This document shows, one piece after another, positions 1 to 40,776 of a stretch of 40,776 nucleotides of DNA. The notes under the pieces were generated by a model, which searched no databases, was not told where the DNA came from, and worked only from the letters and a program-made list of their open reading frames with translations. Every line of letters starts with the position of its first letter. Position 1 is the stretch's first letter. The stretch spans positions 1-40,776 of the IMG/VR virus record IMGVR_UViG_3300037755_000375. The stretch is one strand, 5' to 3'. The DNA is from a virus. Lineage: Duplodnaviria; Caudoviricetes. The position numbers and the translations under genes are program-made.

Positions 1-127
1 GACACCGACAACGATCTGGTCGCGGCAGACGTGCAGGAAGTGGCGCTGCTGGGGCGCAACACCGTCGAGATAGTGACGATCACTGGTGCGGTGACCGACG
101 CCACTCGCAACCGCGTGGTCAAGTCGT
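1..127. repeat. Terminal direct repeat (identical to 40650-40776); circular-assembly overlap
   Basis: gacaccgacaacgatctgg...gtggtcaagtcgt occurs at both ends; 127 bp is a typical assembler k-mer; an ORF reads in frame across the junction. Confidence 0.97.
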
Positions 128-1482
128 ACTTCGGTGACAACATCGGGCGCCGGTCATTGTACGAGCGGGCGGACTGTGTTTACGGCGCCGTGACGATCAC
201 GGACGAGTTCGTGGGCGTTGAGGATGTGGCAATCGCGCGGGGGAGTGCGGGTGGAATCATCCACAACGGGTCCGCGGCCACAACCGTCAACGTGCGCCGT
301 GTGTGGGTACGCAGCGCCACCTCCAGTGGGCACGGCTTCCGTGCCGACAACACACATGCCGACTCCGCATACGACTGTGATGCGTGCGTGGCGGCTTCGT
401 GTTCCGGTGAGTCGAACGCGGGCTGTGGTTTTATCAGCGCGACGGGTGTTGGCGCTTTCAACCTGACGAATTGCCTCGCATACGACAGTGGCGGTGCTGG
501 GGTCCGGCGTGATGCTGGGACGCTGAACAGCAAAAACAACTACAGCGTCGGGAATGACGCTACACAGAATTACCGCGGCACCATTTCCCACACGACAGAC
601 GCATCGGACGACGGCGACGACGGCACCGCCCAAGTAACCGTCGCGCAGTGGGCGCGTGCGTGCAGCCGCCTCGCGTCGATGCTGGCCTACGGCACGTTTG
701 AGAACGAGCCTACTGGTCAAGCTGGCAAGATTGATCGTGCGGCATGGTATCGGCGTGGGGACACGCTGGGCGCGCTTGCAGGTGACGCCGCGATCGCATC
801 CGGCCTGCTGACCGGCACCACTGGCGGCATCACCTACGCGGCTGCGCTGAAGGCGTCCATTGATACGATGTCGATAGCTGTCAAAGCGACGATGCCCGCA
901 ACGCCTGCGTCGCGCGGGTTGATCCAGTCGAAGGCGACCGGAGACAGCGTCAACCGCATCGACCTTACAATCGGCGCGGGCGGCAAGCTCACGCTGGTCA
1001 CGTACGACAACACAGGCGCGATCACGGCGGACGGGTCCACGCTGGAGTACACGCCCGACGCGGACCAACTCGCAGGCACGCACGTCTACGCTGGCCGCGT
1101 CCACGACGGCAACGTGTACCTGTATATCGACCGCGTCGAAGTGGCGACCAGCGAATACGCTGGCACGCGCGACGCCACTGACACCCACGCGACCGTCGTC
1201 GGCGGCAACGGTACGCTGTACCTCGGCACCGATGGCTCTTGCTCGTCGTGGGGCGAGTTCACCGGGGCCACCGTTCCGCCCGATCTCCCGCTGCCGTACT
1301 ACAGCGACGGGCTGGGGGTGCTGGACGACTTCCGCCTGACCGAGAAGTCACACCAGAAGCTCAAGTGGGGCGGCACGGCAGCAGGGACCCCTGAGCGAGA
1401 CGCAGCAGGCAAGATCATCGGACCCCGCAGCATGATCGGCGCGCACATCGGCGACCGTGAAGCCGCCGTTGGAGTCATGTAG
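1..1482 (+). CDS. Virion/receptor-binding-like protein (3' part; true start ATG 40578, ~517 aa): beta-helix-like N-half, LamG/ConA-like C-half
   Basis: In frame with MPTINEST... at 40578; Gly/Asn/Cys-rich beta-helix-like repeats (NLTNCLAYDSGGAG); HVYAGRVHDGNVYLYIDRVEV resembles the LamG motif. Confidence 0.6.
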   Translation, partial: DTDNDLVAADVQEVALLGRNTVEIVTITGAVTDATRNRVVKSYFGDNIGRRSLYERADCVYGAVTITDEFVGVEDVAIARGSAGGIIHNGSAATTVNVRRVWVRSATSSGHGFRADNTHADSAYDCDACVAASCSGESNAGCGFISATGVGAFNLTNCLAYDSGGAGVRRDAGTLNSKNNYSVGNDATQNYRGTISHTTDASDDGDDGTAQVTVAQWARACSRLASMLAYGTFENEPTGQAGKIDRAAWYRRGDTLGALAGDAAIASGLLTGTTGGITYAAALKASIDTMSIAVKATMPATPASRGLIQSKATGDSVNRIDLTIGAGGKLTLVTYDNTGAITADGSTLEYTPDADQLAGTHVYAGRVHDGNVYLYIDRVEVATSEYAGTRDATDTHATVVGGNGTLYLGTDGSCSSWGEFTGATVPPDLPLPYYSDGLGVLDDFRLTEKSHQKLKWGGTAAGTPERDAAGKIIGPRSMIGAHIGDREAAVGVM

Positions 1483-1601
1483 CTGGGGGGCGCGAACGGT
1501 CGCCGATCTCGCAGGGCTTGACCCGCCGCGACACTGACCCAGACACCCGCGCGCACGCCCGCCAGCCTCACGCGCGCACCCGATCCGGTCAGGACCCACC
1601 G

Positions 1602-2027
1602 ATGCCACGCAAGCGCGCCGCACAAGCAGATCAACTTGACGCGACGGCTGACCAACGCCCGCTCACCTTCGACGACCGGCTCGGCGCCGTCACCCTCATC
1701 CTCGGCGCCAAGTACTCCGGCGCGGACTACGACGCCGCGATCGTCGCCATCGTCGAACTCGGCTTCGAGGTCGGCGAGGACGGCGCCCCCATCCCGCTCG
1801 ACGCCGAGGCCATCGCGTGGAAGCCCGCGCAGACCGTCTCGCGCAACGGCCAGCCGCAGCGCATCCCGCCCACCTGGAACCGGACCAAGGCGGGCGAGGA
1901 GCCGCAGCCGGTGCGCCTCTCGTCTGACACCCGCCGCATCGTCGCGCACCTCGTCGGGCAAGCGCCGATGCCGCTCACCCCCGCCATCCACCGCTCCCGT
2001 CAGCGGCTGATGGCTCTCGCGGAGTAA
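1602..2027 (+). CDS. Hypothetical protein
   Basis: ATG 1602 (MPRKRAAQ) after AGGA; strong GC3 codon bias; ends 3 nt before portal start. Confidence 0.7.
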   Translation: MPRKRAAQADQLDATADQRPLTFDDRLGAVTLILGAKYSGADYDAAIVAIVELGFEVGEDGAPIPLDAEAIAWKPAQTVSRNGQPQRIPPTWNRTKAGEEPQPVRLSSDTRRIVAHLVGQAPMPLTPAIHRSRQRLMALAE

Positions 2028-2030
2028 CCT

Positions 2031-3557
2031 GTGGCGACCGGCTACGAGACGGAGAAGGATCTGGAATGGCAGCGCCGCAACCGCAAGCAGCGGTTCGGCA
2101 CTAGCACCCTCTCTCACGATGCCGTGGCCTCGCGTCCGCGCATCGCAGACACGATCTACGGTCTGATCCGTGATCCCGACGGCGTCCTCGCGAAGGACCC
2201 CGACGGCTACCGCACGATATATCAAGACGACCAGATCGCCACGTCGCTCCGAAAGCTCACGCTCAAGGTGGCGAACTGCGATTGGAAGTTGACCGGCGAG
2301 GAACCAGACACACAGGCTCTCGCCGCTGCCGCGCGCTCTCTCTGCGTCGGCCTGCCAGGCTGGGACACGATGGTCCGCCAGGCGTGTTACGCGATGGCCG
2401 AGGGTGTGCGAATCATCCGCGTCCTGTGGGAGCCCTGCACGATCAACGGGCACCCCGCCATGCGCCCGGCAAAGTTCGTCGCGCGCGACAAGCGCAAGTA
2501 CCGCCCCGAAGACGCGGAGTGGAAAAAGATCTGGTTCTGCGACGACTTCCAGTCGGCCACGCTGACCAATCGCCCGCCCGAGCAGGAAGAGCCGCGCGAC
2601 TACTACATCATCCCCGTATGGCAGGATGACGAGGAACGGCTCGGCTTCGGCGACGGAGTCGGCGAGCGGCTGTACAAGGTCGCCGTCATCCGACGCGAAC
2701 TGCTGAAACTGTTCTGGGAGGCGATGGAGACGACGATCGGCGGAATCCGCGTCCTCACGTTCGACTTCAACGTCTGGCAGAATCTGCCCGCGTCCGAACA
2801 GACCGCTCTGCGCGAAGCCGCCGTCGATGCGATCAACAACGCCATCAGCTTCGACACGGTCGATCTTCCGCCCGGCACCACATTCCAGATTCACTTCCCA
2901 AGCGCCGAGGCGCTGGAAGCGTTCCGCGCATCGCTCAAGCAGTACCTCGACGAGATGCCGCAGAAGCTGCTACTCGGCACGGTGATGTCCGAAGGCAGCA
3001 GCGAGAAAGGCTCGCTTGGCTTCGGCCTGTACCTCGACCACGAATCGCGCCTCCAGGTGCAGGCGATCGTGGATTGGCTCGCTGAGTCGTTCACGCGCGA
3101 TCTGCTGGGGCAAATCTTCCTCTACAACCCGTGGCTGTACGAGGTCGCGGCGGTCTCACGCGGAACGCCGCTCCCGCGCTACGTCGGGACGGTGCGCGGC
3201 GGAGCCGACCACACCGCTGGCATGGGGCTCGCGCAGCAGCACCGCGGGCACATGCTCAAGACGCAGTACGAGGAACTGACCGGCATCACGATTCCGAGCG
3301 AAGAGCAGATCAGCAACCGCGAGACGATCGAGATTGCCGCACCTGCCGCACCCGCCCCTGCCACTGGTGGCGGATTCGGAAGCGGTGGCCTGTCTGGCGG
3401 AGCCGGTGGTTCCTTCGGCGCACAACCTCCGCCTGTTCCGAAGGCGGCCGCGCCCGGTATCTCTCGCACTGGCCGCGCCGCCGGGCTAACCCGCAACGCG
3501 CCGTGGTGGGCGGGACTCTCGGCAGACGAGCGCACCCGCTACGCGCTGACGGGGTGA
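2031..3557 (+). CDS. Portal protein (Mu gp29/DUF935-like)
   Basis: 508 aa; DDQIATSLRKLTLKV, G-x-G-ERLY, KLLLGTVMSEGSSEKGSLGFG patterns typical of Mu-like portals; followed by gpF. Confidence 0.8.
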   Translation: MATGYETEKDLEWQRRNRKQRFGTSTLSHDAVASRPRIADTIYGLIRDPDGVLAKDPDGYRTIYQDDQIATSLRKLTLKVANCDWKLTGEEPDTQALAAAARSLCVGLPGWDTMVRQACYAMAEGVRIIRVLWEPCTINGHPAMRPAKFVARDKRKYRPEDAEWKKIWFCDDFQSATLTNRPPEQEEPRDYYIIPVWQDDEERLGFGDGVGERLYKVAVIRRELLKLFWEAMETTIGGIRVLTFDFNVWQNLPASEQTALREAAVDAINNAISFDTVDLPPGTTFQIHFPSAEALEAFRASLKQYLDEMPQKLLLGTVMSEGSSEKGSLGFGLYLDHESRLQVQAIVDWLAESFTRDLLGQIFLYNPWLYEVAAVSRGTPLPRYVGTVRGGADHTAGMGLAQQHRGHMLKTQYEELTGITIPSEEQISNRETIEIAAPAAPAPATGGGFGSGGLSGGAGGSFGAQPPPVPKAAAPGISRTGRAAGLTRNAPWWAGLSADERTRYALTG

Positions 3558-3561
3558 CACC

Positions 3562-3813
3562 GTGGCCGATCCGATGGTCCCGGTGTCGAGCTCAATCCTT
3601 CGCGCCGTTGGACATGACGAGGCGAGCCAGACCCTCACGATTCGGTTCGCGTCTGGCGCTGTATACGCCTATCGAGGCGTTCCGCGCGCCACGTTCGATG
3701 CGCTGCTAGCATCCGCGTCGCCAGGCCGATACTTCGGCCAGTACGTGCGGTTCCAGTACACCGCCGACATCGTGACGCCCGCGCCGAAGGACAGCGATGG
3801 CGAATCCGCCTGA
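3562..3813 (+). CDS. KTSC domain protein
   Basis: VSSSILRAVGHDEASQTLTIRFASGAVYAYRGVP...LLASASPGRYF is the KTSC signature. Confidence 0.9.
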   Translation: MADPMVPVSSSILRAVGHDEASQTLTIRFASGAVYAYRGVPRATFDALLASASPGRYFGQYVRFQYTADIVTPAPKDSDGESA

Positions 3814-4696
3814 CGATCCCGCGCTCCCGTTGCTCGGCCCACTGCGCGACAGCCTGCGCGAACTGTTCTCGCTAGAGTTCCGCGGCGCTGCCGAACTGAT
3901 CGCGCCGAAGGATCTGCCGTCGGCTGAGATCAACGCACGCGGGCACGTCGAGCGCGCCGCCGCCGCCATCGCAAGGTCCGCAGCGTTCGCCGACCTCGTA
4001 GGCCGCGTCGAGACGCTGCGTATCGCAGGCATAGACTCCGGGATGCCGGGCATCGTCGGGACGCCGGAATCGTTTGTCACAATGCCGTTCGGCGAGGCGA
4101 TCGAGGCGTTTGCGTCAACGACGGCTATCCATGCTCAGGACCGCGACGAAGTTCTTCGGGCGTACTCGCGCAACGAGTTCGCCATGAAGCCGCAGATTGC
4201 ATTCGAGGTCGTCGAGACGGTCCAACAGCAGATTCACTCGATGTTGCGCGAAGGCGGGACGAAGGACGACTTCGTGAAGTGGGCGCGAGACCTAAACGAA
4301 GGGCACGTCAGCGACGCCTACGCTGAGACGGTGTTCCGCACCGAGGCGACGCGCGCGCAGACGGCCGGCCGCGTCATGCAGTCGTTCTCGGCTGACCTAG
4401 CAGGGTTTGTCGTCGCCTTCATGTACAACAGCGCGCGGACGCAGACCACGCGCGCGAACCACGCCGCGCTCCACGGGATGATGTGGGGCGCGAACCACGT
4501 CGCGTGGGCGAACATCCTTCCGCCGAATGGCTGGAACTGTCAGTGCCGCGTGATCGCGATCACGCGTCCGCAGGCGCGCGCGGAAGAGCGGTTGACGGAC
4601 GACGGCGAGTTCAAGTCGGACGCGTGGCCTGTCCCCGGCGGGCATCCAGACAAGGGCTGGGAGAACAAGCCAGCCCTGAGCGCGTACGGGACTTAG
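3797..4696 (+). CDS. Head morphogenesis protein (Mu gpF/SPP1 gp7-like)
   Basis: AETVFRTE, TRANHAALHG, PPNGWNCQCRV motifs. Confidence 0.9.
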   Translation: MANPPDDPALPLLGPLRDSLRELFSLEFRGAAELIAPKDLPSAEINARGHVERAAAAIARSAAFADLVGRVETLRIAGIDSGMPGIVGTPESFVTMPFGEAIEAFASTTAIHAQDRDEVLRAYSRNEFAMKPQIAFEVVETVQQQIHSMLREGGTKDDFVKWARDLNEGHVSDAYAETVFRTEATRAQTAGRVMQSFSADLAGFVVAFMYNSARTQTTRANHAALHGMMWGANHVAWANILPPNGWNCQCRVIAITRPQARAEERLTDDGEFKSDAWPVPGGHPDKGWENKPALSAYGT

Positions 4697-4872
4697 GCGC
4701 GCGCCTCAAGGTCAGCGAGGATCGCGCGAACAGCGTTCGCCAGTTTGGGGTAGTCGCGCATCACGCTTGAGTTGGACCGGATCGACACGCAGTCGGCGAC
4801 CGAAAGCCCGAGCCGCTTCGGAGCAGCCTTCTTTGGTGCCGCCTCTGTCTCAGCCGTATCGTTGTCGCTCAC
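4693..4872 (-). CDS. Small hypothetical protein (59 aa, MSDNDTAETE...DLEARA)
   Basis: GTG start overlaps the TGA of the upstream HTH gene (GTGA); below the ORF-track cutoff. Confidence 0.55.
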   Translation of the reverse strand: MSDNDTAETEAAPKKAAPKRLGLSVADCVSIRSNSSVMRDYPKLANAVRAILADLEARA

Positions 4873-5066
4873 GTGTTGCTCCGGTCTCTGGATAGCCGAT
4901 CGCGGCAGGCTGCCACGTCGCGCTCAGTGGTCCGCCAGTGGCCCTTGTCTCCGTCGCGGTACGCACGCAAGTCGCCGCTATGCACGAGTTCGCGAGCCTT
5001 CCGCGCGCCGAACCCGAGACGGGCTCCGGCTTCCTTCATGCCGAGTGGGCGGTCCTGCTGCGCCAT
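4869..5066 (-). CDS. Excisionase-like HTH_17/MerR-type DNA-binding protein
   Basis: LGMKEAGARLGFGARKARELVHSGDLRAYR...WRTTERDV pattern; divergent from the head protease gene. Confidence 0.75.
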   Translation of the reverse strand: MAQQDRPLGMKEAGARLGFGARKARELVHSGDLRAYRDGDKGHWRTTERDVAACRDRLSRDRSNT

Positions 5067-5205
5067 CTGGTCAGTGCATCACGAGTACGGGGCGGGCGGT
5101 CCACGGCAGTATTGCACAGATTGAACGCGCCTAAATAGGACAAAGCGCGTCCGAGTTGACGCGCACTATGGATTCACCCATCGAGAGGCGTGAAACCTCT
5201 CGCCC

Positions 5206-6705
5206 ATGCCTGCCGTGACACTCCCTCGCAAGCGCACGACCACCGGCCCGGCCGCTCCTGCACGCTCGTACGCGTGGGAGCGCGGCGCCGACGGTCTCTA
5301 CGCGATCCGCGATCTCGAACTGTTTGACCCGCACGTCGCAATGGGCGACGTGTGGAACGACCAGCGCGTCGCCGACCTTTGCGCAAAGACGATCGAGCAG
5401 TTCGCCATCGGGAAGTTGGTCAAGAACCACACGGGCGAATACTCGGACGGTGGCGTTCAAGTTGGCAGCACCGGCAACTATGTCTGCCGTCAGGTGCAGG
5501 TCCCGGTCCTCGACGACCAGGGCGACCTCAGCTTCGGTCCGGACGGGCAGCCCAAGTCACGCACGATCACCCGGATGTTCGGCGACTTCTTCGCGATCGA
5601 GCCGGAGATGTTCCGCGACATCGCGCTTGGCCGATTCGTTGACCGCAGCGTCGAACTCCGGCCGGAGCTCGGCAAGGAAGGCGACTGGACCGCCCCGCTC
5701 GCCGCGGTTGACGCCGTCGCGCTGGCAGGTTCCGCGCGCCAGTACTTCAACTTCCCGAAGCTCCGCGTCGAACTCGCCGCTGAGGAACTGGCGCAACTCG
5801 ACGCCGATGTTGCGAAGCGCGCGCCGCTCGCCGCGCGGACGCTACCGGCCTTCACGCCCTACCGCACCCTTGCCCGCAACGGGAAGCGCACGATGCCCGA
5901 CAAGCCGCCCGCCATCGCCAGCCCCGAAGACCAGAACAAGCCGGACATCCGCGCGCTGTACGCCGAGGCGATGCGCGCGCTGAACGCATTCGGCGAAGCC
6001 GCGTTCCCCGCTGGCCCGATCGACGACACGCAGGGCGAAGGCGACGCAGACCCCGCCGTCGATCCAGACGAGCAGCGCACCGGCGATGGCCCGAAGCCGG
6101 GCGAAGGTCCCGAGCCCGCGCAGAAGCAGGGCGAGGCCGACGAGCCTGGCAAGGGCGACCAGCGCACCGGCGACAGCGATTCCACCGACGAGGACGAGGA
6201 AGACATGCCCGACGACAAGAAGACCGGCGGCGCCGCAAAGCGCACGATCCCCGCGAACGGCACCGCTGCGCGGCTCGCCACGCTGGAGCGTCAGCTCCAC
6301 CAAGAGCGCGAGGACAACGCCCGCGAGAAGTTCACGGCGCGGTTCGATCAGCTCGCCGCCGAGGGTCGCGTGCGCTACAGCGAGACGCGCCGCGCGGCGA
6401 TCATCGACTCGGTGATGTCGGCGAAGCCAGCAGACCGCGAGACGCGGTTCGCCGGTCTCGTTGACGGCGACGGCCCGTCGCTCGCCGCGGACTTCACGGA
6501 GCCCGCCCGCGCGCGTACACGCGCCGAGACCGCCTCGCCGGAGGAACAGCGCCTCTACGCGGGAAAGTCCGTCGCGCAGCGGCGCACGCTGGACGATGCC
6601 CGCCGCCGGTTCACGCAGGCGCGTGGGCAGGGGCCGCTCTTCGCCCGCTTCAAGACAGACCTGGAGTACGCCGCGCGCGTGCTGGAGCACGCCGCGCAGG
6701 GGTAG
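5206..6705 (+). CDS. Prohead protease/scaffold fusion (Mu gpI/Z-like position)
   Basis: Position between gpF and capsid; globular N-domain (RFVDRSVEL, AVALAG), acidic linker and coiled-coil C-terminus. Confidence 0.7.
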   Translation: MPAVTLPRKRTTTGPAAPARSYAWERGADGLYAIRDLELFDPHVAMGDVWNDQRVADLCAKTIEQFAIGKLVKNHTGEYSDGGVQVGSTGNYVCRQVQVPVLDDQGDLSFGPDGQPKSRTITRMFGDFFAIEPEMFRDIALGRFVDRSVELRPELGKEGDWTAPLAAVDAVALAGSARQYFNFPKLRVELAAEELAQLDADVAKRAPLAARTLPAFTPYRTLARNGKRTMPDKPPAIASPEDQNKPDIRALYAEAMRALNAFGEAAFPAGPIDDTQGEGDADPAVDPDEQRTGDGPKPGEGPEPAQKQGEADEPGKGDQRTGDSDSTDEDEEDMPDDKKTGGAAKRTIPANGTAARLATLERQLHQEREDNAREKFTARFDQLAAEGRVRYSETRRAAIIDSVMSAKPADRETRFAGLVDGDGPSLAADFTEPARARTRAETASPEEQRLYAGKSVAQRRTLDDARRRFTQARGQGPLFARFKTDLEYAARVLEHAAQG

Positions 6706-6759
6706 CCGCGCGCCGCTCCGTCCCTACCGACTACCGACTGAGATCAGAGGAACCGAACG

Positions 6760-8085
6760 ATGTCCACCCCGACCGCCGCTGGAGAGATCGCGCAGAAGAC
6801 CTTCGGCACGCCGAACTCGCGCGTGTTCTCCGAGAGTCTGATCGGCGAAGACAACTTCCGATCGGCGCTGCTCATCCGCAAGCCAGACGGAAAGTTCTAC
6901 GCGAAGGAGGACACTGCGACCGCGGTGGACTACATGGTGCCGGGCGCTCGCTTCGCGGGCGTGCTCCAGCACGACGCGGAGACCTCGCCGACCGCCCCGT
7001 ACGAGCCGAACAAGAAGAAGCGCGTCACGCTCAACAACGGCGAGAACCAGTGGTTCAAGGCCGGGAAGTACTCAACGCAGGCGAATGCGCTGGCCGACAA
7101 CGCATTCCTGCTCGTCGGCTCGGGCACGGCCGGCGCGGTGGTCCTCGCCGACGTGGGCAAGAAGATCTACCTCGTCGATGGGGGCGGCTTCACGGTCGAC
7201 CCGGAGCAGTCCGAGTCGATCCACTGCGGCTACATCGTGGACATCATCACGGTGGGCACGAGCGGCGACGGCAAGGCGTACGTCGAGCTGTACGGCGAGG
7301 GTCGGTCGAGCGCGTTGGAGAACTACGACCGCATCGGCGACCCGGAGTCGGTCAGCGCCGCACCGGAGCGCGTCTGGCACATCCACCGGTTCGGACGCAA
7401 GATCGGCGTGAATGCCGACCTCGCCGTCACGACCGTGGACCCGACCGCGGCCGAAGTCGCGCTGGTTCTTACGCTTGACCACTTCTTCGAGGGGGCGGGG
7501 ACCAACTACGATGTTGGCGACTCGGCTGTCGCGGCGGACGGTCTCACGAACTTCTACTCGCACGGCGGCGCGTCTGACACTGCGATCCTCTTCCCGCACG
7601 CCGACACCAACCAGGGCGGCGTCTGGAAGCTGGGCTTCTCGAACGACAGCCAGTGGCGTCAGTACTGGAAGTTCAAGCTCTCCACTGTCACCTCGACGAC
7701 CTACAAGATCGGCGCGACGCTCACGGCGGCAGCACCGGACGACGTGTCCACGGACGCGGACCAGGTGGTCGTTACGTTTGTCGCCGGGACCGACACGAAC
7801 TTCCAGGTGCAGACCAGCATCAACGGCACCGACAGCGGCAAGCTGACGCTGCACAACGATGTCGCCCCAGCGGCCACCACGTTCTACGAACTGGTCATTG
7901 ACGTGGATGCCTCGCGCGTGGCGCGGGTGTTCATCCGCAGCGGCGACACTGGCGCGTGGACGCATATCGCCACGACTGCGGCGCTCAAGACCGCCGTGGA
8001 CCTCAAGCCGTACGCTGCGGTGAAGGTCGCCTCGGCTGGCGGTTTCCGCTTCGCCAAGCTCGCGATGGGCAGCAAGGCCGCGTAA
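6760..8085 (+). CDS. Capsid decoration/cement protein with large C-terminal beta-sandwich extension
   Basis: FAGV, ADVGKKIYLVD, GYIVDI, GKAYV resemble the small cement proteins found between scaffold and capsid genes. Confidence 0.6.
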   Translation: MSTPTAAGEIAQKTFGTPNSRVFSESLIGEDNFRSALLIRKPDGKFYAKEDTATAVDYMVPGARFAGVLQHDAETSPTAPYEPNKKKRVTLNNGENQWFKAGKYSTQANALADNAFLLVGSGTAGAVVLADVGKKIYLVDGGGFTVDPEQSESIHCGYIVDIITVGTSGDGKAYVELYGEGRSSALENYDRIGDPESVSAAPERVWHIHRFGRKIGVNADLAVTTVDPTAAEVALVLTLDHFFEGAGTNYDVGDSAVAADGLTNFYSHGGASDTAILFPHADTNQGGVWKLGFSNDSQWRQYWKFKLSTVTSTTYKIGATLTAAAPDDVSTDADQVVVTFVAGTDTNFQVQTSINGTDSGKLTLHNDVAPAATTFYELVIDVDASRVARVFIRSGDTGAWTHIATTAALKTAVDLKPYAAVKVASAGGFRFAKLAMGSKAA

Positions 8086-8146
8086 CCCTTGACCGGCCAG
8101 CGGCCGGCGAACACCGACGACCGATCTCTGATCAGAGGAATCCGAC

Positions 8147-9193
8147 ATGCCTTCCGTATCCGCAAACGCCGCCGCCGCCGCCGAGTACTTCCGCCGGGAC
8201 GCGCGGATCATGCTGGAGGACGAGTTCCAGCAGAACGCGCTGGAGCTCGACCGCGACCTCGGCGAACTCTTCATGCGCGATGTCGCCAACCACGACATCG
8301 ACCACATCCCGATCACCGGCGCGATCGGGCGCATGAAGAAGGTCGAGGCCGGTGCCCAGCCTCATGTTCACTCGTTCGTGACGCGCCGCCAGACGGTTGA
8401 GAATGAGGAGTACGAAGGCGTCATGTTCCTTGAGCGCAAGGAACTGGAGGACCTGGAGACGGGTGCCACCGGCGCTCTCTCGCGGGCGATGAACAAGGTT
8501 AACGGGCTGGCGCAGGCAGCGCGCAACGTGCCCTGGTTCAAGATCGTCGAGTTGCTGACCGACACCGGCGACATGGCGGGCAAGACCTGCTTCGACGGCG
8601 AGGTCCTGTTCTCGTCGTCCCACATCGGCGGCGTGGACAACACGATCGACGACGCCGCGCACGTCAACAACGACCACGCTGCGCTGTTCGACGAGTTGAT
8701 TAAGGTCGTGACCCGATTCGGTGGGTTCAAGGACCCGGACGGCAAGGACCTCATCACCCACCAGGCGCCGCGCGCGCTGACGGTGATCGTCCCGCTGTCG
8801 CTCTGGATTCCGTACCGCGAGGTGTTCACCCAGGCATGGACGGTCGGCCGCGCGAACAGCAAGGCGGACCTCTCGTCAAGCAACGCGATGGTCGGCGCTG
8901 GCGTCGTGAACGTCGCGCAGCGCGACTTCGACATCCGCGTGATGGCGCTGCCGGAGTTGGACCGCTTGATTGCCACCAGCGAACTCGCGGCAACGAAGGC
9001 GTACTGGATCAACCGCAGCAACGCGGCCCGCAAGCCGATGGTGCTGCTGGAGAAGCGCGCCCCGGACTTCGACTTCCTCGGCCGCGGCTCGGAACACTGG
9101 ATCAACACCCGCACCGCGAAGGGCGTTGCCTCCACACGCTTCGGCGTCGCGCCGTACCTGTACGACACGGTCATCGAGGTGGACAAGGCCTAG
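8147..9193 (+). CDS. Major capsid protein (Mu gpT-like)
   Basis: KTCFDGEVLFSSSH matches the gpT C-[YF]-DG..FF...H motif; KPMVLLEKRAP; strong RBS. Confidence 0.85.
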   Translation: MPSVSANAAAAAEYFRRDARIMLEDEFQQNALELDRDLGELFMRDVANHDIDHIPITGAIGRMKKVEAGAQPHVHSFVTRRQTVENEEYEGVMFLERKELEDLETGATGALSRAMNKVNGLAQAARNVPWFKIVELLTDTGDMAGKTCFDGEVLFSSSHIGGVDNTIDDAAHVNNDHAALFDELIKVVTRFGGFKDPDGKDLITHQAPRALTVIVPLSLWIPYREVFTQAWTVGRANSKADLSSSNAMVGAGVVNVAQRDFDIRVMALPELDRLIATSELAATKAYWINRSNAARKPMVLLEKRAPDFDFLGRGSEHWINTRTAKGVASTRFGVAPYLYDTVIEVDKA

Positions 9194-9220
9194 TCCTGCG
9201 CGCTGGCGGGCGTGCATGGG

Positions 9221-9252
9221 CGGGGCGGGGCCACGGCTCCGCCCCGTTCCTT
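9221..9252 (+). terminator. Hairpin after capsid gene (possible terminator/attenuator)
   Basis: cggggcgggg-ccacgg-ctccgccccg followed by ttcctt. Confidence 0.45.
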
Positions 9253-9269
9253 GAACAGAGACGGAGCAC

Positions 9270-9707
9270 ATGAGCCTGATCGCCGCTACTCAGAACTGGA
9301 TGATCGCGCGCCACACGGTGTACCAGTTGGCGCATTGGAGCAACCAGCACGGGAGCGTGAGCAGCCCGCCCGTCGCCGCCGACATCAACTGGGACGCCGT
9401 CGAGACGTGGTTCGAGTCCGCCATTGCGGCGTTCGAACTGCGTGGGCGTCTGCTGACGGAAGAGAGCGACCTGATTCGCAGCGTCGCGTACCTGTTCCGC
9501 CCGGTCACGCAGTTGAGCAAGGCCGAGATCGGCGAGCGCGATGGCTTAATGAAGACGATGCCGCAGGCGGCAAGCATCACCCTCGCGGCCACGTCGATCG
9601 AGGCGGGCGAAGAGGGCGACCGCCGACGGCTCGGGCGCGAGCAGCTTGACGATCTCTACAACATGCCCACGCGTGGGGCGGGCCGTCGGCGTAAGGGAGA
9701 CATGTAA
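9270..9707 (+). CDS. Putative head-tail adaptor (Mu gp36-like position)
   Basis: 145 aa helical protein right after the capsid gene; GGAG RBS. Confidence 0.5.
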   Translation: MSLIAATQNWMIARHTVYQLAHWSNQHGSVSSPPVAADINWDAVETWFESAIAAFELRGRLLTEESDLIRSVAYLFRPVTQLSKAEIGERDGLMKTMPQAASITLAATSIEAGEEGDRRRLGREQLDDLYNMPTRGAGRRRKGDM

Positions 9708-10969
9708 TGGCGTTCGTGGACCACATGGGTACGAACCGAAAGGCCATCACGAAGGCCGCGGTGCAGTACCAGACCGACAACGACGCTTCCGGCGGCACGC
9801 AGGACGACGTGGAGGCCATTGCATCGAGCGTGGCAGACGACACAGGCGGGCGTCTGTCGTCGGCGACGCTGACCACAGGAAGGCCATCGGCGGCATTCAG
9901 CGCGCTGGCGCAGCCGCTGGAGTATCTGCGTCAGGTCTCGGCGATCTCGATCGACCAGGCGGCGCAAAGCCTCAACCGGAACGACGCGCAGCCAGGCGGC
10001 GACATCGTTTCGCAGTTGGTCGCCATCCGCGAATACATGATCGCGAACTCGATCGAGTTCGAATCGCGTGCCGTTACTCACGGTGCCCCGGCGGCGGGCG
10101 GGTCAAACACCGGAACCGGCGTGCTCATCACGCACACCGACGACGACTACGGGTTTGAGCTTGAGGCGATCACTGACGAGGTGCTGACGTTCACCTGCGT
10201 TCGCGACGCCAGCACGGGGGCGACTGCTGGCTCCGAGGTCTTCACCGTCCGCGGGGAGTTGCCACCGCGCACGCTGCTTGAGCGCGGCGGCTCGCAGTCT
10301 GGCGGAGAGACGATCACCGCGCACTGCGCGGACAACAACCAATTCATCGTCAACGCCGGATTCAACGAGGCGTTCAGTGGGTCGGGCGCAGACAAGATCT
10401 CCGGGTGGACGATCACCGGGACAGCCGGTGACATCAGCCGCGAGACATCGACGGTGTTCCGCGGCGACTCGTGCTTGGCGTTCACCGACGACGTTGCGGT
10501 GACGCAGGACATGTCGGGACTTCCCGATGATAGGCCGGTCCTGTTCTCGCACCGCTACAGCCGCAACAGCACGAGCGTTACCGGCACGATGACGTTGGCC
10601 GCTGGGTCGCTCTCGTCAGCTGTCACGCTGTCACCAGCGCACGCGTCGAACTGGCTTCACAACTACGTCGTCGGCTGGCCGCGTGAGTGGTCTGGCGCGA
10701 TTGCGTTCAGCATCACACTCGCCAGCGGTGCGTCATTCGGGACGGGCCTGCTGATCGACGAATGCGTGATCGCGCCTGGGGTCAAGATCGGAGGCCGCTG
10801 GCACTTCATCATCGTGGGTCAGACTGACTTTGTTCTCGATGACGTGTTCACGCAGGACTCGACGATCCAGGCGACCGGGACGAACAAGGATCGCCTGCAC
10901 CGCTTCCACGGAGACGATGTCGAGTTCCCGCACGACTCCACGGCGACGACGAACTACGAGGACCCGTAA
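9707..10969 (+). CDS. Virion structural protein with CBM-like beta-sandwich domain
   Basis: Thr/Gly-rich; NQFIVNAGFNE...SGWT resembles the start of a CBM4/9-type domain; TAATG coupling. Confidence 0.55.
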   Translation: MAFVDHMGTNRKAITKAAVQYQTDNDASGGTQDDVEAIASSVADDTGGRLSSATLTTGRPSAAFSALAQPLEYLRQVSAISIDQAAQSLNRNDAQPGGDIVSQLVAIREYMIANSIEFESRAVTHGAPAAGGSNTGTGVLITHTDDDYGFELEAITDEVLTFTCVRDASTGATAGSEVFTVRGELPPRTLLERGGSQSGGETITAHCADNNQFIVNAGFNEAFSGSGADKISGWTITGTAGDISRETSTVFRGDSCLAFTDDVAVTQDMSGLPDDRPVLFSHRYSRNSTSVTGTMTLAAGSLSSAVTLSPAHASNWLHNYVVGWPREWSGAIAFSITLASGASFGTGLLIDECVIAPGVKIGGRWHFIIVGQTDFVLDDVFTQDSTIQATGTNKDRLHRFHGDDVEFPHDSTATTNYEDP

Positions 10970-10971
10970 CG

Positions 10972-12036
10972 ATGACCGACACACTCCGTAGCCGTTTCGG
11001 GCAGCGTCGCACTGCGCTCAATCGCGGGCTCGGCCGCGGCGTGCCTGATCGCACGCCGGAAGAGGCGGCGGAGGTCCGCCGGGCTGACCTCACCGAGCGT
11101 ATCGTCGCGGCGCACGCCGACGGGCACTACGCGCTGGTGGTTGAGATCGCGGACCAACTCTACGCGATCCCGCGCGCGTCAGGGCTCGGGCGCGAGGCGT
11201 CGGACCTCGACACACTGGCGGCGACGCTGGATCGTGAGGCTGCGGACATGGACGCGCAGTCTGTGGCCGCTGGCGAGTCCGCGCAGGCGCACGCGAAGGA
11301 CCGGTCGCAACTGGTGGCGATGGTCTCGGACGGATCGTCTGGCGACCGCGAGCGGGCGATTGCCGAGATCGACGCGGAAGCGGCAGCCGAGCGCCGCGAG
11401 CTCGAAGAGCAGATCACCAACACAACGAAGGCCGACAGCCCGGACGCGGTGGCGGCGCTCCGTCAGCAGTTGCGCGACCTTGTAGAGACGCAGAAGATCG
11501 AGATCGCCCGCAAGCGCGGCGAGGCCGAACGCGCGATCGAAGAGCGGGCGCAGGCGGCTATTGCGGCGTTCAACGCGAAGGCGGACGCGCTCGCCGCTGA
11601 TGCTTCCGCGTTGGCGGAACGGGCTACTGAGGCGCGCCGAGCTGCCGCCGGTCACAGGAAGCGCGCAGGCCAGATTCGTGCCCGCGTTCCGGCTGTACAA
11701 GATGTCTCCGCACTCGTCAGCGATGCGATTCGCCGGATCGAGCGGGCCGACGACCTCCTGAGCGGAGAAGCCACGGCATCTGGGGCGCTGGAGGCCATCG
11801 GGATGATGCCGAACTGCCGCAAGACGCGCGCCCGCGCGGCCGATGTCTTCGCAGGCGGACTCGTCTTCGAACTCAAGCAGGCAACCACGCCCGCAGAGTG
11901 CGCCACCGTCGAACGGCTCGCGCGAGAACTCATCAAGACCACCAGCGCATCCAGCCGCGAAGGGTCGCCATTGCACCGCGTCTGGACCGAGGCGCGACGC
12001 CTCCGCATCGCGATGGAAGCGCGGGACACGCTCTAA
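10972..12036 (+). CDS. Ala/Arg/Glu-rich coiled-coil protein
   Basis: 354 aa; heptad-like helical sequence; within the morphogenesis operon. Confidence 0.7.
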   Translation: MTDTLRSRFGQRRTALNRGLGRGVPDRTPEEAAEVRRADLTERIVAAHADGHYALVVEIADQLYAIPRASGLGREASDLDTLAATLDREAADMDAQSVAAGESAQAHAKDRSQLVAMVSDGSSGDRERAIAEIDAEAAAERRELEEQITNTTKADSPDAVAALRQQLRDLVETQKIEIARKRGEAERAIEERAQAAIAAFNAKADALAADASALAERATEARRAAAGHRKRAGQIRARVPAVQDVSALVSDAIRRIERADDLLSGEATASGALEAIGMMPNCRKTRARAADVFAGGLVFELKQATTPAECATVERLARELIKTTSASSREGSPLHRVWTEARRLRIAMEARDTL

Positions 12037-12476
12037 TGCGGATTGACCCCGACAAGATTCTGGAGGCGATGGCGCTGGCTATGAAGGCCACTGGGCCGCG
12101 CAAGACCGCGGCGACTCGCGCGGCTGCGCTGCACGTCTCGCTGATCCAGCAAGGGTTCGCCAAGTCGGGCGTGAATCCGATCACCGCTGCGCCCGGCGCG
12201 TGGCCTCCGCTCAAGTCGGGCCGTCCGTCGCGCCTCCAGAAGACGGGGCGGCTGATCGGCTCGATCAACTTCCGCGCGGAGCCGGGGGCGTACGAGGCTG
12301 GGCCGGAGCCTCTTCCGTACGCCCCGTGGCACCAGTTTGGGACAGACAAGATCCCGGCGCGGCCATACATCGTCTACCCGGCTCCGTGGGCCAAGATGAT
12401 CGCCGACACCTACGCGGAAGAGCTCGTTCGGGAGTCGGTGCGCATGATCGGCCGCGCGCTCGATACTCCGGGGTAA
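12036..12476 (+). CDS. Virion morphogenesis/tail completion protein (Mu gpG-like)
   Basis: WPPLKS...LQKTGRLIGSI...YAPWHQFGTDKIPARPY; ATG at 12036 (TAATG coupling). Confidence 0.88.
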   Translation: MRIDPDKILEAMALAMKATGPRKTAATRAAALHVSLIQQGFAKSGVNPITAAPGAWPPLKSGRPSRLQKTGRLIGSINFRAEPGAYEAGPEPLPYAPWHQFGTDKIPARPYIVYPAPWAKMIADTYAEELVRESVRMIGRALDTPG

Positions 12477-12479
12477 CCC

Positions 12480-12998
12480 ATGTCGCTGGACGCCACGCTC
12501 ATCAAGGTCAACGCCGGGTCGGTCCTGTTCGACACGGGCGACTCCAACACGCGAATCGGCTTCCGCATTGGCGAAGCCAGACTGTCGTACCGCGAGCGCA
12601 TGGAGGTCGTGCCAGCAGAGGAGTTCGGCGAGTTCCCGCTGGACGCGATCCTGTTGGGCGGGCCGGTTATCCTGACCATGTCCGCGATTCAATGGGACGC
12701 CGAGACGCGGCTGGCCATCGGCAAGCAGTACATCAGCGGTAGCAAGCTACAGTTCGGCACCGGCAATATCGGGCGGCTGATGACGTCGATCTCCGGCGGG
12801 ACGCTGACATACACCCCGGACAACGTCGGCGACCTCAAGATCACCAGCGCCACTTCCCGCGCGATCCCGTTCCGCGAGGGACAATTGGATATGGGATTCG
12901 GGTACAAGAAGTGGACCGAGTTCGCTCTAACGTGGCTGCTGCTTCCTCCGGCTGCTGGCGGCGTCGCCTGCACGCTGGAAGAGCTGGCGTCCCCGTAA
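12480..12998 (+). CDS. Putative tail tube protein
   Basis: 172 aa beta-rich; N-terminal IKVNAGSVLF and EFGEFPLDAILLG resemble tube proteins; position. Confidence 0.5.
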   Translation: MSLDATLIKVNAGSVLFDTGDSNTRIGFRIGEARLSYRERMEVVPAEEFGEFPLDAILLGGPVILTMSAIQWDAETRLAIGKQYISGSKLQFGTGNIGRLMTSISGGTLTYTPDNVGDLKITSATSRAIPFREGQLDMGFGYKKWTEFALTWLLLPPAAGGVACTLEELASP

Positions 12999-13017
12999 CC
13001 TCACCTGAGACACCGCC

Positions 13018-13692
13018 ATGTCGAAGAAGTCGAAGAATCGCCCGAAGGGTCCCCAGCAGTCCGCACAGAACCGCGCGCAGAACGCGTCACGGAGCGCGGC
13101 GGAACGCGCTTACACCGACCGCCTGCGCTTCCGCGGACTGCGCTGGGGTATGCGGATCGCGTCGGAGGTCCAGCCGCCAGAGGGATCACCGGAGGGCACC
13201 GCTCCGAGGCTTCACCAAGAGCCGATGTCGGCAGAGACGCTTGACCAGTTCGCAGCGTTCGTCCACGACTTCGAGATCAAGCGCCGGATCGACGCGGCGC
13301 GGTCGCCAAACGATCCGCTTCCGACACCGACCGATGATGAGGTGAAGGCGGCGAAGAGCCGAGAGGTGGAGGCTGGCGAGTACAACAAGGCGCTCAACCA
13401 GGTGCGCGAGCGCGCTCGGTCGATGGTCGAAGCCGGATGCGTGGTCTTCACGCCAGAGCAGTGGGCGTGGCTCTCGCAATTCGAGCGTGATGCGATCTCC
13501 GAGGCACGCATGGCGCAGCGCCTCGGCGAGCAGGCGATGGCGGCGAAGATCGCAGGGAACGACATCATGGCGGCGGCGCTGATGAAGGCGGCGGCGGCGG
13601 GCGACCCCGACCGGATGCGCGAGGCCGGGACGCTTCAGATGGAGTTGGAGGCACACGCGTTCGCCGATCAGCTCATGGCACAAACGGGGTAA
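13018..13692 (+). CDS. Hypothetical protein (tail assembly chaperone position)
   Basis: 224 aa after the putative tube gene. Confidence 0.5.
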   Translation: MSKKSKNRPKGPQQSAQNRAQNASRSAAERAYTDRLRFRGLRWGMRIASEVQPPEGSPEGTAPRLHQEPMSAETLDQFAAFVHDFEIKRRIDAARSPNDPLPTPTDDEVKAAKSREVEAGEYNKALNQVRERARSMVEAGCVVFTPEQWAWLSQFERDAISEARMAQRLGEQAMAAKIAGNDIMAAALMKAAAAGDPDRMREAGTLQMELEAHAFADQLMAQTG

Positions 13693-13698
13693 CCGGCG

Positions 13699-14451
13699 AT
13701 GCTGTCCGAGGTCGATGTCCTAACCGGGGTCAAGGCGAAGCTCCTGGCGCTCTACTGGACGCCTCGCATTCGCACGGTCACGGTTGGGAGCGCGACCGAG
13801 GGACACACATTCGCCATCAAGATCGGTACAGCGATGGTGCTGGTTACCGCAGGGGCGGGCGAGACCACGTCCACGATCGCGGCGAAGCTCCTGACGGCGA
13901 TTCAGGACGCTGGCGACATGGCGTGGCGCCGCATCAGGCTTGGCGGCGCCACGCGCTCGGACAACGTCCTGACGCTTACCGGCTACGGGCTAGATTTCAC
14001 GCTGACGACGGCAGGGACGGGAACGCTCACGCTTGCCAGCACGCAGGACCCGGAAGACGCGATCTTCCGGTTCTCTGCGGTAGTCCCAGCGTCTCAGGTG
14101 CGCGACATCGCGCGCAGCGTGAAGAACTATCCCGGCGCGCTGGTGTCGGACGGCGGGAACCAGACCGAGGACGTTCAGGGCGGGTTGCCGTTCGCCGGGG
14201 AGACGACGGTGTTTGTCACCGCCGTCCACACGGCACCGCTGGATGAGTTCCGGGAGAACGACCTGATCGCCACGCGTGGGCTGATGCAGATTTGCGACCG
14301 CATCCGGGCCGCGTTCTGGTACGGGCGAGAGGCTGACGGTACGGAGTTCTGGTTCAACTCGGACGGCGCGGAGGTCGCGTTGGATTCCGAGGACGGCAAC
14401 ACGGCGATCGTGCGTCAGATGCGGTTCACTGTCCGTCACGTGATGGTGTAA
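13699..14451 (+). CDS. Putative tail terminator-like protein with inserted beta domain
   Basis: N-terminal helix, YPGALV, C-terminal 'ICDRIRAAF...QMRFTV'; Thr/Gly-rich insert. Confidence 0.45.
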   Translation: MLSEVDVLTGVKAKLLALYWTPRIRTVTVGSATEGHTFAIKIGTAMVLVTAGAGETTSTIAAKLLTAIQDAGDMAWRRIRLGGATRSDNVLTLTGYGLDFTLTTAGTGTLTLASTQDPEDAIFRFSAVVPASQVRDIARSVKNYPGALVSDGGNQTEDVQGGLPFAGETTVFVTAVHTAPLDEFRENDLIATRGLMQICDRIRAAFWYGREADGTEFWFNSDGAEVALDSEDGNTAIVRQMRFTVRHVMV

Positions 14452-14455
14452 ACCG

Positions 14456-15169
14456 ATGGCAGGCGAACAGACGGTCAAGATCAGGGTCGTACTCGATGAC
14501 GGCGAGGCCGCGCAGGGCTTCGACCGCGTCGCGCGGCGCGGAGCGGCCGCCGGTGCCGCTGGCGGCGGCGGCGCGAGTACGAGCCAGATAGCGACCGGGA
14601 CGTTCCTCGGTCAGGTGATGCAGCAGATTCAGGGCTCGACGATCTCTGGCGCGCAGACGTTCGCCAATCCAATGACCTCGTCGATTGAGCGTGCGCAGGC
14701 ACTGCGCAAACTGACATTCACGGCTGGTGGCGCCGCAGCGGGCGCGCTGGTCGGAGAGGGCGCTGCCGGGGCGATGCTCGGTAGCGCGGCGGCCGACGTT
14801 CTATCGGCAGCGGAGGCCCCGGAGGTCGCGCGCCAGCAGCGCATCGGGTCGCGCGTACAGGGCGTCGTCGGACAACTGGCGCAGTTCGGCGTCGCGATGA
14901 GCGACGAGGAACTGTCGGGCATGGTGTCGGAGATCGCCAAGCGCGAGACGTTCGTGAAAGACCAGAGCGTCCGAGCGCAGCAGGAAATCAACCGTCAGAC
15001 GGCTGGATCAAGCGGCGCGTTCGGTGACCCAGCGCAGGCCATTTCCGACCTCCTAAGCGGCGACGCGTCGAAGGTCAAGTCTCGGATCGCCGGGCAGAAC
15101 AGCGACAAGGGCCAGTTTGCGAGCGCCGACGCAGCGAACTCCATGATCCAGTCGGCTGGGGGGCCGTAG
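14456..15169 (+). CDS. Short tape-measure-like protein (237 aa)
   Basis: N-terminus MAGEQTVKIRVVLDDGEAAQGFDRVAR is TMP-like; Ala/Gly-rich hydrophobic segments. Confidence 0.5.
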   Translation: MAGEQTVKIRVVLDDGEAAQGFDRVARRGAAAGAAGGGGASTSQIATGTFLGQVMQQIQGSTISGAQTFANPMTSSIERAQALRKLTFTAGGAAAGALVGEGAAGAMLGSAAADVLSAAEAPEVARQQRIGSRVQGVVGQLAQFGVAMSDEELSGMVSEIAKRETFVKDQSVRAQQEINRQTAGSSGAFGDPAQAISDLLSGDASKVKSRIAGQNSDKGQFASADAANSMIQSAGGP

Positions 15170-15172
15170 CCA

Positions 15173-16648
15173 ATGGCCTTCACGTTCACGTTCGGTGGCA
15201 CGTCCTACACGATGGCCGGGAAGCACTCTGTCCGCGAAGAGGACGGGGTCGCCACGGTCACGTGCCCGTTCCTCATCACGGCAACCAGCGAGGCGTCGTA
15301 CATCACCGCCGTCCAGGCCGCGTACGCAGCGCTGGGGAAGAACAACCAGGCTCTCGTCGTGTCACAGGGAGGAACGGCAATCCTGACCGTGACGCACTCG
15401 ACGGCGACCGGCGGATTCCTCACGCGCGGGTCCGTCACGAAGGGCGGCAGCCGGTTCGACACTGCGCTCTCCGGCCTATACGTGTTCGAGTGCGCGTTCG
15501 AGATGGCCCCGAGCGTTACGGCGCGCGCCGGACGCAGGGCCGCGACGATCGGGATCGAGACCGGCCCGGACTTTCTTCGCTCTGTGACGTTCGCCGGAAC
15601 GTGGACAGCGACAGCCGCCACGACCGGCAAGGGCGACTTCGATACCAACCTCGCCGCGTGGTTGGAGACGTGGCTCGACGCGGACAACTCCGGCGGCGGG
15701 TCACCGATACTCACGACGACGGGCCGTTGGCAGCGCCTAGCGCACCAGATCGAACCCGAAGACGAGAATCGCCGCCTGTCGTTCCGCGTTACATACCGTG
15801 AGGTCCGATTCACGTCCGCGCCGACGCCGTCCGAGGGACTGAGCGCCGGAATCTTTGTCACCGGGTCGTGGGAGCGGGTCTATCTCGACAAGATCGCTGG
15901 GCTACCGGACACGGCGCTACCGGCCAGCATGAACACCGGCCCGAAGCCGACAGGTGGCGGGTCGTACGTTCCTGGAGGGGCTGGCGGCACAACCGTCGGC
16001 CCGTCGCGCGTGCGCGTGAAGTGCAAGGCGTTCGTCCTCAACACGGTGAACGACCCGGACACCAGCGCGCCGTACACGTCGCAGGACTATTGGGACAAGG
16101 TCATGCAGCCGTGGATCAAGGCCACGGCGGCGAGCATGTTCGGTGTCGCGGCAGCGGACATCATCTTTGAACAACGGTCGTTCGGAGTGGAGGACGTGTC
16201 GGAGAAGTCGATCACCGGAACAGCACTCCTACTGTTCAGCACCGACAAGATTCTCGCGCGCGAGGAAGAGGTATCGTTCTCGAACCAGATCAACGAAACG
16301 GACACGGTCATTTACAGCGGCGCGGAGGACGACTACGAGCACACGAAGATCAGCCGCCGCCTGATGATGACGCACACGGTGACGGTCGTTCAGCTAGATA
16401 CCGCACCGGCGACGCCGTCCCTCAATCTGCTCTCCGGGTGGCGGTTGCGCATGGAGACAGAGAACCGCCGCGTAGAAGTCCTGGACCCGCAGGGTGCGCG
16501 CCGCAACGCGTTCGTCCACAGCTTCGCGCGCACCTACATTCGCAGCGTGCCGCGCTCGCCAGGCGTCAAGGCTCCGCAGCCGCTTGGCGTGCCATCGGGA
16601 TCAAAGGTCTCAGACGACGCAGCGGCGTTCAAAGCGCGAAGGGCGTAG
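15173..16648 (+). CDS. Tail/baseplate structural protein
   Basis: 491 aa beta-rich; follows TMP-like gene. Confidence 0.55.
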   Translation: MAFTFTFGGTSYTMAGKHSVREEDGVATVTCPFLITATSEASYITAVQAAYAALGKNNQALVVSQGGTAILTVTHSTATGGFLTRGSVTKGGSRFDTALSGLYVFECAFEMAPSVTARAGRRAATIGIETGPDFLRSVTFAGTWTATAATTGKGDFDTNLAAWLETWLDADNSGGGSPILTTTGRWQRLAHQIEPEDENRRLSFRVTYREVRFTSAPTPSEGLSAGIFVTGSWERVYLDKIAGLPDTALPASMNTGPKPTGGGSYVPGGAGGTTVGPSRVRVKCKAFVLNTVNDPDTSAPYTSQDYWDKVMQPWIKATAASMFGVAAADIIFEQRSFGVEDVSEKSITGTALLLFSTDKILAREEEVSFSNQINETDTVIYSGAEDDYEHTKISRRLMMTHTVTVVQLDTAPATPSLNLLSGWRLRMETENRRVEVLDPQGARRNAFVHSFARTYIRSVPRSPGVKAPQPLGVPSGSKVSDDAAAFKARRA

Positions 16649-16651
16649 CCG

Positions 16652-18679
16652 ATGAGCAGCGCCGCGACACCTATTCGGCTGCTGGCAGTGGCGCGCGGGG
16701 CGGCGTCCACCGCCGTCGTTTCCGCAGCATCACCGTGGACAGCGTTCAGCGGTGCCGGGGCCGTCGCGCTGCGTCCCGTGCTTCCTCCGATCACGTCCGA
16801 GGCGTCGTTAGACCTGAGCGGAGCAGACGACGTGATTTGGGACAAGGTCCCCGGCGTCACGCCGTTCGTGTCGGAGATCACGTCGGCCAGGTGGCGCGTT
16901 GAGGACTTCTCGGACGCGTTCGCAGGCCGCGAGGTCGCGTTGGACTTCGCCGGTCGCACGTTCCGTCGCTTGCGGCTTCTGCGTGTGTTCCAGCCGTCGC
17001 CTATCAACTGCACGCTGCGTATCGCCGATCGTCGTGTGGACTGGCGGCAAGAGAAACTGTACTGCCGTGCCAACATGCGGCGCCGGGTCGCCGAGCGGAC
17101 TGCTATCGCCGATCTGCGCAGCGTGGAGGGAAACCGCTACCGCGATTGGTCGTTGAAGGGTGCGGACGGCGGAGAGAAAGATGTCTGGACAGCGAAGGAA
17201 CTGCTGCTGCATCTGCTGGTTGTGACCGCTCGGCAGGCGGACCACCTCGTTGCGACGGCGACGCCAGCGGCGGCCGGAGTGGACCTATCGAACGCGGGCA
17301 GTCTGCGGGACAACGGGCAAGTCCCGTCTAACTTCGAGACGTGGGGCGATCCGGCGCCGGATGTTCTGGCGCGCCTGTGCCGTTTCGCGGAACTCCAGAT
17401 CGGCATCAGAGACGACGGGACGATCTACGTCTACGACCCGTACGACAGCGCGCCGGTTGCGTTCCCTGACTCGATCGCGGGCGGCGCAATGCGCAAGGTG
17501 TCCAACGCTCGGATGCGACCAAAGAAGATCACCGTGACGTTCGCCGTCGAACGTGAGCGCAAGTACACCTATTCACGGACCAACACCGACCCGCACAAAA
17601 TAGTCAACGTGCTTCCGTTGCCGCACGACACGACGATCAGTGGCAAGGTGGTCCCGATGGGGAGCATCGTCCGCATGTCGGACGCGTTGACAGCGTGGGG
17701 GATTGCGGAAGACGACGTGCGACTTGCGTGCCCAGGCGGCGTGATGATTCTGGCGGTGAAGTACGGGCGGCGAGGTGATCAGATCGACCCGGTCGTCCTG
17801 TCCCGCGCTCAGGTGTTGGTCTCGCACTACCTCCAGACGTGGCAGATCGACGCAGCGTCGCTGACGGACATCCTGAGTTGGTCACCAACGACGGTGGAGG
17901 TTGTCGATCCGACGACCGGCGCCCGTCGCCCGTCGCCCGTGTTCACGATTTGGTTCGACCTGTTCACCGTCTACTCGGCGTGGTTGCTTCCGCAGCGCGG
18001 CAAGTTCGGCGAGGACGGCAACTCATTCACCACATCTCCAGCCGTCGCCGGGCCGTTCCAGGCGGTTCCGTTCGGGCATCCTGACCTCGGTGTGTTTCGA
18101 GTCGAATCGCTCGCGCTCGTGGACGGAATCGTTGAACGGCGTTGGCCGTTTGGCTTTGAGCGGACCCCGTCGAACTTCCGCACGGCAGACAATCCAACGT
18201 CGATCCTCGGCCAATGCGCGGCGAGCCCGAATCATCGACTGGAGGTCGTGATTACCGTCGAGACGGGCAAGCCGAACGGCAAGAGCGGCGTGCATCACGA
18301 GGTCCGCGACTTCACCGAGCATGGCGGCGTGGTCGAAGAACTCACGATTCACCACCCTTACGAGACGGCCAAGTTCGCTGTGAATGGGTCGATGGTGAAC
18401 GCCGGGCTGATCGCAGCGATTGCTGACGCGGAGTCGATTGCGGTGATGACATCGTACCTGGACCGTCCGCAGGGCATTCTCACCGTCGTTCATCGACCAT
18501 CGGACGCGTGGGAACTCAACTCCCACTGCAAGGGCATCCGATTCCAACGTAGCGAGAGCGCGGGCGATTCGGTCACACTGGACTATGGCGAGACGCCTCC
18601 AAAGCCAGACTTCATGAGGTACATGACGCAGACGCACCGGGCATTTCTCCAGCGCCTCACGCGATCGGACGCGAACTAA
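16652..18679 (+). CDS. Tail/baseplate hub-like protein
   Basis: 675 aa; 'VLARLCRFAELQIGIRDDGTIYV' is a hub-protein-like segment. Confidence 0.55.
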   Translation: MSSAATPIRLLAVARGAASTAVVSAASPWTAFSGAGAVALRPVLPPITSEASLDLSGADDVIWDKVPGVTPFVSEITSARWRVEDFSDAFAGREVALDFAGRTFRRLRLLRVFQPSPINCTLRIADRRVDWRQEKLYCRANMRRRVAERTAIADLRSVEGNRYRDWSLKGADGGEKDVWTAKELLLHLLVVTARQADHLVATATPAAAGVDLSNAGSLRDNGQVPSNFETWGDPAPDVLARLCRFAELQIGIRDDGTIYVYDPYDSAPVAFPDSIAGGAMRKVSNARMRPKKITVTFAVERERKYTYSRTNTDPHKIVNVLPLPHDTTISGKVVPMGSIVRMSDALTAWGIAEDDVRLACPGGVMILAVKYGRRGDQIDPVVLSRAQVLVSHYLQTWQIDAASLTDILSWSPTTVEVVDPTTGARRPSPVFTIWFDLFTVYSAWLLPQRGKFGEDGNSFTTSPAVAGPFQAVPFGHPDLGVFRVESLALVDGIVERRWPFGFERTPSNFRTADNPTSILGQCAASPNHRLEVVITVETGKPNGKSGVHHEVRDFTEHGGVVEELTIHHPYETAKFAVNGSMVNAGLIAAIADAESIAVMTSYLDRPQGILTVVHRPSDAWELNSHCKGIRFQRSESAGDSVTLDYGETPPKPDFMRYMTQTHRAFLQRLTRSDAN

Positions 18680-21204
18680 TGGGCATCCACGCACCCGGGC
18701 ACGGGCCATTTGAGATCGTAGACGACGCGCGCGCGGACGTGGCGATCGACATCAAGCAGTTCGACAGGTACGCGCGGTTGAAGACATCCGGGGTCGAACA
18801 CACTCCCGTCGCCGAGGTCGATATGCGCGGGTCGGCGACGGCTCGCTGGTTCTGGCCGGAGGTCAAGAGCGATTGGGGGAGATGGGGCGAGGTGTTCCCG
18901 GCGTGGAGTACTTGGGCGGCGCCGTCGAAGCCGGTCACCCTGCAAGTCGGCCAGACGGCAGCGGAGTCGGCATACGCGCTGGCGCGCGACTCCGTCGAAG
19001 CGTGGAAGGACGCAGCGCTACTGCGCAAGGTCACGTCGATGAGCACGCCGGGTCCGATGCCTGGCGGGTGGCCCGCACTGATCGTGCGAGGGGCCGACAT
19101 CGACGATCAGATCCCGTTGGCGTTCCCCGCTGGCGGCCCGGTAGTCGCGCAACATCGCGGGTTGCGGCAGACGCAGTTCTCATCGTTCATCTTCGACATC
19201 AGCGGGCTGTCGCTGGCGTACGCAGCCCCGTGGCACTCGATGGTGCGCACGCAGCCAGTGACGGACATTCAGACAGGCGCCGCGTGGTGGCTCGGGGTCC
19301 ATCCGTCGGACGACTCTGGCTCCGGGTTGGTCGTCTCGCTCGGTCTGCGTGGAGAGAACGAGAGCGTCGTCGTAGGGTCGCCGCCGCCGATGGTTGTGGG
19401 GCACGCCGCATGGCAGCGCGGCGGGCCGTTCCATCCTGGCCCGGCCGCAGACAGGCACCGCACAGGAACAACGCCAGACGGTCTCCCCATCCAGCCGGTG
19501 CATCTGTCCCTCGCGTCGTACTGGTGCGGACTCGACGGCGCGTACGACGGACCACTGGATCACGAAGGCCCAAACTGGCGTGACGGCGCGGACTACGGCG
19601 TCCCGAAGCGCGTCCACTTTGCCTTCGATAGCGGCCGACAAGTCAACGGATGGTGGACGACGGACCTTTTCTATCCGCCGACGACTCCTGGCACGCCGAC
19701 GACTACTACGCCACCGACGCGCAAGACCCCGCCGCCGATTGACATTCCGCCGCCGGACGATCCCCACCGCAGCACGACTGGTCAGCCAGGAAAGCCGGGT
19801 GGTCCGGGTAAGCCCGGCGATCCCGGCGACGGGCGCGTTGGCGACCCGGAGCCGCAAAGGCAGAAGACAGGAGGACCCACGTTCGGCTTTGAATCGCCGA
19901 ATGGTGGACGTAAGGACTTCGATCAGGGAGGCGGCCGCAGCGACGGAAAGGGCAAGGACAAGAAGACCGAGTTCGATGATGCGCTAGACAAACTCGATCG
20001 AGACAACCGCAAGCAGGACAAGCCGAAGAAGCCCAAGCCAGACGATCAGGACAAGCCAGGCGACGACGCCGATCTGTCGCAGAAGGACCGCGACCGCGCG
20101 CAACAACTAGACAAGAAAATCGAGCAGCTTCGAGAAGACTATCAAAACGGTCGTGTATCGCTAGATGACTTCCTGAACCTGTTCCAGCTCTACAACCGGG
20201 AGCGGAAGCGCATCCGACGCAAGGGCAAGGGTGGTGGCGTGCTTACGCCCAACCAGCGGCTCGAAAAGCTGAAACTGGATCTCGCTACTGGCGTCATCAC
20301 GCCTCAGCAGTACCTCGACGAGATTCGGAAGATCAATAGCGAGAATCGCCCCGCCGCGCCTGGACCGGCGCCAGACAAAAAGCCTCGCCAGAAGGGCAAT
20401 CAGTTCCAGCCAGCCGTCTCGACGACAGCCGCATCGTTCCCCGGGTTGTTCCTTCAGGCGGTGTCTCCAGGGGTTCCCGACTCGGGGAGATTCGGAGAGC
20501 AGTACGGCGCGATCCAGCAGCAGCCTATTGGCGCGGGCGTCAGCGCGATCGGGGTCAACGCTGGCGGGCGGTGGACGTACACGACCGGAGCCGGGGCGGT
20601 CTTCGGGTCGCCCACTGTCGAGAGCACGATCTACATCCACCCGCCAGAGATCGACCCGCGGTGGTTGGACGCGGTTGAGTCCGGGGCGTACGGCGCGGCG
20701 AACCTTGCGCTTCACCCTAGCGGTTTCCTCGGTTTCGGGTTGCCGTCGGCAACCGGCGCGATCGTGGACGGCCATCAGTTCTCGCAGTCGGGGGCTGCCG
20801 GTGCGCGCCAACTTGAGCTCAACGCGTACGACGACGACGGAGCGGCCGCGGCGGGCAACGTCTTCCGTGTCAACACGGGGCTGACGGCGGCAGGCCGCTG
20901 GAACCTCGGCGATGAGACCAGCGTCGCGTCGGTGGCTGGCATCCTCGACCTCTCGGCGAAACCCGGAAACCTGTTCACGATCAGCAACACCGCGACGATC
21001 AACAGCATCATCGGGCTCGCGGTGGGCGACGTGATCCGGGTGCGCCCGGAGAGCGGCATCACGGCGACGTTCGCGCACAACGCGGGCGGGGCGCCGGTGC
21101 CGATCCTGAACAGCGACGGCACCAACACGGTGCTCAATCAGGTGTACCAGCAGTACGAGTACCGCATGACGGTGGATGGCGTACTGGGCGTGCCCTGCTG
21201 CTAG
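18679..21204 (+). CDS. Large tail-tip/fibre-like protein with charged low-complexity insert
   Basis: 841 aa; last gene of the tail operon; TAATG coupling. Confidence 0.55.
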   Translation: MGIHAPGHGPFEIVDDARADVAIDIKQFDRYARLKTSGVEHTPVAEVDMRGSATARWFWPEVKSDWGRWGEVFPAWSTWAAPSKPVTLQVGQTAAESAYALARDSVEAWKDAALLRKVTSMSTPGPMPGGWPALIVRGADIDDQIPLAFPAGGPVVAQHRGLRQTQFSSFIFDISGLSLAYAAPWHSMVRTQPVTDIQTGAAWWLGVHPSDDSGSGLVVSLGLRGENESVVVGSPPPMVVGHAAWQRGGPFHPGPAADRHRTGTTPDGLPIQPVHLSLASYWCGLDGAYDGPLDHEGPNWRDGADYGVPKRVHFAFDSGRQVNGWWTTDLFYPPTTPGTPTTTTPPTRKTPPPIDIPPPDDPHRSTTGQPGKPGGPGKPGDPGDGRVGDPEPQRQKTGGPTFGFESPNGGRKDFDQGGGRSDGKGKDKKTEFDDALDKLDRDNRKQDKPKKPKPDDQDKPGDDADLSQKDRDRAQQLDKKIEQLREDYQNGRVSLDDFLNLFQLYNRERKRIRRKGKGGGVLTPNQRLEKLKLDLATGVITPQQYLDEIRKINSENRPAAPGPAPDKKPRQKGNQFQPAVSTTAASFPGLFLQAVSPGVPDSGRFGEQYGAIQQQPIGAGVSAIGVNAGGRWTYTTGAGAVFGSPTVESTIYIHPPEIDPRWLDAVESGAYGAANLALHPSGFLGFGLPSATGAIVDGHQFSQSGAAGARQLELNAYDDDGAAAAGNVFRVNTGLTAAGRWNLGDETSVASVAGILDLSAKPGNLFTISNTATINSIIGLAVGDVIRVRPESGITATFAHNAGGAPVPILNSDGTNTVLNQVYQQYEYRMTVDGVLGVPCC

Positions 21205-21251
21205 GGCTTGACCCGCCCGGACTATTGGGGCTCACCGATCAGGATGCCCCG

Positions 21252-21479
21252 ATGACCGCACTCCTCTTCATCCTCCAGGCGCTCCCCGACGCAAGCACCG
21301 TCTCGACTGTGAGCGGGTGGCTCTCGGACGGGTACGCGCTCGCTGCGCTCATCGGCCTGCTGTTCGGCACCGTGATCGTATACCTCTCGCGCCGCCTCAT
21401 GGCGATCAGCGACGAGCGCGACGCCGAGCGGCGCAAGTACCTGGATGAACTCATGACCCGGAAGGACTCCGATGGCTAA
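21252..21479 (+). CDS. Putative holin-like membrane protein
   Basis: 75 aa; TM segment YALAALIGLLFGTVIVYL and charged C-terminus; lysis position. Confidence 0.5.
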   Translation: MTALLFILQALPDASTVSTVSGWLSDGYALAALIGLLFGTVIVYLSRRLMAISDERDAERRKYLDELMTRKDSDG

Positions 21480-22086
21480 GGCGACCTCGAATCGCTCCTG
21501 GTGGGACCGGCTGATGTGCGCCCTCGGCGTACGCCAGTCGCCCGTGAAGCGGGCGCTCGACGCGGAGATCGAGCGCGGCAAGACCAAGCGCCGCGACTCG
21601 GTGAACACCCAGCAGATGCAGCGCGTGGACCGCTGGCGCGCCTCGGGCGCGATGGCGCTGCTGGTGTGCGTCGCGCTCGGCGTCTCCGGCTGCGCGGCGG
21701 TGAAGGCGGCGCTGCCCGAGCTGCTGGCGACGTACGGGATCCCCGCGCTCGGCGACCTGATCGACGACGCGAAGGCGCGCGGCAAGGTCGCGATCGACGA
21801 GGCGAGGGCCAAGGCCGAGGCGATCCCGGACCAGCTGGACAGGATCGAGGCGCTGGCCGAGATCACGCGCGCCGAGCAGGCGTACCAGACTGGCATTCTG
21901 GAAGAGCTGGCGGCGGCGCTGCTGCAACCGCGCGAGTGGGACACCCCGCCGCCGGTCGAGCCCGCGCCGGAGCCGACTGACGAGGCGATCGCGTCGCAGC
22001 GCTCCGCGACTCACCGGCGACAGCGCTCCTATAAATCGTGGCTGGCCGCGCGTTCCAGGACGTTGTGCGCGCCGCGGGCGCTCTGA
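21472..22086 (+). CDS. Putative lipoprotein (spanin-like?); start may be ATG 21616
   Basis: Hydrophobic stretch ending in lipobox-like VSG-C, coiled coil, Pro-rich tail. Confidence 0.5.
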   Translation: MAKATSNRSWWDRLMCALGVRQSPVKRALDAEIERGKTKRRDSVNTQQMQRVDRWRASGAMALLVCVALGVSGCAAVKAALPELLATYGIPALGDLIDDAKARGKVAIDEARAKAEAIPDQLDRIEALAEITRAEQAYQTGILEELAAALLQPREWDTPPPVEPAPEPTDEAIASQRSATHRRQRSYKSWLAARSRTLCAPRAL

Positions 22087-22189
22087 ACTGTTTGGCTTTT
22101 CCGAACAGTTCGCCCGCGCCCAGCTTGCACCGCAGACCCTCGTTCGTGTAGGGTGAGTCGCCGAGGAGGCGGCTCGGGAGGTCCGCCGC

Positions 22190-22693
22190 GTGCCTGTCCG
22201 CCTGTTCGCCGACCCGCCCATCGAGTGCCCGTTCTGTGGGGACGGCGACGCCGTCACACGCGAGGTCCACGGGCGTCTCGTCACGTACCACATCAGCTAC
22301 GGTCAGGCGCTCGTGCAGTACACGTGCGGCGGGGCGCTGACGCTGGAGGCGACCTCCACGGGCTGGGCGGCGATCGAAGGCGAGTGCGGTGCGAGCGGGA
22401 AGAGCCTCGCCGACCTCGCTGGTGATCACGCGGAGCGCGTGACGCGTGCGGCGATCGAGTACCGGCGGCTGGCGCGGGCGTCACGCATCGGAGCGGTGCG
22501 ACGAGCCCGAATGATGCGCGCGGCGGCAAAATCTTCTTCTGTCGCCAACGCGCAACCGTGCGGGTTTGCGCGTTCCGGCCGTTCCGACACGACGGAGTCG
22601 GACGGCCCCCGTCAGCCGCGTCTCGACGCGATCGTGGCGCTTAAATACGGCGTGCCCCTGCGCGAGCTCCGGGCGCGGGTCTACGGCGCGTGA
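22190..22693 (+). CDS. Hypothetical protein with CxxC motif
   Basis: CPFC; GGAGG RBS; TTGCAC-N18-TAGGGT promoter-like sequence at 22125-22154. Confidence 0.55.
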   Translation: MPVRLFADPPIECPFCGDGDAVTREVHGRLVTYHISYGQALVQYTCGGALTLEATSTGWAAIEGECGASGKSLADLAGDHAERVTRAAIEYRRLARASRIGAVRRARMMRAAAKSSSVANAQPCGFARSGRSDTTESDGPRQPRLDAIVALKYGVPLRELRARVYGA

Positions 22694-22884
22694 GCGATGA
22701 CGCTCCGGAGGCGACACACGTCGCCGTCTGTGTGCGCTCGGACTGCGGTCAGCGCTTCTACCTCCACGACGCGGATCGCGGCGCGCTCGCGATGTGGCGC
22801 TATTGCCCGCGGTGCGGGTCACAGCTCAGGCTCCGCCGCCCGTCCAATCCAGCTCCATCGCCTGCTCCAGCGTCGTCGCGCTGA
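22690..22884 (+). CDS. Small zinc-ribbon protein
   Basis: CVRSDC...YCPRCG; GTGA coupling. Confidence 0.6.
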   Translation: MSDDAPEATHVAVCVRSDCGQRFYLHDADRGALAMWRYCPRCGSQLRLRRPSNPAPSPAPASSR

Positions 22885-23665
22885 CCGGTACACGCACCAG
22901 CCCAGCGTAGTGCCGCTCGGCGACCACGACGGAGTGCCCGAGGCGGCGCGCGCTGTACCACGGGCCACCGATCGGCGGGGCCATCGCGCAGAGATACGTG
23001 GCGCACGTCTGGCGCAGCCGCTGCCAGGTCCACGCTGGCGCACTGAGCCGATCCACCCGCCGCGCCGCCTTCACCAGCGAGTCGCGGGTGTGCCCGCACA
23101 CCGCCGCGTCGGGATCGGCGTCGCGACCGAGCTGGTCGAGCAGCACCGTGAGCGACGGGCAGACGTCCAGCATCACCAGCCGCGCGCGGCGCGACTTCGA
23201 CGCGCTGGGCGAGACGCGCAGGTGCCCCTCGCGCAGATCAACGTCGCGCCAGCGCAGGCCCAGCAGCTCGCCGCGGCGCATCCCGGTGAGGATCGCCAAG
23301 AGGATCGCCGGCCGGACCGGCGTGTGCTTCGGCGTCTGGCCGTGGTGGCGGCGGCGTGCCTTCGCGGTCTCACCGTGGCCCTTCTCGTCGCGCGTCATCC
23401 TCCACGTCTCGGCGTCGTGGGCGGTGGCGGCAGACAGGAGCGATTTGATCTCGTCTCGGGTGAGGGGTTCGGGTAGCGGCTGATCGATGCGCGGCGACGC
23501 GAGGAGGCGCCGGATGGTGTCGCGATCGACGAGCGGCAGCCACCCGCGATCGCGGCAGTGGTACAGACAGGTGCGGAGCCGCCGCAGATGCGTGGCGGCG
23601 CTGGCGGCTGAGACATCGCGGAGTACGGCGGCGGGTAGTGGTACATTTTGAGCCGGATTCCCCGG

Positions 23666-23956
23666 CTACTGGTCTTCGTCTCGCGTCCGCCTCACCAGTG
23701 CAGCGCGCACCGCGTCAGCCGCTGAGTTGACCGGCGGGATCCCCAGCACCGCCAGCGTCCTCGCCTTCCCGTCGTGCGTCGGTTCCGACCATGCGTAGGC
23801 CTTTGACGCCTTCGGGTGGCCCACGTCGAACACCGACACGTCGCCTTCCCACGCGATCTCGCCTTCCCAGCGTTCAACGACGCGGGCCGTCTCGCGAAAG
23901 ACGGCCCGGCATCCGTGCATGGCTTCTACGACGCGCGCGAGGTTGCTAGTTGGCAT
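23666..23956 (-). CDS. IS passenger gene, hypothetical protein (~96 aa)
   Basis: MPTSNLARVVEAMHGC...WEGDVSVFDVGHPKASKAYAWS...PPVNSAADAVRAAL; start overlaps the upstream passenger's stop. Confidence 0.8.
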   Translation of the reverse strand: MPTSNLARVVEAMHGCRAVFRETARVVERWEGEIAWEGDVSVFDVGHPKASKAYAWSEPTHDGKARTLAVLGIPPVNSAADAVRAALVRRTRDEDQ

Positions 23957-24830
23957 CGCCAGACTTGCCATCCTTCTTTTGCCGCTGAGCCTCCAACGGC
24001 TGCCGAGCGACCGCGCTGGAAATAGGTCCAACCAACGCAAGGAAGGTCTTCAACTCGGCATCGGTCAGGTCATCCGGCAGGTCCAACGGTGCGAACCGCC
24101 CGGTCCCGAGTGGAACCTGAATCGTGTGGTAGCCGGAAGCCGTTGTTGCGCTCATCTTGCGTTGGTCTTCCTTCGGCTTGCCGCCTGCCGGGGGTGGAAT
24201 CTCATCAACCACTCCACCATTGCCGGTTACGGCATCGCCACCCGGGCCGCCCTCTTCATCCTCATCCCCCGGATCGTTTTTGACGACCGGGACATCCGTC
24301 ACATTACTCGGCTTAGGGGGGTTAGCAAACTCAAACGTTGCGCTGAGATCGGCGATGAACGCGTTGACAGACTGCCTGTTGATCTTCCACTCCAGTTGCA
24401 GATCAGTCTCCAGCGCCTTGTTGGACGGCAGCACACCGTGATACCGCGCCCAGATATCAGCGTAGATCTTTGGGGAGATCGCCATCTTCGCCAAAATCTC
24501 TTGGCGATCCGCCGCTCCCAAGAGCACCCGCAGAGCCTCATCCGATAGCCGCTCGCGCCGCTCATCTCCGCGTCCATCAGTCTCTAGCAACCCGAACGTC
24601 CGCAGGGCCGCGACGGTTGAGTTCCACGAGCTGCCCTTGGGCGTCATCTCCAAGTGGCTCGCTAGTACCTCCGGGCGCACCCAATGGCGGCCATTGCCCT
24701 CCTTGTCGTAGATCGCCTGCGCGCGCGCAATGGCCTTCTCCAGCGTGATTTGAGGGTAGTTCGGGCTGCGGTGCCGCGGCTTCTTCTGGGACGCGACCTT
24801 GCCGGATTCCGGCGCCTCTGTCTTGCTCAT
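23946..24830 (-). CDS. IS passenger gene, winged-helix-like protein (294 aa)
   Basis: RSPNYPQITLEKAI...LASHLEMTPKGSSWNSTVAALRTFGLLE is wHTH-like; GGAG RBS. Confidence 0.8.
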   Translation of the reverse strand: MSKTEAPESGKVASQKKPRHRSPNYPQITLEKAIARAQAIYDKEGNGRHWVRPEVLASHLEMTPKGSSWNSTVAALRTFGLLETDGRGDERRERLSDEALRVLLGAADRQEILAKMAISPKIYADIWARYHGVLPSNKALETDLQLEWKINRQSVNAFIADLSATFEFANPPKPSNVTDVPVVKNDPGDEDEEGGPGGDAVTGNGGVVDEIPPPAGGKPKEDQRKMSATTASGYHTIQVPLGTGRFAPLDLPDDLTDAELKTFLALVGPISSAVARQPLEAQRQKKDGKSGDAN

Positions 24831-24859
24831 GTGCTACACTCCAGTTGTGAGATTGGTTG

Positions 24860-24931
24860 TGGTGGAGGCGAAGGGAATCGAACCCTCGGGGCAGGATGTA
24901 AACTCGCGCCCCCGAAGCCATTCGCGCCCCC
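24860..24931 (-). ncRNA. 72-nt tRNA-like RNA resembling the tmRNA tRNA-like domain (G3.U70, ACCA)
   Basis: GGGGGCG/CGCCTCC-ACCA acceptor; GAGGG-TTCGATT-CCCTT T-arm; no D stem (CGAATGGCTTCG); central GGGGC...GCCCC stem. Confidence 0.75.
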
Positions 24932-25108
24932 AGCAAACAACCTTTCTCCGAATGCGAGCCCCGGTTACCGCCGGGGCTCGTTGTCCATGCGCGAAATATG
25001 ACGGCGAGAATTCAACGGCGCAACAGCTAAATTCGAACGTTACCGGCTGGCTTATAGCCGCGCGTGCGGTATGCTTTTTACGGAAGCGACACCCGTTAGG
25101 AGATTGCC

Positions 25109-25273
25109 GTGGCGAACATCCTGAAGGCGGCGGTTTCGATGCACTTCGGCTACTACAACTTTTGCCGCATCCACCAGACGCTGAAGGCCACGCCCGCGAT
25201 GGCGGCTGGCGTCACGGATCGGATCTGGACCGTCGGCGATCTACTCGACGCCGCCCCGGCCAAAGCCGCGTGA
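25109..25273 (+). pseudogene. Internally deleted IS1-family transposase (54 aa)
   Basis: AGGAG RBS, then MANIL-KAAVSMHFGYYNFCRIHQTLKATPAMAAGVTDRIWTVGDLL, the characteristic C-terminus of this transposase group; ends next to IRR. Confidence 0.85.
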
Positions 25274-25724
25274 CGATTTCTCAAACTGTACCACTACCCG
25301 GCGGCGCGCAGCTCGGCGAGGTGTGCGCGCGTGAGGGCGTCGAGGCCCCTGGCTTTGGATCGCTCGGCCCACCGGGTGAGGTGCGCGAGCGATCCGCGAT
25401 AGGCGGCGACGGTGGTGGCGCGGTGGTCTGCCGCGAGCGTGCTGATCCACGCGTCGACGGCGGCGGCGATCGTCTCGGGTCGTCGTCGGTCGAGCGTCCC
25501 GCCGTAGATGGCCTGCTGCTGGTCCTGGATGCGCTCGGCGAGGATGATGGCGCGCTCGCGTCGCTCACGCTCGGTGCTGCAGAGTGGCGGCCCGGGCAGG
25601 ACCTCCTCGCGGCGCTTTGCGGACTCGGGGTCGCGCCAGCGGAGGTAGTAGCTGGCGAGCCCGCTGCGCGCGACGCGGCGGATGATTGTGACGCCTGGAT
25701 GGACTCTGTTTTGGCGGCGTCCCA

Positions 25725-25994
25725 CGACTCACCTGATGACTCACCCTATTGCGTCACCATGTGCGACCTTTGGCGACTTCTCACGACCGATCCGAGATAG
25801 CGACCCGCGTGGTTGTGCGGGTTCGGCCTGGGCGGCGGTTTCGGGGGCGGCCCGACTCACTTTCACACGGAAGGGGTCGCAGGTTCGAGTCCTGCTGCGC
25901 CCACCAGAAGAACGGCCCGCTGTCTCACTCCGAGGCGGCGGGCCGTTCGCGTTCTCGGTGCGACTCACCTCCTGACTCACCCTATCGCGTCGCC
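25725..25994. other. attP: attP: tRNA-Val(CAC) 3' half as core (25862-25906) flanked by arm-type repeats
   Basis: ttCACacggaaggggtcgcaggttcgagtcctgctgcgcccacca; 34-bp imperfect direct repeat with tandem GACTCACC at 25725-25758 and 25961-25994; adjacent to int start. Confidence 0.88.
25910..25948 (+). terminator. Hairpin downstream of the tRNA fragment in attP
   Basis: gaacggcccgc...gcgggccgttc perfect 11-bp stem. Confidence 0.65.
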
Positions 25995-26031
25995 GCAGCG
26001 ACCTCGGGGCGCCACGCGGTACACTCCACGC

Positions 26032-26181
26032 ATGGACTGGATGCGCGTCGCTCTCGCCGTCTGCTGGGTCGTCGCTGACGCCGCCGCGTGGGTGCTCGGC
26101 GTCGCGCTGCTCGTCTACGGCGTCGCCCGCGCGCGCCCCCCGCGGCCAACGCGCGACGCCTGGTCAGATCCCCGCGAGTAG
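26032..26181 (+). CDS. Small membrane protein (49 aa)
   Basis: MDWMRVALAVCWVVADAAAWVLGVALLVYGV hydrophobic stretch. Confidence 0.5.
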   Translation: MDWMRVALAVCWVVADAAAWVLGVALLVYGVARARPPRPTRDAWSDPRE

Positions 26182-26291
26182 GACTCGCACGCGGCGGCCG
26201 CACGAGTCGGCCCGCGAAAAATCCGCGCGGGCCCGCTCACGCTTGCCAGCGCACAGGGTGTTCCACTGGCAGGCGCAGTTTGGAAATCGGC

Positions 26292-26328
26292 GTTTTTATA
26301 TTGACAGGCGACATAGGCGATGTAGAGT
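26292..26328 (+). promoter_or_regulatory. Sigma70-type promoter of early operon
   Basis: T-rich UP-like tract, TTGACA 26301-26306, 16 bp, TAGAGT 26323-26328. Confidence 0.7.
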
Positions 26329-26405
26329 ACACACATGAGACCTGAGCCACGCCGCTCACCTCACGCCTCGCCGCTGGCACCACGCGGCACACATGGAGTA
26401 GACAG

Positions 26406-26753
26406 ATGACCGCATCCCCGACCAAGCTCCGCAACGGCACCTGGGGCGCCCGCGTACAGGGGTCGCCCGCTAAAGGCGATGTAGTGACGATCCGCACGGC
26501 TACAGGCAAGGAGTGGACGGCGGTCATCGAGACCGTCCTCTGGACCGACGGGACGGTCTCGATCTGCGCGACCCGCAGCACCGATCGCCAGCCTGCCGTG
26601 TCTCCTGGCGCGAGCCGCGTCGGATCCTATCGCTCGATCGGTGCCCGCACTCAGGCCCGCCAGCGGGCGACCGGCTGGACCGGCTGCTCCTGCGGCTCGA
26701 ACGAGGATCACCCGCGCGCGTCGGACTGCGCGTCGTGCCGCCACGACTACTAG
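26406..26753 (+). CDS. Hypothetical phage protein with C-terminal Cys/His cluster
   Basis: KLRNGTWGARV...GDVVTIRTATGKEW; CSC...CASC; GGAG RBS. Confidence 0.75.
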   Translation: MTASPTKLRNGTWGARVQGSPAKGDVVTIRTATGKEWTAVIETVLWTDGTVSICATRSTDRQPAVSPGASRVGSYRSIGARTQARQRATGWTGCSCGSNEDHPRASDCASCRHDY

Positions 26754-26760
26754 CACTCAG

Positions 26761-26806
26761 CGCCCGACTGGCGGAGACCGGGGTCCGATTCCCCGGCGGG
26801 CGCCCA
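26761..26806 (+). ncRNA. tRNA mini-helix-like element (acceptor + T arm + CCA)
   Basis: CGCCCG-ACTGGCGGAGA-CCGGGG-TCCGATT-CCCCGG-CGGGCG-C-CCA, intergenic. Confidence 0.5.
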
Positions 26807-26881
26807 GCAGAGACAGCACTCTCGCGCGCGCGCCCCTGCGGCGAGTGCATCTACCACGGGGCACCATCGGAGACAGATCAC

Positions 26882-27280
26882 ATGTCGGACGCAAAAAAGC
26901 GGACCATCACCCTCACCGGCCGCGCGCCGGTCACCATCAGTGAGGAGTCGTGGCCGATCATCGCCGCCGGCCGCGCGGACTGGCACGACGGACAGGTCGA
27001 GTACCAGGCGAATCAGAGGACTGCCGTGCGGGTCCTCGTGAGGCAGCACGCCGACGGGCGCGCGATCGTGTACGGGACGTACTCGTACTCGTCGGCGTTC
27101 GAGGATCAGCGCGGTCGCGGCGCCCGGGCCGGCGTCCTGCTGACTGCTGGGGCTGATCTCGCGGACGCTATATCGGGAGTCGCGGCCTCCCTGACCGCTG
27201 ACGCTGGCGACGACGCGGCGTACGTCCGAGAGGCTGAGCTGGAGGCCATCGCGGACCTCCCCGCCGAGGTCCTAGAGTAG
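26882..27280 (+). CDS. Hypothetical phage protein
   Basis: ATG 26882 (MSDAKKRTITLTGRAPV) with GGAG upstream. Confidence 0.75.
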   Translation: MSDAKKRTITLTGRAPVTISEESWPIIAAGRADWHDGQVEYQANQRTAVRVLVRQHADGRAIVYGTYSYSSAFEDQRGRGARAGVLLTAGADLADAISGVAASLTADAGDDAAYVREAELEAIADLPAEVLE

Positions 27281-27350
27281 TATCTACCCCCCGACCTGAG
27301 CCACGCGAGTCCACCACCACCGCCCGCCCGCCCGCGGGCACAGGAGCGCG

Positions 27351-27554
27351 ATGTACATCACCCTCACCGACGCCGCCCGAAAGTGCGGCATCACCCGCGC
27401 GGCAGTGTCTCAGGCCGCGCGCAGCAAGAGCCTGCGTAGCTCGGTGGTCGCGGGAAGGCGCGTCACCACGGCCGCGTGGGTAGACGACTGGCGCGCGGCC
27501 ATCGCGCGCGGCGACCGCGCCAACGGGCACGCACACGCGCGCACACGCAAGTGA
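27351..27554 (+). CDS. HTH DNA-binding protein
   Basis: YITLTDAARKCGITRAAVSQAA; AGGAG RBS. Confidence 0.8.
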   Translation: MYITLTDAARKCGITRAAVSQAARSKSLRSSVVAGRRVTTAAWVDDWRAAIARGDRANGHAHARTRK

Positions 27555-27565
27555 GGCGCGGCGCT

Positions 27566-27724
27566 GTGACGCCCTCGCCCTCGCTCACGATCGCGGAGAT
27601 CGAGGCCGCGCTGATGGAGACTCCACGCGATGCGGCGCTCGTCACCGTCGCGTGGGTGATCGAGAGGCTGCGCGCGGCGGTGACTCGCCGCGAAACACGA
27701 CCGGACCCGACTGAGCCGATCTAG
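27566..27724 (+). CDS. Small hypothetical protein
   Basis: GTG after GAGG; amphipathic helices. Confidence 0.5.
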   Translation: MTPSPSLTIAEIEAALMETPRDAALVTVAWVIERLRAAVTRRETRPDPTEPI

Positions 27725-28112
27725 CACCCACCCCCCGCGCTCCGCACGCCATACCCGGCGTGCGGGGCATCAGACCCGCGCGGTACACGCCCCGAGCCGC
27801 GCGGGTGACCTAGGGGCACACCACGAGACAGGACAGACCCATGCGTATCCGCCGCGAGCGCCTGATCGCCCACGCCAACGCCTGTCGCGCGCGACCGATC
27901 AGGACGCGCGGGGGGACGTGGACGAGACCGGCGTTACCCGTTCCGCGCGGGTTGTCTCGCCGCCTCATGGGATCGCAGGACCGATCCCATGAGGCGGCGA
28001 ACCGCGCGGTGCATCACCACCCGACGCGCGACCGTTACGCCGTCTCACGCGCCCGCGTGCAGACCGGCAGACGTCCCGTCGTGCCCGGTGGACAGCCCGA
28101 GAGACTGAGGCG

Positions 28113-28388
28113 ATGAGCCACACACCCGCCCCCGGACCACTCGTGATCGCCGTGCTGCAGCGAGGATTCGTGTACGTGGGCCGCCGACGCGTCACGCCGC
28201 AGGGGATGATCCATCTATCTCCCGCGCGCTGCATCCGCACCTGGGGCACGCGCGGCGTCGGACTGATGGGCCTGCAGAGCGGGCCGCTCGCCGAGACCGT
28301 CCTCGAGACGGTCGGCGAGATCGTCTATCACCCGCTCGGCGAGGTCTTCCACATCCCGGCGACGGGTGAGTGGGGGCTCGATGGATAG
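28113..28388 (+). CDS. Conserved phage protein of the type found upstream of Gly-rich repeat genes (DUF6948-like)
   Basis: VIAVLQRGFVYVG...ARCIRTWGT...GLQSGP. Confidence 0.7.
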   Translation: MSHTPAPGPLVIAVLQRGFVYVGRRRVTPQGMIHLSPARCIRTWGTRGVGLMGLQSGPLAETVLETVGEIVYHPLGEVFHIPATGEWGLDG

Positions 28389-28734
28389 CCGCGACACCCT
28401 GCGCGTCGCGATGGCGTGCGGATCGCGCGACGCCTCGGCTGTCCTCGCTGACCTCGCCGCCGAGGGCGGACTCGCCGCCGCGAGCGCGGAGGCCGCGCTC
28501 GCGCTCGCGGAATCGACACCCGACTCCGACTCCGGCTACGGCTACGGCTACGGCTACGGCGACGGCGACGGCTACGGCTACGGCGACGGCTACGGCGACG
28601 GCAACGGCAACGGCTACGGCTACGGCTACGGCGACGGCTACGGCTACGGCGACGGCGACGGCAACGGCTACGGCGACGGCAACGGCTACGGCAACGGCGA
28701 CGGCTACGGCAACGGCAACGGCGGTGCCAGATGA
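28381..28734 (+). CDS. Gly-(Tyr/Asp/Asn) repeat protein
   Basis: About 31 GGC-[T/G/A]AC hexamers at 28534-28722. Confidence 0.75.
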   Translation: MDSRDTLRVAMACGSRDASAVLADLAAEGGLAAASAEAALALAESTPDSDSGYGYGYGYGDGDGYGYGDGYGDGNGNGYGYGYGDGYGYGDGDGNGYGDGNGYGNGDGYGNGNGGAR

Positions 28735-29057
28735 GCGCCGACACACCCGCCACCACTCCCGCACCCGCGAGCCGGGTCGAGCTGCTGCTCGCGGAGATCC
28801 GCGACGCGATTAGCTCGCCCGTGCGCCGACCGCCGCGCCTGCTGAGCGCCGAGGAGGCCCGCGCGTACCTACACGTGGGCGCCTACGTCTGGCGGGGGAT
28901 CGTCGATCGGGGCGAGGTCCCCGAGGTGCGCCCGATCCCCGCCCACGCGATGCCCTACGGCGAGGGCGAGCAGCGCACCGCTCCGGGCACGGTGCGGTAC
29001 GACATCCGCGACCTCGACGCCTGGATCGACTCGCACAAGCGCGCAAGGGGGGCCTGA
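28731..29057 (+). CDS. Excisionase-like HTH_17 protein
   Basis: RLLSAEEARAYLHV...VRYDIRDLDAWI. Confidence 0.8.
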   Translation: MSADTPATTPAPASRVELLLAEIRDAISSPVRRPPRLLSAEEARAYLHVGAYVWRGIVDRGEVPEVRPIPAHAMPYGEGEQRTAPGTVRYDIRDLDAWIDSHKRARGA

Positions 29058-29704
29058 TGGACGCGAGCGATCGCCACCGCCTGAATGCCGACCTCGCCGA
29101 CCGAACCATCGCCCTCGGGATCGACCCTGGCACGCGGCGGCTCGGCTGGGCGGTTGTGAGCTGGGGCCCGCTCTGCGGCTACGGCCCGATCGACGACGGC
29201 GTGCTCACGCTGTCCGGCCCGATGGGCGACCGGTTGCGCGCCGTCCGCGAGCTGATCGCCAGCCTGATCGAGACGCGGAAGCCACACGAGGTGGCGCTGG
29301 AGCGGATGTTCCACCACCCCAAGCGGGGCGCCCACGCGACGCTGGCGCTGGGCAAGGTCACCGGGGTGATCCAGGAGGTCTGCGCGAGCCTGGACGCCTA
29401 CCAGGGCCAGTACCCGGGCCGTGAGGGAACGCCGGTCGTCCAGATGGCGCCGATGGAGTGGCGGCGGGCGGTCACGGGATCGGGGGCCAGCTCGCACGCC
29501 GAGACCGACCGCATCACCCGGCTCCAGATTGCGTCCGCTGCCTCCCCGCTGCGTCCGAGGGGCGGACTGGACCACGAACGGGTAGACGCCCGCGGGATCG
29601 CGCTGGCGGGGCTGTGGCGCGTTTGCGGGACGGTGTCGCAAGCGGAGATCGCGGCTGCGAAGCGCGGGAACCCGCGCCATCACGCGAGGGCCGCGCCCCC
29701 TTGA
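29057..29704 (+). CDS. ruvC: RuvC-like Holliday junction resolvase
   Basis: IALGIDPGTRRLGWAVV, EVALERMF, EWRRAVTGSG, DHERVDARGIALA. Confidence 0.9.
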   Translation: MDASDRHRLNADLADRTIALGIDPGTRRLGWAVVSWGPLCGYGPIDDGVLTLSGPMGDRLRAVRELIASLIETRKPHEVALERMFHHPKRGAHATLALGKVTGVIQEVCASLDAYQGQYPGREGTPVVQMAPMEWRRAVTGSGASSHAETDRITRLQIASAASPLRPRGGLDHERVDARGIALAGLWRVCGTVSQAEIAAAKRGNPRHHARAAPP

Positions 29705-29727
29705 CGCGCCGCGACAGTGACCGTGTC

Positions 29728-29803
29728 TGTGGGGTGGAGCAGATGGTAGCTCACCGGTATCATAAGCCGGAGGCCGCAGGTTCGATCCCTGCCCCCGCAA
29801 CCA
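29728..29803 (+). tRNA. tRNA-Met(CAT), initiator-like scaffold with atypical features
   Basis: Full cloverleaf: TGTGGGG/CCCCGCA, GAGC/GCTC, CCGGT-ATCATAA-GCCGG, GCAGG-TTCGATC-CCTGC, encoded ACCA. Confidence 0.9.
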
Positions 29804-29916
29804 ACGAGGCGCGCCGGATCGTCCCCGGCCATGAATGCGCCGATCGCAAGGGCGAAAGCCCTGCGGGCCTGCTCCGGAGGACGACCGGGGCGGGCCCGCC
29901 TTGTTTCGGTGCTCGC

Positions 29917-30135
29917 ATGACCACCCTCGACGACGAGATCCGGATCCGGGAGGCGGTACGCACCGTGCACCTGCGGCGCGCGGCGGTCGTCACGGTCCCG
30001 CTCGCAGACTCCCTCTGCGACCGCTGCGACGAACCGGCCTCGGATGCCCGCGTGGAGCACGCGCCCAGGTCCACCCCCATCGTCGTCCGGCTCTGCGTGC
30101 CGTGCGCGGCACCGGCGCGGGAGGTATCCGCGTGA
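29917..30135 (+). CDS. Small zinc-finger protein
   Basis: CDRC...LCVPC; GTGA coupling to next gene. Confidence 0.6.
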   Translation: MTTLDDEIRIREAVRTVHLRRAAVVTVPLADSLCDRCDEPASDARVEHAPRSTPIVVRLCVPCAAPAREVSA

Positions 30136-31409
30136 CCGATCTGCGCTTCCCCTATTGGTGTCCCGCGGGGAGCGTCAAACGCCGCCTAATCGGCTCCATC
30201 CTGCGCGCCCAGGACCGCGACGGCTACTGCGACTGGACTGCCGCCTCGTGGGCCGCCGAGTACCGCACCACCGCCCGAACGATCGAGCGCCACCTGCACG
30301 ACCTAGCGGCGGCCGGGATTGTCAGAAACATCGCCCCGAGGGGGGCCCGGCCGGCTCGTCAGATCGACCTCGAAAACCTCCGACAAACCTCCGACGCCGG
30401 TTCCGACAAACCTCCGACAAACAACCTCCGACAAACCTCCGACAAACCTCCGACACCCCTGTCGGAACCGGCGTCGGAACCGGCGTCGGAACCGGCGTCG
30501 GAACCGGCGTCGGATGTCACACATGGATTGATCGCGCCCGCGTTAACCCAACCCAACCCAACCCAACAAGCCACACCCCCAACCCCAACCCCCAACGCGG
30601 AGCCAGACCCCGGCGCCGACCTGGTGGGTGGGGATGGGGATGGGGCTATGGATTTCCCCCCCCAGGACCCCGACCCGGAGACCGGCATGGGCCAGCTCAC
30701 GATTCCCGCCGACCCGGCCCCGGAGCCCGACGACGACCGCGACGGCTGGGAGCCCGGCCAGCCGCCCCGCAAGCCGCTGCCTACGCCGGAGCCCGACACC
30801 GCGCCGCACGCCGAGCTCTGGCTCGCCGCCTGGGAGCGCGCCTGGCACGCCAAGGCCGGCACGCCGCACCGCCGCCGACAGCTCCGCGCCCGCCTCGCCG
30901 AGGCCCCGCACGGCCGCGCCGGAGCCGCGCTGCTGCACGATCCGGCCGGGCTCAAGCACCCCGACAAGCTGCTCCTGGACATGCTCGGCGGCAGCGTGCC
31001 GCCCGAGCTCTCGGCCGCAGCGCGGGCGCAGCTCCAGCGCTGGCTGGCGATCTCGCGACAAGGGCGCCGCGACGTGCCGCCGACCGACGCCCGGGCGATC
31101 GAGGCTTGGCACCGCGACGAGGCCGAGCGCCGCGCCGCCGCCGAGCCTGCGTCCACGCCCGCGCCAGACGAGCCGCCCGCCCGTCTGGCCGCGGTGGTCT
31201 GCGCGATCGCGGCGCAGCGGGGCCTCGGCTACACGCGTCCGCCGGACGTGACCGCCGCCGAGCTCGCCGCCGAGCTGGAGGCGCTGCTGACGTCTGGCCA
31301 GGTCGACGGGTTGACCCGCGATCACGTCGCGCGCTGGCTCCAGCGCACGGCGCTGGACCCGACCAGCGCTGACGCGATGACCGAGACCAACGCCACGGTG
31401 CCGCGGTGA
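30132..31409 (+). CDS. Replication initiator-like protein (N-terminal HTH, internal iterons)
   Basis: WTAASWAAEYRTTARTIERHLHDLAAAGIV wHTH; lambda-O-like layout; GGAGGT RBS before GTG 30132. Confidence 0.7.
   Translation: MTDLRFPYWCPAGSVKRRLIGSILRAQDRDGYCDWTAASWAAEYRTTARTIERHLHDLAAAGIVRNIAPRGARPARQIDLENLRQTSDAGSDKPPTNNLRQTSDKPPTPLSEPASEPASEPASEPASDVTHGLIAPALTQPNPTQQATPPTPTPNAEPDPGADLVGGDGDGAMDFPPQDPDPETGMGQLTIPADPAPEPDDDRDGWEPGQPPRKPLPTPEPDTAPHAELWLAAWERAWHAKAGTPHRRRQLRARLAEAPHGRAGAALLHDPAGLKHPDKLLLDMLGGSVPPELSAAARAQLQRWLAISRQGRRDVPPTDARAIEAWHRDEAERRAAAEPASTPAPDEPPARLAAVVCAIAAQRGLGYTRPPDVTAAELAAELEALLTSGQVDGLTRDHVARWLQRTALDPTSADAMTETNATVPR
30374..30514. repeat. Iteron array / putative replication origin
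   Basis: 7 TCCGAC cores (AAACCTCCGAC) facing 5 GTCGGA cores (GTCGGAACCGGC x4). Confidence 0.75.
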
Positions 31410-31541
31410 ACCAGCCCTGCATCGCGCACGGCGCGCACGGGCCATGCCCCGCCGAGCCGCCGCGCCTCGCCCCGTGCCCGGCCTGCGGCAAGCCGCGAAA
31501 CACGAGCGATTTGATCTGCTATGCCTGCGGCTGGGTTGCGC

Positions 31542-31856
31542 CTACCGCTTCGTCTTCGCCGCCCGCGCCAGCGCGGCCGTGAGGGCGGGGATCGGCCCGG
31601 CGGTGGTCTCGATTTGCGCCAGCACGTCGCGCAGGCCCTCGGTGCCCAGCGCCTCGGACAGCGCCAGCACCAGCAGGTCGCACTCGGTCTGTGTCGCACC
31701 CTTGCTGCGACCCGGACGCAGCGAGTCGGCCAGCGCCAGCATCCGGTCCTGCAGGTCGTGATACGGCGCCACCGGGCGGTACTGACGGAGCTTCGCGTTG
31801 TGCTTGCCGGTGGGCATCGGGTCGGTCGCGGCGGGGGCGGGTCGGGTGCGTGACAT
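31542..31856 (-). CDS. Putative repressor/regulator (104 aa), divergently transcribed
   Basis: Lone leftward gene beside tandem palindromic operators; no canonical HTH recognised. Confidence 0.5.
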   Translation of the reverse strand: MSRTRPAPAATDPMPTGKHNAKLRQYRPVAPYHDLQDRMLALADSLRPGRSKGATQTECDLLVLALSEALGTEGLRDVLAQIETTAGPIPALTAALARAAKTKR

Positions 31857-31875
31857 CGTGACCGTGGATTGGTGG

Positions 31876-31937
31876 TTGACAATCTCCGTCCGGGTGGTAT
31901 ACCACCCGTAGCTCGGGTAGTGTACCACCCGCGTCAA
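31876..31937. promoter_or_regulatory. Divergent switch: promoter plus two 18-bp palindromic operators
   Basis: TTGACA 31876-31881, N16, TATACC; CGGGTGGTATACCACCCG 31891-31908; CGGGTAGTGTACCACCCG 31914-31931; TTGACG on minus strand 31937-31932. Confidence 0.75.
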
Positions 31938-31994
31938 GTCCACCCGACCGGCCCCGGCGCGGTGGACTCAGGCAGGGGCTGCGAGGTCTAGACG

Positions 31995-32534
31995 ATGGAC
32001 ACCGACACGACCAACGTTCAGCCGCCCGCGCGCCACGCGGGCGACGCGCCACCGGAGGGCAACGGGCATGACCCCGAGCCTGCAAGCGTGGCCACCCGGC
32101 CCGCGGGAGTAGACCCCCGCGCGGCCGGGGCTGACCCTCTCCAGTCCGCGCTCGCGGTGCTCCAGCCGCTCGCCGATCTCGCCCGCGCGCATCGCGAGTG
32201 CATCCGCGGCGCCGTCATGTGGCGCACGCTCCCGGGTGGGGGCGAGGTCTTCGAGGTGCGGGCGTACCGACACCTCGACGGGCGCACCGCGCCGGTGCAC
32301 GTCTCGCTGCGATCGCTGACCGTCGACCAGCTCGCCGCAGTGGTCCTGGAGGCGGGCGTCCGCATCGCCGAGTGGGAGTGCGCGGGCCGCGGCTGCGAGT
32401 GCGGTGAGCCCGCCGAGCGCGTGTGCGCCGGCTGCTGCGAGTACGCCTGCGAGGCGCACGCGGCGAGCGAGGCGTGCCTGGCTGACGCGAGCGACCCTGA
32501 CGCGCATGACGACGCACTGAATGGGAGGCGCTAA
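31995..32534 (+). CDS. Hypothetical protein with C-terminal B-box-like Cys/His cluster
   Basis: CECG...CAGCCEYACEAH; GAGGT RBS. Confidence 0.7.
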   Translation: MDTDTTNVQPPARHAGDAPPEGNGHDPEPASVATRPAGVDPRAAGADPLQSALAVLQPLADLARAHRECIRGAVMWRTLPGGGEVFEVRAYRHLDGRTAPVHVSLRSLTVDQLAAVVLEAGVRIAEWECAGRGCECGEPAERVCAGCCEYACEAHAASEACLADASDPDAHDDALNGRR

Positions 32535-33739
32535 TGAGCACCAAGCCTCGCGCGCTGAAGCGCGCCGACGTGGAGCGCATGTACGGCGTCGCGATTCGCG
32601 ACGCGCGCGAGATGGCCCGCGACAGCCGAGGACGCGCACGCGAGCGGGCCTGCCTGATCGCCGAGCGCGGCGAGCCGCTGCGGGAGATCGCCCGCGCGAC
32701 CACGCTAACGACGCTGCGCGACGCGCTGGCGAGCACCCGCGCGGAAACAAAGGAGACCCCATGCGATACGACGACAAGTGCGAGCGATGTGGGTGCGATC
32801 GGATCGACCATCCCGCCCACGGAGCCAGATGCTCCGGCTGCTGGTTCCGTGACGGCCATTGCACCGGCTTCATCGAGCCCGAGCCCAAGCCAGCCGGAGA
32901 GCCAGGACGACCCGCCGGTCGGTAGCCGCGTCCGGTACTCGAAGTCGGGCATCGCGATGTACATGCGCTGCGGTGAGCAGTATCGCCGCCGCTACCTGCT
33001 GGGCGAGCGCCGCCCGCCAGGCGTCGCGGCCAAGGTGGGGCACGGTGTCCATCGCGGCGTCGAGATGGACCTCCGCGCCAAACTCGCCACCGCCACGTTG
33101 CTCTCTCTCGATGAGCACGCGGCCATCACCCGCGACGCCGTCGTGAAGTCATGGGCCGAGGAGGCGCCCGACCTCGCCGCTCTCGACCCCGAGGAGCGTG
33201 CCCGCGGGACCGCGGCCCTCCAGGGTGACGCGATCGACAAGGCGATCCGCCTCGGCGCCGCGCACCACAGCGTCCTCGCCCCCACGATCTACCCCGTGGC
33301 GCTCGAAGAGCACTACGTCGCCGAGCTCGCCGGCATGGGTCTGGACTTCGACCTTCACGGCATCGTGGACATCGAGGAAGCGCACGGCCTGCGCGACACG
33401 AAGACCTCGGGCAAGTCGCCTGTCGCGAACGCGGCCGACGAGTCGATCGAGCTGACGCACTACGCCGTGCTGAAGCGCGCGGTCGACGGTCGCACGCCGG
33501 ATCGCGTCAGCCTCGACACGCTGGTTGCCCTGAAGAGCGGCCCCAAGGTCGTGACTTCGGAGTCGAGGCGGCGCGACACCGACATCCGTAGCTACCTGTC
33601 CCGCGTGCAGGTGATCCACGAGGCGATCCAGCGCGGCGTGTTTGTTCCGGCCGACCCCCAGCACTGGGCGTGCTCGGCCAAGTTCTGCGGCTATTTCGAG
33701 GACTGCCCGTTCGGACGGGCTGGGAGGGTTCAGGCATGA
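32534..33739 (+). CDS. PD-(D/E)XK (Cas4/RecB-like) exonuclease with N-terminal extension
   Basis: YSKSGIAMYMRCGEQY, GHGVH, HGIVD, DTKTS, C-terminal CSAKFCGYFEDC. Confidence 0.85.
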   Translation: MSTKPRALKRADVERMYGVAIRDAREMARDSRGRARERACLIAERGEPLREIARATTLTTLRDALASTRAETKETPCDTTTSASDVGAIGSTIPPTEPDAPAAGSVTAIAPASSSPSPSQPESQDDPPVGSRVRYSKSGIAMYMRCGEQYRRRYLLGERRPPGVAAKVGHGVHRGVEMDLRAKLATATLLSLDEHAAITRDAVVKSWAEEAPDLAALDPEERARGTAALQGDAIDKAIRLGAAHHSVLAPTIYPVALEEHYVAELAGMGLDFDLHGIVDIEEAHGLRDTKTSGKSPVANAADESIELTHYAVLKRAVDGRTPDRVSLDTLVALKSGPKVVTSESRRRDTDIRSYLSRVQVIHEAIQRGVFVPADPQHWACSAKFCGYFEDCPFGRAGRVQA

Positions 33740-35058
33740 CCGCCACCGACATTCACGGCAGCCCCGATGTGCTCGACAACGGTGCCGAGCTGGTGACCAC
33801 CACCACTGCGGAGATCAATCAGGCGATCGCGACCGCGCGGCGATTCCCGCGCAACGTCGACCGCTCGCTGAAAAAGGCGGTCGCCCTCGCGACGTACAAC
33901 GCCGAGATCGCCGAGCAGTGCATGTACGCGATCCCGCGCGCCGGGAAGACCATCACCGGTCCGAGCGTGCGCCTCGCCGAGATCATGGCCACGACGTGGG
34001 GGAACCTCCTCGCGGGCTTCCGCAAGGTGGGCGAGCACGACGACCACGTCGTGATCGAGGCGGTGTGTCATGACCTGGAGTCCAACACGATGATCCGCGT
34101 CGAGACGACCCGGCGCGTGACCAAGAAACGCGGCGCCGACAAGCCCGACCGCGACCAGGTGGAGCTTGCTGTCGCCTCGGGCGGATCGATCGCCCTGCGC
34201 AACGCGATCTTCCGTGTCGTGCCGGGCGCCTACGTGGACGACGTCATGCAGGCGGCGCGCCGAGTGGCGATCGGCGACGCGAAGTCGCTGTCGGCGAAGC
34301 GGCAGGAGCTGCTGGACCGGCTCGTCAAGGCGTACGGCACGCTGGGGCTCACACTAGACAGGGTCTACGCGCGCGTGGGGCAGACCGGGCCAGACGGGAT
34401 CGGGCTGGAAGAGTTGGAGACGCTGAAGGCGCTGGGCAACACCGTCCGTGAGGGTGGGATGGATCTCGACACGGCATTCCCGAAGATCGAAGCGCCGTCC
34501 GACCCGAACGGCGCTGGCCCCAGCGCAGCAGCCGCCGGAGCCGCGACGCACAAGGCCGCTGCGAAGAATGGCGCCGGGACGAAGTCGGCGCCGCTCGACC
34601 TCGACGCCGCGAAGGGGCGCAAGGCGGAGCCGTCCGAGAAGCCTGGCAGCAAGCCGGGAGAGGCAGGTGTCGCCCGCGAGGGCGACAGCGGGGAAGCGAC
34701 CACCGCAGAGTCCCCCGCCGTTGGACCCAAGGCTGCTGGCCCCGCAGTGGCGGACGCCGAGCCGATCTGGTACGGCGACCGCGAGGTCAAGGGCCTCGAC
34801 GACTGCGGGCCCATCATCGTCGACGCGAAGAACGTCCTGCGTGAGCTCGGCCGCGACGCCGATCGCGAGTGGGGCGAGCGGTATCAGATGTCGCTCACGC
34901 TCGACGCCATCCGCGTCAACGTCGGCAAGGGCAAGTTGTGGGAGCGCGGCCGCGACGCCGCGCTCGCCCTCATCGCGCTCGTGCAGGAGGCCGAGTCGGC
35001 CACCCCCGTCGCCACCCCCGTCGCCACCCCCGTCGCCACCACCGACGCGGGCTTCTAG
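33736..35058 (+). CDS. Putative recombination/ssDNA-annealing protein
   Basis: ATARRFPR...YAIPRAGKTITGPSVRLAE...WGN motif; ATGA-coupled to the exonuclease, as in exo-SSAP pairs. Confidence 0.55.
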   Translation: MTATDIHGSPDVLDNGAELVTTTTAEINQAIATARRFPRNVDRSLKKAVALATYNAEIAEQCMYAIPRAGKTITGPSVRLAEIMATTWGNLLAGFRKVGEHDDHVVIEAVCHDLESNTMIRVETTRRVTKKRGADKPDRDQVELAVASGGSIALRNAIFRVVPGAYVDDVMQAARRVAIGDAKSLSAKRQELLDRLVKAYGTLGLTLDRVYARVGQTGPDGIGLEELETLKALGNTVREGGMDLDTAFPKIEAPSDPNGAGPSAAAAGAATHKAAAKNGAGTKSAPLDLDAAKGRKAEPSEKPGSKPGEAGVAREGDSGEATTAESPAVGPKAAGPAVADAEPIWYGDREVKGLDDCGPIIVDAKNVLRELGRDADREWGERYQMSLTLDAIRVNVGKGKLWERGRDAALALIALVQEAESATPVATPVATPVATTDAGF

Positions 35059-35128
35059 GTTGCCGAGTTCCGCACCGACTAACCGTCACTCACCGAAAAC
35101 CGCCACCAACTAACCGGAGACCCGACCC

Positions 35129-36358
35129 ATGAAGATCACCAAGCTCGACGTGAAGAACGTCATGCGCATCGAGGCCCTGAGCATCGCGCCGAACGGCGAG
35201 TCCGTTGTCATCGGCGGCGAGAACGGCGCTGGAAAGTCCAGCGTCCTCAACGCGATCCAGATGGCCTTCGGCGGCGGACGCGCCAGCGCCGCTGAGCCCA
35301 TGCGGAAAGGGGCCAAGTCGGCGCAGATCGTGTGCGAGACCGAGACGTACATCGTGACCCGCCGCTGGACCAAGTCCGGCAACACGACGCTGGAGGTCGT
35401 GGCGAAGGACGGGTCGAAGATCAAGAAGCCGCAGGAGCTGCTGGACTCGCTGTTCGGCTCGCTGACGTTTGACCCGCTCGCGTTCGCGCGGATGGACGCC
35501 CGCGGGCAGCGCGAGGCTCTAATGCGCCTCGTCGGGCTCGACTTCGCCGCCGAGGACGCCAAGCGCTCGGTGCTGTTCGATCGGCGCACCGACGTCAACC
35601 GCGAGGTCAAGCGGCTCACCGGCGCGCTGGACAAGGCTCCGCAGGCGCCGCCCGGCACCCCCGACAGCGAGGTATCGGTGGCCGACCTCAGCACGCAGCT
35701 CGTGCAGGCACAGGAGGCCAACGCCGCGCTCGCCCGTGGGCGTGCCGACCTCGAAGCCAAGCGGGCCCGCGCGAGTAAGATCAAGGCCGACATCGCCGCG
35801 CTGACGGCTGAGCTCGCGACGATCACCGCGGAGGGCAAAGGCCTCGCCGCCCAGCTGGAGGGGGCCGTCGAGGTTGACCTCGACCCGATCCGGAAGCGGA
35901 TCACCAACGCCGACGACATCAACCGCAGCGTCCGCGCCAAGGCCCAGCGCGCGACGATCGCCGCCCAGCTCAACGAGGTAGCCGCACAGGCCGAGGCCAT
36001 CACCGGCGAGATCGAGGCGATCGATCAGTCGAAGGCCGCCGCCGCCGCTGCCGCGAAGTACCCGGTCGCCGGTCTGGAGGTCACCGACGACGGCGTGCGC
36101 CTCGCCGGGGTGCCGTTTGCTCAGGCGTCGCAGGCCGAGCAGCTTCGCGCCTCGGTGGCGATCGGCGCCGCCGCGTCGCCCGAGCTGCGCGTGATGCTGG
36201 TGCGCGACGGGGCGCTTCTGGACGCGTCCTCGATGGCTCTGCTGGCCGAGATCGCCGCCGAGCACGACATCCAGACGTGGACCGAGGTTGTCGGGAACCG
36301 CGACGAGTGCACGCTGATCATCGCAGACGGCCACGTGGCCGAGGTCGTGGGGGCCTGA
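35129..36358 (+). CDS. SMC/Rad50-like ATPase
   Basis: Walker A GENGAGKSS, coiled coil, ASQAEQ signature, VMLVRDG Walker B. Confidence 0.85.
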   Translation: MKITKLDVKNVMRIEALSIAPNGESVVIGGENGAGKSSVLNAIQMAFGGGRASAAEPMRKGAKSAQIVCETETYIVTRRWTKSGNTTLEVVAKDGSKIKKPQELLDSLFGSLTFDPLAFARMDARGQREALMRLVGLDFAAEDAKRSVLFDRRTDVNREVKRLTGALDKAPQAPPGTPDSEVSVADLSTQLVQAQEANAALARGRADLEAKRARASKIKADIAALTAELATITAEGKGLAAQLEGAVEVDLDPIRKRITNADDINRSVRAKAQRATIAAQLNEVAAQAEAITGEIEAIDQSKAAAAAAAKYPVAGLEVTDDGVRLAGVPFAQASQAEQLRASVAIGAAASPELRVMLVRDGALLDASSMALLAEIAAEHDIQTWTEVVGNRDECTLIIADGHVAEVVGA

Positions 36359-36376
36359 TTGGCTAACGGCGCCGTC

Positions 36377-36672
36377 ATGTCCGACCGCGAGCACGTCCTC
36401 GTGGACAACGACCTCAGCGGAGAGGCGACGGTCTACGTCGGCGCGGACAAGGGCCGCGACCGGTGGGGGTACGAGTGCGACGCCTACACCGTAGCGCGCA
36501 GATCGACCTGGAAGACGCGCGCCACATCGCGGCGCTGTTCCTGCGGCGCGCCAAGACCGTCGCCGGGATACTGACGATGGGGCTGCGCGAAGCGGCCAAC
36601 CGCGGGTGCCCGCAGGGGCTACAAGAGGCGCTGGCCGTGCTGATCGACCGGTTTGCTGAGGCCGGGCGATGA
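36377..36672 (+). CDS. Hypothetical protein, probably frameshifted near 36490
   Basis: MSDREHVLVD... and AQIDLEDARHIAALF... are coding-like in two different frames. Confidence 0.4.
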
Positions 36673-36749
36673 CCGTTGACCCGCGGCGATGATAGGGGGA
36701 TTCGTGCGCGATTCGTGCGCGCAGAGGCCCCAAACGTGCGCGGTCAACC

Positions 36750-37331
36750 GTGGCCCAGCAGGTCGACACCGCCAAGCTCGCCAAGGCCGTCAAGGCAGCC
36801 GCGCGCAGTGGATCCGCCGCTCCGGCCGTCCTCGCCGCCGAAATGGGCGTGCCCAAATCGAGCGTGCGCCGGCTGGCCAAGCATCCCGAGGTGATCGACG
36901 CCGCCAAGCGAGGCACCAAGGCCAACGTCACCGGGGCGGTGCGAGCGGCTGCGAAAGCCGCTGAGCGCGAGGCCCTGTCGGTCGCGACCGCGGCGATCGC
37001 CGTGGCCGACGAGGACGCCGCCGCTGCACGCCTACGATCCCAACTGATCGCTGCCGCCGAGGCCTGGCTCGCGACGCCCGCCGAGGAACGCGAGTGGGAG
37101 AAGGTGTTCGGCGGGGGGCGCCGGATGCCTGAGCACATCCGCCGGGGGCTCGATTTCGCGCGCGACCGCGGCAAGGGGCACGACGCACGCCGGGCCATCG
37201 AGCGGCGCGCGGAGCTGGAGCGCGAAGCCGAGGCGAAGCCGGCCACGCAGATCCCCACCGGCACCGTGCGGATCATCCGCGTCGCGCGGCCTCACCTGCG
37301 CGTCGTCGATGACAAGGCCGACTCCGCGTGA
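36750..37331 (+). CDS. terS: Terminase small subunit (putative)
   Basis: HTH-like LAAEMGVPKSSVRRL; GTGA-coupled to terL. Confidence 0.6.
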   Translation: MAQQVDTAKLAKAVKAAARSGSAAPAVLAAEMGVPKSSVRRLAKHPEVIDAAKRGTKANVTGAVRAAAKAAEREALSVATAAIAVADEDAAAARLRSQLIAAAEAWLATPAEEREWEKVFGGGRRMPEHIRRGLDFARDRGKGHDARRAIERRAELEREAEAKPATQIPTGTVRIIRVARPHLRVVDDKADSA

Positions 37332-38947
37332 CTGCCGCCCCCGCACACGAGTTCCACGCGTCGGAGGTCTGGACCCCGGATCTGCTGGCTGATCACGGCT
37401 GGGTGCCAGGCGAGTGGGGCTGCGTGATCCCATGGGACACAGACCCCGCGGTGAAGCCCACCGAGATCCAGTCGGCCGCGATCGAGAGCGACCGCCTGAA
37501 CGTCATGCTCCGCGGCGGTACCGGCACCGGGAAGACCCGGACGATGACGTACATGTTCGGAAACGGCGTCCTGGAGAACGGGCCCGCTGTCGAGCACGGG
37601 CTGATCGGGCGCACCTTTCGGCAGATGAAGGGGCCGCTGCTTCGCGCCATCAAGGACACACTGCGCCGCGCCATGTGGGTCAACCCCGATGGCGAGGTCT
37701 CGCCGTTCGTCCAGGGCAACCCCACCAGCCGCCGCGTCCGCGACGAGACGCCCGATTGGGAGTGGCACGCGGGCGACATGATGCTCCACGTCAAGCTGCG
37801 CGGGTGCTTCGGTGCGGACTACCCGATGATCCGCCTGGAGTCGGCCGACGAGAACCGGCTGACCTCCTACGAGTGGGCAACGGTCGGCGCCGACGAGCTC
37901 GCGCGCTGGAGGCGGTCGGCCTACGACGCCTCGCTCGGACGCTGGCGCGGGAACGGCCCGTACCCGCGCTACATCGGCAGCACGACACCCAACGGGCTCA
38001 ACTGGTACTACGACCTCTTCAACGCCACGCAGGGCGACATCGATTGGACGTGGGTGCGACAGAGCGCCTACGAGGCACACTGGGCCCCCGAGCACTCGAT
38101 CCGCCTGCGCGCGAAGCTTTACAGCGAGGCGCTGGCCGCGCAGGAGCTGGCCGGAGAGTTCTTGATGGTCGGCGAGGGCCTGGCGTTCCCCAAGTGGAGC
38201 GACGCGAACCTCCTGCACCGCGAGGACCCGCGCGCCGACTGGAAGCACGTCCGCGAGCTGTTCGTCTCGATCGACTGGGGGGGCACCAACTTCGCCCAGG
38301 CGATCAGCAACTTTTTGTACGGCATGTCGCAGGACGAGAACAAGCGCGTCGTGCGCAAGGCCTACTTCCGCGACCACGGGTCGGCGGTCGCCGATTACGC
38401 GCGCGCGTTCATCCGCGACTTCAGGCACCGGATCTTCGACGACGAGGGCGGACAGATCCGCGAAGTCGTCATCGATGGCGATCCGCAGTGCGAGGGGGAG
38501 ACCGGCCACGGCAAGACGCTGCTGTCGCTCTACACCGACGAGCTCGACGCGGCCGGGATAACATGGAGCCACCGACTCATGCGCCGAAAGACGCAGATCG
38601 ACGGCAAATGGAAGTGGGTCGCCAATCCGCCAGACCCGCGCAATCGCCTGGAGTGGATGGCGACGATGATCGAGAAGGGGCGCCTCCTGGTGATCGCCTG
38701 CGAGGACACCGAGCCGTTGTTGCGCGACATCGTGCAGGCCACGTACGGGGCCGATGGGCGCAAGCTGGACAAGGGCGAGGATCAGCGGCTGGGGCACCTG
38801 GTTGACGGCCTGTCATACTCGTTGTTCGGACAGCACGCACGCCCGCCAGCGCGCACCAGCATTCCGGCTCCGGTCTCTCACCCCTCGACGCGCGTGTGGC
38901 GCGATGACGAGCAGGGGAAGAAACGCAAGGGCCGCGTGTGGAGGTAG
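37328..38947 (+). CDS. terL: Terminase large subunit
   Basis: Walker A GGTGTGKT, Walker B TVGADE, STTPNG, QELAGEF, nuclease VSIDWG and HLVDGLSY. Confidence 0.92.
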   Translation: MTAAPAHEFHASEVWTPDLLADHGWVPGEWGCVIPWDTDPAVKPTEIQSAAIESDRLNVMLRGGTGTGKTRTMTYMFGNGVLENGPAVEHGLIGRTFRQMKGPLLRAIKDTLRRAMWVNPDGEVSPFVQGNPTSRRVRDETPDWEWHAGDMMLHVKLRGCFGADYPMIRLESADENRLTSYEWATVGADELARWRRSAYDASLGRWRGNGPYPRYIGSTTPNGLNWYYDLFNATQGDIDWTWVRQSAYEAHWAPEHSIRLRAKLYSEALAAQELAGEFLMVGEGLAFPKWSDANLLHREDPRADWKHVRELFVSIDWGGTNFAQAISNFLYGMSQDENKRVVRKAYFRDHGSAVADYARAFIRDFRHRIFDDEGGQIREVVIDGDPQCEGETGHGKTLLSLYTDELDAAGITWSHRLMRRKTQIDGKWKWVANPPDPRNRLEWMATMIEKGRLLVIACEDTEPLLRDIVQATYGADGRKLDKGEDQRLGHLVDGLSYSLFGQHARPPARTSIPAPVSHPSTRVWRDDEQGKKRKGRVWR

Positions 38948-38951
38948 CGCG

Positions 38952-39284
38952 ATGCTCGTTCAGCCACTGCCCAGCAGCGGAATCCCGCGCAAGCCACTCG
39001 CCTCGCAGGACACCGGCGACACCGCGTCGGTGAGCGTCACCGCCGGGGCGGGCGAGTACGTATGGGGCGTGATGATCAAGGCCAAGAGCGCCGCGGCCGG
39101 CGCGGTGCTGACCGTCACCGACGAGTCGGGCACCGAGGACTACGCGCTCAACAGCGGCGACCGGCTGTCGCTGCCGGGCATGTGGATCGGCGCGCCGGCG
39201 GGCGCGGTCTCGGCCACGTTCGTGGGCGGCGGCTCCGGGGCCTGGGTGAAGTTGTACTACCACAAGATCCCGATCCAGCCGTAG
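38952..39284 (+). CDS. Small beta-rich virion protein (putative)
   Basis: ATG 38952 after GGAGGT. Confidence 0.6.
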   Translation: MLVQPLPSSGIPRKPLASQDTGDTASVSVTAGAGEYVWGVMIKAKSAAAGAVLTVTDESGTEDYALNSGDRLSLPGMWIGAPAGAVSATFVGGGSGAWVKLYYHKIPIQP

Positions 39285-39302
39285 TCAGCGGGAGCGCGTG
39301 CG

Positions 39303-40190
39303 ATGATCTACACCGGCGGCCTGATGCAGGCCAACCCGCTCGACGACGCCTTCGGCAGCGACGTGGACCGCACGACGGGTGCGAGCGCGTACACGCACAC
39401 GCCGGACGCGGCGGACTTCAGCGGCTTCACGCTCGACAACGCGACTCAGACGTTCAGCGCGGCGGCGCAGGCGGTGACGAGCTTCGCGCAGTGGCGCATC
39501 GGCGTGACCGACCTCGTGGTCGGGGCGGACGTGGTGCTCGCCGACCTGTACTCGCTGTTCGTCGAGGCGCCGACCGCGTCGGGCGACGGCGATGTAACGA
39601 ACATCTGGGCGGCGGGCTTCGGCGGCGCGGTGTACTTCGGCGGCGCGGTGTCTGGCGGCACTGTCACCAAGTCGTTCCTGATTCCCTCGAGCATGTTCGC
39701 GGGAGCGGTGACGAATCCGGCAGACGGGCCGGTACAGGTCGAGTACGGCACGAACGACGTCGACATGTGGTTCATGGACTTCCACGACGACGTTGTCTCC
39801 GCGACCGACCCGATTGCGAAGTGTCGCCCGATCCCGCTGCCAGACGGCATCAGTGGCACCACGGTGTCGGTGCGTGCGATCTGGACCGACAAGAACGGTG
39901 ACGGTGCGGCTGCGACTGAGACGATCGAACTCGAATGCTCGATGCTCGTGCTGGGCAACGACAGCGCCATCGACGCCGCCTACGGGACCGCGGTGCCGAT
40001 CACGGACGCACTGATCGCCAACGACGATCTGCAAACCTCCGCGGCGGCGATAGTGACGCCTGCTGGCACGCTCGCGGGTGGGTCGCTGCTGCTGGTGACG
40101 CTGGCGCGGGACGTGTCTGCGGACACCCTCGTTGGGTTCTGCCGGTTCGCCGGGCTGATCGTGGAATACACCTCGACGCTGGGGGACTAG
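39303..40190 (+). CDS. Putative fibre/appendage structural protein
   Basis: 295 aa Thr/Ala/Asp-rich beta protein; C-terminal jelly-roll-like segment. Confidence 0.55.
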   Translation: MIYTGGLMQANPLDDAFGSDVDRTTGASAYTHTPDAADFSGFTLDNATQTFSAAAQAVTSFAQWRIGVTDLVVGADVVLADLYSLFVEAPTASGDGDVTNIWAAGFGGAVYFGGAVSGGTVTKSFLIPSSMFAGAVTNPADGPVQVEYGTNDVDMWFMDFHDDVVSATDPIAKCRPIPLPDGISGTTVSVRAIWTDKNGDGAAATETIELECSMLVLGNDSAIDAAYGTAVPITDALIANDDLQTSAAAIVTPAGTLAGGSLLLVTLARDVSADTLVGFCRFAGLIVEYTSTLGD

Positions 40191-40191
40191 C

Positions 40192-40578
40192 GTGCCCGAC
40201 ACCTGGCCCCGCACCTACGTTGTCGTCGCTCACCGCGGTCTCACGCGGTCGGGCGAGGTGGCGAAGCGTCCGTGCGGCACCATCGTCAACCTGTGGCGCG
40301 AGTCGCTCTACGAGCGCATGTACGCCGCTGGCACGGAAGAGGCGGACAGCAACACCGCCTCCTGTGCGTGGGTGCAGCGGATCGCGGTGGCGTCGGTCGA
40401 GGACCGTGACGCGCTGCGCGAAGCCATCGGCGCGAAGACCGCGACCATCAGCCTCGACGGCATTGACGCGGAGACAAAGGCCACGCTCCAGCAGCGGGTG
40501 CCGTTCATCAATCGCAGCCGAACCGATGGGCGCGTGCGGACGGCGAAGGGCGACCTGTCGCTCGGGGGTGGCCGGTAA
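40192..40578 (+). CDS. Hypothetical protein
   Basis: 128 aa; TAATG coupling to next gene. Confidence 0.6.
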   Translation: MPDTWPRTYVVVAHRGLTRSGEVAKRPCGTIVNLWRESLYERMYAAGTEEADSNTASCAWVQRIAVASVEDRDALREAIGAKTATISLDGIDAETKATLQQRVPFINRSRTDGRVRTAKGDLSLGGGR

Positions 40579-40776
40579 TGCCGACGATCAACGAGAGCAC
40601 GATTCTGGCGTCAGGCGGCGACTACACGACCCTCGCGCTGTGGGAGGCCGACACCGACAACGATCTGGTCGCGGCAGACGTGCAGGAAGTGGCGCTGCTG
40701 GGGCGCAACACCGTCGAGATAGTGACGATCACTGGTGCGGTGACCGACGCCACTCGCAACCGCGTGGTCAAGTCGT
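40578..40776 (+). CDS. 5' part of the gene continuing at 1-1482
   Basis: MPTINESTILASGGDYTTLALWEADTDNDL; (40650-40578) is divisible by 3. Confidence 0.85.
   Translation, partial: MPTINESTILASGGDYTTLALWEADTDNDLVAADVQEVALLGRNTVEIVTITGAVTDATRNRVVKS

Follow-up and report, generated by a model that had tools for sequence, protein, structure and literature searches.

Insertion sequences of the IS1 and IS1595 families that carry passenger genes (transporter IS) have short inverted repeats starting with GG, an 8-bp target duplication, and their cargo between the two ends. The only tag-less tmRNAs that we found in print are the 'TLD only' tmRNA of mycobacteriophage DS6A (PMC4131195) and those encoded by two genes, each about 65 bp long, in plastids of Mallomonadaceae (PMC11915505). 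In tmRNA, the SmpB pocket is made up of A15, U17 and A334, the last forming part of the pocket for Trp122 of SmpB, and SmpB stacks on C18-G19 (PMC8363625). In allo-tRNAs the acceptor branch is 8/4 or 9/3, and both a D stem and a long variable arm are present; their anticodons are diverse, and they lie near transposon and toxin-antitoxin genes (Mukai 2017, PMC5389517). Those with G3:U70 translated amber codons in E. coli, whereas six allo-tRNA(UAU) variants gave no suppression and a G-1 'tRNA1' was charged yet unused (PMC5389517). D-armless tRNAs that translate are known from mitochondria, where a loop replaces the D arm of tRNA-Ser(AGY) (PMC7609411).

Here we describe a 72-nt tRNA-like RNA that is carried by an IS1-family element in a phage genome. 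The closest systems in print are the allo-tRNAs and the DS6A tmRNA, and by its sequence the RNA lacks defining features of both.

An IS1-family element splits the phage integrase

The window, the whole stretch of DNA analyzed (40,776 bases), is an entire virus record with direct terminal repeats. A non-autonomous IS1-family element occupies positions 23634..25298, with a GC content of 0.62 as compared to 0.68 in the remainder of the phage. It is bounded by 19-nt inverted repeats with one mismatch (23634-23652 and 25280-25298) and by an 8-bp target duplication (23626-23633 and 25299-25306), and these features, together with an IS1-type transposase of which only a remnant is present, place it in the IS1 family. 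To its left is the C-terminal part of a tyrosine integrase (22826..23633, minus strand; PF00589, E 2e-10), and to its right the N-terminal part (25307..25725, minus strand; weak match to PF02899, E 0.015). In silico removal of the element and one copy of the duplication restores a single uninterrupted integrase frame of 408 aa; the element has therefore split the phage integrase, and the phage may thus be unable to integrate on its own. A sequence-only reading of this DNA had proposed that the RNA is carried by an IS, and the inverted repeats, duplication and restored frame bear this out. A separate assembly, of a possible source run, is identical to the window over 22500-25903. No IS-free allele was seen in one DNA run, and no holder of the RNA appeared in a listing of sequencing runs; neither observation carries weight either way.

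The transposase remnant (54 codons, 25109..25273, plus strand, identified by tblastn and translation) matches the C-terminus of an intact IS1 transposase at another locus, L076 (tblastn, E 7e-10). It is internally deleted, such that a few codons, apparently N-terminal in our reading of the sequence, run on in frame into the C-terminal tail. Divergent from it lie all three items of cargo: the tRNA-like RNA, a gene for a 294-aa protein (23946..24830, minus strand), and a small ORF (23666..24040, minus strand), which probably starts at 23956, overlapping the stop of the 294-aa gene, and whose homologue in L076 adjoins the intact transposase. Between the RNA and the start of the divergent transposase, the leader contains a perfect 10-bp hairpin (24955..24980); no sigma-70 consensus promoter was found. 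Like known transporter IS, the element has short inverted repeats starting with GG, an 8-bp duplication and internal cargo; it differs from them in that the cargo includes a tRNA-like gene, and the published literature that we searched held no paper on such a gene as IS1 or IS1595 cargo.

We note that the 3' half of an apparent tRNA-Val(CAC), labeled Pro by ARAGORN, lies next to the integrase (25855-25906) and is flanked by 34-nt direct repeats (25725-25758 and 25961-25994); the region is likely attP. Elsewhere in the window are a tRNA-Met (29728-29803), a Gly-Tyr/Asp/Asn repeat ORF (28485-28758) and a RuvC-like gene (29057-29704).

An alanine acceptor without D stem or variable loop

The RNA lies at 24860..24931 on the minus strand, and the sequence quoted for it in the sequence-only reading matches that strand exactly from 24931 to 24860. 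Its acceptor stem has 7 bp with G3.U70 and is followed by A73 and an encoded CCA, as expected from the alanine identity that had been claimed; G3.U70 with A73 is the signal for AlaRS (PMC5389517). The 12-nt D region (24913..24924) contains GG and the SmpB-contact nucleotides U17-C18-G19 (contacts from PMC8363625) and has a G in place of the tmRNA A20. A single arm (24888..24912), joined directly to the T stem, presents by local pairing a 7-nt loop, UU-UAC-AU, with a Val-type anticodon, UAC, at 24900-24898. This arm has one A.C mismatch and an alternative loop register, GUUUACA, that scores 6 as compared to 7, and its 8-nt 3' strand is of the shortest class (3/46) in the family described below. 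The T arm (24871..24887), recognized from sequence and the Rfam match, is canonical, with 5 bp and a 7-nt loop, UUCGAUU. The acceptor/T branch is thus 7/5, with all 12 pairs and both ends intact. With neither D stem nor variable loop the RNA does not form a cloverleaf, and so is not a canonical tRNA-Ala or tRNA-Val.

Rfam ranks tmRNA above tRNA for this RNA (47.9 bits against a cut-off of 47; E 7e-17). The alignment covers both model ends, in agreement with the earlier description of the ends as tmRNA-like, and has 21 nt in place of 318 model positions. ARAGORN called no gene at 24860..24931. The tag reading frame and pseudoknot region of a standard tmRNA are absent from the Rfam alignment, and there is no second tmRNA match elsewhere in the window. 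In BLAST searches the RNA gave no more than T-arm or partial matches among cultured phages, and the same was true of a relative searched against plasmids. The folding energy is in itself unremarkable (z -1.4), and we judge the RNA to be real because covariance scores, rather than folding energy, support it.

A family of D-stemless RNAs

A metagenome scan in which the linker A of tmRNA was forbidden yielded 91 loci, 90 of them re-found by script. Duplicates, tag-less tmRNAs, ordinary tRNAs and attachment fragments were set aside, and 50 distinct sequences with the plan of the window RNA were chosen by eye, one of which (L242) was later moved to the controls. A covariance model, R1, made from 42 family sequences with the window RNA left out, scores the window RNA at 56.4 bits (E 1.3e-10); held-out family members score 57-73 bits and the window's own tRNA-Met 27 bits. 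The window RNA has no linker, an anticodon-type loop and a length within the family range, and on R1 it scores above the other groups; among the 46 members it ranks 44th by score.

The family alignment, 46 rows of 69-74 nt including the window RNA, shows a common plan: between an alanine acceptor and a canonical T arm lie a stemless D loop and a single arm with an anticodon-type loop, and the variable loop is missing. The 7/5 branch is seen in the window RNA and in 46/51 parsed sequences, the other five having one T-stem mismatch, and a D-region hairpin is predicted in 1/46 members. In these 46 rows, aligned by fitting to the model, pairing reaches 99.7% in the acceptor and 98.3% in the T stem as compared to 66-78% in the middle helices, and the middle arm beats shuffles at z<-1.64 in 17/46 members. 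Compensatory changes occur at pairs that the search pattern left free (5:68 in the acceptor, 49:65 and 50:64 in the T stem); the covariation score is 0.455 versus 0.142 in shuffles, and none of 500 shuffles, which ignore kinship, reaches 0.455. The pattern forced G3.U70 and the missing linker A, whereas the absence of a 5' GA (0/46) was not forced. When the acceptor was left largely free, a scan gave 67 loci, 14 of them fully paired; G3.U70 is present in 11/14, and the remaining three resemble D-armed tRNAs. Family counts include close relatives and hence are not numbers of independent events.

The exact family pattern occurs in none of 401 genomes from the phylum of G001 and 401 from the phylum of G002, and only once among viral contigs; its absence from the 802 sampled genomes fits sporadic cargo. 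The published literature searched, with subscription papers mostly outside its scope, contained no description of an alanine acceptor lacking both D stem and variable loop. By these sequence comparisons the window RNA is a real, intact, if low-scoring, member of an apparently unpublished class.

The loop of the single arm resembles an anticodon loop. Among the 46 rows, C32 is present in 35, U33 in 40 and the 3' A in 44; C occupies position 37 in 11, and local pairing gives a loop of 7 nt in 23/46 and 8 nt in 23/46. Between the loop and the T stem, where no variable loop is present, the strand measures 8-11 nt; its modal length of 10 nt equals that of positions 39-48 in a standard tRNA. There are at least 20 different triplets among the 46 members, including those for Asp, Gly, Cys, Ile(AUA), Val, stop codons and others, with Ala being rare. 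Three members that are 89-93% identical (L280:301-370, L235:1302-1372 and L265:2998-3068) have UCA, UUA and CUA, the three stop anticodons; these are candidate natural opal, ochre and amber suppressors, respectively, and the sequences of the trio point to codon reading.

The family is distinct from tag-less tmRNAs

A scan for tag-less tmRNAs, using a pattern of tmRNA ends and a short middle (GHTTCG), gave 38 viral and 27 genome loci. This pattern, the one with which the genome collection was scanned, shuts out most D-stemless family members, and its blanks are uninformative for that family. About 10 genome matches (attachment fragments and odd short hairpins) were excluded from the tag-less set, which comprises L002-L039, most of L040-L066, and a subset of L079-L197. 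Most loci from the tag-less scan encode RNAs of 64-90 nt with UUCGAC, a stem and a 3-nt linker. Such TLD-only tmRNAs are common in uncultured phages and, unlike the D-stemless family, reside in phage genomes, often within tRNA arrays; unannotated matches are also present in the Streptomyces phages BRock, LuckySocke and GiJojo.

The D-stemless family resembles the DS6A and plastid RNAs in size, in lacking a tag frame, and in having an alanine acceptor, a T arm and a D loop that contains UUCG but forms no stem, and the window RNA itself has the G3.U70 acceptor, T arm and stemless D loop of a TLD-only tmRNA. The two groups differ at the joint. A 5' GA[C/U] is found in 42/45 distinct tag-less copies versus 0/46 family members, and a linker with a central A (A334) in 45/45 tag-less copies; the window RNA lacks this joint altogether, both A20 and the 3-nt linker holding A334. 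TLD-only tmRNAs thus keep a GA...xAx joint and a variable middle (29-55 nt) without an anticodon loop, whereas the family lacks the joint, has an anticodon-type loop and is tight in total length. Covariance models separate the groups reciprocally: on R2, built for tag-less tmRNAs, the window RNA scores 37.5 bits versus 45-77 for 15 held-out phage copies (DS6A, 64.4), and on R1 15 held-out tag-less tmRNAs score 42-53 bits, below the window RNA. With no GA/xAx joint and this R2 score, we dropped the interpretation of the window RNA as a DS6A-type TLD-only tmRNA. Since U17-C18-G19 is kept but A20 and the A334 linker are gone, SmpB binding is doubtful, and the earlier proposal of a mini-tmRNA with an SmpB-binding TLD is weakened to that extent. 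One locus, L262:2998-3076 (minus strand), looks intermediate, with a tag-less-type middle, no GA/xAx joint, and scores of 59.7 bits on R1 and 53.8 on R2.

Association with IS elements and with other unusual tRNAs

At 14/43 distinct loci with flanks, a transposase of the IS1 or IS1595 type is found no more than about 2.5 kb from the RNA, versus 0/12 non-family loci of the metagenome scan (Fisher p 0.025; p 4e-5 against 0/39 when 27 genome-scan loci are added). Many of the contigs are short, and seven loci whose flanks were 300 nt were excluded. L205 is a complete IS1595 element with inverted repeats and an 8-bp duplication, which encloses a transposase, a passenger ORF, a family RNA and a GGU tRNA. 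In L240 two family RNAs (293-365 and 371-441) stand in tandem ahead of an IS1595 transposase, and the copy found by the model alone also keeps G3.U70. Other members lie among housekeeping genes (L208, L221, L276, L277). Genes for HTH-type proteins are frequent neighbors: HARE-HTH in L201 and L240, DUF5343 in L272, a TrmB-like protein in L257, and the 294-aa family in L261. The L206 ORF at 3344-4078 encodes a passenger protein and not a transposase.

The 294-aa protein of the window has an N-terminal winged helix that is confident in the predicted structure (pLDDT 80.9); the family to which the protein belongs is unnamed and large, with 6422 representatives at E<=0.001. It has no Pfam match, and fold searches return common winged-helix matches only, all weak, over residues 22-190 (MarR-type, Z 7.7; FokI, Z 7.4). 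Its ATG at 24830 is 29 nt from the end of the RNA, as the sequence-only reading had stated, but that reading's further suggestion of an RNA-plus-protein cassette found no support: no window-type RNA, and no R1 score above 23 bits, was found at the 11 loci reached through the protein (L070, L072, L073, L075, L290-L294, L298, L300), and a homologue is present at 1/90 metagenome RNA loci (L261), upstream and divergent. A fixed cassette is thus not supported, and the protein appears to be a fellow passenger, possibly with a repressor role. We note that its closest homologue, in L291 (41%), has an odd long-arm tRNA (L291:2471-2563) upstream and divergent.

Family members also adjoin other odd tRNAs, some of allo-tRNA-like type such as the GGU tRNA of L205. 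Separately, L212:1713-1787 (minus strand), which follows a family RNA at a distance of about 730 nt downstream, encodes a complete cloverleaf tRNA; its acceptor is of the alanine type, and its 8-nt Asp-type loop also occurs in several family members.

Like the family, allo-tRNAs have a highly variable anticodon (UAU, GUC and stop types) that does not follow the acceptor identity, and they occur near transposon genes; some of them have G3:U70. The window RNA likewise combines an uncoupled anticodon with a mobile-element context. In contrast, it has neither an 8/4 or 9/3 branch nor a long D stem and variable arm, and the family has a 7/5 branch with neither D stem nor variable loop. Equating the family with Mukai's tRNA0 is unsupported, as the 24 tRNA0 rows shown in the part consulted differ in sequence (PMC5389517); of six family motifs compared with the text of that paper's supplement, as far as it was available, 4/6 are unmatched and 2/6 fall in unrelated rows. 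Mitochondrial tRNA-Ser(AGY) also has a loop in place of the D arm but, unlike the family, is organellar, has serine identity, keeps a variable loop, and has an anticodon that fits its amino acid (PMC7609411). The window RNA would function like an alanine allo-tRNA and has the look of a tmRNA head.

Possible functions

The reading that we favor, at a little short of an even chance, is that the window RNA is a D-armless miscoding or suppressor tRNA that places alanine at valine codons, an option already raised as an Ala-for-Val misreader and retained here above an SmpB decoy, a nuclease decoy, a processing signal and decay. The RNA would be transcribed and trimmed by RNase P, host AlaRS would likely load alanine through G3.U70 and A73, and EF-Tu would likely carry the product, the 12-bp acceptor/T branch being of a kind that suits EF-Tu (PMC5389517). 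One continuous arm would stand in for the D and anticodon helices, with the UAC loop reading valine codons so that alanine is inserted; in relatives, the alanine would go to Asp, Gly, Cys, Ile(AUA) or stop codons. More speculatively, the element might gain from low-level mistranslation or read-through, or from a toxic burst once the RNA is derepressed.

We favor miscoding because an arm that reaches the decoding site would best explain the fixed arm length, the U33-type loop with its C32 and 3' A columns, and the stop-anticodon trio. The covariation at 5:68, 49:65 and 50:64, the tight length, the loop-to-T-stem strand of standard-tRNA length, the retention of G3.U70 where the acceptor was largely free and in the L240 tandem copy, and the adjoining odd tRNAs are consistent with it, and the amber-translating G3:U70 allo-tRNAs provide a precedent (PMC5389517). 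Against it, half the members have 8-nt loops and 11 have C37, each a poor fit to normal decoding; pairing of the middle arm is incomplete, and this arm beats shuffles in a minority; the window copy has the A.C mismatch, the shortest 3' strand and a near-equal second register; the SmpB-site U17-C18-G19 is kept; and some allo-tRNAs are inactive in suppression or translation (PMC5389517).

The retained D-loop nucleotides would fit a tag-less tmRNA derivative that binds SmpB, either titrating it and blocking trans-translation or rescuing ribosomes without tagging, as proposed for DS6A. The Rfam match, the resemblance of the D loop to those of phage tag-less tmRNAs with C18 and G19 kept, the intermediate L262, and the reported inhibition of tmRNA by a similar molecule (Mao 2009, cited in PMC4131195) are in its favor. 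We nonetheless consider it unlikely, given the loss of A334, its linker and the 5' GA[C/U], and the low R2 score, and it leaves the conserved anticodon-type loop unexplained.

The diversity of triplets, half of them in 8-nt loops, could alternatively reflect a charged, non-translating decoy or sensor that shows its variable loop to tRNA-cutting toxins or defense nucleases and so protects or addicts the element's host. Translation-inactive allo-tRNAs near toxin-antitoxin genes (PMC5389517) and single loci beside HepT/nucleotidyltransferase (L256) and Abi_alpha (L259) are compatible with this, but a recurring nuclease neighbor is absent among 171 flanking ORFs scanned, the UUA anticodon mimics no ordinary host tRNA, and no window protein has a PADLOC match, such that this reading too seems improbable.

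More doubtful still is an extension of the favored reading, in which IS elements spread D-armless, tmRNA-derived tRNAs with a regained anticodon as inducible poisons or code-benders that place alanine at Val, Asp, Gly or stop codons, the winged-helix passenger restraining them and the 8-nt loops of some perhaps presenting four-base anticodons. If true, this would be a toxin-antitoxin or abortive-infection module with a tRNA as the toxin; we know of no natural D-armless translating tRNA in bacteria, and it would be the first.

A cis-acting tRNA-like signal, processed by RNase P and 3' nucleases to mature or tune a downstream mRNA, is a remote prospect. The window RNA does lie just ahead of a passenger gene, and the RNA is co-oriented with a downstream IS transposase in L201, L203, L218, L228, L240, L257 and L272; however, transposase and RNA point away from or toward each other in L205, L206, L250, L255, L265 and the window, the spacing ranges from 29 to several hundred nt, and such a signal needs neither G3.U70 nor an anticodon loop. 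Least credible is that the RNA is an artifact of assembly, the remnant of an attachment site, or a tRNA or tmRNA in decay, for although the element's transposase is lost and the window copy scores near the bottom of the family, both ends and 12 pairs are intact, the family shows compensatory change, the pattern-caught attachment fragments (L046, L058, L063, L066) differ in appearance and have full tmRNA genes nearby, and the separate assembly agrees without a difference.

If the miscoding reading is correct, IS elements in bacteria can bend the code of the host through a mobile tRNA family whose identity is alanine and whose anticodons change; the family would also offer compact suppressor scaffolds and provide a possible link from tmRNA to tRNA architecture. 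The family is probably under-counted because standard tools miss or mislabel its members, ARAGORN making no call and Rfam reporting 'tmRNA'. Other compact RNAs were seen in the scans: three viral RNAs of 72 nt (L302, L312, L338) have an alanine acceptor, a very short 5' linker and a CUAG/CUGG loop, forming another compact variant, and RNAs of 59-60 nt (L053:3501-3557, L051, L061) combine a T arm and one hairpin with an acceptor that is alanine-like, that of L053 sitting within an array of 19 tRNAs.
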